Positions 1 to 56,401 of a stretch of 56,401 nucleotides of DNA are shown here, one piece after another; the first letter of the stretch is position 1; every line of letters begins with the position of its first letter. The translations under genes were made by a program, and so were the position numbers. The notes beneath the pieces are model-generated. The model was not told where the DNA came from. It made no database searches and worked only from the letters and a program-made list of their open reading frames with translations. Origin of the DNA: an uncultured archaeon (lineage in GTDB: Archaea; Asgardarchaeota; Thorarchaeia; Thorarchaeales; Thorarchaeaceae); assembly GCA_964458565.1 (NCBI GenBank), contig CAYWJO010000019.1, positions 1 to 56,401 on the forward strand, read 5' to 3'.

Positions 1-23
1 GCATCCATTACAGGATCCGACAT
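1..23 (-). CDS. 5' end of a gene running off the left edge (MSDPVMD...)
   Basis: ATG at 23 on the minus strand, preceded by SD-like GGGTGA; TATA-like TTATATTT at about 121-128 (minus). Confidence 0.4.
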
Positions 24-151
24 TTTTCATTTCACCCGTCAAAAACTCGGTTTACTGTGATGATGTGCGTATCACCCCATAAAAACAAATCCTTGACGGA
101 ATTGATTATCCCTTGAACAGAAATATAACCCTCCTTTGTAGTGATTAGCAT

Positions 152-460
152 ATGCAGGACCAACTGGTATGGGAAAACGGAACTGGAATTGTTCTAAAAG
201 TGATAGTAAGGCCAAGTTCGAAGGAGAGAGAGCTTTTCGCATCATTTTCCGAAACGGAGATCCTCATAAACCTGAATTCCCCAGCCAGAGGTGGTAAGGC
301 AAATACAGAGCTTGTAAAGAGACTTTCAAAATTATTGGGAGTTTCATCATCAGATGTATCAATCATTTCAGGTCATCGTGGTAGAGATAAGACAATTCAT
401 ATTTCGGGAGTGACGAAGGATCACCTTATACATGTCATATCACAAACTCACAAACGCTAA
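152..460 (+). CDS. DUF167 / UPF0235 (YggU-like) protein
   Basis: VIVRPSS...SPARGGKANTELVKRLSKLLGV...IISGHRGRDK signature. Confidence 0.9.
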   Translation: MQDQLVWENGTGIVLKVIVRPSSKERELFASFSETEILINLNSPARGGKANTELVKRLSKLLGVSSSDVSIISGHRGRDKTIHISGVTKDHLIHVISQTHKR

Positions 461-509
461 ATACTGATGAAAGCTTTGCACATGGAACTACTATCAAGGA
501 GACCATAGA

Positions 510-2720
510 ATGCCAGCCAAGCTGCCTTCAGACAGAGCGTTATTAGTTGGTTTATATGTCGGGGGTGTAGCATATGCATTTCTCTCTCTGTCTCACAGAG
601 GATTTACGAGTGTCCCAGATTTAATTGCACTTCTGATTGAACTGATTCTTCTTATTGGAAGTTTCATGCCAAGTAGCTTGAACAAAAAGGAATTAGGCGC
701 CTTAGGTCTTATTATAATTGTATATCTCCTGCTATCTTTACTGCTGGGAGCTTTGCTCACGTCGCTTGATACTGTTGTCATGGCTGCATCTGGTATAGCT
801 ATCTTCAGCTTCATTATGTCAAATCCAAAATTCCCATTAACTAGAAGAGCCATGGCTACAGGAGTTGTAGTTGGAATTGTTTTTACATTCCTCGGAATCT
901 ATCTTACACTCAAGGTAGGAGTCATGCTGGCAATTGGAGCAGAACTGCTTGGGTTTCTGATTCTGAGCACTCAGGGTAGATATACACCTGAAGAAAATAC
1001 GATTGTAGTGGCAATTGCGAACGGATCTGCAATGATCACAGTAGGAGTTCTGAATATATTCCCCGCAATTGCAATATTTGTACCCAAAATTGATCCTGTC
1101 AATGGCCCGGCTTATGTGAACCAACTCATAACGATTCCATTCATTGCTTTCATGATCCTCATGACAGGCGTCTTTGGCTTCGTTATTCTGATACCCTTTA
1201 GAGACCGTTTTGATAATGCACCATGGCCTCAAGTTGCGCCTCAGGCTGAGACAATAAAATCAATGGCTGCAGAGAGCCATGTCAGGAAACCAATCTTGAT
1301 GGGATTGGCAGCATCAGGTGCTTGGACAGCAGCAAGAGAAATTGGCTCAATAGCAACTGGAAATAGCATGGATACATTTCCACATGCGGTCGTACCAGCA
1401 TTTCCCGATTGGATTGGAATAAGCAATTCGCCATTAATGGCTAGTATTGGTTTTTTCATGGGATGGAAACGCGTAATTGTCATTTTTATTGGAAGTTTGA
1501 CTTCTGTTTTGCTTTGGGTAGTTCTTGAGGCAGCTGATTTCACACTCATGTTCAGTGATCATCTCCACAGACCAGAAGTGCTCTATCTAGCCTTGGGAGT
1601 ATTTGCATCGGTTTTACTTGGAGATTTCTTGAAGAGAGAGGTTTCTGAAGGGGAAGCTGAAATCGAGCCTGAGGATAGACCTGATCAAGAACCAGAAGAG
1701 ATGCCAGAAAGGAGGATATCAATTAGATGGATGCAAATTGCATTCGTTGATTTCAAGGAAGAAGTTATGGAGATGGTGGATAACCCACGTGAATATTTGC
1801 GAAGTAGAAGGGGGCAGTTGCCTGTATGGGTAGCAATCGTGTCTATGATTATCTTCATGGGTGTTGGTTTGATATTCTTCTCGTTCTTTACTCCGTTTCC
1901 AGGCATTCAGATTGACTGGTTATTATTCATCATAGGCTCGCCTTTAGCACTGGTTTCTGCATATTTCACGGCAGTCGCAGTAAGTGAAACCGGGATGCTG
2001 GCGGGATTCATTTCAGATATTGTTGCAGTACCGGCAATAGTCGTCTTTCGAGTCACATTCCAAGTCATCTCAACATTCATGGCATTACTCTCAGGATTAC
2101 AGAATGCAGCCTTGGCAGCCTTAGTTCATCTTAAACTTGGACAGGCAACAAATGTCCGTGGTCGGGATATCATCAAAGCGATAGTCATAGGAATCTTCCT
2201 TGCAACTACGATTGGATCCCTGATTACGTTCATGATTTTCGTTACGTATGGTTTTGGTGGATCGGACTTTCCAAGTCCAACAGCTCAACTCTTTGGATTT
2301 CTTGTAGTTAGTTTGTCAGGACTGACTGAGTTCAAATTACCAGGAATGGGCGATGGATTAGTAATCCCAATAATTGGGGAAATTGTGTTTCCAATCAACT
2401 TCATCTATCTGATATCATTAGGCGTTGTTGGAGGACTGGCAGGACGCCATCTTCTTAGAAGAGGTCTGAGTCCGATTAGTCTTGCAGTTGGACTCTTGAT
2501 TCCACCTGCAACATCAGTTGCAATGTTAGTAGGAGGTTTCCTTCACTACAGGTTCAAGAAGAGAGAGGAATTGGTACCCAAAGCTGATAGGTTGTCATTG
2601 CAAACTGTTAGAAATGACCAAAGGAAGACTGGCCGGATTCTTAGTGGTGCAGTGTCTGGAGAGGCAATTGTAACCGTGATATTTGTACTCTGGAATGCAA
2701 TCCTTTTCTTTGCACCCTAG
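510..2720 (+). CDS. OPT-superfamily oligopeptide transporter-like membrane protein
   Basis: Many TM segments; YLTLKVG, EENTIV, WPQ, FPSPTAQL and LAVGLLIPP motifs resemble the OPT family. Confidence 0.75.
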   Translation: MPAKLPSDRALLVGLYVGGVAYAFLSLSHRGFTSVPDLIALLIELILLIGSFMPSSLNKKELGALGLIIIVYLLLSLLLGALLTSLDTVVMAASGIAIFSFIMSNPKFPLTRRAMATGVVVGIVFTFLGIYLTLKVGVMLAIGAELLGFLILSTQGRYTPEENTIVVAIANGSAMITVGVLNIFPAIAIFVPKIDPVNGPAYVNQLITIPFIAFMILMTGVFGFVILIPFRDRFDNAPWPQVAPQAETIKSMAAESHVRKPILMGLAASGAWTAAREIGSIATGNSMDTFPHAVVPAFPDWIGISNSPLMASIGFFMGWKRVIVIFIGSLTSVLLWVVLEAADFTLMFSDHLHRPEVLYLALGVFASVLLGDFLKREVSEGEAEIEPEDRPDQEPEEMPERRISIRWMQIAFVDFKEEVMEMVDNPREYLRSRRGQLPVWVAIVSMIIFMGVGLIFFSFFTPFPGIQIDWLLFIIGSPLALVSAYFTAVAVSETGMLAGFISDIVAVPAIVVFRVTFQVISTFMALLSGLQNAALAALVHLKLGQATNVRGRDIIKAIVIGIFLATTIGSLITFMIFVTYGFGGSDFPSPTAQLFGFLVVSLSGLTEFKLPGMGDGLVIPIIGEIVFPINFIYLISLGVVGGLAGRHLLRRGLSPISLAVGLLIPPATSVAMLVGGFLHYRFKKREELVPKADRLSLQTVRNDQRKTGRILSGAVSGEAIVTVIFVLWNAILFFAP

Positions 2721-2884
2721 AAAGAGTCCACGTAATCAGGTTTACCTTTTGCAATTCTAAATAGATCTTGCGTAATTTGAGAGGGACGGGAAAAGTAAAA
2801 GGCGGACCCTGGATAAGCAAGCAATCCTATAGCTCCAGACGCTATTCCATCGAGGTCACCATGGCGGACAATAACCGAATTCAT
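2717..2884 (-). pseudogene. Truncated DHH-family phosphoesterase N-terminus (55 aa; not in the ORF track)
   Basis: MNSVIVRHGDLDGIASGAIGLLAYP... carries DHH motif I (HxDxDG..S). SD GAGGT, 3 nt downstream of the previous gene. Stops before motif II, overlapping the OPT stop codon. Confidence 0.7.
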
Positions 2885-2887
2885 GAT

Positions 2888-4279
2888 TCAACCTCTAGGA
2901 GATTCTTCTTCTTCTTTATATGTTTCTTCAAGAGCTCTGTCCCACTCATCCTTACCCTCTTCTACGACTTCACCTTTCCTTGCACGCTCTTTGTTTCGAC
3001 GCGCTTTTTCTGCCTCTTTACGTAATCTTTCACGCTCTTTTTCACGTTTCGCCTTCTCTCTGCGTTGTTTTCTAGTGATAGCCTCTTCTTCATCCTGTTG
3101 TGAAAACCATCCAATTAGAGCAGCAATGAATGGAAAGAGGAGGACCACAGGTACAACAAATAGCAGTATCAACTCTGGTTGAGTAATTGCTACACTATTT
3201 TCTACACCAGGAGGTAGATTCAAGGCATCTAAGATGAATTGTGGGGAAAGTAAGAAGAATGAAACTGCTATGACAGCAAGGAATCTGAATGCAGATCCCA
3301 TTACTGTAGAACCGATGACATAGTAACTGGAAGGTGCCGCAGCTTTTGCTGTAAGCTCATCCCGAGCCGCAGGGTCAGAAGCAAGAAGCTCATCTACGAA
3401 GTGTTGGAGTCTTCTAACATCACTAACAGCATCAAGATTTTCAAGGGCATCTTTGTCACCGATGACTTTTCGTTCCATAGCCTCTCTAAGAAATGAGAAG
3501 GCAGTTGCTCCGGAGGATCTGCTCATACCTGTAAGACTGACTCGTTCACCACGTTCAATCGCATCTTGTTTTCTTGTTGCTTGTCTTAAAGCAAGAAGTT
3601 GCTTCTTGAGGGTTTCCTCCCGATCTTCAATGGGCTTCCCAACGGACGAACTATAGATCATCTGATATCCCACCTCAAGATAGGCAAAAGAAACCAGTGC
3701 TAGAATCTGGATCGAGCTTGTAAGGAAGGTTACGAAATCACTTGGATAAGCAGTGATGTGAAAATTACCAATATGACGATATGCGGCGACGATTAGGATT
3801 GATTGTATTGCTAAGAAGGAACCACCGACATATTTGTGCTCCATTCGATACAGAGATTGAAGAAACAATGCTATTCCAACACCAGCGCCTAAAAAGTAGA
3901 GAAACACAAACGTTGTATCCCATAAATCTGCAATGATTGCATTGAAATTCACTGCAAAATGTTGAAAGACCTCTTCTGCTGTTTCAAGGGGTCCACTCAC
4001 GCCGTAGGGTTGCATGTACCACATTTTCAGTATCAGAGTATTATAGAGACCTACAACTAATGTCTGGGGGGCACCTCCACCAACAATCAATGAGAATCCT
4101 GTCATCACAACTAGAGAAATGAAGAATACGAGGAATGATAACAAACGAAATACAGTGACAATAAAGACGTAAGGCGCATCCCAACTCCAGTAACCTTGTA
4201 ACGTGGAATATACGAGGTAGCACATGTAAGCGAATGCAAGAGTAGAGAGAATGCGGAGTATCCAGGTGACAACCTTCAA
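2888..4279 (-). CDS. Multi-pass membrane protein with charged C-terminal tail
   Basis: 463-aa ORF with about 7-8 hydrophobic segments; 4-nt overlap with the DUF58 gene. Confidence 0.75.
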   Translation of the reverse strand: MKVVTWILRILSTLAFAYMCYLVYSTLQGYWSWDAPYVFIVTVFRLLSFLVFFISLVVMTGFSLIVGGGAPQTLVVGLYNTLILKMWYMQPYGVSGPLETAEEVFQHFAVNFNAIIADLWDTTFVFLYFLGAGVGIALFLQSLYRMEHKYVGGSFLAIQSILIVAAYRHIGNFHITAYPSDFVTFLTSSIQILALVSFAYLEVGYQMIYSSSVGKPIEDREETLKKQLLALRQATRKQDAIERGERVSLTGMSRSSGATAFSFLREAMERKVIGDKDALENLDAVSDVRRLQHFVDELLASDPAARDELTAKAAAPSSYYVIGSTVMGSAFRFLAVIAVSFFLLSPQFILDALNLPPGVENSVAITQPELILLFVVPVVLLFPFIAALIGWFSQQDEEEAITRKQRREKAKREKERERLRKEAEKARRNKERARKGEVVEEGKDEWDRALEETYKEEEESPRG

Positions 4280-5598
4280 AACATAGCAACCCCCTTTCGC
4301 TTCGCTAACTCGTACTGCTTGATAATTGTTGGTAGAAAGTCTTCAGGTCCGACATTCACAACTTCTATTCCAAAACGGGATAGTGCTCGCGCAATCTTTG
4401 CTCTTCGTTCCCATAACTCCTCAGAAACCGCCTCAGCAAGAACTTTCTCAACAGGTCCAAATTGACCGACAGGTACCTCGAACCAGGGTCCGAATGGGCT
4501 GATGACCATAGCTTTGTGTCCATTTGCAACTATTGTCTTCATAGCATTAAGTAATGGTGCAGGACTTTCCTCTAAGTCAGTCAACCAGATAATCAGTGAG
4601 CGTTTTCTTGTCTGGAGGACAACATACTCTACAGCAGACTCATAATCACTCCAACCACGTGGTTCGGCCATTGATAATGCTTCTAAAACATCATACATAT
4701 GATTAGGACCACTTTTAGGTGGAACGTAACCATGGACGCGATCTGAAAAGACACATGTGCCAACTAAATCCTTTCTCTCAAGTCCAAGGTGTGTTAATAG
4801 AACTGCTGCACGAATAGCATATTCGAGTTTCGTATTCTCGGGATAACCATTTCCCATGGATCCACTAGCATCAACCATGCAGATGACTTGGATGTTTTTC
4901 TCCATCTCATACTGACGAATAATCAAGTCGCCTCTTTTTGCGCTACTTTTCCAATCGATAGATCTGAAGGAATCCCCTGGCACATAGGCTCTGAAACCTG
5001 TGAAATCGGTTCCCATTCCTACAACCTTAGTACGATGGGCACCAAACATCAAACCAAGTTGACGCTGCTTTCCAAGTGCTTCCATTCTACGTACATCTTT
5101 GTAAGTGGGATAGACAAGAATCTCAGTCGGTGCTTGCAGTGTTCGTATATAGTAATGAAGACCAAGTCTGTCACGAAGAATGACTTCTGTTGGTCCCAAA
5201 AAGTATCTCCCACGCATTCGCGCTTGGAGGATGTAGGAGAATGTAACACTGCTACCCGGTTCGATTCGGGATGCAATGAAATTCTCACCTATTGCTAGAA
5301 TCCAAGTTTCGGGATATTGATCATGACACTCAATAAAGTCGAAATGTCTGCGCGAGGTGTTACGCAGAGTTACCCGAACACGTAGGAAGTCTCCTGAGAA
5401 GACCTTCGCTTTGTCCACGGTTCTATGGACTTCAATACCAGAAATATTTGCCGTCATTGCGAAGAGAGGGAGAGATACAACTACCCCTACTAGTAGATAT
5501 ACACCCAGCATAAGGCAATAGAGATTGACAAAAGAAAATCCACTAGTGAGTAGGAGAATTCCAGAGAATACAACCACAAACCCTCTCTGTGTTATCAC
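4276..5598 (-). CDS. DUF58 / vWA-domain protein (MoxR partner)
   Basis: DFTGFRAYVPGDSFRSIDWKSSAK; VDASGSM MIDAS-like motif; TD motif. Confidence 0.92.
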   Translation of the reverse strand: MITQRGFVVVFSGILLLTSGFSFVNLYCLMLGVYLLVGVVVSLPLFAMTANISGIEVHRTVDKAKVFSGDFLRVRVTLRNTSRRHFDFIECHDQYPETWILAIGENFIASRIEPGSSVTFSYILQARMRGRYFLGPTEVILRDRLGLHYYIRTLQAPTEILVYPTYKDVRRMEALGKQRQLGLMFGAHRTKVVGMGTDFTGFRAYVPGDSFRSIDWKSSAKRGDLIIRQYEMEKNIQVICMVDASGSMGNGYPENTKLEYAIRAAVLLTHLGLERKDLVGTCVFSDRVHGYVPPKSGPNHMYDVLEALSMAEPRGWSDYESAVEYVVLQTRKRSLIIWLTDLEESPAPLLNAMKTIVANGHKAMVISPFGPWFEVPVGQFGPVEKVLAEAVSEELWERRAKIARALSRFGIEVVNVGPEDFLPTIIKQYELAKRKGVAMF

Positions 5599-5627
5599 TG
5601 ATATCTTCCTCTCTTTTTATATCATAA

Positions 5628-6617
5628 TTATTTAGGACAGTCCACTTCACCTAGAATTTTTGTGACGACGCGTTCAACTGTAAGTCCTTCGAGTTCAGCC
5701 TCTGGTTTCAAAATCAGCCTGTGATTTAATGCTTGAACTGTGAGTTTACGAACATCTTCTGGAATCACATAATCACGCCCGTGCATAGTAGCCCGAGACT
5801 TTGAAGCATTCATCAAAACAAGAGACGCTCGAGGCGAACCGCCAAGTAGAATCTGGGGATCGTTTCGTGTCCTGATGATAATATCGCGGATGTAGTGAAT
5901 GATATCCTCATCTAGAAACACACCTCTACAAGTCTGCTGCATTGCGACAAGTGTGTTTGGATCTGCTAGAACTCTGAGATCTTGAACCTCGCCGTGATGT
6001 TTCCTTCGTACAATTTCAGCCTCTTCACCACCAGTGGGATAATCAAGGATTAACCTGAACATAAATCGATCAAGCTGCGCCTCTGGAAGTGGATAGGTTC
6101 CTTCTTGTTCCACGGGATTTTGCGTCGCAATGATGAGAAATGGTTTGGGTAGTTTGCGGGTCACACCCTCAGTGGAAACTTGACGCTCCTCCATTACTTC
6201 GAGTAATGCACTTTGTGACTTCGGAGGACATCGATTAATCTCGTCAGCAAGAACCAGATTCGAAAAGACAGGGCCTTTCCTGAACCAGAATTCGCCGCTC
6301 TTTTGATTGAATACATTACTACCTAATAGGTCCGCAGGGAGTGTGTCAACAGTCAGCTGAATTCTTCTGAATTGACAGCCAAGAATGGACGCAAAGGTAC
6401 GAGCCATATAGGTCTTTGCAAGACCAGGAACTCCTTCTAGAACGACATGCCCATCTGAGAGAAAAGCAATCAAGACATTTGCTAGAATATCACCTTTTCC
6501 AACAATTACCCTGTTACATTCTCGAATAATTTCTGATGACAAATCATGTACTTCAGAGATTGTCATAGATGGTATGGGTCCTCCGATTTCATTCCCGGTG
6601 GTTGTATCTATTGTCAT
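5628..6617 (-). CDS. moxR: MoxR-family AAA+ ATPase
   Basis: GVPGLAKT Walker A, LADEINR Walker B, ATQNPVEQEGTYPLPEAQLDRF. Confidence 0.96.
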   Translation of the reverse strand: MTIDTTTGNEIGGPIPSMTISEVHDLSSEIIRECNRVIVGKGDILANVLIAFLSDGHVVLEGVPGLAKTYMARTFASILGCQFRRIQLTVDTLPADLLGSNVFNQKSGEFWFRKGPVFSNLVLADEINRCPPKSQSALLEVMEERQVSTEGVTRKLPKPFLIIATQNPVEQEGTYPLPEAQLDRFMFRLILDYPTGGEEAEIVRRKHHGEVQDLRVLADPNTLVAMQQTCRGVFLDEDIIHYIRDIIIRTRNDPQILLGGSPRASLVLMNASKSRATMHGRDYVIPEDVRKLTVQALNHRLILKPEAELEGLTVERVVTKILGEVDCPK

Positions 6618-6634
6618 GTTTTATTTTGCACCTC

Positions 6635-8038
6635 TTATTTTGGTCTCTCAACTAATTTTGATGTAATATTACGCATAAAGAAGAACAGCTCCATGAGCTC
6701 ATTCTCCTTGATTTTCATCCCAAGTTTTTTCGATATCTCTTCAATACGGCTTATAGTTTCGAAGAATTCGCTCTCCTTCAAGTTCGAATCTTTATACTGC
6801 ATCAGATTCCATACTTTTGTTGCATTATATTCCGACCACATGTTCTTTCTCATTAAATCGCGCCGTAATTTCCGATACAGCATTTTGACAACACGAGCAT
6901 AGTTACCTTCTGTTCTGTAATATTGCAGCCTCTCTGAGAAGTAGGTCTGCCCTTTTCGCAGGAAGACATCTGAAACACTCTTCACTTCTGGCTTTTTCAT
7001 ATCAGGCAGGTATTTTTTGATGCCAATGGCCGTTATTATTGGATAAACCGGTGCAAGAAGTGGCTGTGTTGTCATCCAGAGAGCACGCGACAGAAAAATC
7101 CCATAAAAGAATTCAACAGAATTTAATGGTATCTCTAGAAGGTTTTCAGTGAACAGAAGAGGAGCTGATTCCTCATATCCATCAGTAAGCCATCTTATTA
7201 CATTCGTTGCGAATCGCTCGTTATCACCCTTAAGGATCATATCGTTGTTGAAGATGCTTGGATCACTGATTGCAACAAGGCGTCCCTGAGAACGCGCAGC
7301 ACCCTCAACAGCTGGAATCTCAAGAGCTCCAGCAATTGGTAATCTTCCAGCCCACTCACCTTCGTCTGGCACAGGATTTGAATCACTAATATTGGTTTCA
7401 CACCATGATCGGATTGTTGTGAAAGCAATTCCGGAATATCCAAGCATACATCTCGGACTAAGAGTAGATGCCCAGTTTAAATGAAGCTCATCGACTCCCT
7501 GAGTCAGTGCACCCCCATCTACGGTGGGTCTGAAGTCTTTTATAACTGGAAGTTTGGGGCTTAAGGTGTATGAGTCCAAGTCAAGAAGAACTCCACCAGT
7601 GAATGAAAGAAATCCTTCAACACCTTCGGGGAAAGTAGTAGGAGCCCACGTGTTTAGTAACTGGTTCAGCCAGTAGAAGGATGAGTTTCCGGTACCAAAA
7701 TCATCTGCTATCAATACACTTCCTCCGGCTTTCAGGTGGTCAAATATCGTAAGAACTGCATCAAAGGAGAAATCTCGAACAGGGCCAAGAATAACCAGAA
7801 CTGCAGATCCATTGAATCGGTATAAAACACTCATTGAGGTTTGGATTGCATTGGTTTCATGACCTAGGTCTTCAGCCAGTATTCTGAAATCACTTGTGCC
7901 ATTCCAATTCGTATTATAGATAGAAAAATCGTAGTTGTAGGGTTCATTATAGTTGAATACAGTAGCACCAACAAGAAAGCCAACTGGCACCCATGATAGG
8001 ATGAACAAGATAATCTGTAAGGCTTCCTTCCAACCCAT
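6635..8038 (-). CDS. DUF4350-domain membrane-anchored protein
   Basis: FSIYNTNWNGTS, GGSVLIADDFG, GRLVAISDPSIFNNDM...N..F motifs; operon context. Confidence 0.8.
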   Translation of the reverse strand: MGWKEALQIILFILSWVPVGFLVGATVFNYNEPYNYDFSIYNTNWNGTSDFRILAEDLGHETNAIQTSMSVLYRFNGSAVLVILGPVRDFSFDAVLTIFDHLKAGGSVLIADDFGTGNSSFYWLNQLLNTWAPTTFPEGVEGFLSFTGGVLLDLDSYTLSPKLPVIKDFRPTVDGGALTQGVDELHLNWASTLSPRCMLGYSGIAFTTIRSWCETNISDSNPVPDEGEWAGRLPIAGALEIPAVEGAARSQGRLVAISDPSIFNNDMILKGDNERFATNVIRWLTDGYEESAPLLFTENLLEIPLNSVEFFYGIFLSRALWMTTQPLLAPVYPIITAIGIKKYLPDMKKPEVKSVSDVFLRKGQTYFSERLQYYRTEGNYARVVKMLYRKLRRDLMRKNMWSEYNATKVWNLMQYKDSNLKESEFFETISRIEEISKKLGMKIKENELMELFFFMRNITSKLVERPK

Positions 8039-8051
8039 CTAACTCACCTTT

Positions 8052-8495
8052 CTATTCCATTTTAATACTTGCATCGATTCGTGGGTACAGGTCTGTGAAT
8101 AGTCGAATTGCATATTCATAACGGTCGCGTGTCATCTCATGATTTGAAAATCTTGATTCTTCGTATGTTGTAACAAACATATCGACAGTCGCAGTATCGA
8201 GTGACATAACTTTGGTGACCCGTTCTAGGTATTCCCTAGCAGTCTCCGAATTCGAGCGTTCAGAGCCTATTTTCATACCGCACATCTGTTCAAATGTCCG
8301 ATAAGCCAGAGTGATTGAAGCACTATATTTCCCTGCATCAGCAAGTTTCTTGATGTTGCGTAGCTTGCTGGGAATGTCTACACCGCTTGCCTTTACTGTA
8401 CCCTGAAACATTCCTTTTACGAAGTAGAGATACAGAAGGACAACTATGATTGCTCCACTTAGAGCAACAAATGGGAGTACTGTTTCAAGTTGCAT
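8052..8495 (-). CDS. DUF4129-domain protein with N-terminal TM
   Basis: SETAREYL and TYEESRFS motifs. Confidence 0.8.
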   Translation of the reverse strand: MQLETVLPFVALSGAIIVVLLYLYFVKGMFQGTVKASGVDIPSKLRNIKKLADAGKYSASITLAYRTFEQMCGMKIGSERSNSETAREYLERVTKVMSLDTATVDMFVTTYEESRFSNHEMTRDRYEYAIRLFTDLYPRIDASIKME

Positions 8496-8498
8496 ATT

Positions 8499-11400
8499 TT
8501 ACCACCTGATGAAATGATTACCATAATTAACCGCTGTTACTACAGAAGCATTTGGTCGAATATATGTTGTATTGGTTGCTCTTCTTTTTCTGAATCTTGT
8601 AATAACTAAAGCTGCTACAACACCCTCAACACCAATAATCCCAATCCAGAAGAGCATAAGCATAAAATCCCAATCGGGAGGTGTAGTGACAACTATCTGA
8701 ATTTCAAAATCTCCCAAGTGAACAGCACCAATATCTGAAAGCATAATAGCGCTTACTGAGAGCACACCTGTACCCGGACCCGAAGTGAATGGAAAGCGGG
8801 CGTCACCATTTGAGTCAGTTATAGCTGGACCTCTAATACCAGTGTTATTGACATCGATCGTAATTTCCCTACCAACGATTTGTTGCCCATTCTCATCTAC
8901 AATCCTGCAAAAGATATCAAATGTAGTACTAGGAGATTCACTGGAAGGTCTTAGTGATGCCGCGATTCCATCTTCAAGGAAGATGTGTTTTTCGTTTGAT
9001 TCAATAGATGTCGCAAGATAATTCCCACTACCTGTGAACTCTATACGAATCGTGTAGTTACCACTACTTGGGATGCCAACGGGTATTGTTAGTGAGATTG
9101 TCACTTGAAAACGATTCACAAAGAAAGGTTGCAAGAATTGGTCATATGAAGACCCTTCATGGACAAGATACAGATTCACAGAGATTCCAGTGAGGTCTCG
9201 ACCTTGATCATCATCCACCTCTAAAACAACCTCCAAGGTTTCTCCGGCCATTATGTCCATTGATGTCAATGATACGATGGTCAAGGTTGGCTCAATTCCT
9301 ATGGTAACTGTCCATGAGTCGTCATTCGAAACGATATCAAAATTTGGAGTGGCCATTCGCATTGTTATCGTATAGATGCCAGGTGTTGTATCTGTAGGAA
9401 TGTCAAGCACAGCTGAATAAGTGCCATCTGTGCCTGTCGTTGCTGAAAGCGATACGGATACTCCATTTACGTATACGACAAGGATTGCATCAGGGACTAA
9501 TCCATGAGCATCTTCGAGATAGCCACTGATTGTAAGAGAATCACCTCTTGCGAGTGTGAAGACTGTCTGCTCATCCATATAGATATCAACAAGGTACCAA
9601 ATATCCAATGTCAGTGTAATGGAACGGTTTCCAGATAATACGGGATCTGTGTCATAGAATTGAGCATATAAGAAACAAGGCCCTTCGCCATGACGCCAAG
9701 GTATCTGGAAATTGAAAGAGAAAGCGCCACCTGCTGTTGTTGTCAGGGTAGCTATTATTGTGTATGTTGAATTCTGCCAAACAAGTGACACTTCATATCC
9801 AACAAGAGCACTCAAATCAAATCTTTGTAAAGTGCCACTAATTGAAAGGGTATCTCCCACATATCGAGTAGCATTATTCACATTGAGCGTGACTAACACT
9901 GGCACTTTCGAAATCTGAATTATAGTAGACTCCTCAGTAGCGTCGATAAAAACAGAACTCGGAGTACAATTGGCCCAGACCCTAGTAAATCCAAGAGTTG
10001 TTCCAGAGGAAACTGCGAATGAGTGGGAGAACCAACCAGATCCATCAGTCTGAACGATTATGATAAGTTCATCACCTGCAGTTCCACTGAGATGGTTCCA
10101 CCATAACTCCACATCAACAAAAGCATACGGTGTTCCATTGCTTAATACTAATTGTCCAGATATTGTAAGAGTATCCGTGAGGTATACTGCAGCAGGAGTA
10201 ACATCGTAGGAATTGATTGATAGGCCTAGTCTTGTGACCGTTATAATCAATGGTCCAGCTGATGCACCTTCAATCCAATTCACTCCCGAGAGATAATAGA
10301 TGTCAATATCATGGTCACCAGTCATCCGCCAATCTTCAACTGTCCAATAGAAATAGAATGTACCATCAGAAAGGGTAGTGACATTGGTTTCATAGACGTT
10401 GTCGATAAAGACCATCACATCAACAGATGAAATGGGTACCCCTGATAGTGTATATTGCAGAGCGCCAAATATTGTGACTGTTTCCGTGGGATTCAGACTT
10501 GATACGTCTGAACCAAAGCCTGCAATCTCTGTAGCCCAAGGCCGTAGCGTTACATAAACAACGTCTGTTCTAGTATCATTAGCACCTGTGAAGAGATCGC
10601 CAGCAAATGTTGCAGATATTTCGATATTCCACTCAGTTGCACCTTCGAATCCGAAGTATAACCATTCTGCCCATCCAGATGAGTTTGTGTAAAGAGTTAG
10701 AATCTGTTGATCTGTTGTTCCATCATACCACCAAATGATGACCTCACCATTGTTGACTCCAGTTCCATCTTGGATGTAAAAGAGATGCACTTGGATGAAA
10801 ATTGATTCGTTTAGATAAACTAGAGTTGGTATAGCATAGACATCAAGGTTCACTGAATACATCTGAGCTGTGACATCGAGGTTTCCAGAAACCGCATCAG
10901 CATAAAGCGAGCTTGTGCTAGTATTACATCGAAATGTATAGAGACCGACCATATCGGGTGGAACCGTAAAGTTGTACAAGTATTGGAAATTGCCCGAACT
11001 ATCTGTGACGACAAAGTCAACAAACGACCACATACCTCCAGACCAGAGATAGATATTCACAGTGACCCCAGCTGCAGCTGGAAATCCTCCTTGATAGGTC
11101 ACATTTCCTTGAATCAGGAGGCTTTGGTCCAGATAGACTGTAGTAGGCACAGAAGCATTGATCTCAAGCTGATACTGCTGCAAAGTTACCATTTCGGGTA
11201 CCGATGTTGCATTATCCCACAATGGATTTGAATTGAGAAACTCAGCCCAAATGTTAACATCGTTAGGTGTATCACTAGTAGTGGATAGAATATAATAGAT
11301 CTCGAAATATCCACTTCCATCAGTGAAATCTACAAAGATTGGAACAGGTATGGTTCCATTTTGCCAGTAGATTGTAATTGTCTGACCACCAACTCCAGCC

Positions 11401-14400
11401 ATGTTTGCATCAAATCGCAACCAACCCCATATGTGGACAGTCTGATTGAGATAGTACAGGGATGCATCTGTGTAGAGTGTTAGATTGAATTGATAGAGTT
11501 GTAACGTGAGGCCTAGACTTGAGGAGTTTGCATCATCCCACAAGGGGTCCACATTCGTCCAACCGGCCCAGACCGAGATTGGCCCTAAACCATCGGTAGA
11601 ACTGAAGTTATAGTAGAAGTCAAAGTAACCATTACTATCTGTATAATACGACTCGAAGTATGGTAATGGCACTGTACCATTGTCCCAATAAATCCGAATT
11701 GCTTGATTAGCGAGAGGTACACCATTATCTAGGTACGTCAATCGACCTCTGAGATGTGCAGTATCATTAAGGTGATAGAAGAGAGTTCCATCAGCTGAGA
11801 ATAAGGTTAGATTGAACTGATATAGTTGAATATTGACTGTACGAATATTTGATAGTGCATTTGCCCACATCGGATTACTGTTGGTCCAGTTTGCCCTTAT
11901 GTCAACAAGCCCGATACTATCAACGGCTCCAGAGAGATTGTAATAGAATTCGAAGAATCCGGTAGCGTCGGTATAGTACCACTGGTATATAGGTACTGGA
12001 ATAGTACCATTGTCCCAAATCATCTGTATTGGTTGATTTTGCAGAGGCGTACCATTATATGTCAGATAACCCGTGACATAGACTGATTCATTCAAATGGT
12101 AATCAAATTCCGCTGTAGTAATAGTAAGATTGAACTGATACAATATCAACATAGCACTTTCATTGTCGAAAGTGGCATCAGCCCACAATGGATTTGTACT
12201 AAGATATTCTGCCCAAACATAAATCCCTCCAAGAGCATCAGTCATCGAGAAGTTGTAATAGAATGCAAAATTGCCACCGTTATCCGTTATCTTTGAGAAG
12301 GATTGCAGTCCATTTCCATCTAAATAATAGATTGTGATTGAAGCGCCTCGCAGTGGAATCATACCATCATTGAAACGGAGAACCCCTGTAAATTCTAATA
12401 CTTCATCGAGGTGGTATTCCGTATCATTTAGGAACTCAATGAATTCAGTCACATAGAGCATTAGGTTGATAGAATGGGATGCGAGGGACCCATTAAACAG
12501 TCGAGTAGCAGGTATGAAGCTGATCTGAATCGATATAGTTCCAGTGCCATCTCCTAAGTTAAGTGGTACATAGAAATCGTAATCTCCTAGTGCATCTGTT
12601 GAGGTTGAAAAAGGTCTGGTTGTCCCATTTCCATAGTCCCAGACCATATCCACAGTGTAGAAGCTCATTGTTGGACCATCAGAGCCAAGTTGACCATAAA
12701 CGTGAACAGTTTCATTGAGGTAGTAATCTGTATCATCTGAAAAGACAGACAGACTGGTCCCATAATTGGTAACGATACGATATTCGTAGACTGATGTATT
12801 GCCATAGAAGCTATCATAAATCGAATTGAAGACAGCATAGAGTGTGATATTACCGAAATCATGACTAAGCGGAATTGTCAGTGTGTAGGAAGCTAATCCG
12901 CTAGCGGCGATATCAGTATAATTCTGGAAGAATGGAATCGGCATCGACCCATTTTCCCAATAAAACAATACATCCACTCCCGTAAGAACTCCACCCATAC
13001 CACCAAAATACTCAGGAACATAGACCATTGCCTGTAGTGTGATTTGATCTGTAACATGGTAAGGTCCAGCAGGTGCGAAGAAAAGGACCTCAGTATAGTA
13101 CTTTCTAACCTCAATCCAGAGTCTTTCGGATTGAGAAGCAGTTAAGCCAGGTTCGGTCGTATTGAACTCAGCCCAATAAGTCACATTACCTTCATCATAG
13201 ACTGTAGTGAAGTATGTCACTTCATAGTAACCAGAGGCGTTTGTTGTAATAGGACCCAGATTTATTGTAGTAAGATTCTCGAATTGCCAATACACGTCTA
13301 TATCATAACCGGAGTAACCATGAGTACCATTGCTCAATTGACCCCAAATCGTAATAGACTCAGTTGTAAATACCACCGTCCTTGGAGCAGGAGCTGAATC
13401 AATACTAAGGTAAGTTGTGGATAAAGATACAGTAATCCATGTTGTTTCACTCACATTACTTGCGATTAGTGGATAGGATGAAGCCCAGCTTGCATTAGCG
13501 GGGAATATTCCAAGAGGGTGTAATGCACCTATTGGATAGGTTGTACTAAATTGACCACTGAGTCCAGTGGTGGGGGAACCAAAGGCCGTACCATTGAAAT
13601 ACACTGTAATTGACTCGCCAACAAGTGGAGTGCCATTAAGAAGAATCAAAGTGCCAGAATAGGACAGTATCGAGTTTGGTGTTGTCGTAGGGGGTGTCAC
13701 CGTGAGTGATAATAGGACTTTCCCGTTTAATGTAATATTTGAAGGATATGAAGTAGCTGAAGAGTAAATTGGAAAACCCGTTTCTTCATCAAACTCACCT
13801 GCGTAATAAGAGTTTAGCCAATGGTCACCAAGCGACATACGAGAGAGGTCTAGAGGATTTAGTACAATGTCAAGAGAGTAGGTTCCATCAGATTGTATTG
13901 TTGCATTCCCATACCATACTCCGTCCCAGTGTATCTCCATCTGATCATTAGTCAGGGTCGTTCCGTCAATAGGCTGACCTTGGTGCGATAATAATCCATG
14001 AACGTGAAGCGTATCTTCCCAGTATGCAGTATAGTTATCGAGTCCTAGTTTGACATTAACATCAATGACTTCTGCCATCGGAATATCAATGGGTTCACTT
14101 TCGTGTATTCTGGGTTTATCAATTTCAGATGTTGAATAGAGAGGTTCTGGTGTGGCTACTGCATATACATTGTGGAATGCGTAGACTGTATACAAGGTAC
14201 TAGAATAGATTGCTGTTATATTATGGGGACCTGCAGGATCATCGATTGGGAAAGCGTACGTAATGTTTGCTGAAGGACCATACGTACCATCCTCGATGAT
14301 AGCAGTTCCAATCAATTGCTGGCCTGTAACATCATAGAAAGAAATTGCCTCTCCAAGACCAGTTGGAACGCCTTCTGCATAGAGTGTTGCAGAGAGCTGG

Positions 14401-15617
14401 AAAGTTTCGCCTAATGCAACCCAAGGAAATCCAGTTGATGTGTAATGTTCGACGGACAACTGCACATTTCCTATTTCGGTGTTCTCAGGCAATTCGTTTG
14501 AAAATGAAAAGGGGAATACCTGAATCCATTCCCCACCGCTAATCATGGGAATATAGACCTCAGCCCAGAAGAACATGTGTTTCACCATTATCTCCCGATG
14601 ATCACCAAAGTCATCACCCAGTGCATAACCATAAACAGGTCGTGCAGAGATACCTAACTCGCGCATGAAGACGCAATACGCACTAGCGAAGTCATATGGA
14701 AGTCCGCCACCTCTATTGATGAACCATTCAGTTGCCTCTTCATCCTCCGCAGGTCGTTCCAGGTACTCTGGGTAGGATATTATTAGATCAAAATTTGTCT
14801 GGAAATAGGTCTCAACTGCAGAAGCGGTCTCATATGCATTTGTTCCAACAGATTCAAACAGTGAAATCTCATCAAGAACTGTCTGGCTCAATGTGGTATC
14901 TACTGAACCATACAAATCACTGATGGTGGTAGGAGTAAATGTTCCAGGACGCGCATTATTTGCTACGAAGTTCAAGTCTTGTTGGGTGTAAGTAAGATCA
15001 TAACTTATCAGCACATTCTCACCAGCTTCGGCTTGAACCATAGGACCATATAGGAGAGTTCCATAGTCATCGGTTTCATAGGTTTCTTCAAGAATAAGTC
15101 CATCTGGGTACGACCTGAAGGAGTCTTCAATCACTTGTATCCCTGGAAAGAGGGTGGGGAGTTCATAATCTCCTATAGTTGACCCTCCGGTTACATTGAG
15201 CGTAACTCTATAGGTCGTTGTTCCATAACTATCAGCTTGACTCTGAGTAATGAAGTTCGTGAAATCATACCTATTTTCCGATGTTTTTGACCACGTTTGA
15301 CCGTCAAAATAGTCGTAAGTGGAGCTTCGCCACAACTGTGCTGGTGAACTAGGTTCAATAATGAAGAGGGTGGTATTTGCAAGAAGGTTAAGGTCATCTG
15401 GGGGTGGGTCGAGAAGGCTTGCTTCGCTATAATTCATAGCATCGAACCAGAAACTTCTACCACCAGCCCAATCGTCAATATTGTATCTCCAAGGTTCAAC
15501 TTCGCCATATTCCTCATGAGGCTTTTCTGAACGTACTAAACCACCTTGGACCATAATGAGTGTGTAAGTACCCCATACCACTGTAATTAGGATGAATACA
15601 GCACTTAGAATAGTCAT
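8499..15617 (-). CDS. Giant cell-surface protein: transglutaminase-like domain (catalytic residues lost), many Ig-like repeats, C-terminal TM anchor
   Basis: LWRSSTYDYFDGQTW and FASAYCVFMRELGISARPVYGY...WAEVY motifs; ~100-aa repeats (G.L....G.PL....I.I.W...T...G.F); TM plus RFRKRR tail; many N-x-S/T sequons. Start may be ATA at 15659. Confidence 0.85.
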   Translation of the reverse strand: MTILSAVFILITVVWGTYTLIMVQGGLVRSEKPHEEYGEVEPWRYNIDDWAGGRSFWFDAMNYSEASLLDPPPDDLNLLANTTLFIIEPSSPAQLWRSSTYDYFDGQTWSKTSENRYDFTNFITQSQADSYGTTTYRVTLNVTGGSTIGDYELPTLFPGIQVIEDSFRSYPDGLILEETYETDDYGTLLYGPMVQAEAGENVLISYDLTYTQQDLNFVANNARPGTFTPTTISDLYGSVDTTLSQTVLDEISLFESVGTNAYETASAVETYFQTNFDLIISYPEYLERPAEDEEATEWFINRGGGLPYDFASAYCVFMRELGISARPVYGYALGDDFGDHREIMVKHMFFWAEVYIPMISGGEWIQVFPFSFSNELPENTEIGNVQLSVEHYTSTGFPWVALGETFQLSATLYAEGVPTGLGEAISFYDVTGQQLIGTAIIEDGTYGPSANITYAFPIDDPAGPHNITAIYSSTLYTVYAFHNVYAVATPEPLYSTSEIDKPRIHESEPIDIPMAEVIDVNVKLGLDNYTAYWEDTLHVHGLLSHQGQPIDGTTLTNDQMEIHWDGVWYGNATIQSDGTYSLDIVLNPLDLSRMSLGDHWLNSYYAGEFDEETGFPIYSSATSYPSNITLNGKVLLSLTVTPPTTTPNSILSYSGTLILLNGTPLVGESITVYFNGTAFGSPTTGLSGQFSTTYPIGALHPLGIFPANASWASSYPLIASNVSETTWITVSLSTTYLSIDSAPAPRTVVFTTESITIWGQLSNGTHGYSGYDIDVYWQFENLTTINLGPITTNASGYYEVTYFTTVYDEGNVTYWAEFNTTEPGLTASQSERLWIEVRKYYTEVLFFAPAGPYHVTDQITLQAMVYVPEYFGGMGGVLTGVDVLFYWENGSMPIPFFQNYTDIAASGLASYTLTIPLSHDFGNITLYAVFNSIYDSFYGNTSVYEYRIVTNYGTSLSVFSDDTDYYLNETVHVYGQLGSDGPTMSFYTVDMVWDYGNGTTRPFSTSTDALGDYDFYVPLNLGDGTGTISIQISFIPATRLFNGSLASHSINLMLYVTEFIEFLNDTEYHLDEVLEFTGVLRFNDGMIPLRGASITIYYLDGNGLQSFSKITDNGGNFAFYYNFSMTDALGGIYVWAEYLSTNPLWADATFDNESAMLILYQFNLTITTAEFDYHLNESVYVTGYLTYNGTPLQNQPIQMIWDNGTIPVPIYQWYYTDATGFFEFYYNLSGAVDSIGLVDIRANWTNSNPMWANALSNIRTVNIQLYQFNLTLFSADGTLFYHLNDTAHLRGRLTYLDNGVPLANQAIRIYWDNGTVPLPYFESYYTDSNGYFDFYYNFSSTDGLGPISVWAGWTNVDPLWDDANSSSLGLTLQLYQFNLTLYTDASLYYLNQTVHIWGWLRFDANMAGVGGQTITIYWQNGTIPVPIFVDFTDGSGYFEIYYILSTTSDTPNDVNIWAEFLNSNPLWDNATSVPEMVTLQQYQLEINASVPTTVYLDQSLLIQGNVTYQGGFPAAAGVTVNIYLWSGGMWSFVDFVVTDSSGNFQYLYNFTVPPDMVGLYTFRCNTSTSSLYADAVSGNLDVTAQMYSVNLDVYAIPTLVYLNESIFIQVHLFYIQDGTGVNNGEVIIWWYDGTTDQQILTLYTNSSGWAEWLYFGFEGATEWNIEISATFAGDLFTGANDTRTDVVYVTLRPWATEIAGFGSDVSSLNPTETVTIFGALQYTLSGVPISSVDVMVFIDNVYETNVTTLSDGTFYFYWTVEDWRMTGDHDIDIYYLSGVNWIEGASAGPLIITVTRLGLSINSYDVTPAAVYLTDTLTISGQLVLSNGTPYAFVDVELWWNHLSGTAGDELIIIVQTDGSGWFSHSFAVSSGTTLGFTRVWANCTPSSVFIDATEESTIIQISKVPVLVTLNVNNATRYVGDTLSISGTLQRFDLSALVGYEVSLVWQNSTYTIIATLTTTAGGAFSFNFQIPWRHGEGPCFLYAQFYDTDPVLSGNRSITLTLDIWYLVDIYMDEQTVFTLARGDSLTISGYLEDAHGLVPDAILVVYVNGVSVSLSATTGTDGTYSAVLDIPTDTTPGIYTITMRMATPNFDIVSNDDSWTVTIGIEPTLTIVSLTSMDIMAGETLEVVLEVDDDQGRDLTGISVNLYLVHEGSSYDQFLQPFFVNRFQVTISLTIPVGIPSSGNYTIRIEFTGSGNYLATSIESNEKHIFLEDGIAASLRPSSESPSTTFDIFCRIVDENGQQIVGREITIDVNNTGIRGPAITDSNGDARFPFTSGPGTGVLSVSAIMLSDIGAVHLGDFEIQIVVTTPPDWDFMLMLFWIGIIGVEGVVAALVITRFRKRRATNTTYIRPNASVVTAVNYGNHFIRW

Positions 15618-15837
15618 AACACCAAGCTTTCGTGGGGTTGCGGCTTCGGTAGCACTTATGATAGTTCCCTCGTAGATGTGTATTTGAGATGTCCTGCAGG
15701 CACTTTGGTGGCGGCGTCAGTGCTAGTTTCGACTCTCCTATCTAGTTAATTTGACCTATGGATTAAAGCGTTTCTAGCAGATACACTATACGAAAAATAA
15801 AATTTATAGTCGTTTGAAATCAGGCTGGAGTTGAAGG

Positions 15838-16416
15838 ATGACCGATTTTACTAGAATAAACAAATTTGTGTCTGATGAAATGACAATTGTTCATGACATG
15901 GGACATGCATATGACCACGTGAAACGTGTCTTTTCACTAGCCATGGAAGTGGGAGAAAAACTTGGAGCTGAGTTGAAAATACTTGGAGCGGCAGCACTTC
16001 TTCATGATGTTGGAAGAACTCGAGAAGCTGAAACAGGGATTTCTCACTCTATCTCGTCAGGTGAAATTGGACATGATATCCTGGTAAAGGTGGGGTATTC
16101 ACAAGATGAGATTGACATGGTAAAACAGGTCATTAGGACACACAGATTTAGTGAAGGGTTGAAACCAAATTCACTTGAAGGCCAAATCTTGAGCGATGTT
16201 GACAAATTAGATGCAATTGGAGCAATTGGCATTTACAGAGCAATAGCACATGCAGCGTCTATAGGAGTTGGCGTAAATGGATTCCTGCAACATGCGGATG
16301 AGAAGTTACTGAAATTGAAAGATATGATGTATACGGATTTAGCTAGACAATACGCCAACGAACGACATAGATTCCTAGAGACTTTCGTCCGTCAACTGAG
16401 AACAGAAATGAGTTAG
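15838..16416 (+). CDS. HD-domain phosphohydrolase
   Basis: H..DHVKRV, ALLHDVG, SDVDKLDAIGAIG. Confidence 0.9.
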   Translation: MTDFTRINKFVSDEMTIVHDMGHAYDHVKRVFSLAMEVGEKLGAELKILGAAALLHDVGRTREAETGISHSISSGEIGHDILVKVGYSQDEIDMVKQVIRTHRFSEGLKPNSLEGQILSDVDKLDAIGAIGIYRAIAHAASIGVGVNGFLQHADEKLLKLKDMMYTDLARQYANERHRFLETFVRQLRTEMS

Positions 16417-17000
16417 GAGTTACTTACAGAGAGTAACAGTTCTAGATAGGATTCTCTAATGGATTCCTCAGGTCTTAATCCTAAACTACGCGCAACCTCA
16501 AATAGGCGATCTCGAACTGACGAAATCATGGATTCGGATTCAACGACTTGCTCCAGTTCAACATATACACCGAGTTCTTTTACATCATCGATACTGATTA
16601 CAAAGTCATGCAATAGATAGTACACTCTCTTTTTTACAACAGTCAGAACATGCCTGAAGCCGAGGTGTTCGAACAATACTAGTGTTTTTTGAGCATCTTC
16701 TACGTGTATAGTATGCTCCACTCGGGTCTTAGATAGTGAATCAATCTTAGGACCCTTGTAAGTTATCTCAGCTGGACCTTTGATAATATAATCATCATGT
16801 ATCATTGTATCGATTGGTAGTCGTTTCCTAAGGCGAAGAGCCTCATCGGTGTCTGCAAAGGATTTGTATGGGCGATCTAAATACGCGTCATACTGAAGCT
16901 GGCTTTTTGTTTCTCGAGCGCCCAAATCAAGTAATTTGGTCACAACCGAATTCCAATCAGGAGAAGGAATCTTTAGTTCTACTTCAATTTCCAATCCCAT
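16413..17000 (-). CDS. cyaB: CYTH-domain protein (class IV adenylate cyclase-like)
   Basis: EVELK (ExExK), EALRLR, ITYKGPK, VELE, SYLELL. Confidence 0.88.
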   Translation of the reverse strand: MGLEIEVELKIPSPDWNSVVTKLLDLGARETKSQLQYDAYLDRPYKSFADTDEALRLRKRLPIDTMIHDDYIIKGPAEITYKGPKIDSLSKTRVEHTIHVEDAQKTLVLFEHLGFRHVLTVVKKRVYYLLHDFVISIDDVKELGVYVELEQVVESESMISSVRDRLFEVARSLGLRPEESIRESYLELLLSVSNS

Positions 17001-17117
17001 AAAATATTCACCATCGGCGAATTACAGATGTTTCAGCGTACAGTTAGTCTTTTCTATCGAAACCTCAAGCCACAAGCCAAATAACAGAGACCTCATTTCT
17101 CAATGATTGGTGATTAA

Positions 17118-18368
17118 TTGTCCAGAGTCATTGAATACAGATGTGCCAAATGTGCTAAATCATATGATGATAGCAATGTACCAGCTAATGATGGATGTGG
17201 GGGTCGAATCGATATCAAATTTGATCTTGAAGCACTAAAAGAAATCTTTACTCAAGATTCTATGAGAGAGAGAAAAGGAGGGCTCTGGAAGTATTTCGAA
17301 TTGATGCCCCTTCGTAAGCGTGATAGTATCGTGACTCTTGGAGAAGGCAATACCCCCCTCATCAAGAGCAAAAGATTGGCTTCAGAGATGGGACTGAAGA
17401 ATCTCTTTTTGAAGATTGAAACTGGAAATCCATCTGGATCTTTCAAAGATCGACCAATATGTGTTGGAGTGAGTCGCGCATTTGAGGATAGGGCAGAAAC
17501 AGTTTCAGCTGCCTCCTCTGGAAATGCCGCAGCTGCAATGTCAGCATATGCTGCACGGGCAGGTCTCAGGGCGGTCGTATTTGTACCTGAATCTGCACCA
17601 GCTGGAAAACTGATTCATCTTAAGACTCTAGGTGCCCATGTTTTCCGGGTAAGTAAAGAGAGAGAGGGTGTAGATCCGACTACCACCCTGCTTAATGTAG
17701 CTTGTAATGAGCTAGGTTGGACACCTACACCGTCTTTTGGCCCTTTCAATTGTTTTCAATTCGAGGGTACAAAGTCAATAGGATTCGAACTTGCCGAACA
17801 ACTAAACTGGAATCCACCTGACTGGGTCCTTTTCCCAACAGGTAGTGGGGGTCTTATGGCTGGGACCATGAAGGGTTTCTGGGAGTTTCAGCAAATGGGA
17901 CTCATAAATGATTTACCACAGCCAGTGGTTGTTCAGCCAGAGGGATGTGCACCCATTGTACGTGCATTCAATGAAAAGCAAAAACCATTGGAGATTATCC
18001 CATGGGATTCAAATGATACAGTTGCAGGAGGGCTTGCAGATCCATTTCCATGGGATGGTGATGCAGCACTACACTATCTGGGATTGGCTAAAGGCTCAGC
18101 TATCGCAGTTGCGGATTCAGATATTGAAAGATATCTTATCATGCTTGGAAAATATGAGGGTATATTTGCAGAACCAAGTGGGGTTGCTGCACTCGCAGGT
18201 CTAGAAAGACTTGTACATGATGGAAGTATAGACAAATCAGATGTCATCGTAGTACCTATCACCGGTTCCGGTTTCAAAGACCTCAATACAGCGGATAGAT
18301 TATCATATAATGTTCCTCTAATTCCACCAAGAGTAGAGGAACTAACAAAGCATCTTGAAAACAGCTGA
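17118..18368 (+). CDS. thrC: Threonine synthase (PLP, fold II)
   Basis: LGEGNTPL, NPSGSFKDR (PLP lysine), ASSGNAA, PTGSGG, EPSG, TGSGFKD. Confidence 0.85.
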   Translation: MSRVIEYRCAKCAKSYDDSNVPANDGCGGRIDIKFDLEALKEIFTQDSMRERKGGLWKYFELMPLRKRDSIVTLGEGNTPLIKSKRLASEMGLKNLFLKIETGNPSGSFKDRPICVGVSRAFEDRAETVSAASSGNAAAAMSAYAARAGLRAVVFVPESAPAGKLIHLKTLGAHVFRVSKEREGVDPTTTLLNVACNELGWTPTPSFGPFNCFQFEGTKSIGFELAEQLNWNPPDWVLFPTGSGGLMAGTMKGFWEFQQMGLINDLPQPVVVQPEGCAPIVRAFNEKQKPLEIIPWDSNDTVAGGLADPFPWDGDAALHYLGLAKGSAIAVADSDIERYLIMLGKYEGIFAEPSGVAALAGLERLVHDGSIDKSDVIVVPITGSGFKDLNTADRLSYNVPLIPPRVEELTKHLENS

Positions 18369-18403
18369 CCAAATGGCAAGTGACATCCTTTGGAGGATTC
18401 TAT

Positions 18404-19381
18404 ATGAGTAAAAAAAATGACAAATCGCGTGCAAAAGAAATTGCACATGAATCAGGATACCTCCAATATATGATTGAGAGATACCTTGCATTATGGGGCG
18501 AGGGAGAAACCCTTGAATTCATCAAAGCTTGTGAGCAGCGCATTCCAACAGCAATAAGAATGAATTCTTTGAAAACAGATAATGAAACTCTAGTTAAGAA
18601 ACTTGGAGATATGGGCATCAAACTAGAGAGAGTCAAATGGTTGAATGAGGGATATGTTGCGAAATTTGGAAATATCTCACCGGGTTCTTTGTTTGAACAT
18701 ATGATGGGATTTTATTATGTGCAAGGCATTCCATCAATGACCGTTGTGGAAGCATTAGACCCACAACCTAATGAAACCATCATAGACCTGGCTGCAGCAC
18801 CTGGAGGCAAAACAACACATCTCGCTCAAAAGATGGGTAATAGTGGCATGCTGATTGCAATAGAGAGTGACAGACTGCGTATTGCAAGCCTTGAGAGCAA
18901 TATAATGAGGTGTGGTGCCACAAACTCAATTGTCCTCAGAGGAGATGCAAGGAAGGTCGATATGTTAGAGATGCAACCGGATAGAATACTACTAGATGCA
19001 CCCTGTTCTGGAGAGGGTCTGATTGCATTAGATCCAGATAGAAAAACAAGCAAGACAATGGCTGATATCAGATATTGTGCAACAAGACAGGATGAGATGC
19101 TTGATGCTGCGCTGAATGCTTTAACGGAAGGAGGTACATTAGTCTACTCGACCTGTTCTATAGCACCTGAGGAGAACGAGTTCGTACTTGATTCACTTCT
19201 AAGAAGAAGAGATGATGTTTCAATCAGACCAATGCATATCGAGTTCGGTATACCTGCCTATACAGATCCTTACGGAGTCAAGCTAAACGAGTCACTTTCT
19301 CATGCAAGGAGATTTCTCCCCCACAAACATGGCCTAGAGGGCTTTTTCATATGTAAGCTATCAAAGGAGGCATCTCATTGA
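18404..19381 (+). CDS. NOL1/NOP2/RsmB RNA m5C methyltransferase
   Basis: DLAAAPGGKTT, LLDAPCSGEG, VYSTCS..PEENE; ATG at 18404 follows GGAGG. Confidence 0.93.
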   Translation: MSKKNDKSRAKEIAHESGYLQYMIERYLALWGEGETLEFIKACEQRIPTAIRMNSLKTDNETLVKKLGDMGIKLERVKWLNEGYVAKFGNISPGSLFEHMMGFYYVQGIPSMTVVEALDPQPNETIIDLAAAPGGKTTHLAQKMGNSGMLIAIESDRLRIASLESNIMRCGATNSIVLRGDARKVDMLEMQPDRILLDAPCSGEGLIALDPDRKTSKTMADIRYCATRQDEMLDAALNALTEGGTLVYSTCSIAPEENEFVLDSLLRRRDDVSIRPMHIEFGIPAYTDPYGVKLNESLSHARRFLPHKHGLEGFFICKLSKEASH

Positions 19382-19920
19382 AACCTGAGTTAGTTGACCC
19401 TGTGGATTGGAATCAAATTGTTGAACAAATTGACATAGATTTCGGTGATGGGACAACACGAAAACTCCTGGGAAATCATGTTCCTGTGAGTATGGAGAGG
19501 GGTAAAAAGAAATCATTCTACTTGATTCCAGCAAGGTGGACAAGTCTTTTAGAAAAGGACTTCGATACTTTTGACATTATGTCGATGGGTATTTGGTTTG
19601 GAGAGATTGCGAAAGGGCGAATTCGTCTTGGCATCTCTATAATCAATAACTTATCACAAATTACAGACAGCATCATTATTGTTTCAGAACGAGCAGCGCA
19701 GTCTTTTACCTATGGTAGAAGTATTTTGAGAGAATCATTGCTTGAGATACCTCCAAATCTAGTGAGAGGCCAACGCGTTGTGGTAATGGATAGGCAAGAT
19801 AGATGTCTAGGCCTTGCAGTATTGTCTGTTGATGCCAACAAGGTCTCAAGGCTTGCCAAAGATCGACTAGTTGCTAAGAACATTGTCGATATTGGATGGT
19901 ACATCAGACGGCTTGGATAG
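19378..19920 (+). CDS. NIP7-like PUA-domain ribosome biogenesis protein
   Basis: FTYGRSI and C-terminal DIGWYIRR; coupled to the NOP2-like gene. Confidence 0.75.
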   Translation: MKPELVDPVDWNQIVEQIDIDFGDGTTRKLLGNHVPVSMERGKKKSFYLIPARWTSLLEKDFDTFDIMSMGIWFGEIAKGRIRLGISIINNLSQITDSIIIVSERAAQSFTYGRSILRESLLEIPPNLVRGQRVVVMDRQDRCLGLAVLSVDANKVSRLAKDRLVAKNIVDIGWYIRRLG

Positions 19921-19922
19921 GT

Positions 19923-20693
19923 CTAAACAAACATGTCAGTTGAACGGTCATCAGACTCGATTGACTTTCGCATCATCTCTAAACGTTCGATTTCCTTACT
20001 CTCTTCCAATAGTTGGTCAACATTGACACTCAAACCGAGAACACTGTTTATTGTTTCCAACATGACAGCTGCTGAACGTGGATCTGGACGACCACGTGTA
20101 GCATATGACAAGAGACCAATTCCAGCACCTTGTTTCATCTCGAGTTCAGCAAGAAGCAGGGCAAGAGGCCCAGCTACAAATAGACCCTCTTCCAGGAGTG
20201 GGGTTTTCCATTTTTCGAGATGTGGTTCATAATGGGTTGTGGGAACACATCGCATCTCTTCATCGTCCTCCTTGAAGCTAGCATCAAGACCTCCAAGAAG
20301 AATAACTTCTGCGAATTTGTTCTCTGTAATCCAATCTACTAGTCTATCAATGAAACCCCATTGTTCACTCTGGTGGGGTTGGAATCTTGGAAGTAGAAAG
20401 ATTATGTTTTTCTCGTGGTATGAGTATATCTCGAAGGGTAATACAAGCCGTTCGTTTTCCATTGAAACAAAGAGCGGCAGCATGTCACTCTTAACAAAAC
20501 CAACTCGCTCTGCTTCAAGGTTTTTTGTGAGGTGTGCAGTACTTAGAAAACCAACCTCACCTAGTCCATGGAATCCACAAATAAAGGTGGCATTTGGTGG
20601 AACCTTAAACCCTTTCTTCATAATAATCTCAAAGCTTGAATCTCTAGTTGATACAAAGGCCATTGCTTTATTCCTCTGAACTTTCTGCTGCAT
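19923..20693 (-). CDS. PAC2-family proteasome assembly chaperone
   Basis: GFHGLGEVG, ILLGG, GPLALLL, PDPRSAA motifs. Confidence 0.88.
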   Translation of the reverse strand: MQQKVQRNKAMAFVSTRDSSFEIIMKKGFKVPPNATFICGFHGLGEVGFLSTAHLTKNLEAERVGFVKSDMLPLFVSMENERLVLPFEIYSYHEKNIIFLLPRFQPHQSEQWGFIDRLVDWITENKFAEVILLGGLDASFKEDDEEMRCVPTTHYEPHLEKWKTPLLEEGLFVAGPLALLLAELEMKQGAGIGLLSYATRGRPDPRSAAVMLETINSVLGLSVNVDQLLEESKEIERLEMMRKSIESDDRSTDMFV

Positions 20694-20812
20694 GTCAAAT
20701 GCTTATTTATATTGATGGAATACGTTTCCCTTTTGATACTATATATGTGTCTAAGTATGACTCACTCTACAAATTCGCATCTGTATTTCTGATTTAAATT
20801 TCGAACCCATTT

Positions 20813-21478
20813 CTAGTACGGTCTCTGTGAAAATAGCCGAACCTTTGACACATCACGATAAACTGCTTTCTGGTCTCTTGCTTCACGAACTTCTGGATTA
20901 CGATCTTGCATTGCTTCTTCCATTGTTGTGTCAAGCTCGGATTTTGAAACAAGCAGATGAATCTTATCTGATATCGACTCAATTACTTTGTCGGATACTA
21001 TGATATCAATATCACTTTTGATACCTAATGCTTCTAGTTTCTCTTCTATAAAGCCTCCACCAACAATAAATGATGCACTACCATCGACATCAAAATCAAT
21101 GTCTGTTATTCGTCCTATCTTTATGCCATTCTTATCAAGCACATCAAGTTTAGCTAGATTTGACAGACGTATTTCTTCATCAGAAATTGCACACTCATCA
21201 AGAGTTGTCTTCAAAGAGTTAACACTTGTATCGAGATGAATCTTATCTCCGATTTTCGTGATTAGTTTCGCATCAAAAATTGGGTCTTTATCTGGTTTAA
21301 TTTTGAGGGCTTCCAGCATCTCTTCCCATGCACTGCCTGCTAGGATGAATTGTGAAAGTTTCAATGAACCATCAAACGTGAATGTAAGGTCATTAATACG
21401 ACCAATCTTAGTTCCTGTAGAATCTAGAACATCGATTTTCTTGATTTCCTTGCAACATATTGATCTGTTTATCTCCAT
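20813..21478 (-). CDS. Tandem PRC-barrel protein
   Basis: Two copies of DVLD..G.KIGRI.D..F..DGS...I.DKIHL. Confidence 0.85.
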   Translation of the reverse strand: MEINRSICCKEIKKIDVLDSTGTKIGRINDLTFTFDGSLKLSQFILAGSAWEEMLEALKIKPDKDPIFDAKLITKIGDKIHLDTSVNSLKTTLDECAISDEEIRLSNLAKLDVLDKNGIKIGRITDIDFDVDGSASFIVGGGFIEEKLEALGIKSDIDIIVSDKVIESISDKIHLLVSKSELDTTMEEAMQDRNPEVREARDQKAVYRDVSKVRLFSQRPY

Positions 21479-21656
21479 GATAATCTGCTCAATGGATTAG
21501 TTGCACATTGGGGATTTTATTCTTTGTGACAGGGGAAAAAAATGCATATTTTTCAAATATCGAGCATCTCTTCTTTTTTTGGAAAACCATTAGCCTTTTT
21601 AACATACTTTAAGTTGAAGACACAAGGAATGCGCATTTCCTCAGAGGCGGACCTGT

Positions 21657-23873
21657 GTGAGTACGCTCAAAGAATTGGAAATGGAGAGAATATCTCCGCG
21701 TTTATTGGAAGTATTGAGAAGACAGGGTCTTTCATATCTGACTCAGTTTCAACAGAATGCCGTAGAAGGAAGAATCATGCAAGGCCGCAGTCAGATTCTT
21801 GTCACCCATGATTTTGACGAGGCATATCAGATAGCTGAGATTGCTCTTCTCAATATAGTAGCGTCTGATTTCAGGTCTAAAATCGTGATTCTCTGTCCGA
21901 ATCGACATCATGTAGAAAAACGATTGTATTCAATTGGTCATAAGTGTAGACGTCTCGGGATAGAAGTGACATCTCTTACACAAAAGAGGCATGCAATTGG
22001 AAGAGAAGTTCGAGCAGGTCGTGTAATCATAGGAACGTATAGCTCCTTAGATATAGCATTAAGGACAAACCCGCAGATGTTCGAGGGCTTACAGGGAGTA
22101 CTTGTTGATCGTCTTGACTTAATAGGTCAACCAGGCATTGGCGCTAGACTTGAGAGTGTTCTTGTGACAGTAATGGGGTCTGAGGAAGATATTCAATATG
22201 TTTCAATCTGTCCTTCAGTTGAGGATCTTGATGAGTTGAGTTCATGGATGGATGCAGCGATTATTGAGGATCCTAAGGAAGATATCAGGAGAATCTATAG
22301 TGTCAAAGATTTCAGTAATATGTATGATTCACTAACTGAGCTAACAGAGTTTGTACATTTTCAGAGAGGCCAGATAATCATCTTATGTTCGAATATAGAT
22401 AGATGCGAAAAGATAGCTGCGGATTTAGCGGGTATCGGAGATGAAAAACACCCAAAGCTTGACCTGAGACTCACACCAGAACAGCGTGACGATTTGAGGG
22501 AAATATCTAGTGATGTTATGAAACATTTCATCAAATCAGAATTAACAACTAGACTTGCTCTTCATATATCAAGAGGCGTGACCTTTATCCACGAAGGGGT
22601 TTCAAGGTCACAAAGGCGAGTTATCTCTTCTGCATGGGAAGAGGGAGTCATCCCGGTTATGATTATGCCAACACGGTTTGCGATTGCTAGCGGATTCAGA
22701 GCCACAGTTGTGTTTTTGATTGGTGTTTTCACTCAGGAAGTAGGGGATGACCTCTCGGAGACTACAGATCTGAGAATGCTCTCTGAGTGGCAATTAAGCG
22801 ATGTGTTAAACTCTTCAGGAAGAAGGGGTCATGATAATGAAGCTTATGGCATCGTTGTTGTAGACAAGGAGATTGAGAAACAACGAGTCATTGCAAAATA
22901 TTTTCGAACTAATCGAGATGGAAGTATTAGTCCTATTCTTGGAGAAGTAGATAGTCTAATGGACAACCCTCTGAATCTTCAAGATCTAGCTTTAGTTTCA
23001 CTTTGCGGCAAAGGCAGAAGGACGGAGAGCTTGTTCAGTGTGATAGACCGCACATATTGGGCAGCAGGGCATCATATGAGCAGATTATCTGATAGTGACT
23101 TACTTCCCGCTGATGATACATCTGTTGACGACTTGATATCCATGAGAGCAACAAAGGCTACGATTAAGAGAGCTGAAGAAATCCCAGATAAATCTGTGAA
23201 ACTCGTTTCCGTTACTCCAACCAAGATAGCAGGTCTGATCAGAAGTAGTAGTAGAGAATTATGGCATTATGTCGTCTTGAAGTCCGAAGAAGGAGTGTCC
23301 TGTTCCTGTGAGTCATGGAAATATCAAGGACTCCGAAAACATAGACTTTGTAAACATCTTGTTAAATTTGCAGACTATTCTATTGATAATGTTGACTCAA
23401 AACCATATGCATTATCAGTCCTTAGAACTGCTCTTTGGGGATTGGAGATAGTAGGGGAATTGGATAAGGACGACCTTCTCCAGCCTGAAGGAAAAACTAT
23501 GAGGTGCACCAAAATGGGCAGCAAAGTTGCGATGTTGGGAATACCTGTGAAGGAAGCAAGAACCATACTGAAAGAGATTTCTAATAAAAATAAAAACTCG
23601 AAATCAATGCTAAGCTCAATCATCAATACGAATAGAGGATTGCCAAAGAGAATTATTCAATATGTCCTCGATTCAGTTCCTGTTAATCGCATCGAAGATT
23701 TGTTAATAGATGGAGAAGTAGCGCCAGGAATAGTAGAAAATTGTATTGATGAGATTCTCTATTCTTTGGATATGATATTGACTCTGGAAGATGGAGTATT
23801 AGAAAAGAAAGTAAGGAAGGAGTTCGAGAAACTACAAGAAAATATACGTTCGATTGTTGTGTCAGTCAGCTAA
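21657..23873 (+). CDS. Hel308/Ski2-like helicase paralog with degenerate motifs and a SWIM zinc finger
   Basis: Helicase-like scaffold (LTQFQ, RGVTFIHEGV); SWIM motif CSCESW...LCKH; Walker A and B degenerate. Confidence 0.8.
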   Translation: MSTLKELEMERISPRLLEVLRRQGLSYLTQFQQNAVEGRIMQGRSQILVTHDFDEAYQIAEIALLNIVASDFRSKIVILCPNRHHVEKRLYSIGHKCRRLGIEVTSLTQKRHAIGREVRAGRVIIGTYSSLDIALRTNPQMFEGLQGVLVDRLDLIGQPGIGARLESVLVTVMGSEEDIQYVSICPSVEDLDELSSWMDAAIIEDPKEDIRRIYSVKDFSNMYDSLTELTEFVHFQRGQIIILCSNIDRCEKIAADLAGIGDEKHPKLDLRLTPEQRDDLREISSDVMKHFIKSELTTRLALHISRGVTFIHEGVSRSQRRVISSAWEEGVIPVMIMPTRFAIASGFRATVVFLIGVFTQEVGDDLSETTDLRMLSEWQLSDVLNSSGRRGHDNEAYGIVVVDKEIEKQRVIAKYFRTNRDGSISPILGEVDSLMDNPLNLQDLALVSLCGKGRRTESLFSVIDRTYWAAGHHMSRLSDSDLLPADDTSVDDLISMRATKATIKRAEEIPDKSVKLVSVTPTKIAGLIRSSSRELWHYVVLKSEEGVSCSCESWKYQGLRKHRLCKHLVKFADYSIDNVDSKPYALSVLRTALWGLEIVGELDKDDLLQPEGKTMRCTKMGSKVAMLGIPVKEARTILKEISNKNKNSKSMLSSIINTNRGLPKRIIQYVLDSVPVNRIEDLLIDGEVAPGIVENCIDEILYSLDMILTLEDGVLEKKVRKEFEKLQENIRSIVVSVS

Positions 23874-23930
23874 CCTTTTATGGATGCTATTTGTCCCGAG
23901 CCCAAGTAGTCAAACTAGTTATCTCAATCC

Positions 23931-25088
23931 ATGGTGAGAATTATGAAACTGTTTGAGCATGAAGCAAAAGATATCTTCCGTCAGTTTGGGATGCCTACAC
24001 CACCAGGAGGTGTAGCAAGAACCCCAGAAGAAGCAGAGAAAAAGGCCGCAGAGGTTGGAAAACCTGTTGTAGTAAAAGCGCAGGTTCTTAGTGGCAAAAG
24101 AGGAAAAGCTGGGGGCGTCAAGTTTGCAGACTCCCCAAGGGATGCAGCTGAAATGGCAAAAGAAATTCTTACTATGAGAATCAACGATCTACCTGTAGAG
24201 TCAGTACTGATTGAAGAAAAACTGGATATCGAACAGGAAATCTATGTAGGAATAACAATTGACAGAAATGAACGTAAGTATGTTGTCATTGGCAGTGCAG
24301 CTGGAGGCATGTCAATTGAAGAACTCGCAGAGGAGAGTCCAGAGAAAATAATCAAGATGTATGTAGATCCAAATCTTGGTTTCAGTCCCTATGAATCCCG
24401 GGACATGGCGATTGCGATGGGTTTTGAAGGAAAACAGATTCAGACTCTCTCAGGATTCTTTGTAAAACTGTGGCAAATCGTGAAAGCATATGATGTAGAA
24501 CTGACAGAAATTAATCCCCTAATTTTATCCAAAGATGGCAGGTTCTTAGCAGCGGATGCTCGTTTGAATATTGATGATAATGCACTCTACAGACACAAGA
24601 AGATAATGGAGAATATCAAACGAGATCCAGTGGAACAAAATGAGAGAGAGCAACTTGCATCAGACAATGACATGGCATATGTTGAACTTGACGGAAATAT
24701 AGCTTGCATATGTAATGGAGCAGGACTCACAATGGCAACACTTGATGCAGTAGAACTTCATGGTGGAAAAGCAAGTACGTTTCTAGACCTAGGAGGCGGC
24801 GCTGATGCAGCACGCGTTGAGAAAGGGATTGAGATTGCTCTGATGTATCCCAAGGTGCAAGCCATTCTTGTAAACATCATGGCAGGGATTACGCGTTGTG
24901 ATGAGGTAGCAAAAGGAATCTTGAAAGCACGTAATGATGGTGATATCACCGTTCCGCTGGTTATCAGAATGGTTGGAACCAATGAAGAAGAAGGCCAGAG
25001 ATTGCTGACGGAGGCAGGAATCCCATTTCTGAGCACAATGGAAGAAGCAGCAGGGAAAGTTGTTGAGATTGTCAAGGAGGCAAAATAG
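23931..25088 (+). CDS. sucC: Succinyl-CoA synthetase beta subunit
   Basis: KAQVLSGKRGKAGGV, EINPL, NGAGLTMATLD, FLDLGGG. Confidence 0.96.
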   Translation: MVRIMKLFEHEAKDIFRQFGMPTPPGGVARTPEEAEKKAAEVGKPVVVKAQVLSGKRGKAGGVKFADSPRDAAEMAKEILTMRINDLPVESVLIEEKLDIEQEIYVGITIDRNERKYVVIGSAAGGMSIEELAEESPEKIIKMYVDPNLGFSPYESRDMAIAMGFEGKQIQTLSGFFVKLWQIVKAYDVELTEINPLILSKDGRFLAADARLNIDDNALYRHKKIMENIKRDPVEQNEREQLASDNDMAYVELDGNIACICNGAGLTMATLDAVELHGGKASTFLDLGGGADAARVEKGIEIALMYPKVQAILVNIMAGITRCDEVAKGILKARNDGDITVPLVIRMVGTNEEEGQRLLTEAGIPFLSTMEEAAGKVVEIVKEAK

Positions 25089-25958
25089 ATGGTAGTGCTT
25101 GTTGACAAAGACACACGTGTAATCATCCAAGGGATAACAGGTGGACAGGGAACCTTTCATTCCGGTGCTATGAAAGAATATGGGACCAAAGTAGTTGCAG
25201 GAGTCACTCCTGGAAAAGGAGGACAGGAAGTTCATGGAATTCCCGTTTATGACAGTGTCATTGAAGCAAAGAAGGTAGAAGATGTTACAGCATCTGTGAT
25301 ATTTGTTCCAGCTCCGTTTGCAGGAGATGCAGCCCTTGAGGCGATTGCAGCGGATCTGAATCCAGTTGTTGTGATTACAGAACATGTCCCTGTGCAAGAC
25401 GAGATTACATTGATTCATACGGCAAAGAACAAAGGAATCACTGTGATAGGCCCGAATACACCAGGGATAATCAGTCCAGGACCAAGACAAAAACTTGGCA
25501 TCATGCCGGGTCATGTCTTTGCAGATGGAAAAGTTGGATTGATGTCCAGAAGTGGTACGCTCACGTACGAAATAGCAGCTGGAATGACAAATGCAGGTAT
25601 TGGAATATCAACAGCGATTGGACTTGGTGGAGACCCCTGTGTAGGACTTACCACAATCGAGGCAGTCAAACTCTTTGAACAGGATAAGGATACAAAAGCC
25701 CTTGTTATCGTTGGAGAGATTGGTGGTGATGCCGAGGAGAGAGCTGCAGCATATATCAAGGACAATGTCGATTTACCCACAGTTGCATTTATCGCAGGAA
25801 GAACAGCCCCACCAGGTAAGAGGATGGGACACGCAGGTGCAATCATCAGTGGGAGTAGTGGTACTGCAGATGCTAAAATCAAGGCATTCAAGGATGCAGG
25901 AATTTCTGTAGCTGAGAAGGCAAGTGATATTGCTCGATTACTGAAAGAAGTATTATAG
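25089..25958 (+). CDS. sucD: Succinyl-CoA synthetase alpha subunit
   Basis: QGITG, GVTPGKGG, SRSGTLTYE, RMGHAGA (phospho-His). Confidence 0.97.
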   Translation: MVVLVDKDTRVIIQGITGGQGTFHSGAMKEYGTKVVAGVTPGKGGQEVHGIPVYDSVIEAKKVEDVTASVIFVPAPFAGDAALEAIAADLNPVVVITEHVPVQDEITLIHTAKNKGITVIGPNTPGIISPGPRQKLGIMPGHVFADGKVGLMSRSGTLTYEIAAGMTNAGIGISTAIGLGGDPCVGLTTIEAVKLFEQDKDTKALVIVGEIGGDAEERAAAYIKDNVDLPTVAFIAGRTAPPGKRMGHAGAIISGSSGTADAKIKAFKDAGISVAEKASDIARLLKEVL

Positions 25959-25992
25959 GATAGACCCAGGAATGATATTAGCCCTTCATGAG

Positions 25993-26012
25993 GGAGGGCA
26001 TCCTCCTTTTTT
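25993..26012 (+). terminator. Hairpin plus T-tract after sucD
   Basis: GGAGG-GCAT-CCTCC followed by TTTTTT. Confidence 0.55.
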
Positions 26013-26138
26013 GATGAGTGTGCTGTATGTCAGGTCTACAAAGTTATAGCAATATCTTTAAAACAAAAGCCGAGAGGGTTGGCTCCGCGGGCACACTAGA
26101 AGCTAAATATCCGCAGTCAACAATATGAGGTCTAAAAG

Positions 26139-26297
26139 ATGCCAGTTGCAGACATTGAGAAAAGACGACTTGCACAGCACTACCTTCTATACAAGTCAAT
26201 ATGTCGTACATGTGGAGCGACTAATCCACTCAAGGCAAAGAAGTGTAGAAAGTGCAAGAACAAGGACCTCAGACCGAAGAGGCGGAAGCGACAGTAG
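26139..26297 (+). CDS. rpl40e: 50S ribosomal protein L40e (52 aa; not in the ORF track)
   Basis: MPVADIEKRRLAQHYLLYKSICRTCGATNPLKAKKCRKCKNKDLRPKRRKRQ; SD GAGGT. Confidence 0.95.
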   Translation: MPVADIEKRRLAQHYLLYKSICRTCGATNPLKAKKCRKCKNKDLRPKRRKRQ

Positions 26298-26317
26298 GCT
26301 AGTTAGTAAAAAGCCCT

Positions 26318-26423
26318 GGGCCGGTGGTCTAGTGGCTATGACGTCGCCTTCACACGGCGAAGGTCGCGTGATTCATTGTCGTATCGACATTGAACGCGAA
26401 TTCGATCCACGCCCGGCCCACCA
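26318..26423 (+). tRNA. tRNA-Val(CAC) with a 30-nt non-canonical intron at 53/54 (26371-26400); CCA encoded
   Basis: GGGCCGG/CCGGCCC acceptor stem; TCGCC-TTCACAC-GGCGA anticodon arm; the GCGTG-TTCGATC-CACGC T arm forms once the intron is removed; BHB motif. Confidence 0.93.
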
Positions 26424-26443
26424 AATACCAAGGAGCAAGAGAG

Positions 26444-26659
26444 ATGCCAAAACAAATCTATGACGTCGAAAAATTTGTTGAAATGAGCGAAGATGCTGAA
26501 GAGTGTCGAGTTAAGAGAGGGGCAGATCAGGTCAAGCTCAAGCTCCGGACAAAGAAGTATCTCTATACACTCATTATAGAACCTAGAGAAGCAGAAACAA
26601 TCCTGGAACGTTTGAAGTGCCAAATTATAGAAGCACGTCCTGAAACTGAAGAAAGCTAG
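26444..26659 (+). CDS. rpl38e: Ribosomal protein L38e
   Basis: MPKQI.D...F...VKLKLRTKKYLYTL; SD AGGAG; true start ATG 26444. Confidence 0.92.
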   Translation: MPKQIYDVEKFVEMSEDAEECRVKRGADQVKLKLRTKKYLYTLIIEPREAETILERLKCQIIEARPETEES

Positions 26660-27924
26660 ATTTCCACGATGTCATTCCTATCAGGTACGTTTGCTTTGCG
26701 TCCCTTTTTCTCAAGTTTCTCAGCCAATTTATCACATGATTCTGATTCACCATGCACTATGTGGAATTCCGGGTTTCCTGGAACTCGCATCAAGAGATCC
26801 ATCAGTCCTTTTGAATCAGAATGACTGCTAAGATGATGATATCGTAAATCAGCTTCAACTTCATAAACTCTTTGATTAATTGTTACCTTCTTCTTTGCTA
26901 AGAGCTCTGCTCCAGGTGTTCCGGGAACCTGAAAACTGACTAAAACAATGGTATTTCGTGGATTATTGTAAAGTTTTTTGAAGTAGATATGTGAAGCGCC
27001 ACCCTTTAGCATTCCAGCGGGTGAGATAATGATGCCCGGCTTTTTCGATGCATTTTCACGGTCACGATTATCTTGTATTTGATGAACTCTGCCAACCGCT
27101 CTTTCAAAAGTCTGTGGACTGGCGATGTAGCTGGGATGTCTGGCAACAATGTCATTTACTTTTCTGGCTAGACCATCTACATAAATTGGATACTTCATAG
27201 GTATATTGTATTCCTGTAAGATGCACATGATTTCCTGACTGCGACCAACAGCAAATGCAGGTATTAGAACAGTGCCCTTACGTTCTAATGTTTCAAGTAC
27301 AGTTTGGACAAGCTGTTCCTCAATATCTTCACGTACAGGATTGATTCTTCGAGCATATGTACTCTCAGTGACAACAACATCATGTTTTGGAAGATTCTTA
27401 CGTACTCCAGCATGAAGACGAGATTCACTGGCATTGAAGTCACCAGTGAAAAGAACCCTCTTCCCATTTATTCGGAGAGAAACCATTGCACTGCCAGGTA
27501 TATGTCCAGCATTAAAGAACGTCATTTCGAACTTTCGGCCTAGTGGTATTGTTTCTTCATAAGCAGTTGACTGACATTGTCTACGCACTCTAGCAATGTC
27601 ATTATTGGTGAAGGGAACTCGTCCTCCGGATATCTTATACATATCACGAAGAAGTAGCATAGTCAGGTCTCTTGTTGCAGGAGTACAGAATAGAGAGATT
27701 GAATCAGACTCAGCTAGTACACGAGGAATTCCTCCAGAGTGATCCAAATGAGCATGCGTGATTGCCACACCTTGTAGATTGTCTGTGGAGATAGGATCTG
27801 GAAATGTCGGAGGATTTGAAAATTTCGTGCCATAATCTACTAAGAAACTCTCGTCTTGCTCTTCTACGAGAAATCCAGACCGACCAATTTCGCGACATGA
27901 TCCTAGGAAAGTGAGTTGAGTCAT
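26656..27924 (-). CDS. Beta-CASP metallo-beta-lactamase ribonuclease (no KH domains)
   Basis: THAHLDHSG, AGHIPGS, TGD, ESTY, AVGRSQE, SSHSD, VHGE. Confidence 0.92.
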   Translation of the reverse strand: MTQLTFLGSCREIGRSGFLVEEQDESFLVDYGTKFSNPPTFPDPISTDNLQGVAITHAHLDHSGGIPRVLAESDSISLFCTPATRDLTMLLLRDMYKISGGRVPFTNNDIARVRRQCQSTAYEETIPLGRKFEMTFFNAGHIPGSAMVSLRINGKRVLFTGDFNASESRLHAGVRKNLPKHDVVVTESTYARRINPVREDIEEQLVQTVLETLERKGTVLIPAFAVGRSQEIMCILQEYNIPMKYPIYVDGLARKVNDIVARHPSYIASPQTFERAVGRVHQIQDNRDRENASKKPGIIISPAGMLKGGASHIYFKKLYNNPRNTIVLVSFQVPGTPGAELLAKKKVTINQRVYEVEADLRYHHLSSHSDSKGLMDLLMRVPGNPEFHIVHGESESCDKLAEKLEKKGRKANVPDRNDIVEI

Positions 27925-28080
27925 CTATGGTTACATCCGTTACGTACAGAGTTCGATTCTGTGAAAAAGGTTGTGAAGAATACCCAAACCTGAGTACGTA
28001 CAGAAAAACGAAATCTATATCAGATGCGTTCAGCTGCTGTATAGCGTTAAACTAGCTGCGGCTAGCGGAGTGACTTCGGG

Positions 28081-28377
28081 TTGACGGAGGAGAAGACAGA
28101 CATCCATACAACAGATTCAGTTATCTTGGTTGGAAACAAGAACGTCATGTCGTATGTTCTTGCGTGTGTGACTCTTTTCAACAAAGGTGCTGAAGAAGTA
28201 GTAATCAAAGCGAGAGGGCGTCTTATCAGTCGAGCCGTAGATGTTGCAGAGATAACTCGTCATAGGTTCGTCACAGAACTAAAGGTCAAGACTATTGAAA
28301 TAGGAACAACCACGGTTCAGACCGACAAAGGTAGCGACCTTAACGTATCCACGATTGACATCACACTGACAAAATAA
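28081..28377 (+). CDS. albA: DNA/RNA-binding protein Alba
   Basis: [32 protein letters not shown]. Confidence 0.95.
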
Positions 28378-28451
28378 TATGAGGTATCTATTTATCATCC
28401 CTCGCTCGAAGGCACCGGTAGACCGGAGCCAAAATTGGCGAGGATAAAAAG

Positions 28452-29039
28452 ATGCGACTGCCTGTATGCAATTTCGATATTGAATCAAACATGCTCTGCC
28501 CTAATTGTCAAGAGCGATTAGATAATGGCGAGATAACCAAATTTGACGTTGAATTTAGCAGGTGGATTCTCAATAAAGAGAAAGAATATGAGTCACTTGT
28601 TGATTTACACCTTCTAAGAGCTATCAAGGTAACTGGTTATCTCATTTTAATTGTCAGAAAAAGACAAGAACCCATTCTGAAAACCAACGTAGATTTAATG
28701 GAGGAGATACGTAACGAGTTTGGAGAAGTATTGATCTTTGAGGGTCCAGCAAAATTACGAAACGTCGTAAGAGCGCTGATTTCTCCATCTGTTGAGATAG
28801 GTGTTAATAGTCTGTATCTCCCTAATGGAATAAAAGAAAGCATAGTAATGCTACGAGATGAAGATAGGAAAAGGATTCATTTCACAACAGATGAACTCCG
28901 GAAGATTGTAAGCACCGTAATGAGTGAATCAGTCTTGTTTGAATATCAAGGAGACAGAAAAAAGGAAGATGGAACAGCTCCTGATGAATTTGATGTGAGA
29001 ATGAAGGAGATGGAACAAAAATCTAGACGAATGCGTTAG
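28452..29039 (+). CDS. Archaeal NusA-like protein with N-terminal Cys cluster
   Basis: PVC.FD..S..LCPNCQ..LD.GEIT..DVE N-terminus; typical neighbour of alba. Confidence 0.65.
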   Translation: MRLPVCNFDIESNMLCPNCQERLDNGEITKFDVEFSRWILNKEKEYESLVDLHLLRAIKVTGYLILIVRKRQEPILKTNVDLMEEIRNEFGEVLIFEGPAKLRNVVRALISPSVEIGVNSLYLPNGIKESIVMLRDEDRKRIHFTTDELRKIVSTVMSESVLFEYQGDRKKEDGTAPDEFDVRMKEMEQKSRRMR

Positions 29040-29040
29040 T

Positions 29041-30375
29041 CTATATCCGATTGATTGGTTCATTTCGCATAATCTCTCTCATTACCACAGTTGCATAAGA
29101 GCCCTTTCTCAAACTAAATTTTATCAAAATTCCTTGGTCTGTAGATTCAGCTTCCCTCCCCTGAAGATCTATTGAGGAAAGATGGAGTCCTCCTGCAGAA
29201 TCCAAGTTTTTGTTCGTCGCATTTCTAAAATCAAGTAGGCGGATGCCTTCAGACTTCAGAATTTCACTAAGCATATCTGTTTGTTTTGAAGGCGGCAATT
29301 TTGTGGAATAACCGGGAACGGGACAAGCCACACCATACTCACTAGCTTGGACTCGTTCTATCATAGATTCAAGGTTTCGTTCGGTAACAAATATCCAAGA
29401 GTCTCTGCCAGAATGAGGGGCATCGAGCTGTATCAGGAAATCACCAGGAACAGGGAGGTTAATTGGAAGACCATTCGAAACACGCAAGCCTAGTAATCTG
29501 TTGAAGAGATAAGATTGGTATGCATGAATCATCAATGTCTGTATTCGTGGTAATATCGTTGATACTGCCCGTTCATAATCAGCTGGGTGTTTGATCAGAG
29601 ATGAAATGACACCTCGTTCATTCCGCAAATCTCTTGGAAAATCTGCTAGTATTTTCTCATTAAATTCAAAAGTCTCACCGATTCTTATCCGTAGGTCTGT
29701 TAGTTCTTCTGGTTCGTATTCATTCGTAGTTGTAAGCATGATTCTAACAGCACGCTCGTAATCATTGACTACCAAAGCCTTACCGATTAGATGCGTAGGG
29801 GGCCTAGTAATACCAAATCTCTGTACTCCGAAATAGTTCAAGAGAGGTTGATTTGCCAACTTTTGAGCAGTTGCAAGAGCCTCATCTTCATCTAGAATTA
29901 TATCAACCAAGTGTATTGTGAAGTTGTTTCCCCATAAATCACCAATTTGAACTGGATGACGTGTATAATGTGGTTCACTCAAATGGATACGATTGAGTTT
30001 CAGAGATTGTAATAACTGGTTGACTCGCGAAGGAACGGACATACGTTGCACAGTGATTGCTCGCTTATCCTTTAGACCAGCGTACGTAACCATTTGACGG
30101 GGTAATTTCAGTTCGGAGGCAAGGATGATTGTTACATCCATTGTTGTCAATCCAGACTTCTGAACGTTCATTGTGATGAAGCGATCACGTTCGCCAGAGG
30201 GTTCAAGAGAGGACGCCTGTGTAAAAGGTTCGATCTGAAGCCTAATTCTATCGGTAGTGATTTCTTCTACAATAAAATCTTCAACAGAGTTCTTGAGCCG
30301 CCCTCCGAGAGCAGGATTCTGAGTAGAATAAAATTCCATTCCTAAATCGACTTCAAGAGGGTGTCCTTTTTCCAA
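29041..30375 (-). CDS. truD: tRNA pseudouridine(13) synthase TruD/Pus7
   Basis: EDFIVEE, AGLKDKRAITVQ, GNNFTI, NYFGVQRFG, GSYATVVMRE. Confidence 0.95.
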   Translation of the reverse strand: MEKGHPLEVDLGMEFYSTQNPALGGRLKNSVEDFIVEEITTDRIRLQIEPFTQASSLEPSGERDRFITMNVQKSGLTTMDVTIILASELKLPRQMVTYAGLKDKRAITVQRMSVPSRVNQLLQSLKLNRIHLSEPHYTRHPVQIGDLWGNNFTIHLVDIILDEDEALATAQKLANQPLLNYFGVQRFGITRPPTHLIGKALVVNDYERAVRIMLTTTNEYEPEELTDLRIRIGETFEFNEKILADFPRDLRNERGVISSLIKHPADYERAVSTILPRIQTLMIHAYQSYLFNRLLGLRVSNGLPINLPVPGDFLIQLDAPHSGRDSWIFVTERNLESMIERVQASEYGVACPVPGYSTKLPPSKQTDMLSEILKSEGIRLLDFRNATNKNLDSAGGLHLSSIDLQGREAESTDQGILIKFSLRKGSYATVVMREIMRNEPINRI

Positions 30376-30385
30376 ACAAATGACC

Positions 30386-30757
30386 TCATAGCAATTTGAG
30401 TTGTCCAGTTACCTCATCAATCGTGTCTGCCTTTCCAGGACCAATTCCAATCACAGTCATGGTTCCAGGAGGTAATTCAGTCATTCCTGCATCACGAATT
30501 ATTGCTTGAGGCAAATCTCGATTGATTGCTACACGACGTAACTCCAAGAGCTCCTCTTCGGATGTGACTTTGACAACAACTTTCTTCTGACCCTCCCGCA
30601 GCCATGAGCGCCAAATGTCCTGTTTAGTGACCCGTGCTCGCTCTCCAGCTGAAACAGCTCCATGAGCGACTTGCACTGCTAACTTACCCTTGCTCATCCC
30701 TAAATCAGTCCGGACAGCTATCACCTGTTTATACTTAAAATCTCTAGCACGAATCAT
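30386..30757 (-). CDS. pth2: Peptidyl-tRNA hydrolase Pth2
   Basis: VRTDLGMSKGKLAVQVAH, IRDAGMTEL, GIGP. Confidence 0.96.
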   Translation of the reverse strand: MIRARDFKYKQVIAVRTDLGMSKGKLAVQVAHGAVSAGERARVTKQDIWRSWLREGQKKVVVKVTSEEELLELRRVAINRDLPQAIIRDAGMTELPPGTMTVIGIGPGKADTIDEVTGQLKLL

Positions 30758-30843
30758 TTGTATGCACCTGAATACGGCATCAAATCAGTATAGGTGAATG
30801 ATAAAAAGGGTGTCATATGTTTGTAAGATAGAGGTGTAATCAA

Positions 30844-32046
30844 CTGAAACATGATGCTATCGTGATCGGTGCAGGGCCTGCAGGACTAATAGCTGCATAT
30901 GAGATTGCAAAAGAAGGTCACGACGTCGTAGTACTGGAAGAACATAAATCAGTTGGCGAACCTGTCCACTGCGCAGGACTCCTAAGTCTTTCAGGACTCA
31001 AATCAATCGGACTCGAACCACCTCAGAGCACAATCCAAAATCAGGTGAAAGGAGCGAGAATCTTTTCTCCAAACGGAAACTTCATCGAAATAGAACGAGG
31101 AAAACGAGAAGCATATGTAATCGATAGAGCACAGTTTGATAATTGGTTAGCTGAGCGAGCAGCGGATAATGGAGCGACTCTATTAACTCAAACCAGAGTG
31201 TCCCAGTTGATTCAGAAAAAACAGAGAGTTGTGGGAGTTCGGATTGGAAACGAGGATAGGAAGTTGGAGGCAACAATCGTAATCAATTCCGAGGGGGTTA
31301 ATTGCGTTCTGTCATCGAGCGCAGGTATGCCAACAGTTGCGAGAAAAAGTAAGCTTCCTGCTTATCAATATGAGATAACAGGAGTGGAAATTGATGATGA
31401 TCTCGTAGAGATGTACTATGGTAGAGATACCGCGCCTGGATTCTTTGCATGGATAATTCCACTAGGTGAGAACAGTGCGCGTGTAGGACTAGCATCGAGA
31501 ACTCATTCAAAACAGAGATTACAGAATTTCATCAGGCATAACAGAATTGTTGAGGATAAGATAGGTAAATCTTCAATTATCAAAGGATTTGGTGGAATTG
31601 TTCATGTTGGACTTCCTGTGAAAAGAACTTGGAAAACAGGTTTACTTACAGTAGGCGATGCAGCAGGACAAGTCAAAGCCACCACCGGAGGTGGAGTAAT
31701 CATGGGAGGAATAGCTGCAAGAATAGCAGGAATGGTATCCTCAAAAATATTGACGGAATCATTAACAGAAGAGCGTGAATATCATGCATATGAGCAGCTC
31801 TGGAGAGGACAGATATTGAATGAATTGCGAATCATGTATCTGGCTCAAAGAGGGTTGACATCCTTATCAGATAAAGGATTGAATACTCTGATCAGAAATA
31901 TCAATGATCTTGATTTAGTGAGTATAGTTCGCGAAGAGGGCGATATGGATCGCCAAAAGCAGGTACTTTTTTCTCTAATGAAAAATCCAAGAATGTTACC
32001 ACTCGGACTCAATTTGCTCAGGTATCTCAACCCATTTATCCATTAA
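30844..32046 (+). CDS. Geranylgeranyl reductase-family FAD oxidoreductase
   Basis: IGAGPAG, HCAG, FAWIIP, GDAAGQVKATTGGG; probable CTG start at 30844 after GAGGTG. Confidence 0.88.
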   Translation: MKHDAIVIGAGPAGLIAAYEIAKEGHDVVVLEEHKSVGEPVHCAGLLSLSGLKSIGLEPPQSTIQNQVKGARIFSPNGNFIEIERGKREAYVIDRAQFDNWLAERAADNGATLLTQTRVSQLIQKKQRVVGVRIGNEDRKLEATIVINSEGVNCVLSSSAGMPTVARKSKLPAYQYEITGVEIDDDLVEMYYGRDTAPGFFAWIIPLGENSARVGLASRTHSKQRLQNFIRHNRIVEDKIGKSSIIKGFGGIVHVGLPVKRTWKTGLLTVGDAAGQVKATTGGGVIMGGIAARIAGMVSSKILTESLTEEREYHAYEQLWRGQILNELRIMYLAQRGLTSLSDKGLNTLIRNINDLDLVSIVREEGDMDRQKQVLFSLMKNPRMLPLGLNLLRYLNPFIH

Positions 32047-32078
32047 CAAAATGAACATACTCAGCGAGGTCACACACT

Positions 32079-33455
32079 ATGTCGAATAGAATTAGCACAG
32101 AACTCCTTGAAAAAACTATGTTGATGCTAGAGGAGTATTCATTGTGTGACTATTGTTTAGGACGACAGTTTGCATGGTTAGGGACAGACACTACAAACCA
32201 AGAACGAGGGAAAGCCATTCTATCAGTTCTCCTTATGGAAGCAGAACTTTCACTCAAAGGCGAGGACACCTCAACAGGATTGGCTCTTGTGAAGCTACTT
32301 GCAGAGAACGCCATGTATATCCCAGCACAAAAAATAGCAGCTCGTAGATCTCTCGAGGTCAATCTAGAAAAGACCTGTCATCTTTGTACAATCGCGGGGA
32401 GCAGTGTTTTTGGAAGGTTAGGAGATATAGTCCAGAAGATGAAAGAAGAATCTCAAGGAGTTGAATATCAAACCTTCTTGGTTGGAACAACTCCAGATCC
32501 TGAACTTGTTGACCGAGAGGACGAATTAAGAGGAAAGCATAGTATTCTATATGGTGAATCTTTGAAGTCACAGTACAATAGAGAGCTCGGAAAAGAATTG
32601 AGTAAAATAATAGAAAAACAGGTTGAGTTCGAACGCCCGGATGTTGTGTTCGTCTATGATATGAAGAAAGACACAGTCGAGATCCAAATCAATCCTGTTT
32701 TTATATATGGCAGATACAAGAAACTTGTAAGAGGAATCCCACAGAGTCGTTGGGACTGCAATGATTGTCATGGAAAGGGGTGTTCTCAATGTGGTGGAAC
32801 CGGTAGAAAATATCCTGATTCGATTTCAGAATACATAGGGATTCCAGTTCAGAAATTGATGAAGGGAAGTCGATTCAAGGTTCATGCTGCAGGAAGAGAA
32901 GATGTCGATGTGTTGATGCTAGGCACAGGTAGACCATTTGTATTAGAAATTAGCAAGCCAATGATTCGGACTCCGGATTTAGGTGAACTGGAGAGGGCCA
33001 TTAACTCTGAAGCCAATGGAAAAATTGAAGTTATGAATCTCGAGCTTACAGTTCGAGAACGCGCACAGACAATAAAGAGTGAAGCATCTGAGAATGTTAA
33101 GGAATACCTTGCTCAAATTCAGATTGAGGAAACTGTAACAGAGGATGAACTGAAGAAAGCTGAGGAAAAGCTGACGGATATTCAAATTAAACAGAGAACG
33201 CCAACAAGAGTGTCACACAGAAGAAGTGATCTTATTCGTGATAAGCAAATACTACAGGTTAAGCTAACTAGGATTAGCGAAAATCTAGTTGAAGGTTTTT
33301 TCAAAGTTCAGGGTGGAACATACATTAAAGAACTCATCTCAGGCGACGATGGAAGAACAACTCCTTCGCTTTCATCTGTTCTGGGTAGACAGTGTATTTG
33401 TAACGAGTTGAATGTCATAGCGATTTATGGGCATTCACCACACCATAATGCTTAA
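32079..33455 (+). CDS. pus10: tRNA pseudouridine(54/55) synthase Pus10
   Basis: LCDYCLGRQF, GRYKKLVRGIPQ, AGREDVDV, QRTPTRVSHRR, GGTYIKEL. Confidence 0.96.
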   Translation: MSNRISTELLEKTMLMLEEYSLCDYCLGRQFAWLGTDTTNQERGKAILSVLLMEAELSLKGEDTSTGLALVKLLAENAMYIPAQKIAARRSLEVNLEKTCHLCTIAGSSVFGRLGDIVQKMKEESQGVEYQTFLVGTTPDPELVDREDELRGKHSILYGESLKSQYNRELGKELSKIIEKQVEFERPDVVFVYDMKKDTVEIQINPVFIYGRYKKLVRGIPQSRWDCNDCHGKGCSQCGGTGRKYPDSISEYIGIPVQKLMKGSRFKVHAAGREDVDVLMLGTGRPFVLEISKPMIRTPDLGELERAINSEANGKIEVMNLELTVRERAQTIKSEASENVKEYLAQIQIEETVTEDELKKAEEKLTDIQIKQRTPTRVSHRRSDLIRDKQILQVKLTRISENLVEGFFKVQGGTYIKELISGDDGRTTPSLSSVLGRQCICNELNVIAIYGHSPHHNA

Positions 33456-33543
33456 GTTGCTACCAAAAAGGTGTTGCCGAGCCTCGTGTATACAGTACCA
33501 GGTCTGTATACAGGGGAAAAAATAGTTAACAGGTTGATGTTCA

Positions 33544-33840
33544 ATGGTCAAGAAAAGCCATGGATACCGCGCAAGAACCAGAGCCCTAATGAGTAAGAGG
33601 GTTAGAACGCGTGGAATCAGTCCACTTGGAAGAATGTTAGTTGATTATGAAGTTGGACAGAGGGTGGATATTGTGATCAATCCGAGTTTCCATAAAGGTA
33701 TGCCTCACAAACGCTATCACGGAAAAACAGGTGTTGTGACAGGTCAGAGAGGTAGAGCAATCCTTGTGGATGTCAAATTAGGAAAAGCAATTAAGCCACT
33801 CATTATAAGACCTGAACACCTGAAACCAAGTAGAAGCTGA
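33544..33840 (+). CDS. rpl21e: 50S ribosomal protein L21e
   Basis: SHGYRARTR, KGMPHKRYHGKTG, RPEHL. Confidence 0.97.
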   Translation: MVKKSHGYRARTRALMSKRVRTRGISPLGRMLVDYEVGQRVDIVINPSFHKGMPHKRYHGKTGVVTGQRGRAILVDVKLGKAIKPLIIRPEHLKPSRS

Positions 33841-33850
33841 GGGCGAGGAT

Positions 33851-34186
33851 ATGCCTAGGGAGATAATTAGTGAAGAAGAAGTAACCCTTCCCATGGTTAA
33901 GAAGATTTTAAGCAAACGCTCGAAGGAAGGGGAGCTATCGTTTCAGCAGACAATAACACTTGAACATGCATCTACATATTCTAAGATGGCACCTGCAGTA
34001 TCAGCGAAGCTTGTCGAAAAATTGGAAAACACATATGAGATATCCAAAGCTCAAGCGGTACAGATTGTAAATATTGGACCTATAACCATTGAAGAGCTTA
34101 GGACAATATTAGATGCACGTACTTCTGATCTAACAGAGGAACAACTCACAGAAATTGTTGATATGGTCATCAAGGCTAGAACCTGA
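33851..34186 (+). CDS. rpo4: RNA polymerase subunit Rpo4 (F)
   Basis: ELSFQQ..TLEH, IVNIGP...EELR; conserved synteny with rpl21e. Confidence 0.9.
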   Translation: MPREIISEEEVTLPMVKKILSKRSKEGELSFQQTITLEHASTYSKMAPAVSAKLVEKLENTYEISKAQAVQIVNIGPITIEELRTILDARTSDLTEEQLTEIVDMVIKART

Positions 34187-34284
34187 AGAGTTGAAAGACT
34201 AATTCTCGCGTGCCCCGATGAATTTTTATCAGTACAGGTTATGTTATCATCAATGTTAATCAACACTGCTCGGAGAATACTAAA

Positions 34285-34881
34285 GTGGAAGAATCTCAAG
34301 GAAAAATGTACGAAACACATGCATATATCCTGGGAGTTATTCCGCCAAAGGTGTATCTGAGAGACTCCAGACCTAGGGGAGAAGCTGTCGTACAAGCCAT
34401 TGGAGAATCCTTTTTCACATTGCTCGAGCTAGCTCCAAAGAGAGGGGTAAGATTAAACTTACAAGAGAGAGTGCCAATTCAGCGCAATGATCGCAGTCCT
34501 ATTGATCATGTCAAACGACGAATTCAGTTTGATGACCTCGCACCTGAATCTGCAGCAGAAATCCCGCTTGTGGTTGAGATTATTGTTACAAAGTTTGAGT
34601 ACAAGTTCGTGCAATTCTTTAATGAGGCAAAGCCATTAACTACCAGAAAGCACTCACTTCAACTACTTCCAGGAATTGGCCCCACTCTCATGTGGGCACT
34701 CTTGGAAGAAAGGAAGAGAGAGCCATTCAAAAACTTCGCGGATATCTCAGAGCGTACAAAACTACAGAATCCAAAGAAAATCATCACTAGTAGGATTCTT
34801 GATGAGCTAAGGGAGGAAGAGAAACGCTGGTTATTTGTACGACCTCCAAAACGTGATGATGAAAGAGAAAGGACCAGGTGA
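34285..34881 (+). CDS. DUF655 RNA-binding protein
   Basis: QAIGESFFTLLE, H.LQLLPGIG, F..F.DI..R. Confidence 0.92.
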   Translation: MEESQGKMYETHAYILGVIPPKVYLRDSRPRGEAVVQAIGESFFTLLELAPKRGVRLNLQERVPIQRNDRSPIDHVKRRIQFDDLAPESAAEIPLVVEIIVTKFEYKFVQFFNEAKPLTTRKHSLQLLPGIGPTLMWALLEERKREPFKNFADISERTKLQNPKKIITSRILDELREEEKRWLFVRPPKRDDERERTR

Positions 34882-35753
34882 GCGGTCTGTCTGAGGCTAA
34901 TGTCAGAGCCCTTCTGAAAAAATATTCAATTAATCCAAGTAAGAAAGCAGGACAAAGTTTTCTTACAAGTCATCAAATAGTGAGAGAAATTCTTAATCAC
35001 TCTAAGGTTACAGGTGATGATGAGGTTCTTGAGGTAGGAGGCGGACTCGGCATCCTTTCAAGGCAACTCGCGAGAGAAGCTAAGCATCTTACTGTTATCG
35101 AGATAGATCCAAGATTGGTACAAGCTCTCAAGGAGATTCTGAAAGAGTATGATAATGTCACAATAGTTCATGGCGATGCTCTGAAAGTGCAGCTTCCAAC
35201 TGCTAACAAGATTGTATCAAATCTACCATATTCAATCGCTTCAGAAATCACCTTTAGAGTCCTGCAGGAGATGAAATTCGAATCTGCTACAATGATGTAT
35301 CAAAAGGAGTTTGCGAGGAGACTTGTAGCAGAACCTTGTGCCTCAGATTATTCTCGATTATCTCTGGACATCTCGTACCTCGCAGAGATCAAGAAACTAT
35401 TTGATGTGGAAGCAAAATACTTCTATCCGATACCAGCAGTAGACTCGACTGTCGTTAATATCAGACATCGCACCGTTGGTTCTTTTGCTAAAGACTCGGA
35501 AGTCTTCTTCTGGGTAGTTAGGGGTCTTTACTCCTATCCAAATAAACTTCTGAGAAAAGCGCTCCGAATCTGGTTCAAACTCATCGGATGCGAGAAAGAG
35601 TGTGCGGACGATTTACTTGAAAAAATAGAGGGTGTGGTATCTGGCGACGAAAGATTGAGATGTCTTGACCTTGAGAGTCTGATTGAAATCGCTGATAATG
35701 TTATGCTCATGATAGATGAGGGAAAAGTACCAGATCCGAGGAATAAGTCTTGA
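34878..35753 (+). CDS. rsmA: 16S rRNA m6,2A dimethyltransferase KsgA/Dim1
   Basis: GQSFL, LEVGGGLG, VSNLPYSI, QKEFARRL. Confidence 0.95.
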   Translation: MSGLSEANVRALLKKYSINPSKKAGQSFLTSHQIVREILNHSKVTGDDEVLEVGGGLGILSRQLAREAKHLTVIEIDPRLVQALKEILKEYDNVTIVHGDALKVQLPTANKIVSNLPYSIASEITFRVLQEMKFESATMMYQKEFARRLVAEPCASDYSRLSLDISYLAEIKKLFDVEAKYFYPIPAVDSTVVNIRHRTVGSFAKDSEVFFWVVRGLYSYPNKLLRKALRIWFKLIGCEKECADDLLEKIEGVVSGDERLRCLDLESLIEIADNVMLMIDEGKVPDPRNKS

Positions 35754-36346
35754 AGGAAAGAAAGTTCGATCTTTTAATTCGAGATAATGTCTATCCGCCA
35801 TCAGAGGACACATACTTACTTCTTGATTCTCTTGAGCTAAAGCCTGACGATAGTGTACTTGAAGTGGGATGTGGCAATGGGCTAATAACACTGAATGCAG
35901 CATATATTGCTAAGTGTGTAATTGCATCAGATATCTCATTGCTCGCAATTCATAACACCCATGAGAATCTTATTCGAAACAATTTATCATACAAGTGTTC
36001 TCTGATTCAAACAGATTTACTTACCCCATTTCAATTCAAAGAACAACCGACAGTCATTATATTCAATCCTCCGTACCTCCCAGATGATGGAGATTCGAGT
36101 ACAATTGATTCGGCAACTATAGGTGGTCCACTTGGACAGGAATTGACTCTTCAATTTCTTAGTCAGCTTGAAAATTTTGAGGGAACGCTCTACCTTGTTG
36201 CGTCCTCACTCGCAGAAAACAGTGCCATCAAAGCGAAATTGGATGAAATGGGATATGAGCAAGAGGTGTTATCACGAAAGAGAATATTCTTCGAAGAATT
36301 GGAAGTGTTGAAAGTTGTTAGGGGCTCTAAGGAAAGCGTTTTATGA
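35750..36346 (+). CDS. HemK2/PrmC-like methyltransferase
   Basis: VYPPSEDTYLL, LEVGCGNG, FNPPYLP. Confidence 0.9.
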   Translation: MKERKFDLLIRDNVYPPSEDTYLLLDSLELKPDDSVLEVGCGNGLITLNAAYIAKCVIASDISLLAIHNTHENLIRNNLSYKCSLIQTDLLTPFQFKEQPTVIIFNPPYLPDDGDSSTIDSATIGGPLGQELTLQFLSQLENFEGTLYLVASSLAENSAIKAKLDEMGYEQEVLSRKRIFFEELEVLKVVRGSKESVL

Positions 36347-36401
36347 ATGACTAATTCAATCCGGTTATTGATTAAATGATTCAGTTGGGAGACTACCAGA
36401 G

Positions 36402-37199
36402 ATGCCTGACGACAAACCTAAGAAAGAAACTTCAAAGAAGTCCGAAACCAAGACAGCTAAAACAACTACGACCAAGAAGGCTACAAAAGACGTCGTTGAA
36501 AAAGGCTCTCTCATTTACGTAGATTATGTTGGTAGAACAAAAAATGATGGGAAGGTCTTCGACCTAACTCTTGAGGAAGTTGCTAAAGAAGAGGGTCTCT
36601 ATAAAGAGAATGGCTATTATGAGCCTATGCTTGTTGCAGTAGGCTGGAATTGGATGCTAGAGGCGCTTGAGGATGAATTCGTTGGGATGAAGGTTGGAGA
36701 ATCAAAAACTGTTGAGGTTCCACCTGAGAAAGGTGCAGGTGTAAGGGATCCAAGTAAAATTATTTCGGTCGCAAAGACCAGGCTAGCAAAACAAGGAGTT
36801 CGTCCTATAATCGGTGAAGAGGTGAAGGTGGGTAACGAACGAGGAGTTATCACACATGTGCTGGGTCGAACAGTACGAGTCGACTTCAATCCACCGTTGG
36901 CCGGTAAGATTCTGGTATTTGATGTTACAGTGAGAGAGATTGTTATCGAACTCAATGAGAAGCTTTTCGCCGTTGTAAAGCGAAGACTACCTACGCTGAC
37001 AAAAGAGGAAGTAGAAATTTCCATAAAAGGAAAGACAATCTGGATTGAGCTTCCTTTGAGGACCAGATATATTGAGTCGGTACAATATGCAGAAATTGGA
37101 ATTGCAATGGATGCGCTCAAAGTATATGAAGATGCGAAGGATGTGAAATTGGTAGTCACATGGCCGAGACCGGATCCACCAAGTGAAAACACTACTTGA
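36402..37199 (+). CDS. Long-type FKBP peptidyl-prolyl isomerase
   Basis: DYVGR...VFD, VPPEKG.G, VDFNPPLAGK. Confidence 0.9.
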   Translation: MPDDKPKKETSKKSETKTAKTTTTKKATKDVVEKGSLIYVDYVGRTKNDGKVFDLTLEEVAKEEGLYKENGYYEPMLVAVGWNWMLEALEDEFVGMKVGESKTVEVPPEKGAGVRDPSKIISVAKTRLAKQGVRPIIGEEVKVGNERGVITHVLGRTVRVDFNPPLAGKILVFDVTVREIVIELNEKLFAVVKRRLPTLTKEEVEISIKGKTIWIELPLRTRYIESVQYAEIGIAMDALKVYEDAKDVKLVVTWPRPDPPSENTT

Positions 37200-37314
37200 T
37201 AGGAGTATACACGTGAATGTACCCTGTGAAAAGAATTAAAAAGGAACTTGAAGACGTGAACACTGTCACTTGTTCTCCAGGGCATTATCCCACTGATTCA
37301 AGGAGTTAGAAGAC

Positions 37315-37953
37315 ATGGAACATGAGATGCAGTCCCCTGCCGAATTGAAAACTGGAACTACTACTGTAGGACTTGTAGCAAAAGACTGTGTAGTCCTTGC
37401 TAGTGATCAGAGAGCCACAATGGGTTTTCTGATAGCGAATAAGACTGCCAAAAAGATCTACAAGATCACAGACAGAATTGGTGCAACCATTGCAGGTTCA
37501 GTTGCTGATGCTCAGCAAATCATGGACCTCCTTAGGGCAGAAGCAAAGCTCTTCGAAGTTCAGCGAGGCAGACCTATGACGGTTAAGGCACTCACACGAC
37601 TTCTTAGCAATATCATGTTCTCAGGCCGTGGCCTCTATATGTTGCAAAACATTGTAGGCGGCTACGATGAGGACGGAGCTCATATCTATATGACTGACTT
37701 CATTGGTTCAGTATTGCCAGACAAGTACACTGCCACAGGTTCAGGATCACCTTTTGCTCTCGGAGTTCTTGAGGTAGAATACAAAGACGACCTGACAAAG
37801 AAGAAAGCGATTGAACTCGCTATTCGTGCAGTTGCTGCTGCAATAGAAAGGGATGCAGCCTCTGGAAACTCAATTCTTGTGAGTGTCATTGACAAGGATG
37901 GTTACGAAGAAGTACCCAAAGACACTATCATAAAAATCTGGAAACAGGATTAG
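37315..37953 (+). CDS. psmB: Proteasome beta subunit
   Basis: Propeptide followed by KTG|TTTVG; GSVADAQ; TGSGS; RDAASG. Confidence 0.96.
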   Translation: MEHEMQSPAELKTGTTTVGLVAKDCVVLASDQRATMGFLIANKTAKKIYKITDRIGATIAGSVADAQQIMDLLRAEAKLFEVQRGRPMTVKALTRLLSNIMFSGRGLYMLQNIVGGYDEDGAHIYMTDFIGSVLPDKYTATGSGSPFALGVLEVEYKDDLTKKKAIELAIRAVAAAIERDAASGNSILVSVIDKDGYEEVPKDTIIKIWKQD

Positions 37954-38066
37954 TGTCACTAGGCTACAAGTCTAGTTTCAAAACAGTAGACCACTCCCAG
38001 TTTCAATCTAATGCTTGAAACTAATTCAATGAGCCAAAGGACAAAATAGGCCAAAAATAATGAGAT

Positions 38067-39986
38067 GTGGTTCCTATGGCAAATAACAATGATGAATACA
38101 TTGATGTTCGAGAAGCTATTATGAAAGCGCTTCCACGTTCTGCAGCAATCAGTTCTGTTGAATATGAAGGTCCAGAGATTGCTATCTATTCTAAGGCACC
38201 TAAGATCTTGCTGGATGATGGAGACACGATTAAAGCTTTAGCACGTAAGATGCGTAAACGAATAGTTGTAAGGTCAGCACCAGAAGTCCGACTTCAACAT
38301 GAAGATGCAGAGCGAGCTGTGAGGGAACTTGTACCGCAAGAAGCTGAAATAACATCAATAGATTTTGATGAGTCACGTGGCGAAGTTGTCATTGAGGCAC
38401 AAAAACCGGGTCTAGTAATAGGTAGAAGTGGATCTACACTCAGAGAGATAACACGACAGACATTCTGGCGACCAAACGTCATGAGGACTCCGCCTATTGA
38501 AAGCAAGTTGATTAAACAAATTCGTTACATAATTCAGTCTGAAGCCTCTTATAGAAACAAATCATTTCGGGAGATAGGTAGACGAATACATCGCCCAATT
38601 ATAGTTGATAATGGCTGGATAAGATTAACCGCAATGGGAGGTTTCCGAGAAGTTGGAAGACAGTGCATGTTTCTCCAGACAGCTGAAACCAATGTTCTCA
38701 TTGAGTGTGGAGTGAACGTTGGGACGCCAACAAAAGCATTTCCACGTTTAGATATGCCAGAGTTCAATGTTGATAATTTAGATGCCGTCATTATCACACA
38801 TGCGCACCTTGATCATTGCGGGATGGTTCCATTTCTCTTCAAGTATGGGTATCGAGGTCCGGTCTATATGACTGCACCCACACTGAATCTAGCAACACTG
38901 CTACAACTTGATTATCTTGATGTTGCTGAAAGAGAAGGAAAACTCCGACCCTATCGAGATAGAGATGTCAAGGAGTCAATTCTACACACGATACCACTAA
39001 ACTATGGAGAGGTGACTGATATTGCACCTGATGTGCGGCTCACACTCCATAATGCAGGTCACATTCTTGGTTCAGCAATTATTCACCTGCATATTGGAGA
39101 TGGCCAATACAATCTCGCTTATACGGGTGATTTTAAATTTGGTCGAACTCGTCTCCTTGAACCTGCTACATTTACATTCCCGCGATTAGAAACTCTAATC
39201 ATCGAAAGTACTTATGGGCACCCTACTGACAAAATGCCTCCAAGACAAGATGTTGAGAGAAAATTTGCGGGTATTATCAAGAGGACAGTAGATAGAGGTG
39301 GGAAAGTGCTCATTCCTGTACTCGCAGTAGGAAGAGCACAGGAAATGATGATTGTCATAGAAGACCTCGTTTCTAAGGGCCGTATACCAAAGATACCCGT
39401 GTATATCGAAGGTATGATAGCACAGGCAACCGCAATCCATACAACACACCCAGAGGCACTGAGTAAGAAAATACGTGAAATGATATTCCATCAGGGAATC
39501 AATCCCTTTCTCAGCGAAATCTTTGTTCAAGTCGATAACCCAGATCAAAGAGAGGAAATAGTAGAGGGTGAACCTTGTATCATCATGGCAACCTCGGGAA
39601 TGCTTGCTGGAGGACCAAGTGTTGATTACTTCAGGCTCCTGGCACCTGACGAGAAGAATACTCTGATGTTCGTGTCTTACCAGGGTGAAGGAACTCTTGG
39701 AAGGAGAATTCAGAAGGGATGGAAAGAAGTCCAGATGCGCACAAGAGATGGAAAGACAATGGTCGTACCTGTCAATATGGGTGTTGAAACAGTTGAAGGC
39801 TTTTCAGGACATTCTGACCGGAAGCAGATATTGAATTTTGTCAAAAGAGTAAATCCAATACCAGAACGAATACTCACATGTCATGGAGAATCCTCCAAGT
39901 GTTTGAATCTTGCGTCAACTATTCACAAGGCATTGAATATCGACACTAAAGCGCTCATGGTGACTGAGAGTATCAAGTTAAGATGA
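38067..39986 (+). CDS. fttA: aCPSF1 / FttA (KH plus beta-CASP) ribonuclease and termination factor
   Basis: YEGPEI, KPGLVIG KH motif, HAHLDHCG, FSGHSD, HGE; follows psmB. Confidence 0.95.
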   Translation: MVPMANNNDEYIDVREAIMKALPRSAAISSVEYEGPEIAIYSKAPKILLDDGDTIKALARKMRKRIVVRSAPEVRLQHEDAERAVRELVPQEAEITSIDFDESRGEVVIEAQKPGLVIGRSGSTLREITRQTFWRPNVMRTPPIESKLIKQIRYIIQSEASYRNKSFREIGRRIHRPIIVDNGWIRLTAMGGFREVGRQCMFLQTAETNVLIECGVNVGTPTKAFPRLDMPEFNVDNLDAVIITHAHLDHCGMVPFLFKYGYRGPVYMTAPTLNLATLLQLDYLDVAEREGKLRPYRDRDVKESILHTIPLNYGEVTDIAPDVRLTLHNAGHILGSAIIHLHIGDGQYNLAYTGDFKFGRTRLLEPATFTFPRLETLIIESTYGHPTDKMPPRQDVERKFAGIIKRTVDRGGKVLIPVLAVGRAQEMMIVIEDLVSKGRIPKIPVYIEGMIAQATAIHTTHPEALSKKIREMIFHQGINPFLSEIFVQVDNPDQREEIVEGEPCIIMATSGMLAGGPSVDYFRLLAPDEKNTLMFVSYQGEGTLGRRIQKGWKEVQMRTRDGKTMVVPVNMGVETVEGFSGHSDRKQILNFVKRVNPIPERILTCHGESSKCLNLASTIHKALNIDTKALMVTESIKLR

Positions 39987-39988
39987 TG

Positions 39989-40399
39989 CTAAGACCCCAT
40001 TCGTACAAATGGGGGAGTAACGATAATACAATCATCATTAACGAGTGCTAAATCAGCCCTAAAACCCCGGGTTTCTCCGCGAATGCGTTCAATTATTCGT
40101 TTCAGCTCAAGACGGCATTGTTCTCGTCCATTATTCAGTTTGGTTATGTCAAGCAGTATAATGTTACCTTCACGGACTTCAGTCACGATAGCAGTTACGT
40201 CCTCCAGAGATGAGAGTTTCCTAGATCTAACGATAATTTGTTCCAGTTCTGTTAACTTTCTCCAATGAGTGTCTTGAAACAATTCAGTTGATTCAGCAAC
40301 CGGAGAGAAAAGGCCTAGCCCACTATAGCTTGATTCGCCTGCAGGCAAATCACCTTGTTTGTCATAGTCATCCTTTTTTCTGAATGGGAATCTCATCAT
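39989..40399 (-). CDS. sepF: Cell division protein SepF
   Basis: EVREGNIILLDI...LKRIIE...D.ALV...IIVTP. Confidence 0.85.
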   Translation of the reverse strand: MMRFPFRKKDDYDKQGDLPAGESSYSGLGLFSPVAESTELFQDTHWRKLTELEQIIVRSRKLSSLEDVTAIVTEVREGNIILLDITKLNNGREQCRLELKRIIERIRGETRGFRADLALVNDDCIIVTPPFVRMGS

Positions 40400-40498
40400 T
40401 CATCACCTTGAGCTGATATCAATTTCGTTAGTTATGAAGAAAAGACCTAGTATTACTAGAAAGAGAAGAATCCTTATAGTATCACTCGTAAATACCGA

Positions 40499-43174
40499 GT
40501 GATTCCTATGAGTTCCATACGAAGGGAGGACCTTGGTCTTGCTGAGTTGAGAAAACAACTGAAAGCACTGAGTAATAGATATGCTGTCGATATTCTCAGA
40601 GTCTTAAATCCCGGTACAGGGGAAGTAATTCCTAGTCTTAGTTGGGATCATCTTTTTGATGGCATCCTCGAACTTGATGGTACTTCAAGACCTGAATCGA
40701 CTAGGTCTGGTGAGAAAACATCAGCGCTAGCCCAATATCAGAAGAAACGCAAAGCACTGGTTTCAGGAGGGACCATATATGAAACCATGAACAAGCTCAT
40801 CCGAGCTGAATTCGTGATTGCTTCTGGCTCAAGGGGGAAAAAGAACAGAGAATTCATGATAACTCAACAGGGTCGCCAAGCGTTAGCAGCCGTCGGAGGT
40901 ATGCTAGGACCTAATTCTGCTGATACAGATGTTCAGAAAGCTGCTAAGATTCTCCTCAAGCATAAGAATTTCGTTTCTCTTTTACCTGCACAAGAAAAAT
41001 TCGTCAGAGAGATAGAGAGTGTTTCTGGAAATTTGATAATTCAGATGCCACCAGGATCAGGAAAGACGTTTCTCGCCATGATCATCATTCTTTTGAAATT
41101 GAAGGAAGGAAGTAGATGCCTTTACCTTACTCCGTATACATCCCTGAGCCGCCAGATTATTGATGAGTATAGTGACCTCTTTGCAGAACTAGGATATTCC
41201 ATAGTTCGTCATGATGGCCAACACAGAGCATCCATTGAAGACTTAGAGTCCGCAAATATGGTCGTATCAGTCTTTGAGAACTATCTCTCAGCACAGATGA
41301 GAGGACGTCAATGGACGAAAGATTTTGGATTGGTTGTTGTTGATGAGTTGACAACTCTTGAATCAACAGGACCCATTCGTCAAGCACGTAATTTAGGAAC
41401 TGATAGGAGTACAAAGCTCGATTGTGTTATTGCTATGATCAAAGATGAAGTACAGATTGTCACATTATCATCAAGATTTGGAGATACCGAATTGGTGGCG
41501 GATTGGTTGAATGCGTCTGTATTCAAACCGAGTTTCCGACTTACACCTGATGAGTTCATAGTAAAGATGAATGATGAGTTTGTGGATATCTATAGTAGTG
41601 ATGGCACACAGAACTCAAGATTGCAGGCAGATAGTGCTACAGATGCGGTGCTTCAGCATATCGCCGATGAGAAGAAATCAATTCTTTTTGTAGTTGGATC
41701 ACGTTTTGAGGCAGAAATGCTAGCTAACAGAATAGGTCGAGATTATCCTCAAAAAATAGCGGACGACGTTGTCACGAGCATTGTTGGACACGAGGAGAGT
41801 CTCCCCGTAACGCAACAACTGAAGACCACCCTAATGAACGGCATTGCGTTTCATCACTCAGGAATAGCTCCCCCAGTTAGGGAGAGACTCGAACGAAGTA
41901 TAAGACAGGGGATTGTTCGAAAAGTTGTTTCTACAACAGGCATCACTGCAGGAATGAGCTTCCCATTCGATTGTGTGGTAATATATTTCGATTATACACT
42001 CTACTACGTTTCAGCAAGGTCAAGATATCTGCAGATAGCAGGTAGAATCGGGGAATATCACTTATCTAAATATGGGGGCAGTGTATACCTGATCTTTTTA
42101 GAACCTAGGCAGTTTCAGAATGCGGATGCTATGGAGGAGATTTTGCTTCATAAACCATTAGAACCGCTTTACCCAGGTGAGTTTTATCCCGCACTCATTG
42201 CAAATTTGATAATGACTATAGCTGCGTCCAAGAAGCCAATGAATAGAAATCAATTGAAAAAGGCAGTTCTCGATATTGTAGAGAAGTCTTTACGAAATCA
42301 CATGGATGAGCACTATGAGGAAAAAATGGAATCTATGTTCAAGCCTATTTTCGAGTGGGTAGTAAAAACGGGAATCTTGGTTAAGAAAGATGAAAAATAC
42401 ACGCTGGAAAGAAGAGCAAAAGCAGCCACCGAATCAGGAATAAGCATCATCGACTATGTAGAAGTTCGAGAGTTACTTGATAATGTACAGCCTGATAGCA
42501 GCGATGAAGAACTTGTTGACCTGATATTGAATTTTGAGATTCCACAATCAATCAGACCAAGAAGCACAATCCCCACCGACATCGAAATCAAATCATCAGG
42601 ACTAGAACCACCAGATGATTGGTACAAAGAACTTGCTCATCAGAGAAGTGCAGTCAAGAAACAAGTTTTGATGAACTGGATTGATGAAATTGGAATCAAG
42701 TGGGTATTAGAGGAAGCGCAGAAACTATCTGAGAGTATTCAGGTTGGAGGAAAGCCAATGGGAGGAGTGGACTTGGGAGAAGGAGATCTACAATATTTCG
42801 TGGAAGTTGTTTCAAATCTTTCGTCAGATCTTAGTATGTTCGTTTCTTCCATTAACAAGAAAGCTGTAGCAAAAAGACTCCTGCAGTTCAGTAGACAGAT
42901 AAAATACGGTGTTAAGAGTGACCTCGCAGAAAGCGACCTTCTTGATCTGCAAGTTATTGTGAATAGAGATTTACCACCTAAGAACCTGCTAAGAGAAGAG
43001 GCAAGAACACTTTTTGATAATGGGTACCGCAATGTTAACGAGGTTGTGCGAAAGGAAATAGATTCCACGAAAGAGGGATTAGCGAGGGATAGATTTGCTG
43101 AAAAATCAGGGCTGGATATTCAATTTGCGAAGGCAATATACAGAGCTTCTTTGCAACATCTTCATGACAGCTGA
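40499..43174 (+). CDS. Ski2/Hel308-like SF2 helicase with N-terminal winged-HTH
   Basis: LKALSN...IL plus wing in the first ~130 aa; PPGSGKT, VVVDELT, GIAFHHSGI, QIAGRIG. Confidence 0.85.
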   Translation: MIPMSSIRREDLGLAELRKQLKALSNRYAVDILRVLNPGTGEVIPSLSWDHLFDGILELDGTSRPESTRSGEKTSALAQYQKKRKALVSGGTIYETMNKLIRAEFVIASGSRGKKNREFMITQQGRQALAAVGGMLGPNSADTDVQKAAKILLKHKNFVSLLPAQEKFVREIESVSGNLIIQMPPGSGKTFLAMIIILLKLKEGSRCLYLTPYTSLSRQIIDEYSDLFAELGYSIVRHDGQHRASIEDLESANMVVSVFENYLSAQMRGRQWTKDFGLVVVDELTTLESTGPIRQARNLGTDRSTKLDCVIAMIKDEVQIVTLSSRFGDTELVADWLNASVFKPSFRLTPDEFIVKMNDEFVDIYSSDGTQNSRLQADSATDAVLQHIADEKKSILFVVGSRFEAEMLANRIGRDYPQKIADDVVTSIVGHEESLPVTQQLKTTLMNGIAFHHSGIAPPVRERLERSIRQGIVRKVVSTTGITAGMSFPFDCVVIYFDYTLYYVSARSRYLQIAGRIGEYHLSKYGGSVYLIFLEPRQFQNADAMEEILLHKPLEPLYPGEFYPALIANLIMTIAASKKPMNRNQLKKAVLDIVEKSLRNHMDEHYEEKMESMFKPIFEWVVKTGILVKKDEKYTLERRAKAATESGISIIDYVEVRELLDNVQPDSSDEELVDLILNFEIPQSIRPRSTIPTDIEIKSSGLEPPDDWYKELAHQRSAVKKQVLMNWIDEIGIKWVLEEAQKLSESIQVGGKPMGGVDLGEGDLQYFVEVVSNLSSDLSMFVSSINKKAVAKRLLQFSRQIKYGVKSDLAESDLLDLQVIVNRDLPPKNLLREEARTLFDNGYRNVNEVVRKEIDSTKEGLARDRFAEKSGLDIQFAKAIYRASLQHLHDS

Positions 43175-43178
43175 TATC

Positions 43179-43685
43179 TCATATCTTTCCGAATTCCCAT
43201 AGCGCATCTCCAACATGGTGTCGTGACATAACTACCTTCCCACCAGAACTCTCTTGCATCTCGTGGGCATCCATCTTTGCGATTCCCACGGCTAGAGGTT
43301 TTCCATGGGTTTCATCAACAATCGCCACAACAGACCCTTGTTTGATTGTAGCATCGATATTTGTGACTCCAGGACGCATTATATCCGCACCATTCACAAC
43401 GAACTTGACGGCACCCATATCTACTGTAATTTTTGGGATTTTCACGATTCCAGCCAATAATGCACGAAGAGACGGAATCATTATCTTTTCCTCTTCAAAG
43501 AATAGAATTTCACCATCTAAAAGAATGATACGAGATCCATCATCAAGAATCCCTTCTTCGAATCGCGATGAATCATCAAGATTTGTAATTTCAGTATCGA
43601 GTTCTTTCTCAAGTTGCTCTAGTAATATCTTCTGAGCTTTTTTCTTCATTAGATGTCGTTTACGTATCTTTTCAATAGCTGGCAT
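43179..43685 (-). CDS. PUA-domain RNA-binding protein (DUF1947 / MCT-1-like)
   Basis: VDMGAVKFVVNGADIMRPG, HHVGD.LW; start chosen at MPAIEK. Confidence 0.9.
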   Translation of the reverse strand: MPAIEKIRKRHLMKKKAQKILLEQLEKELDTEITNLDDSSRFEEGILDDGSRIILLDGEILFFEEEKIMIPSLRALLAGIVKIPKITVDMGAVKFVVNGADIMRPGVTNIDATIKQGSVVAIVDETHGKPLAVGIAKMDAHEMQESSGGKVVMSRHHVGDALWEFGKI

Positions 43686-43821
43686 TTCAATGATAGAGTG
43701 AATGGTATCCTTTTGAAAGCTACGCATCTCATACTGAAATCGTCAGAGGTTGTGTGCCATCGTCATGTTTTTAAGCCAAGCACCAAGACTAAGCCGAACG
43801 TTGTGAGCTGATGCTCCCAAT

Positions 43822-44091
43822 GTGTCTTCTATGATGGTGAATTCATTGAATGCAGCTAAACCTACGGAGTTACTCCATGTTTCAATTGGAGCACAAGTTC
43901 TGGTTGAAATGAAAGGTCGGAGAAAAATAAGAGGCAAACTACGCGGGTACGACCAACATCTGAATCTCATCATTGAGGATGCAGACGAGATTTCCTTCAA
44001 CGAAGAAACAGAGGAGGAAACAGTCTTACCGATAGAAACGGTGATTGTGCGAGGTGATAATGTAGTCATTGTATCACCACCGCCCGAATAA
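43822..44091 (+). CDS. Sm/Lsm protein (SmAP1)
   Basis: GKLRGYDQHLNL, VIVRGDNVV; upstream of rpl37e. Confidence 0.94.
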   Translation: MSSMMVNSLNAAKPTELLHVSIGAQVLVEMKGRRKIRGKLRGYDQHLNLIIEDADEISFNEETEEETVLPIETVIVRGDNVVIVSPPPE

Positions 44092-44110
44092 TAGGATGGA
44101 GTAGGCAAAT

Positions 44111-44299
44111 ATGGGAAAGGGCACCCCGTCAAAAGGAAAGAAAAATAATCCACATCACATTCGTTGCAGAAGATGCGGCAGGCGATCATATCATGTTAGG
44201 CATAAGCAGTGTGCCGCCTGTGGATTTGGGGCATCTGCTAGACTCCGTCAATTCAACTGGGCTCACAAGAAAGTCCATGGAACACGTGTGCGTGGTTAA
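44111..44299 (+). CDS. rpl37e: 50S ribosomal protein L37e
   Basis: [26 protein letters not shown]. Confidence 0.97.
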
Positions 44300-44573
44300 A
44301 TTTAGTTCGCATCCATTGGATAAAAATCGTCAGTAAACAAGTTTTAGAAGGATTCCGCATCTGATTATTTTCTTGAAATCATGGTAGTTCCTGAAAGAAT
44401 CAACTTTTTCCATTGCTTCTTTAGTATCTATACGATACAGATATTCAATCTCTTTAGTATCCGTCAACCCTGATACATCACACGAATTTCGTTAAAAACA
44501 AGTTTTTCGTGTTTGCAGACCTAGAGTTATATATCTAGACATGTTCTGTAACATCATTAAGGGGAATCAGACC

Positions 44574-45479
44574 ATGTCAGAGATTATCATAGGATATACA
44601 ACAGTACATGGTGACATAGACACCAAAATTTTCCCGACTGATACAACCGAAATAAAACTAATCCTCCGTGATATGAAATCCATTGATCTCTCACCAGTAA
44701 AGAATTGTAAACATCTGCAGAATTTTATACTAAATCAAAGTCAAGCAGAAGAGATTGATCTTTCACCTTTATCAGAGTGTAGTGAACTCCAGAGAGTTTA
44801 CATGGAGAACAATCAGCTACGCAGCTTGGACATGACTCCACTTGGTATGTGTTCCAACTTGCAGTCTGTATATATCGAAGAACGCAATCTTGAATCTGTA
44901 GATTTGGCACCTCTATCAAATTGCTCTAAGCTATGCAATATAGCACTTCAGCGGATTCAGGCTACAGAACTTGACCTAGCCCCCTTAAGTCACTGTAAGG
45001 ATTTGGAGAATATCTCATTTATGGCAGAATACCTGACCAGCATTGACCTTAGTCCTCTAAAGGAATGTCCCAAACTGAGAACGGTTTCGGTCTGTGGAGA
45101 GAAGATACCGTCAATTGACCTATCATTTGCACATCATACCCCCAGACTAGAGGAACTTGCGATTGTCTCTACTCATATACCAGAAATCGATCTTACGCCT
45201 TTGAGTAGTTGTGAGAATCTACACAAACTCTGGATTCAAGATTCTGGAATACATGAGATCAATTTAGACCCTCTGCAGCAGTGTGTCAATCTCATTGGAG
45301 TGTGGCTCAATGGCAATTCATTGAAGGAGGTTGATGTGTCACCTCTCTTTATGTGTACTAACTTAGGAATAATTGAGCTTGATGAGGATACCATACCTAT
45401 TGCACAGAATCATTTGGGAGATATGAGTGTACTCTCAGCAGGAATTAGTGAGATTGTGGATAGAATAGAGTGGTTCTAA
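44574..45479 (+). CDS. Leucine-rich repeat protein
   Basis: About 11 repeats of 22 aa, consensus L..IDL.PL..C..L..(L/I); start chosen at ATG 44574. Confidence 0.9.
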   Translation: MSEIIIGYTTVHGDIDTKIFPTDTTEIKLILRDMKSIDLSPVKNCKHLQNFILNQSQAEEIDLSPLSECSELQRVYMENNQLRSLDMTPLGMCSNLQSVYIEERNLESVDLAPLSNCSKLCNIALQRIQATELDLAPLSHCKDLENISFMAEYLTSIDLSPLKECPKLRTVSVCGEKIPSIDLSFAHHTPRLEELAIVSTHIPEIDLTPLSSCENLHKLWIQDSGIHEINLDPLQQCVNLIGVWLNGNSLKEVDVSPLFMCTNLGIIELDEDTIPIAQNHLGDMSVLSAGISEIVDRIEWF

Positions 45480-45491
45480 GACCCATATCCT

Positions 45492-45977
45492 CTAACCATA
45501 AGACACTGTACCATAGAAGATGCTCGGTAGCTTTCTCTTGGAAATCTTCCTGATTACATCCCGAACATCCTTTGGAGCTTTTAAGACGCCATACACCTTG
45601 ATACTATCAAGTGTCTTCTCAATTACCTCAGCATCGATGTCCTCATCTAGGATAAGCATCCCAACAGAATGAATACGGAGTCTCTTTCCTTCACCAAGTG
45701 CACCTTCGAGTGTAGACCTATTTAATTTGAACACACCAATCATTGAGATTTGCTTTATCCCTGATTCTTCATCTTCATCCGCATCTTGATCACTCGTTAT
45801 CTGTTCAATCCGAGTTCTGATATAATCATCATGAGAATCAAGAGCCTTCCTGATTGCAGAACGTATGAATTCAGCACGGCTGGGGTAAGTCCCTGATTCA
45901 ATGAGAATATCGATTCTTCCTAACTCCACAGGAGGGAGATTTATCGTTAGTTTTTCCATTGGAACATCTTCAAACAT
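45492..45977 (-). CDS. CopG/ribbon-helix-helix transcriptional regulator
   Basis: EKLTINLPPVELGRIDILIESGTYPSRAEFIRSAIR. Confidence 0.88.
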   Translation of the reverse strand: MFEDVPMEKLTINLPPVELGRIDILIESGTYPSRAEFIRSAIRKALDSHDDYIRTRIEQITSDQDADEDEESGIKQISMIGVFKLNRSTLEGALGEGKRLRIHSVGMLILDEDIDAEVIEKTLDSIKVYGVLKAPKDVRDVIRKISKRKLPSIFYGTVSYG

Positions 45978-46172
45978 TATTAAGCACCCATGATTGTATT
46001 TTTATAGATGTTATAGAACATCCCTATAGATTTTCTAGGGAATCCTAAGTTAATAAAACTTCCCTCCTGAGTAACTATTTTGCGAATCATTAGTAGAAGG
46101 AGAGTAACTATTCATCTCAGTTCACTCCACAATTCTTTTAACCGTTCGACAACGAACTGCGAATCACATGAA

Positions 46173-46278
46173 GGGCCGGTAGTTCAGCCTGGTAGAATGC
46201 CTCCTTGGCACTTGTGTCGCACTTCGCGTGCATCCAAAGTGGAGGAGGTCACGAGTTCAAATCTCGTCCGGTCCACCA
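46173..46278 (+). tRNA. tRNA-Ala(GGC) with a 29-nt canonical 37/38 intron (46211-46239); CCA encoded
   Basis: GGGCCGG/CCGGTCC stem with G3:U70; CCTCC-TTGGCA^T-GGAGG; ACGAG-TTCAAAT-CTCGT; BHB helix TTGG/CCAA. Confidence 0.95.
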
Positions 46279-46288
46279 TACTCCTTTT

Positions 46289-46669
46289 TCACCTATCTGA
46301 TTCACTTAATGATACGATTTTCTCTTCACTTTGGGTTCTCATTTTGTATCCTACATAGAGCCCATACCATAAGAATGCAGTAACCGTCCAAAATAGACTC
46401 AAGATTAACAACAGGATGATGAAATTCGGTATGCCTATAGCAACAAGCGGCCAGTAGTATGTAACGAGCACAGTAATCAGTGTGACAATGGGTGTAAAGC
46501 ATACACCTACGTGGAAAGTCCCTGCCATTCTACATTCGAATGAACAAAATTGTTTTTCCCGATTGGAAATGCTAGACTGGAATGATCTTCCACACCACCT
46601 ACATCGAGATCGGTCATCACCATTCTTACCGTTTTTCTGAGCTTGATTAACTAATATTACCTCCCACAA
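46289..46669 (-). CDS. Small membrane protein with CxxC...FCSxxC zinc finger and two TMs (cassette 1)
   Basis: CRWCGRSF...FCSFECR followed by two hydrophobic helices. Confidence 0.7.
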   Translation of the reverse strand: MWEVILVNQAQKNGKNGDDRSRCRWCGRSFQSSISNREKQFCSFECRMAGTFHVGVCFTPIVTLITVLVTYYWPLVAIGIPNFIILLLILSLFWTVTAFLWYGLYVGYKMRTQSEEKIVSLSESDR

Positions 46670-46752
46670 GCTTTCACTAGCATATCAGAATCTAGATAGA
46701 AAAGGATTCTTCCCTTAAAGGAATACTTCTACACGCTCACTTAGCATTCCTA

Positions 46753-46794
46753 GCATGGAGGAGGTCGCGAGTTCGAATCACGCCCGGTCCACCA
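46753..46794 (+). repeat. tRNA-Ala 3'-half copy (att-like site 1)
   Basis: GCATGGAGGAGGTCGCGAGTTCGAATCACGCCCGGTCCACCA matches the intron-less tRNA-Ala 3' half with 4 substitutions. Confidence 0.92.
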
Positions 46795-46804
46795 TCACTT
46801 CTTC

Positions 46805-48208
46805 TCATACAGTCTTTTTCCTTAGGATTAGTACCATTACAAGAATACTAATGGCACCACCAGTAAAAATGATGATGATAAAAGTCGCATCGAATAATGG
46901 TAAATTAGACGTTGTAGTGATGGTGGTTGTTATTGGACTCGAGAGATTAGATGTTGTAGTGATGGTGGTTGTTATTGGACTTGAGGAATTTGTGGATATT
47001 ATAGGACTAGGATCATGATAAACTGCTAAATCGAATGAGGTATTGTACCTGTCAGTTCCGAGGGTGATAATATAACCAGGAATGGATGCATCGATCCAAA
47101 CGTCTGGATTACCCACAGATGTTTTCCACCAGTTAATCGGACCTAGACTTTGATTCCAAACTTTATTTCCATCTGAATCATAATTCAGTAGATGAACCTC
47201 ATTTCCATATGAGGACTCTTGCAGGAGGATGTAGAGTCCACCATTACATCCTGTAGCCACAGATGCACAAAACCAGTGTTTGTCCCCCAGATAGGAATCA
47301 GTAGCACTCCAGATATGATCACCAAGATTGTTATAGAAGTCAATATTGAATTCATTGTTCCAATCAGATATGCTGAGGGTATAGAAAGAACCATCAGGTC
47401 TAATGGTCATATAGCTTTTTGATCCAATCGACCACATCTGATTGCCATCAGAGTCCCATTTTATGATGAAATCTTCACTTAAAGTATAGATATATCCCAT
47501 TTCATCAACTTGTACATCAGAACCCCACTCGAAATCACCTGTTCCACTCCATATTTTACTCCATAAGACTAATCCAGATGGAGATATCTTCGTTAGCATT
47601 CCTCTTGATTCTTCAATGCAAGAACCACATGTGGTAGATTCCCCACCAATTATGTATATAGATCCTGAACTATCCGCTGCGATAATGTGGCCATATTCAT
47701 TATAATCTAAAGGTCCCCATATGACATTACCATCATAATCCCATTTCTGTAGACCATTCCTGCTATTTGTATAGATGAATACTCCATCAGTTGCCATTGA
47801 CCGAGCATCATCATTGATAATTGTTCGATTCCATTGTTGATTCAATTCAAGATCCCATTTTACAAGATGAAATGTTTCTTCTGTCACAACTGTTGAAGAT
47901 GATGTATCAAAATGTGCGCAGAATCCAAGTGTGAATATCGCATTATTTGAAGTTACCACCATTCCTTGCCACAAAAAGACTGATGAGTCATATCCATCCA
48001 GATGATACCTCCATGTAGTAGAATGTGCTGGTAGGAATATCTCCGATGTGTTTGTTAGTGTTGTAGTCAGATTTCGACGATTCGCAGTATTATCGGGTAT
48101 ATTGAGACCATATTTTGTAAGACGAAGATTGTTTCCATCGATCATATATATCCCTGAAAATAGAATAATCAGAATGATGAAACAGATCCCGAAATTCTTA
48201 ATATTCAT
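46805..48208 (-). CDS. Membrane-anchored beta-propeller-like surface protein (cassette 2)
   Basis: True start ATG 48208 (SD GGAG); N-terminal signal/TM; repeated K(W/Y)D..GN..W blades; Thr-rich stalk; C-terminal TM plus RKK. Confidence 0.8.
   Translation of the reverse strand: MNIKNFGICFIILIILFSGIYMIDGNNLRLTKYGLNIPDNTANRRNLTTTLTNTSEIFLPAHSTTWRYHLDGYDSSVFLWQGMVVTSNNAIFTLGFCAHFDTSSSTVVTEETFHLVKWDLELNQQWNRTIINDDARSMATDGVFIYTNSRNGLQKWDYDGNVIWGPLDYNEYGHIIAADSSGSIYIIGGESTTCGSCIEESRGMLTKISPSGLVLWSKIWSGTGDFEWGSDVQVDEMGYIYTLSEDFIIKWDSDGNQMWSIGSKSYMTIRPDGSFYTLSISDWNNEFNIDFYNNLGDHIWSATDSYLGDKHWFCASVATGCNGGLYILLQESSYGNEVHLLNYDSDGNKVWNQSLGPINWWKTSVGNPDVWIDASIPGYIITLGTDRYNTSFDLAVYHDPSPIISTNSSSPITTTITTTSNLSSPITTTITTTSNLPLFDATFIIIIFTGGAISILVMVLILRKKTV
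46904..46985. repeat. 42-bp tandem duplication encoding SSPITTTITTTSNL twice
   Basis: ATTAGA(C/T)GTTGTAGTGATGGTGGTTGTTATTGGACT(C/T)GAG at 46904 and 46946. Confidence 0.9.
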
Positions 48209-48294
48209 GAGAACTCCAAACCAACAAGAAAAGGTAGTATGCTTTCTAAAATAAGTTCTTGTGCTTGTCGGGACATATAAATCAACAGAACAGC

Positions 48295-48323
48295 CGCGTG
48301 TTCGAATCTCGCCCGGTCCACCA
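48295..48323 (+). repeat. tRNA-Ala 3'-end copy (att-like site 2)
   Basis: CGCGTGTTCGAATCTCGCCCGGTCCACCA: T arm, 3' acceptor strand and ACCA. Confidence 0.9.
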
Positions 48324-48329
48324 TTTATT

Positions 48330-48989
48330 CTAAGGATAACATAGATTCCAACCGGGTTGATACGTATGAACAAGTTCCATTATCTCAGTATATGAATCAT
48401 CTGAAAAGAAAGGCCTAGGACAGGTTGCTTCTCCATCGTATACTGCGAAGTGGATGTGTGCACCACCACCCACCTGCAGAAACTCACCGAGTGTATCCCC
48501 TTTAGCGACCCAATCACCCACTTCAATATCTAACATTGCAATTTGACGATCCACTACAGATGAATTTGTAGTCCACGGTTCAAATACGTATCCGATTTGT
48601 ATAGTCTCATTGAATCTGATTGAAACATGGATCATGTAAATGTTATCTGCTGGACCGGTGTCAGTCCATGATATCTCTTCCACAAGACCCGGTGCAGCAG
48701 CTTGTACCATAGACCTGTTCTTGAAAGCAAAATCAAGTCCATTATGTACAGCTCCCCAAGGGCAAGAGGTGCTTTCACTATATCCTCCATTCCAATTAAG
48801 GATGTCAGATCGGTTTGTGTAAATTACACCCATATAATTCAGATTGGTAGAATCGTAACGTCCTTCATTATCAAAGAGACCATCCTCTCCATCTGGATTA
48901 TTGGAGTCACCTCCATACTGCATATACAGTATGACAGCTGCAACAATTATAATCATGAAAATGAGTATGGCGCTGGTTTTTTTCTGCAT
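48330..48989 (-). CDS. M23-family metallopeptidase-like exported protein (cassette 3)
   Basis: N-terminal signal/TM; HNGLDF (HxxxD), VQAAAPG.V, V.VGD.V.KGD.LG, HIHF (HxH). Confidence 0.8.
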   Translation of the reverse strand: MQKKTSAILIFMIIIVAAVILYMQYGGDSNNPDGEDGLFDNEGRYDSTNLNYMGVIYTNRSDILNWNGGYSESTSCPWGAVHNGLDFAFKNRSMVQAAAPGLVEEISWTDTGPADNIYMIHVSIRFNETIQIGYVFEPWTTNSSVVDRQIAMLDIEVGDWVAKGDTLGEFLQVGGGAHIHFAVYDGEATCPRPFFSDDSYTEIMELVHTYQPGWNLCYP

Positions 48990-49170
48990 ACTCGTTTCGC
49001 ATTCAAAACATGCTCAAAAACTTGCTCATAATATAGTATGGAGAGAGTTGTTTGTAATATCACGCTTGGTTAATCACTTCTGGATACGATTATTCAGACC
49101 CGTAAACAAACTTTTAGCGAATCCAAGAGTACTAGAAATCATTTTAATCAGAGTTTAAGGATTATTCCGT

Positions 49171-49842
49171 TTGGTGCTTGGAATGAATTTACCCGTGAGA
49201 AAGATTCGAAGCATATTGGTTGGTTTGGCGTATTATAACATCTGCCTACTGCTCATTGCCGCCGATGTGTATTTCAATATTCTAACCCTGTTACTAATCG
49301 CATTGGACCAGCTTTTCTTTGTTGCAGACATTCTGATAAGACCGGTAACACCAAGAGAGAAAGCAGATCTCAGTACAAAACTCATAGGGCTTCTTTTCCT
49401 ATTACACCCATTTTTGTTAGCTCTGCTCTTCTACGAAAACTTGTATCTGACTGCAATTTTCCTCTCGTTTCTCAATGAGTCTATAGTCACATACATAGGA
49501 TTTGCGATTTACATGTTTGGAGTAGTAGTAACTCTAACAAGCAGAGTTCAACTTGGGAGATATGGTAGCGGTATAATATCTATTGAAGACAAGCACGAGT
49601 TATTATCAACAGGAATGTACCGCCATATCCGTAATCCACTCTATTCTGGCGCCTTGGTTGGACGAATTGGAATTGTATTAGTCTTTCGTGGTTACATTCT
49701 TGGATTCTTGATGTTCTTGACCTATTTCTTGATTTTCAGAAAACGAATAGAAATAGAAGAGGAAATGCTGGAATCGGAATTTGGTGAGGAATATCTATCT
49801 TACAAGGAACGTACAAAGCGACTTATTCCATATGTCTGGTGA
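49171..49842 (+). CDS. Isoprenylcysteine carboxyl methyltransferase (ICMT/PEMT) family protein
   Basis: H.L...G.YR.IRNPLY, EE..L...FGEEY..YK.RTKRLIP. Confidence 0.9.
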   Translation: MVLGMNLPVRKIRSILVGLAYYNICLLLIAADVYFNILTLLLIALDQLFFVADILIRPVTPREKADLSTKLIGLLFLLHPFLLALLFYENLYLTAIFLSFLNESIVTYIGFAIYMFGVVVTLTSRVQLGRYGSGIISIEDKHELLSTGMYRHIRNPLYSGALVGRIGIVLVFRGYILGFLMFLTYFLIFRKRIEIEEEMLESEFGEEYLSYKERTKRLIPYVW

Positions 49843-49949
49843 GCGTGTTCACACTTTCGTATCAGTCTATCAGGAGCATACAGTATTTCATAGATTACCA
49901 GGTCCATCTCGTGGTCAATCCTTATTTTGCTTCATAGTATACAACACAT

Positions 49950-50654
49950 GTGGTTAGAATCATGGTGGATGATGTTCGTAGTGAGCCATATTCGGAATCA
50001 GAACAAGCTCTTCGAATCAAAGTGAGAAAGAGGATGTATATTGGAGCTGTAATGTGCATAGCTTTGCCTCTTCTACCTGTTGTTATATTTTTAGTACAAT
50101 ATATGATTCCTTCGAAATTAATGCTCATTTTGTTTATATCATTCGCGATTGTAGGATTTGCTGGATTAACTATCTTAGTATATTATAGTCAAGGAAGTTC
50201 AATGCTATTCCGAAGTATCAAGATACTTCGAAAACTTGCACCCCCTAATCCAGTTATTGAGGGAAAATATGCTGTTGTAAACAAAGATCCTGTCTATGTA
50301 CTAGGCCAGTGGGGTTCAAATGTCATCTTTTTCGTGGCATTTCATCAACATGAGCGGTCATTTGAGCAAAAGATAAAAATTCCCCAAGTAATTTGGAAGT
50401 GGGAATATAGCCTTCGTATTGGAGCTTACAAAGTGGCAAGACATGAGGATGAATTCACTATTCCCGTTGGAGATGGCACATATCGTACCGGAAGAGGGAT
50501 TCTTTACTCACTCTTATTGTTTAGGCAATCTGTAGTTGCAATTCCTCGCGACTTCACAGCAGAAGAGTTGAATCGAATAATCGAACATCTCATTAAAGAC
50601 GTAGGTAATAATGGTTCTAGTGTAACTGATTTTGATAACGACAAATTCCTATAG
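49950..50654 (+). CDS. Hypothetical membrane protein (2 TM)
   Basis: 234-aa ORF with two N-terminal hydrophobic helices. Confidence 0.65.
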   Translation: MVRIMVDDVRSEPYSESEQALRIKVRKRMYIGAVMCIALPLLPVVIFLVQYMIPSKLMLILFISFAIVGFAGLTILVYYSQGSSMLFRSIKILRKLAPPNPVIEGKYAVVNKDPVYVLGQWGSNVIFFVAFHQHERSFEQKIKIPQVIWKWEYSLRIGAYKVARHEDEFTIPVGDGTYRTGRGILYSLLLFRQSVVAIPRDFTAEELNRIIEHLIKDVGNNGSSVTDFDNDKFL

Positions 50655-50680
50655 GCCAGTAAAGTCCGAAGGCGGTATTT

Positions 50681-50899
50681 TCAATCCATGTCATCTTTAT
50701 CTTGGTCACTCTGAGATTCACTTGTGCTATCTGTTTCTGTTTTCGAACTGTCAGACAATCCCAACAGTTTAAGCCAAGCCTTCTTTCCAGTGTCATCCAA
50801 GTCCTCTGATATGGTCTGCATGATTGCTACAACTTTATGGGCTATTTCCGATTCTGGATCCTTGTCCGACAAGACTGTTCCCACTCTAATAATGAGCAA
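50681..50899 (-). CDS. Small acidic hypothetical protein
   Basis: Fills the gap downstream of a co-oriented gene; protein-like composition; start uncertain. Confidence 0.45.
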   Translation of the reverse strand: MLIIRVGTVLSDKDPESEIAHKVVAIMQTISEDLDDTGKKAWLKLLGLSDSSKTETDSTSESQSDQDKDDMD

Positions 50900-50953
50900 A
50901 TAGGAGATAAATCATCATAGCATGCCCTATATTTTGATACAAACTCAATCGAC

Positions 50954-51583
50954 CTATAGCCGAGAATATCTGAAAGTGCACCGTGGTTTCCCATCTGCAA
51001 TAGTTTCATCACGTTGAAAACTAACCCAAGTTTGAGCTGCTTCATGCATAAGATAATCGAAGTCACAGAGAATAGGTCCAAGTTCAGGATAGCCATTTTC
51101 CTGGAGTATTTCAAAATAGTAACAACGATTGATATCGAATCCAAACTGCGATTCAGTATCCAATACGGTCTCAAGTTCGAAGTACTTGTTCTCATACATC
51201 GATTTGTTCCCTTGTTTTGTTGATGATACAAAAGCAGACCACTGGTCCTCTGATTCCTTCAATGATTTTCTTTGGTTTTCAATCATAGCACTCATCATTA
51301 CTCGATAGATTGCTAAAACATGCTTTTTTAGCTTAGAGATTGGCACGTTTCCTTTTGTCAGGACATCATGAAGTGCGATAACAAAGATTGGATTGATTCC
51401 AAATCTCATTGTGATTGGAGTAGGCATTCGTTGAAAGTTAGCAGACCAAATCACTCTGAATCTTTCATTGAAGTTGTTAGACATGCTCTCTCCAATATCT
51501 GGACCAAATTTAGCTAATAGATGGTTCTTTGTGAGCAGAAAAAAGTACTGAATCAGTTTCTCAATGTCATTGGGAATTTTCAT
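50954..51583 (-). CDS. L-2-amino-thiazoline-4-carboxylate hydrolase-like protein
   Basis: FDINRCYY...G.PELGPILCDFD...F.R..TIADG...C.F. Confidence 0.85.
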   Translation of the reverse strand: MKIPNDIEKLIQYFFLLTKNHLLAKFGPDIGESMSNNFNERFRVIWSANFQRMPTPITMRFGINPIFVIALHDVLTKGNVPISKLKKHVLAIYRVMMSAMIENQRKSLKESEDQWSAFVSSTKQGNKSMYENKYFELETVLDTESQFGFDINRCYYFEILQENGYPELGPILCDFDYLMHEAAQTWVSFQRDETIADGKPRCTFRYSRL

Positions 51584-51784
51584 AAATGCTCACTAGGATT
51601 AGACAAAGGTTTGTTATAACCATTCATGTCGAGAGAATAAAGTCACCAGTATCAAGTAGCAATTCGTCGAATTTCCTCATTTCTGACCCACTGTTTAAGA
51701 TATCTTTGATATTTAATGATAAAGACTGATGTGTCCGATTCATTTTTGACATTACTAATAAACTCAATATTGAGGATATGTATA

Positions 51785-52384
51785 GTGAAGGATAAGCTGC
51801 TAGTAGAATTTCCAGATTCAATCGAAACAAAGAAACTCATAATTAGGAAATACGAGAAAGGAGATGGAGCCGATGTTCTCGCATTGTTTGATCGTAATAA
51901 CAACAGAACATTACTTCAAGAGCGTGTGGATGAAGCAGCAGGAATTATAACCCAAGATGATGCTGAAATTGATTGCAGAAAACACACAGCTGAATGGGAA
52001 GCACGCGAACGTTTTGTTATGGGTATCTGGTCAAAGAGCTCAGGAAGATACATAGGCCAGATTTGGATTGAACCAAAGAAGTGGGAAGTCCCCTCATTTG
52101 AATTGGGCTATTTTCTTGACATTGAATGTCACGGAAAAGGCTTAGCAACTGAAGCATCTGAAGGTGCACTTCGTTTTCTCTTCAATGAGTTGGAAGCATA
52201 TAGAGTTGAGATTATCACAAGGGATACTAACGAGAAGAGTTGGAAACTTGCAGAGCGACTTGGGTTCGAGAAAGAAGGACATATTCGGGAATGTGGCATT
52301 CAAAATGGAGAGAGATGGGGATTGTATCATTACGGCATGTTAAAGAGAGAATATCTCTTCAGAAACGAAGGTCACAGAACATGA
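51785..52384 (+). CDS. GNAT (RimJ/RimL-type) N-acetyltransferase
   Basis: IETKKLIIR, ELGYFL...HGKGLATEA, N.KS.KLAERLGF.KEG; GTG start chosen. Confidence 0.9.
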   Translation: MKDKLLVEFPDSIETKKLIIRKYEKGDGADVLALFDRNNNRTLLQERVDEAAGIITQDDAEIDCRKHTAEWEARERFVMGIWSKSSGRYIGQIWIEPKKWEVPSFELGYFLDIECHGKGLATEASEGALRFLFNELEAYRVEIITRDTNEKSWKLAERLGFEKEGHIRECGIQNGERWGLYHYGMLKREYLFRNEGHRT

Positions 52385-53004
52385 GCGGAAAAATTCGTGG
52401 TGATTTGGAGAGATTGCTCCAAGAAAACGGAAAAGATTCAAATTCTGCAGAAGATTGGTTTGATTTTGGTGTTAATCTCCTTGATGAGAATAAGATATCC
52501 AAGGCAGAAATAGCTTACAGAGCGGCTCTCGAGATAAAGCCACAGTTTCCTGAAGCACTACGAGATTTGGGAGCCACATTATATCTTATGAACCGGTATG
52601 AAGAGGCTGAAGAGATATTCAGAGGTGCTTTGGAAATCAGAGATGATGACCCGGATATCTGGTATAATCTTGGATGCGTCTTGAATCTCATGGATCGTTT
52701 TGAGGATGCAATAACTGCATTCCAGACAGCGCATGAGTATAATCCAGAAGACATGGACATTCTTACAAACCTTGGAGTGGTTCTAGTAGAAATTGACCGA
52801 GTTGATGAGGCTGAAAAACTATTTAGAGAAGCCATCGAAAAGAATCCGGAACAGGTAGTTGTCTGGTTGAATCTGATTCAGTTGCTTTATCGCCAAGAGC
52901 GAAATGATGAGGCGGAATCTGCTTATGCTGAAGCTATGGAAAAAGCACCAGGATTTGAAGAGTTTGTGGACTACATAGACGATTTTATTGAAACTGAAGA
53001 TTGA
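52381..53004 (+). CDS. Tetratricopeptide repeat protein
   Basis: About five 34-aa TPR units (W..LG..L...R.EEA...F..A.E..P); ATG 52381 overlaps the GNAT stop. Confidence 0.9.
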   Translation: MSGKIRGDLERLLQENGKDSNSAEDWFDFGVNLLDENKISKAEIAYRAALEIKPQFPEALRDLGATLYLMNRYEEAEEIFRGALEIRDDDPDIWYNLGCVLNLMDRFEDAITAFQTAHEYNPEDMDILTNLGVVLVEIDRVDEAEKLFREAIEKNPEQVVVWLNLIQLLYRQERNDEAESAYAEAMEKAPGFEEFVDYIDDFIETED

Positions 53005-53022
53005 CCGTGAGGTGGTCATCCA

Positions 53023-53610
53023 TTGTCAGGCCATCTAACGACATTTGAAACTCCACTCCAAAGAATAGTACTCAAAGAGATATTAGAAGAAGGATTGATT
53101 GTGGATATTGGTGGAGGAGGAGAGGGGTTTGTTTCAAGAGTTGCTGGAGAGAGAGTCTGTGCAGTAGATAATAGAATTCACGAGATTATTGAAGCAAGGA
53201 TACATGACCCACCAGCATCGTGGATCGTGTCTGACGGGCGTGCTCTATGTTTTCAGGACGGAGTATTTGCAGTTGCAACGTTGTGGTTCTCATTTGGCTT
53301 TATGCCAGAGTGGAATACTAAACGAGATGTCGTGACGGAAATAAATCGGGTTTTACATCAAAATGGTCTACTCGATATCCACTTCATGCATATCGGGGAT
53401 GAGTCAGATATCTTTGTGTTCCGTGGTTCATTTACCCTTCCGGATGGTATTGATTCCTTAATGGGATACAGAGTGAACGGAGGACAAAATCAATACCCAG
53501 AGACTATCATCCGACTTCTTGAAGAATCAGGCTTTCAAATCATAGATTATGACTCTCATGAGTATTGGTCAAGGCTCGTTGCAAGAAAGATGGACTCTCC
53601 AAAACCTTAA
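53023..53610 (+). CDS. Class I SAM-dependent methyltransferase
   Basis: IVDIGGGGEG, DGRAL.F.D..F, EI.RVL...G. Confidence 0.82.
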   Translation: MSGHLTTFETPLQRIVLKEILEEGLIVDIGGGGEGFVSRVAGERVCAVDNRIHEIIEARIHDPPASWIVSDGRALCFQDGVFAVATLWFSFGFMPEWNTKRDVVTEINRVLHQNGLLDIHFMHIGDESDIFVFRGSFTLPDGIDSLMGYRVNGGQNQYPETIIRLLEESGFQIIDYDSHEYWSRLVARKMDSPKP

Positions 53611-53649
53611 AGTGTAGACTAAATTTCAAATCGACCAATCAAAGACCTG

Positions 53650-54177
53650 GTGAAAGACATGAGTCAACCAATTTGGTGGAAACGTAGCTATCGACCTGGA
53701 TTAATCCTGATATTTCTTGGAATCGCAGGTCTCGTTCAGATTCCGTTACTTTGGCACGCAGCAGAGTATGTCAATGTGTTAAGCGCAGAGCTTCAGATGA
53801 TTGTCTCTATTGGAGCAATGGTAGTCTTAGCTGGGTCATTCATTCTCATGGCTGAAGCAATGTATCGCTGGTCGAACATCGTTTCTAAGAAGAAAGTAAG
53901 AAGACGTCAGAGAGAGAAAACTAGTTGGATTGGTCGGCTCTCTAATATTGCGAGAATAACAGAGGATATGCCTGCATTCGTCGGAGCAGGGCTACTCACT
54001 TGCATCTTCCTAATGTTCTATTTCGTCCCATTTGGATTCGGAGATAACAGTAATCTTCCATCATGGCTAGCCTCATTATCATTTCTGGATGCATTGTTCA
54101 TCTATCCACTCGCCGTGAATATTGCTGCGATACTTACTGCAGTCATTGCGAGTTTTATGAACTACAAGATTAAGTAG
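53650..54177 (+). CDS. Hypothetical 4-TM membrane protein
   Basis: Four hydrophobic segments with a basic loop. Confidence 0.65.
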   Translation: MKDMSQPIWWKRSYRPGLILIFLGIAGLVQIPLLWHAAEYVNVLSAELQMIVSIGAMVVLAGSFILMAEAMYRWSNIVSKKKVRRRQREKTSWIGRLSNIARITEDMPAFVGAGLLTCIFLMFYFVPFGFGDNSNLPSWLASLSFLDALFIYPLAVNIAAILTAVIASFMNYKIK

Positions 54178-54257
54178 AGTCCCAACTTTACTCGAAATTG
54201 CATGAGACCTCAAAGATTAAGATTATTTGAAACTTAACTTTCGTGAGGGATTTAGAG

Positions 54258-54722
54258 ATGAATATTGGCGACAACGCACCTGATTTCACATTACTTGAAG
54301 CACCAGGTAAATCAATCACATTGTCTGAAGAATTGATGAAAGGACCTGTAGTATTGGTCTTCTATCCTGCAGATTTCACGTCTGTATGTCAAGAGGAACT
54401 CTGTATGTTTAGAGATATCCTAACCGAATTCAATGATCTTGGAGCCAATGTTTTCGGAATTTCTGTAGACGGCATCTTTAGCCATGCGGCTTTCAAAGAA
54501 GCAAATGATATACAATTTCCACTTCTCTCAGATTGGGAAAAGACCGTCATTGAAGCATATGATGTAGTTCATCCAGACATTGCAGGAATGAAACATGTTG
54601 CCAAGAGAGCAGTATTTGTCATAGATGTCGACAGAACAGTAGTATATGTATGGGTGGGCGAGAGTTTGGGAAAGTTACCTCCATTTGACGAGGTAAAAGA
54701 AGCGGTTCGAAAATTAGCATAG
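54258..54722 (+). CDS. Peroxiredoxin (AhpC/TSA; BCP/AhpE-like)
   Basis: GDNAPDFTL, FYPADFTSVCQEELC, FPLLSD, RAVFVID. Confidence 0.92.
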   Translation: MNIGDNAPDFTLLEAPGKSITLSEELMKGPVVLVFYPADFTSVCQEELCMFRDILTEFNDLGANVFGISVDGIFSHAAFKEANDIQFPLLSDWEKTVIEAYDVVHPDIAGMKHVAKRAVFVIDVDRTVVYVWVGESLGKLPPFDEVKEAVRKLA

Positions 54723-54766
54723 TAACGTTGTATATAACAAAGTAGAGCCGATATCATCGTTAGTAG

Positions 54767-55699
54767 TTAATTTCCTGATAAGATTCTCATGCCACAGTTC
54801 CTGCAGAATTGATCTCCTACTTCATTCTCAGCTCTGCATTGTTTACATCGGATCTTTTTTGTTGACCGGGATTCATCTGGTGGCGTAATTTCGTGGCGTA
54901 CCTCTGTAATGTAATAGTCTCCATCCATCTTGGAGCCAACACCCTTGATTCTAATGTGTGCGTGGGGTTTCAATACATCCGAGTAAAGTGTGCCCACAGA
55001 CGTATAATGAACTACTTTGATAGTTTGATCCTCAGACACCTCAACTATTGCTATTGGTACAAGAAATCTATGTGATTCATCCTTAAGGTGAGCCTCCAGT
55101 AACTCAGCAACTTCAACTTGAGTTTCTTCATTCTCAGTTAATGCGGACCACCTAAACCCTATTCGAACTCTTGAAGTTGTGTCGGGCTCACTTATAGCAG
55201 GTTCAAGCAATTCTGAGTCCTCAGTAGCTGAAACCTCCTGTGTCCAAGCCTCAAGAAAGACGATATAACGTGAAGGGTCATTTACAACTTCAGCATCTTG
55301 GTCTAATGATGTAGCGGAGATTATTTCTTCAGTGTCGTCTATGGCAATGACCAAATCACCAATCAACACTGCGCCAGATGTTACTTTGAATGTGAATCCT
55401 CTAGAGTCCATAGTTATAGTATCATCAACTATTCTGATAGAGGGTGTTTCTTTCTGAGCTGAGAGGGCTTTACCTACTTTTTCTTGCCCATCGGTTCTAA
55501 TTTCGACTTCTTCAGACAAGTCACCGTCAGTCATGACTCTCCCTTGCTGGTGTAAAACGCCACTGTACGATTCCTCACTTCGAGCGTATAAGCGGTCTCG
55601 TGACCCAACAACGATGAGTCTACCGCATTTTGGACATGACTTGGTATCTGTTTCAATTTCTACTCCACATCCAGGACATCTCACTAATTTAACCTCCAA
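54767..55699 (-). CDS. Zinc-ribbon protein enclosing DUF6519-like and phage late-control-D-like segments
   Basis: CPGC/CPKC at the N-terminus, CKQC/CRNC at the C-terminus; internal YSGVLHQQGRV..D.D..E, Y.VFLEAW..EV...ED..L.E.A...PDTT.R and I.I.GVG....G.YYIT.VRH.I. Confidence 0.7.
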   Translation of the reverse strand: MEVKLVRCPGCGVEIETDTKSCPKCGRLIVVGSRDRLYARSEESYSGVLHQQGRVMTDGDLSEEVEIRTDGQEKVGKALSAQKETPSIRIVDDTITMDSRGFTFKVTSGAVLIGDLVIAIDDTEEIISATSLDQDAEVVNDPSRYIVFLEAWTQEVSATEDSELLEPAISEPDTTSRVRIGFRWSALTENEETQVEVAELLEAHLKDESHRFLVPIAIVEVSEDQTIKVVHYTSVGTLYSDVLKPHAHIRIKGVGSKMDGDYYITEVRHEITPPDESRSTKKIRCKQCRAENEVGDQFCRNCGMRILSGN

Positions 55700-55786
55700 C
55701 TCTATTGTCTAGAATCTATTTAATACTCCTCACTCATGTTGTCGCTACGTTTATAAAACTTGGACTTTGAACAACTCATTGCACAT

Positions 55787-55882
55787 GCCGAGGTAGATCA
55801 GCCAGGGAGATCGCGCGGCTGAAGTTCCATAATGGATGCAGAAACCGCGTTGTCGGGTGTTCAAATCACCCCCTCGGCACCA
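55787..55882 (+). tRNA. tRNA-Phe(GAA) with a 19-nt 37/38 intron (55825-55843); CCA encoded
   Basis: GCCGAGG/CCTCGGC; CGCGG-CTGAAG^A-CCGCG; GGGTG-TTCAAAT-CACCC; upstream TTTATAAA box. Confidence 0.95.
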
Positions 55883-55892
55883 TTTCCAATTC

Positions 55893-56237
55893 TTAACTAA
55901 TCCAACCCATTATACGAAACAGACTCAATGTTGCTTGGCTGAACGAATTTCTAAGCTCTTCAGCACCCATTGATGCAATAAACGAGGTGTAATAATTTCC
56001 GAGAGGTATGTCATAAATCAATGAGAGCATAACTCCCATCTCGACATCTTTTCGATCTATATTATCCGATATAATACCAAACGTCTGTTTAATGTAGTCT
56101 GCTAACAATCCAATCTCTTCAGCCAAATTATTAGTTCCCGATTTCAAACATATTCCTGTGAATCGCTGAAGTAACTCGTCACATAGTTTTGCAGTTTTCG
56201 AGATTACATCCTTTCGTGATCTCGTACTTTCATCCAT
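55893..56237 (-). CDS. Hypothetical protein convergent on tRNA-Phe
   Basis: Open frame; the ATG at 56276 lies inside the CRISPR-like repeat, so ATG 56237 is preferred. Confidence 0.5.
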   Translation of the reverse strand: MDESTRSRKDVISKTAKLCDELLQRFTGICLKSGTNNLAEEIGLLADYIKQTFGIISDNIDRKDVEMGVMLSLIYDIPLGNYYTSFIASMGAEELRNSFSQATLSLFRIMGWIS

Positions 56238-56262
56238 ATCATGATTCAAGGCAGAAGTTGGA

Positions 56263-56374
56263 CTTTCAATCTCCATAATGTGGAATTAGCTTCTGTAAGA
56301 GTAGTATTCAGAGTGTGCCAAGTCTGTTGGCAGGATACTTTCAATCTCCATAATGTGGAATTAGCTTCTGTAAG
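56263..56374 (-). CRISPR. CRISPR array or mini-array: two identical 37-bp repeats and one 38-bp spacer; may continue past the window edge
   Basis: Repeat CTTACAGAAGCTAATTCCACATTATGGAGATTGAAAG at 56374-56338 and 56299-56263; ends in ATTGAAAG; internal TCCA/TGGA hairpin. Confidence 0.8.
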
Positions 56375-56401
56375 TTGGAAAGTAGGTTTTTATCATAGAA
56401 T

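Follow-up and report, generated by a model that had tools for sequence, protein, structure and literature searches.

The window analyzed here, a 56,401-nt stretch of DNA from an uncultured member of Thorarchaeota, carries behind its tRNA-Ala gene a stack of three single-gene units separated by co-oriented copies of the 3' end of that tRNA. This arrangement is probably the three-unit case of a Thorarchaeota-wide type of tRNA-anchored cassette array, whose units are inserted serially by a recombinase acting in trans or by host recombination. Modules of this kind have no recognizable recombinase, number up to ~18 per array in relatives, and look like an unreported, cassette-style collection of accessory genes.

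The array is anchored by a tRNA-Ala(GGC) gene with an encoded CCA (46173..46278, forward strand). Rfam model RF00005 matched it with 54.5 bits at 46173-46275, and ARAGORN, run with introns, placed it at 46173-46278 with the anticodon GGC and a 29-nt intron after position 38 (37/38). The gene consists of exon 1 (46173-46210), the intron (46211-46239), and exon 2 (46240-46278), and its T arm, ACGAG/CTCGT, is paired at all positions. On the upstream side, outside the array, lies a gene for an RHH_8 family regulator (45492..45977, reverse strand; Pfam PF17723, 2.9e-30), with genes for an LRR protein, a PUA-domain protein, a DEAD helicase, and SepF farther upstream, the last three being core genes. 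Homologs of the PUA-domain gene are also found upstream of the tRNA in genomes G003 and G020, and in G020 a helicase-sized ORF adjoins it. The downstream flank, likewise outside the array, holds a gene for an ICMT/PEMT-type membrane methyltransferase (49171..49842, forward strand; Pfam PF04191 and PF04140).

The tRNA-Ala gene and two co-oriented 3' copies of it had been noticed in an earlier, sequence-only reading of this DNA, and were confirmed by Rfam, ARAGORN, alignment, and profile search. Fragment 1 (46753/46756..46794, forward strand; alignment and profile search) is an intron-less copy that extends from the anticodon-loop 'GCA' to CCA, while fragment 2 (48295..48323, forward strand; alignment and profile search) extends from the T stem to CCA; aligned with tRNA-Ala, both share its invariant 3' core. 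A profile built from the fragments of relatives recovered fragment 1 at E = 4e-16 and fragment 2 at E = 8.5e-12. A reversed-sequence control yielded 0 matches genome-wide. Local alignment revealed a third, decayed copy of the long type at the distal end of the array, where it closes the last unit (fragment 3, ~49034..49081, forward strand). It retains a CACGC-like 3' strand of the T stem and the TCACTTCT trailer, and its local alignment with fragment 1 scored 34 over a background of 17.3 ± 3.4, a score equaled in 4 of 593 windows. Fragment 3 was missed by the profile search built on the fragments of relatives, which found no more fragments in the window downstream of 49.1 kb; its positional equivalent in L083, L088, and G018 is an intact fragment after the corresponding unit.

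All three genes of the array lie antisense to tRNA-Ala, in one orientation and with tight spacing. The distances given in the sequence-only reading were reproduced when the sequence was read again: the first two units measure 516 and 1529 bp, and the stop codons of cassettes 1, 2, and 3 lie 10 nt past the CCA of tRNA-Ala, 10 nt past that of fragment 1, and 6 nt past that of fragment 2, respectively. Its descriptions of the cargo as a Zn-finger membrane protein, a beta-propeller, and an M23 peptidase also hold, as judged by translation and Pfam. The gene of cassette 1 (46289..46669, reverse strand, from translation) encodes a 126-aa protein in which an N-terminal CxxC...CxxxC zinc ribbon is followed by hydrophobic helices; its sole Pfam match was a weak one to PLATZ. 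Homologs with 25-32% identity occur in two other arrays, as a 393-bp unit with fragments at its bounds in G020:C57 and as part of a multi-gene unit in G005:C12. The gene of cassette 2 (46805..48208, reverse strand, from translation) encodes a 467-aa propeller-like surface protein comprising a signal/anchor, W/D/G repeats, a Thr-rich tandem linker, and a C-terminal anchor. This protein is an orphan, with a top homolog 27% identical and no match in Pfam or PADLOC; as a lead, its nearest Atlas clusters hint at a resemblance to PQQ/SBBP propeller surface proteins.

The gene of cassette 3 (48330..48989, reverse strand) encodes a 219-aa M23 peptidase with an N-terminal anchor (Pfam PF01551, 1.1e-7). 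The unit that contains it (48303-49024) shares 77-80% DNA identity with units of four other Thorarchaeota assemblies, and this homology ends sharply at 49024, the end of the unit. Since the M23 units of those four assemblies have fragments on both sides, the M23 unit of the window is evidently a discrete module. The genus of the window is represented by one genome, and gain and loss of units were observed between the arrays of its relatives.

A comparison of relatives at this tRNA, as the sequence-only reading had proposed, revealed variable gene content and much longer arrays. The census comprised 14 arrays from 12 genomes with 67 units (median 1092 bp), 56 of which were no longer than 2 kb; exactly one ORF was present in 49 of the 67, and such single-ORF units were mostly 80-95% coding. 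In the array G018:C140, a strict pattern finds 13 fragments and the profile as many as 18, and the two tRNA-proximal units of G018 and G003 measure 10-12 kb. To judge from these comparisons, the window, with its three units, shows a small instance of a pattern spread across the Thorarchaeota family. The cargo in relatives is defense-island-like and includes HerA, GajB-like, DrmC-like, AbiV, Schlafen, and deaminase genes. A 904-aa protein encoded next to the tRNA in G018 and G003 had no relative in Pfam, PADLOC, or PDB. The tRNA-Ala core was also sought in IMG/VR, by exact and by degenerate scans, which returned unrelated phage tRNA genes only. Reversed-pattern controls in our fragment scans gave 0-1 matches.

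Mis-assembly at the repeated tRNA sequence, or random similarity, is hardly credible as the source of this pattern. Many arrays do begin at contig ends, which shows that assemblers break at these repeats, but in the window the array is internal to a 56-kb contig and its flanks are unique, an identical architecture recurs in independent assemblies of different studies within contigs of 73-178 kb, and the reversed-pattern controls came back nearly empty.

Across arrays, the fragments are built alike: the part between the T loop and CCA is a near-invariant core, some copies extend to the anticodon loop, and a pyrimidine-rich trailer follows; their comparison revealed no conserved arms outside the tRNA-derived part. 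The 5' limits are bimodal, falling at tRNA positions 32-40 and 49-56. The tRNA of genus g6 has an extra intron at 53/54, and the g6 fragments correspond to the resulting 23-nt last exon. By their sequence, the fragments evidently represent the last exon of the tRNA, with their start in either the anticodon loop or the T loop. The repeat also holds the 5-7-5 palindrome of the T arm, the 5' strand of which is missing from fragments of the short type.

Traces of recombination are preserved in the fragments themselves. The T stem of fragment 1 is chimeric (GCGAG...CACGC, with one mismatch), and that of fragment 2 (GCGTG...CTCGC) is the reciprocal chimera, both deriving from the alleles GCGAG/CTCGC and GCGTG/CACGC. 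Such a reciprocal pair around cassette 2 is what a single conservative crossover within the T loop would leave behind, and the same footprint surrounds units of G003:C21 (1060 bp) and G046:C172 (635 bp). Three reciprocal pairs were seen against 0.21 expected when fragments were shuffled across arrays (P = 0.0006); with shuffling inside arrays only, the adjacency was not significant (P = 0.16). All three detectable crossovers fall within the 9-nt identical stretch of the T loop and not within the longer, 14-nt acceptor stretch.

Near-identical arrays differ by whole units, with the cuts exactly at fragments. A 550-bp unit present in L083 is missing from L088; the one fragment that L088 has there combines the left arm of an L083 fragment with the right flank of the fragment that follows it. 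G018 and L193 are likewise distinguished by a single unit, of 514 bp, and the slot that holds the M23 gene in L083 holds a GNAT gene in G003. Insertions were found at internal fragments as well, not just at the tRNA. The reciprocal chimeras, the unit-precise differences, and the bracketed M23 units uphold the proposal of the sequence-only reading that the units are real, separately recombined modules.

We propose that each unit was once a small circular DNA, usually with one gene, which would have carried a duplicate of the last exon of tRNA-Ala that began at the anticodon loop or T loop, reached CCA, and took in a pyrimidine trailer of ~9 nt. The unit would be inserted by a conservative reciprocal crossover of this duplicate with the resident tRNA gene or with a fragment already in place; the crossover would also regenerate an intact tRNA and displace the old 3' end distally. 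In the window, the M23 gene would have arrived first, followed by the propeller gene and then the zinc-ribbon gene. Recombination between any two fragments would lead to the loss of a unit or to its renewed movement. The enzyme would be encoded outside the array, either as a trans-acting recombinase that recognizes the T-arm/anticodon-arm core or as host recombination acting on repeats of 23-45 nt. Host homologous recombination on short repeats and a trans-supplied recombinase are, in our view, equally live. No circular contig was present among 80 metagenome loci carrying the site.

The observation that the window encodes no recombinase was borne out on its contig, which had no match to PF00589 (tyrosine), PF16795 (SSV-type), or PF00239 (serine recombinases). 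In a search of 86 family genomes, no array contig matched PF00589, and none appeared among the PF00239 matches listed; PF16795 had no match in the five genomes searched. An integrase-bearing parent element, which the sequence-only reading had named as an alternative source of the units, was sought at the sites and found neither in the 86 family genomes nor on the 80 metagenome contigs holding the tRNA-Ala core, none of which carries an integrase. Pfam scans of 37 array and array-flank ORFs of relatives likewise revealed no hallmark of an integrase or a replication module, and the array-rich genomes G005, G047, and G048 possess neither tyrosine nor serine recombinases. Nearly all of these genomes are metagenome bins, which are prone to losing plasmids, viruses, and repeat-rich contigs, so the absence of integrases is weak evidence.

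Two candidates were rejected. The only PF00589 gene in the genome of the window, on contig C53, does not belong to a tRNA-flanked element, having no flanking repeats and no tRNA nearby. Split integrases of the SSV type were discarded as well, because the ORFs that read antisense through fragments encode amidohydrolases and PF16795 was absent from the five genomes.

The units could also be remnants of larger integrative plasmids or proviruses with their own tyrosine integrase, from which all but one selected gene has been lost. The 5' limits of the fragments fit such decay: Williams, in 2002, is said to have identified the anticodon loop and the T loop as the classical crossover sublocations of tyrosine integrases. 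Enzymes of this class, 390-430 aa in length, are sporadic in the family (29 of the 86 genomes), and ongoing deletion is indicated by degenerate fragments and stumps, such as the 110-nt stump of a large gene that follows a fragment in the G018 array. The 10-12 kb tRNA-proximal units of G018 and G003 would suit larger parents too, but they are equally devoid of an integrase. A tblastn search of the 14 arrays with 17 family integrases found no integrase remnant or pseudogene trace (nothing at E < 0.03), and none of the 16 family integrase loci that we fetched was flanked by tRNA repeats, a single one (L118) lying beside a tRNA, tRNA-Ser. Since the predominance of densely coding single-ORF units, the three single-gene units that retain both products of one crossover, and the integrase-free metagenome contigs also speak against decay, we regard it as unlikely.

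Another alternative does without any dedicated recombinase: host homologous recombination would act on the last exons of stable RNAs, with circles that form by excision between two repeats and return through a single crossover. Last exons could serve as portable homology because they would be the sole stretches near-identical between diverged Thorarchaeota, and the fragments indeed equal the last exon at any intron position, where the homology between alleles would end. The lack of conserved arm sites beyond the tRNA part, the lack of site-specific recombinases in most genomes, and the presence of co-oriented 3' copies at tRNA-Lys and tRNA-Ser in the genome of the window point in the same direction. 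Host recombination leaves the first linkage of a gene to a tRNA fragment unexplained, however, and the placement of the three detectable crossovers in the shorter T-loop stretch, together with 5' limits that cluster at two loops instead of being spread, argues against it. In addition, repeats of 23 nt are very short for RadA-type recombination. As a complete explanation, we consider this alternative somewhat unlikely.

The sequence-only reading had described an integron-like, polarized system. The three genes of the window do all converge on the tRNA, but the single-gene units of relatives comprise 30 that share the direction of the tRNA and 19 that converge on it, and with orientation mixed in this way the polarity does not extend beyond the window. 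As for integron hallmarks, no adjacent integrase, no attC-like site beyond the T arm of the tRNA, and no common promoter were found. A true integron analog, with a dedicated, conserved novel recombinase, a fixed capture site at the tRNA, and polarized, promoter-driven expression, would match the unit size, the one gene per unit, the uniform and tight arrangement in the window, and the T arm as a natural 5-7-5 inverted-repeat core. It is quite improbable given the mixed orientation in relatives, the insertions at internal fragments, and the lack of any conserved gene next to the arrays, the upstream genes of which differ among genomes (RHH_8, DUF6602, and others). The sole gene family that recurs in six arrays encodes a small four-helix membrane protein; considered as a recombination factor, it was rejected as not being an enzyme.

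Integron cassettes, which lack promoters of their own and share one orientation, are transcribed from one promoter and end in attC sites, imperfect palindromes that recombine in the form of folded single strands. The arrays nevertheless share with sedentary chromosomal integrons single-ORF units (49/67) of ~0.5-1.5 kb, a short repeated site, fast turnover of content, and, in relatives, defense cargo. They differ from integrons in lacking an IntI beside the array, a common promoter, and a uniform orientation, in that no attC-like site was found beyond the T arm, and in that their repeated site derives from a functional tRNA gene. The arrays also resemble CIMEs, which Pavlovic in 2004 and Bellanger in 2011 reportedly described together with accretion-mobilization arrays of streptococcal ICEs. 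CIMEs are thought to be moved in trans by the integrase of a related element, occur few per site, and are recognizable derivatives of co-resident ICEs. Like them, the modules described here have no recombination genes of their own, are att-flanked, and are stacked at a tRNA-type site; unlike them, they number up to ~18, reside in archaeal hosts, and have no parent element among 16 integrase loci and 80 contigs, the MAGs being incomplete. Tandems of phages and ICEs have been described as well (PMC13651849).

Genomic islands at tRNA and tmRNA genes, by the Islander/TIGER definition, contain an integrase gene and span multiple kb (PMC4383910). The arrays resemble such islands in having an intact tRNA at one end, displaced co-oriented 3' fragments, the newest insertion beside the tRNA, fragment limits at the anticodon loop or T loop, and three T-loop crossovers, and differ in that the units span 0.3-3 kb, mostly hold one gene, and in 0 of ~67 cases were found to include an integrase. 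The tycheposons of Prochlorococcus contain replication modules and an integrase, pieces of which persist among their remnants (10.1101/2020.12.28.424599). Islands shaped by them are likewise tRNA-adjacent, with partial tRNAs between successive insertions and scattered degenerated remnants; no integrase, replication module, or integrase fragment was found in the arrays studied here. In hyperthermophilic archaea, 'suicidal' integrases of the SSV type have the att site within the integrase gene, so that the element ends up between an int(N) and an int(C) half (PMC7253208). Such elements are also archaeal, are inserted at the 3' parts of tRNA genes, and become fixed; unlike them, the arrays showed no PF16795 (five genomes) and have amidohydrolase ORFs running through fragments.

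Eukaryotes have no closer known relatives than the Asgard archaea, and how the latter gain genes is little understood. A 2024 survey of Asgard archaea recorded as non-viral integrated elements only aloposons and a few Atabeyarchaeia elements (PMC11529989). For Thorarchaeota, the arrays would represent a route of gene flux that is both major and previously undescribed, in which single genes move as minimal modules and become stacked behind a tRNA. As no known recombinase accompanies them, the question of the enzyme becomes directly testable, the answer being either a new recombinase family or efficient recombination on 23-45 nt repeats.

As to other tRNAs, for which the sequence-only reading had called for a search, co-oriented 3' copies stand behind tRNA-Lys and tRNA-Ser in the same genome. 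It is possible, and we put it forward tentatively, that Thorarchaeota maintain a genome-wide cassette economy in which the terminal exons of stable RNAs (tRNA-Ala, tRNA-Lys, and tRNA-Ser) serve as portable recombination sites, and single genes with roles in defense, the envelope, and metabolism are cut out, traded, and stacked, either by a recombinase of a new family or by the host machinery. If true, this would amount to a functional analog of integrons among the prokaryotes most closely related to eukaryotes, and it might connect with the origin of non-canonical tRNA introns. Randau and Soll, as far as their idea is conveyed where it is cited (PMC3218864), envisaged a mutual shaping of tRNA introns and integrating elements, and the fragment limits that match tRNA intron positions bear on that idea in the form cited there.

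The sequence-only reading described a tRNA-Ala gene, two partial copies of its 3' end and three convergent genes, and Rfam, ARAGORN, fragment matching and the stop-codon spacing all confirmed that description. The array lies on contig C19 of a 3.73-Mb archaeal bin of 93 contigs, where Rfam returned a single tRNA at 46173-46275 (54.5 bits) and ARAGORN, run with introns, resolved it as tRNA-Ala(GGC) at 46173-46278; the gene encodes its CCA and is interrupted at the canonical 37/38 site by an intron of 29 nt. Two fragments share its orientation: F1 (46753-46794), which is intron-free and runs from the anticodon-loop 'GCA' to CCA, and F2 (48295-48323), which runs from the T-stem to CCA; a reversed-pattern control for such fragments gave no matches across the genome. 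Three minus-strand genes occupy the gaps, with stop codons 10, 10 and 6 nt from the preceding CCA, and encode a zinc-ribbon membrane protein (unit 1), an orphan propeller-like surface protein (unit 2) and an M23 peptidase (unit 3). The DNA of the M23 unit (48303-49024) is 77–80% identical to units of four other assemblies; the homology stops sharply at 49024. Some 10 nt past this point, the relatives carry an intact long fragment, and at that place the window holds the recognisable ruin of a third one (F3, ~49034-49081). The full order is tRNA, unit 1, F1, unit 2, F2, unit 3, F3, with core-type genes upstream and an ICMT-type methyltransferase downstream.

The tRNA-Ala 3' core was found in all 86 family genomes, and its copy number in many of them is far above what three real tRNA-Ala genes explain. 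We compiled 14 arrays, drawn from 12 genomes of six genera. The array on G018:C140 spans 34 kb and counts 13 fragments with the strict pattern, or as many as 18 with the profile; others pack seven core copies (tRNA plus six fragments) into 5 kb (G046:C172) or six (tRNA plus five fragments) into 7 kb (G047:C9). The 67 units of the 14 arrays have a median length of 1092 bp; 56 do not exceed 2 kb, and 49 have a single ORF of at least 60 aa. Among these single-ORF units, 30 are co-oriented with the tRNA versus 19 convergent, so the uniform convergence in the window is no rule and the proposed polarity does not hold. Homologues of the unit 1 gene occur within arrays of two other genera, one of them in a 393-bp fragment-bounded unit. 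The Thorarchaeota M23 unit, with 82% protein identity and tRNA-Ala fragments on both sides, also turns up on a 2.3-kb contig (L085, CAYSHS010000530.1) assigned to an uncultured Pirellulales bin, probably through mis-binning of a Thorarchaeota contig.

The fragments themselves record recombination. The T-stems of F1 (GCGAG...CACGC) and F2 (GCGTG...CTCGC) are each mismatched, but swapping partner strands between the two restores perfect pairing. This makes F1 and F2 the reciprocal products of one T-loop crossover, whose parent sites were GCGAG/CTCGC and GCGTG/CACGC, and means that unit 2 keeps both junctions of its own insertion. The same footprint surrounds a 1060-bp unit (G003:C21) and a 635-bp unit (G046:C172). 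The three neighbouring reciprocal pairs observed compare with 0.21 expected from shuffling fragments among all arrays (P = 0.0006); with shuffling confined to each array, P is 0.16, a result of the small array size. Arrays 88–95% identical differ by whole units. A 550-bp single-gene unit lies between two fragments in L083 and G018, where L088 has one fragment whose left arm corresponds to the first L083 fragment and whose right flank corresponds to the second; a 514-bp unit of G018 is absent from L193; and one slot with common neighbours is filled by M23 in L083, and in G003 by a GNAT gene.

In the repeat, the T loop-to-CCA part is nearly invariant, about 60% of copies extend back to the anticodon loop, and the 3' side carries a pyrimidine-rich trailer of ~9 nt. 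Past the trailer the copies share no conserved sequence, so they lack arm-type sites. The 5' limits have a bimodal distribution (tRNA positions 32-40 and 49-56) that coincides with the two sublocations at which tyrosine integrases classically cross over. Where the 37/38 intron is the sole intron, most fragments start there; in genus g6 (G005, G020), tRNA-Ala(GGC) has an additional intron at 53/54 and every fragment there starts precisely where the last exon, of 23 nt, begins. The repeat therefore equals the last exon of the tRNA. Spliced-type and intron-tail-bearing copies both occur. The g6 genes lie at ~2519-2620 of L022 (G020:C57) and ~6674-6830 of L030 (G005:C12), with the extra intron at the T-stem/T-loop junction; three introns are present in the G005 gene. 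At its 3' end (GGAGCGCGAA), the 53/54 intron resembles the exon stretch immediately preceding it (GGTCGCGAG), and this intron looks like the scar of an insertion that lost its interior; non-canonical tRNA introns may arise in this way.

We read these observations as serial insertion by conservative reciprocal recombination at the tRNA last exon, with units gained or lost whole. From alleles and trailers, we infer the order M23, unit 2, unit 1. The M23 unit would have entered first and displaced F3, which has a 3' strand and a TCACTTCT trailer similar to those that F1 now carries; unit 2 would have followed by the T-loop crossover. Unit 1 would be the latest arrival, through an anticodon-loop crossover that also introduced the 3' half with its present intron.

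We searched for the enzyme in the 86 family genomes. Tyrosine recombinases (PF00589) matched in only 29 (8 of 23 high-quality genomes), so a conserved XerA-type dimer-resolution enzyme seems missing or unrecognisable in the family; none of the matches lies on an array contig. Serine recombinases occur in 23 genomes; G049 and G020 lack PF00589 and each carries a serine recombinase on another contig, neither type was found in G005, G047 or G048, and the SSV type (PF16795) had no match in five genomes searched. Most of these genomes are bins, from which plasmids and viruses tend to drop out, and the absences carry that caveat. Of 16 family integrase loci fetched, just one adjoins a tRNA and none has tRNA repeats on its flanks. 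The recombination may be the work of a trans-acting site-specific enzyme or of the host's own machinery. The single genes might also be leftovers of larger elements; tblastn with 17 family integrases found no integrase remnants in the arrays or in 80 core-bearing metagenome contigs, about one-third of them Thorarchaeota-like and several holding arrays. We consider such pure decay rather unlikely and lean towards small integrase-less modules as the original mobile entity. Next to the window's tRNA-Phe (55787-55882), a minus-strand gene (54767-55699) encodes a 310-aa protein with zinc ribbons at both ends, both weakly matched by C-terminal regions of many family tyrosine integrases (tblastn, best E = 0.002); Pfam gives zinc-ribbon domains only.

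The layout recurs at other tRNAs of the window's genome: co-oriented 3' copies lie 1.9 kb downstream of tRNA-Lys(CTT) (copy ~1576-1598, tRNA 3442-3518, contig C25) and 0.9 kb downstream of tRNA-Ser(TGA) (copy 40-73, tRNA 956-1092, contig C45). A tRNA-Ala(CGC) gene in L079 (G047:C29, reverse-complement 5167-6727) has an isoacceptor-specific fragment of anticodon-stem type attcagaagg 1.5 kb downstream; the arrangement is therefore not restricted to the GGC gene. The suggested likeness to integrons stands for layout and turnover but fails for integrase, promoter and polarity, and no attC-like site was found beyond the tRNA's own T arm. Other near concepts are tandem tRNA islands, CIME accretion and tycheposon islands, which contain partial tRNAs; no description of such integrase-less tRNA cassette arrays was found in the literature searched.

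Cargo of the relatives' arrays is partly defence-like (HEPN AbiV, two Schlafen/AlbA_2 proteins, HNH and NucS-like nucleases, a cytidine deaminase, a DrmC-like PLD, a GajB-like UvrD helicase, HerA, STAND-TPR and PIN-domain proteins, a DNA methylase) and partly metabolic or envelope-related (amidohydrolases, an OYE reductase, a beta-lactamase-fold protein, NosD-like beta-helix proteins, M23 peptidase). Right after the tRNA, G018 and G003 share a conserved gene pair (L021 10014-15287; L024 3189-8456) encoding a 904-aa protein without detectable relatives and an 852-aa HerA/TraG-like ATPase, which may be a new kind of HerA-type defence pair. In five genomes, amidohydrolase genes run antisense into the tRNA or a fragment (L030 547-2019 and 5255-6892; L073 159-1052; L075 1613-3082; L080 6231-7658), their last residues (..WWTGRDS) being encoded by the complement of the acceptor/T arm. 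tRNA-Ala(GGC) may ancestrally have had the amidohydrolase gene as its convergent neighbour, and this gene marks the distal end of several arrays.

Follow-up and report, generated by a model that had tools for sequence, protein, structure and literature searches.

A conservative exchange classically leaves a pair of reciprocal chimeric att sites as its footprint. At tRNA genes, crossovers are assigned to three recognised sublocations, one of which is the T stem-loop, according to PMC4383910 and PMC8371274, through which the classes of Williams 2002 are cited; in phage Ms6, the crossover lies in the T loop of a tRNA-Ala gene (PMC1762012). PMC8371274 also refers to the proposal that an intron-bearing attP can act as a vector for introns (Sugahara 2012, cited therein). 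Crossover in the T loop of tRNA genes is known already. What is undescribed, as far as our searches reach, is the stacking of integrase-free, mostly one-gene cassettes behind Asgard tRNA genes; a word search of two papers on Asgard mobile elements (PMC8813620, PMC11529989) found no such cassette arrays described.

The window considered here is the whole stretch of DNA that was analysed, 56,401 nucleotides (contig CAYWJO010000019.1 of assembly GCA_964458565.1) from an uncultured archaeon of the Thorarchaeaceae, and it contains an array of tRNA-Ala 3' ends and small single-gene units with the following features.

46173-46278, plus strand: intact tRNA-Ala(GGC) with encoded CCA, the head of the array (Rfam RF00005, 54.5 bits)
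46211-46239, plus strand: intron of this tRNA, 29 nt, at site 37/38
46279-46752: cassette X1, with a single gene on the minus strand
46289-46669, minus strand: gene of cassette X1, a small membrane/zinc-finger-like ORF of 126 aa (from the ORF list)
46753-46794, plus strand: fragment 1, attL-like, the 3'-terminal 42 nt (anticodon GCA to CCA) of a tRNA-Ala(GGC) without an intron
46771-46779, plus strand: putative crossover interval of fragment 1 (G53, T loop, C61), limited by informative positions 52 and 62
46795-48295: cassette X2, with a single gene on the minus strand
46805-48208, minus strand: gene of cassette X2, a predicted secreted SBBP-like beta-propeller protein of 467 aa (ORF)
48296-48323, plus strand: fragment 2, attR-like, consisting of T arm, acceptor 3' strand and CCA alone
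48300-48308, plus strand: putative crossover interval of fragment 2, limited by informative positions 52 and 62
48324-48989, minus strand: trailer TTTATTCTAAGGATAACATAG and M23 peptidase gene (48330-48989; Pfam PF01551)

The intron-bearing tRNA at 46173-46278 was overlooked by ARAGORN and detected by Rfam; a G3:U70 pair and the GGC anticodon can be read in it, and its T arm, ACGAG-TTCAAAT-CTCGT, is free of mismatches. Both 3'-end fragments are co-oriented with this tRNA, lie 516 and 2045 bp beyond it, and are spaced 1529 bp apart from start to start. The first-pass annotation of this DNA had described a locus of two fragments and had overlooked the tRNA; the fragments stand, and because an intact tRNA-Ala also sits 516 bp upstream of fragment 1, the locus is a three-site array. 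A 24-nt core occurs in 3 copies in the window versus 0 in 100 shuffles, the third copy being the 3' end of the intact tRNA. In fragment 2 the likeness to a tRNA begins at about position 48, and a search allowing up to 8 mismatches found no more fragments 3' of it.

The comparison set consisted of 86 species-level genomes of the same family, and in two of these, G020 and G053, there are loci orthologous to the window, with the upstream genes and the tRNA promoter in common. Between the conserved upstream gene and this promoter, the window has genes for an LRR protein and an RHH_8 regulator (44541-45977) that are missing at both orthologous loci, an insertion without a tRNA 5' fragment. Elsewhere in the window, at 55787-55882, ARAGORN reports a 'tRNA-???' of 96 nt whose anticodon has four bases; this is probably a misread intron-bearing tRNA; in the syntenic region of G020 there is a matching tRNA 3' end (L050, near 7270).

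The T arms of the two fragments carry reciprocal mismatches. Fragment 1 consists of GCGAG (46767-71), TTCGAAT (46772-78) and CACGC (46779-83), followed by CCGGTCC-A-CCA ending at 46794, and A52 (46770) is opposed to A62 (46780). Fragment 2 consists of GCGTG (48296-300), TTCGAAT (48301-07) and CTCGC (48308-12), followed by CCGGTCC-A-CCA ending at 48323, with T52 (48299) opposed to T62 (48309). Over the 28 nt that the fragments have in common, positions 52 and 62 are the only differences, and a swap of halves yields two fully paired T stems. The T-arm sequences and the mismatches at pair 52:62 had been reported in the first-pass annotation exactly as we read them from the DNA, and the arms that it had derived by swapping, GCGAG/CTCGC and GCGTG/CACGC, are both obtained and both are real tRNA-Ala arms. 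Such a pattern might also arise as an assembly artefact, through a chimeric join or mis-polishing at short repeats, as this is a short-read MAG and tRNA fragments are repeats. The window sequence is present in salt-marsh metagenomes, where fragment 1 is spanned by run X2 record 5 (46692-48030), run X3 record 11 and run X4 record 19, and fragment 2 by run X2 record 8, run X3 record 14 (47821-48723) and run X4 record 21 (46953-48620). These contigs, from 3 other salt-marsh samples, have unique flanks on both sides and 0 differences at either fragment. Because both mismatches are thus reproduced by independent contigs of 3 other samples, they are not assembly errors, the outcome that had been named at the start as fatal to a recombinational reading, and an artefact can be given next to no credence.

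If the fragments are products of an exchange, the parental alleles might be found among relatives. The arms with a TTCGAAT loop in the 86 family genomes include 14 copies of the perfect form GCGAG..CTCGC and 4 of the perfect form GCGTG..CACGC, and both mixed forms occur in this genome alone; in a wider census of 104 sites in the 86 genomes, A.A and T.T arms were again seen only here, adjacent to one another. The majority of these perfect arms belong to complete tRNA-Ala genes, which have a GGC, CGC or UGC anticodon and in some cases an intron; A52:U62 and U52:A62 are accordingly natural covarying alleles. The rebuilt attB (left part of fragment 1 and right part of fragment 2, 42 nt) matches the tRNA-Ala(GGC) of G053 and G070 and a fragment in G072 at 42/42 positions; G053 belongs to another, related genus, and its tRNA-Ala(GGC) is the syntenic orthologue of the window tRNA. 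The rebuilt attP core (left part of fragment 2 and right part of fragment 1, 28 nt) matches the tRNA-Ala(GGC) of G049, G058, G063 and G079 at 28/28 positions. These sequence comparisons support the view that fragments 1 and 2 are reciprocal products of the attL/attR type, formed by exchange between positions 52 and 62. To judge from the informative positions in the sequence, the exchange would have taken place within the 9 bp G53-TTCGAAT-C61.

The alternative of two independent point mutations in decaying tRNA fragments, hitting the same base pair by coincidence, draws on the fact that displaced fragments are free of selection and that many of them are degenerate in related arrays. A rough chance estimate, obtained as 5/378 for two differences falling in one T-stem pair times about 1/3 for their being reciprocally complementary, is about 0.004. 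Moreover, both changes would be A/T transversions while the other 26 positions stayed intact, the T52:A62 pair is found in a real tRNA-Ala allele with no other difference over the 28 nt, and a second reciprocal pair is found in G046, as described below. Coincident mutation is consequently regarded as very improbable. The attL/attR reading of the first-pass annotation, which had already judged independent mutations to be less economical, is favoured by the parental alleles, by the attB and attP matches, by the uniqueness of the two mixed arms among the 104 sites and by the G046 case; its statement that the T loop with its stem is a recognised crossover site agrees with PMC4383910 and PMC8371274.

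A separate observation concerns the orthologous tRNA-Ala(GGC) of G020 (L051:2543-2573; G020:C57, minus strand), in which a 31-nt insert separates the 5' T stem GCGAG from the T loop, lying exactly at their border. The same insert is found in contigs of runs X2 and X3; either an intron at 53/54 or a recombination scar at the cassette crossover point might account for it.

The second reciprocal pair lies in a genome of genus g8 (G046:C172), where GTGAG-TTCAAAT-CTCGC and GCGAG-TTCGAAT-CTCAC bound a 635-bp unit with one ORF of 186 aa on the strand opposite to the tRNA. The mismatches fall at pair 50:64, and a half-swap restores GTGAG/CTCAC, the arm of the resident tRNA, together with GCGAG/CTCGC. 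The arrangement is that of the window, with long tRNA sequence retained on the left of the proximal site and, at the distal one, a likeness to tRNA that starts only at the T arm.

Many of the family's genomes have arrays of tRNA-Ala 3' fragments behind tRNA-Ala genes, with fragments 0.4-10 kb apart (median about 1 kb); the number of sites reaches 7 in G046 and 12 in G018. The cassettes are of 0.4-5 kb and mostly hold one gene, and larger units of 3-10 kb also occur. In a set of 72 fragments the likeness to tRNA begins in the anticodon region in 30, in the T arm in 22 and in the T loop in 20; an exact known 5' T stem without upstream tRNA sequence was found in 11 of the 72, versus about 0.2 expected by chance. 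One family of cassettes (family A, about 570 bp, with one membrane ORF and fragments at both ends) occurs in 6 genomes, and the homology between its copies begins in the T loop. A unit composed of the right half of a fragment, the trailer and the M23 gene is present in this genome (G000), in G018 and in G020, being kept at 78-80% in the latter two at different positions of the array; between G000 and G018 its homology begins in the T loop. The right half of fragment 2, with the trailer and the M23 gene, would from this distribution be an older unit. A homologue of the 126-aa ORF of cassette X1 is found in G020, at the orthologous locus, in a fragment-bounded cassette, and the order of the family A, M23 and 126-aa ORF cassettes varies between genomes. 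Several contigs of runs X2-X5 match the intron-bearing tRNA of the window and diverge at or after its CCA (46276-46279), which suggests that relatives carry other cassettes at this point.

Pooling all arrays to test the accretion model gave no discrimination, with perfect stems in 16/34 cases under the model, in 16/34 as observed and in 14/40 in the reverse control; as the model did not beat the control, many sites would derive from crossovers of the anticodon class or at other points, or have decayed. Elsewhere in this genome (G000:C2:10703-11207), another tRNA has a 3' fragment 477 bp downstream with its own perfect T arm (CCCGG/CCGGG versus CCAGG/CCTGG), as would be predicted had the crossover lain elsewhere than in the T loop.

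These arrays bear on whether the exchange was guided by a recombinase or driven by homology, either through Campbell-type insertion of a circle or through two crossovers by which linear DNA of a relative with the GCGTG/CACGC allele took the place of a segment, with the crossover or crossovers falling by chance within the 9-bp identity between the mismatches. The arrays lack a recombinase and PF00589 is lacking in most genomes of the family, the order of the cassettes varies among genomes, and an even spread over 28 bp would put about one third of crossovers between 52 and 62, all of which is compatible with homologous exchange. The homology amounts, however, to just 24-29 bp, and the fragment boundaries are unevenly spread, clustering in two places, T arm/T loop and anticodon, which are the symmetric sublocations of tyrosine integrases; moreover, the homology between cassettes starts at the T loop in independent genomes. 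An exchange driven by homology is therefore considered improbable, and site-specific exchange in the T loop is the reading followed here.

The content of cassette X2 gives some indication of what was inserted. The propeller protein has a Thr-rich linker and a C-terminal anchor, and the linker is encoded by a 42-bp tandem repeat (46904-46987); one contig of run X3 is one 42-bp copy shorter (skipping 46910-46953), and this difference in copy number is the sole variation inside the cassette among the sample contigs. The relatives of the propeller protein are distant repeat proteins alone, which carry PF06739 SBBP or PQQ_2 domains; no close relative was found in the 86 family genomes, and a word-index search of a 5.8-billion-protein index returned only the protein itself. 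Other cargo of the arrays is likewise accessory, and includes NosD-like beta-helix proteins, serine hydrolases, an AFOR with ferredoxin and an FMN reductase. Flanked by what look like the two products of one exchange, the propeller gene is likely to have come in as a small mobile cassette, though no recombinase is encoded nearby. One could instead imagine that the T loop received a larger element with an integrase gene, from which deletions left the propeller gene alone; the usual island with displaced tRNA fragments does bear an integrase (PMC4383910), and units of 3-10 kb are found in related arrays. Cassette X2, however, is 92% coding, with 10 nt between the CCA and the stop codon and 87 nt between the start codon and fragment 2, which leaves no room for gene remnants, and these non-coding ends hold no pseudogene remnants. 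In the related arrays the median spacing of about 1 kb goes with intact single ORFs, one-gene cassettes have identical boundaries in six genomes, and no array element, even the one of 10 kb, has PF00589. Reduction of a larger element thus seems unlikely, and the entry of cassette X2 as a small unit is preferred.

No tyrosine recombinase (PF00589) was found by Pfam in the window or among the ORFs of its array, and none on the array contigs examined, including that of the 10-kb element. The genome has one PF00589 gene (contig C53, 366 aa), only weakly XerA-like (38.9 bits versus a cut-off of 220), with relatives of roughly 390 aa in G018 and G046, and neither a tRNA nor flanking repeats were seen in the contexts of the PF00589 genes of G000, G018 and G046. 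SSV-type integrases (PF16795) and serine recombinases (PF00239) had no match in this genome, and an integrase-bearing element at tRNA-Ala was seen in none of the genomes examined. Any PF00589 match at all is found in 29 of the 86 family genomes (8 of the 23 good ones), and because 57 of 86 (15 of 23 high-quality genomes) are without one, much of the lineage seems either to have no XerA-type resolvase or to have one that is not recognisable. MAGs often lose plasmids and viruses, and for that reason a trans-acting integrase may still be the source of the activity.

Contigs of runs X2-X5 yielded neither an empty site nor a circle junction of cassette X2, contigs being unable to reveal rare forms. 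A junction at 46771/48301 in these contigs, with letters in between, belongs to the tRNA of a G020-like relative and is no empty site. A degenerate pattern for attL, attR, attB and attP with their flanks had no match in JGI metagenome contigs, a collection that probably does not include the source samples, and the tRNA-Ala 3' core, sought in viral contigs, brought up only unrelated phage tRNA-Lys/Ser arrays.

We consider it probable that the locus is an accretion array behind tRNA-Ala(GGC), in which a circular cassette X2 used a GCGTG/CACGC site to enter a GCGAG/CTCGC tRNA by exchange in the T loop, with the help of a recombinase acting in trans. Cassette X2 would have entered as a small circular DNA, which may have differed from the exact 1529-bp one-gene circle proposed in the first-pass annotation. 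Its attP would be the T arm/acceptor end, 28-29 nt, of a tRNA-Ala allele with GCGTG/CACGC (U52:A62), and its target attB the 3' end of a tRNA-Ala(GGC) with GCGAG/CTCGC, with strand exchange inside G53-TTCGAAT-C61. The recombinase, by analogy, would be the tyrosine integrase of another element. In the preferred order of events, cassette X2 would first have integrated into an intact, intronless tRNA, leaving that tRNA with the A.A mismatch. Cassette X1 would have integrated later by a crossover in the anticodon loop, displacing the chimeric 3' part as fragment 1 and supplying the present intron-bearing, perfectly paired 3' half of the tRNA. This two-step history is the simplest, because fragment 1 extends as far as the anticodon and has no intron.

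The reciprocal chimeras map the exchange to 9 bp without experiment, and they mark a 1.5-kb one-gene unit without a recombinase as something that behaved as an insert. The rebuilt attB and attP provide a precise substrate pair for finding the missing recombinase, and the locus illustrates in nature how, through integration, a tRNA gene can exchange its 3' half and gain an intron. With the arrays of the whole family taken into account, it points to a flow of accessory genes (surface proteins, peptidases, redox enzymes) at the level of cassettes in Asgard archaea, whose gene influx bears on ideas about the origin of eukaryotes. More tentatively, and with less than even confidence, one may envisage an integron-like form of gene capture in Thorarchaeota, in which small, integrase-free and mostly one-gene cassettes with a tRNA T-arm/3'-end site are integrated, removed and shuffled at tRNA genes by a trans-acting recombinase, possibly not of the PF00589 type; if such a system exists, the reciprocal chimeras here and in G046 would be its molecular footprint.

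Among described systems, the tandem genomic islands that tyrosine integrases form at tRNA genes (Islander type) resemble the locus in having displaced 3' fragments behind an intact tRNA and in its orientation, here the tRNA at 46173-46278 and two fragments. They resemble it also in that the block of identity runs from the crossover to the 3' end of the tRNA, in the T stem-loop crossover, and in the tRNA-Ala target, as for Ms6; the crossover here, to judge from informative positions 52 and 62 that bracket the T loop, falls in a recognised tRNA sublocation. In contrast, the integrase that defines such islands (PF00589, not of Xer or integron type) is found in no unit here, and the units, of 0.4-5 kb and mostly with one gene, form arrays that reach 6-12 sites in an Asgard host.

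The CIMEs (cis-mobilisable elements) known from accretion and mobilisation of streptococcal ICEs are alike in being att-bounded, devoid of recombination genes of their own, and arranged in tandem at one site with an integrase presumed to act in trans; here as well, the att-bounded units are without recombination and transfer genes. They differ in that CIMEs adjoin a related ICE that supplies the integrase, whereas no master element is visible here, and in that the att site here is a tRNA T arm.

Integron cassettes share with these units a small size, mostly single ORFs, swappability, accessory or surface cargo, variable order and a short recombination site that can form a hairpin; cassettes X1 and X2 have one ORF each, and cassette order differs between relatives. 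Unlike integrons, the locus has neither IntI nor attI, and upstream of the tRNA stand genes for an LRR protein and an RHH regulator; its cassettes are delimited by 3' fragments of tRNA-Ala and not by attC, Rfam having found tRNA alone; and gene orientation is mixed, the cassettes appearing to carry their own promoters.

The archaeal SSV, pTN3 and pT26-2 integrases likewise direct integration into the 3' part of tRNA genes, yet there are no split (suicidal) integrase halves at the borders here and no PF16795 in the genome. Lastly, the transfer of introns via attP (Sugahara 2012, as cited by PMC8371274) has a likely counterpart at the head of the array, where the resident intron-bearing 3' half of the tRNA appears to be cassette-borne.
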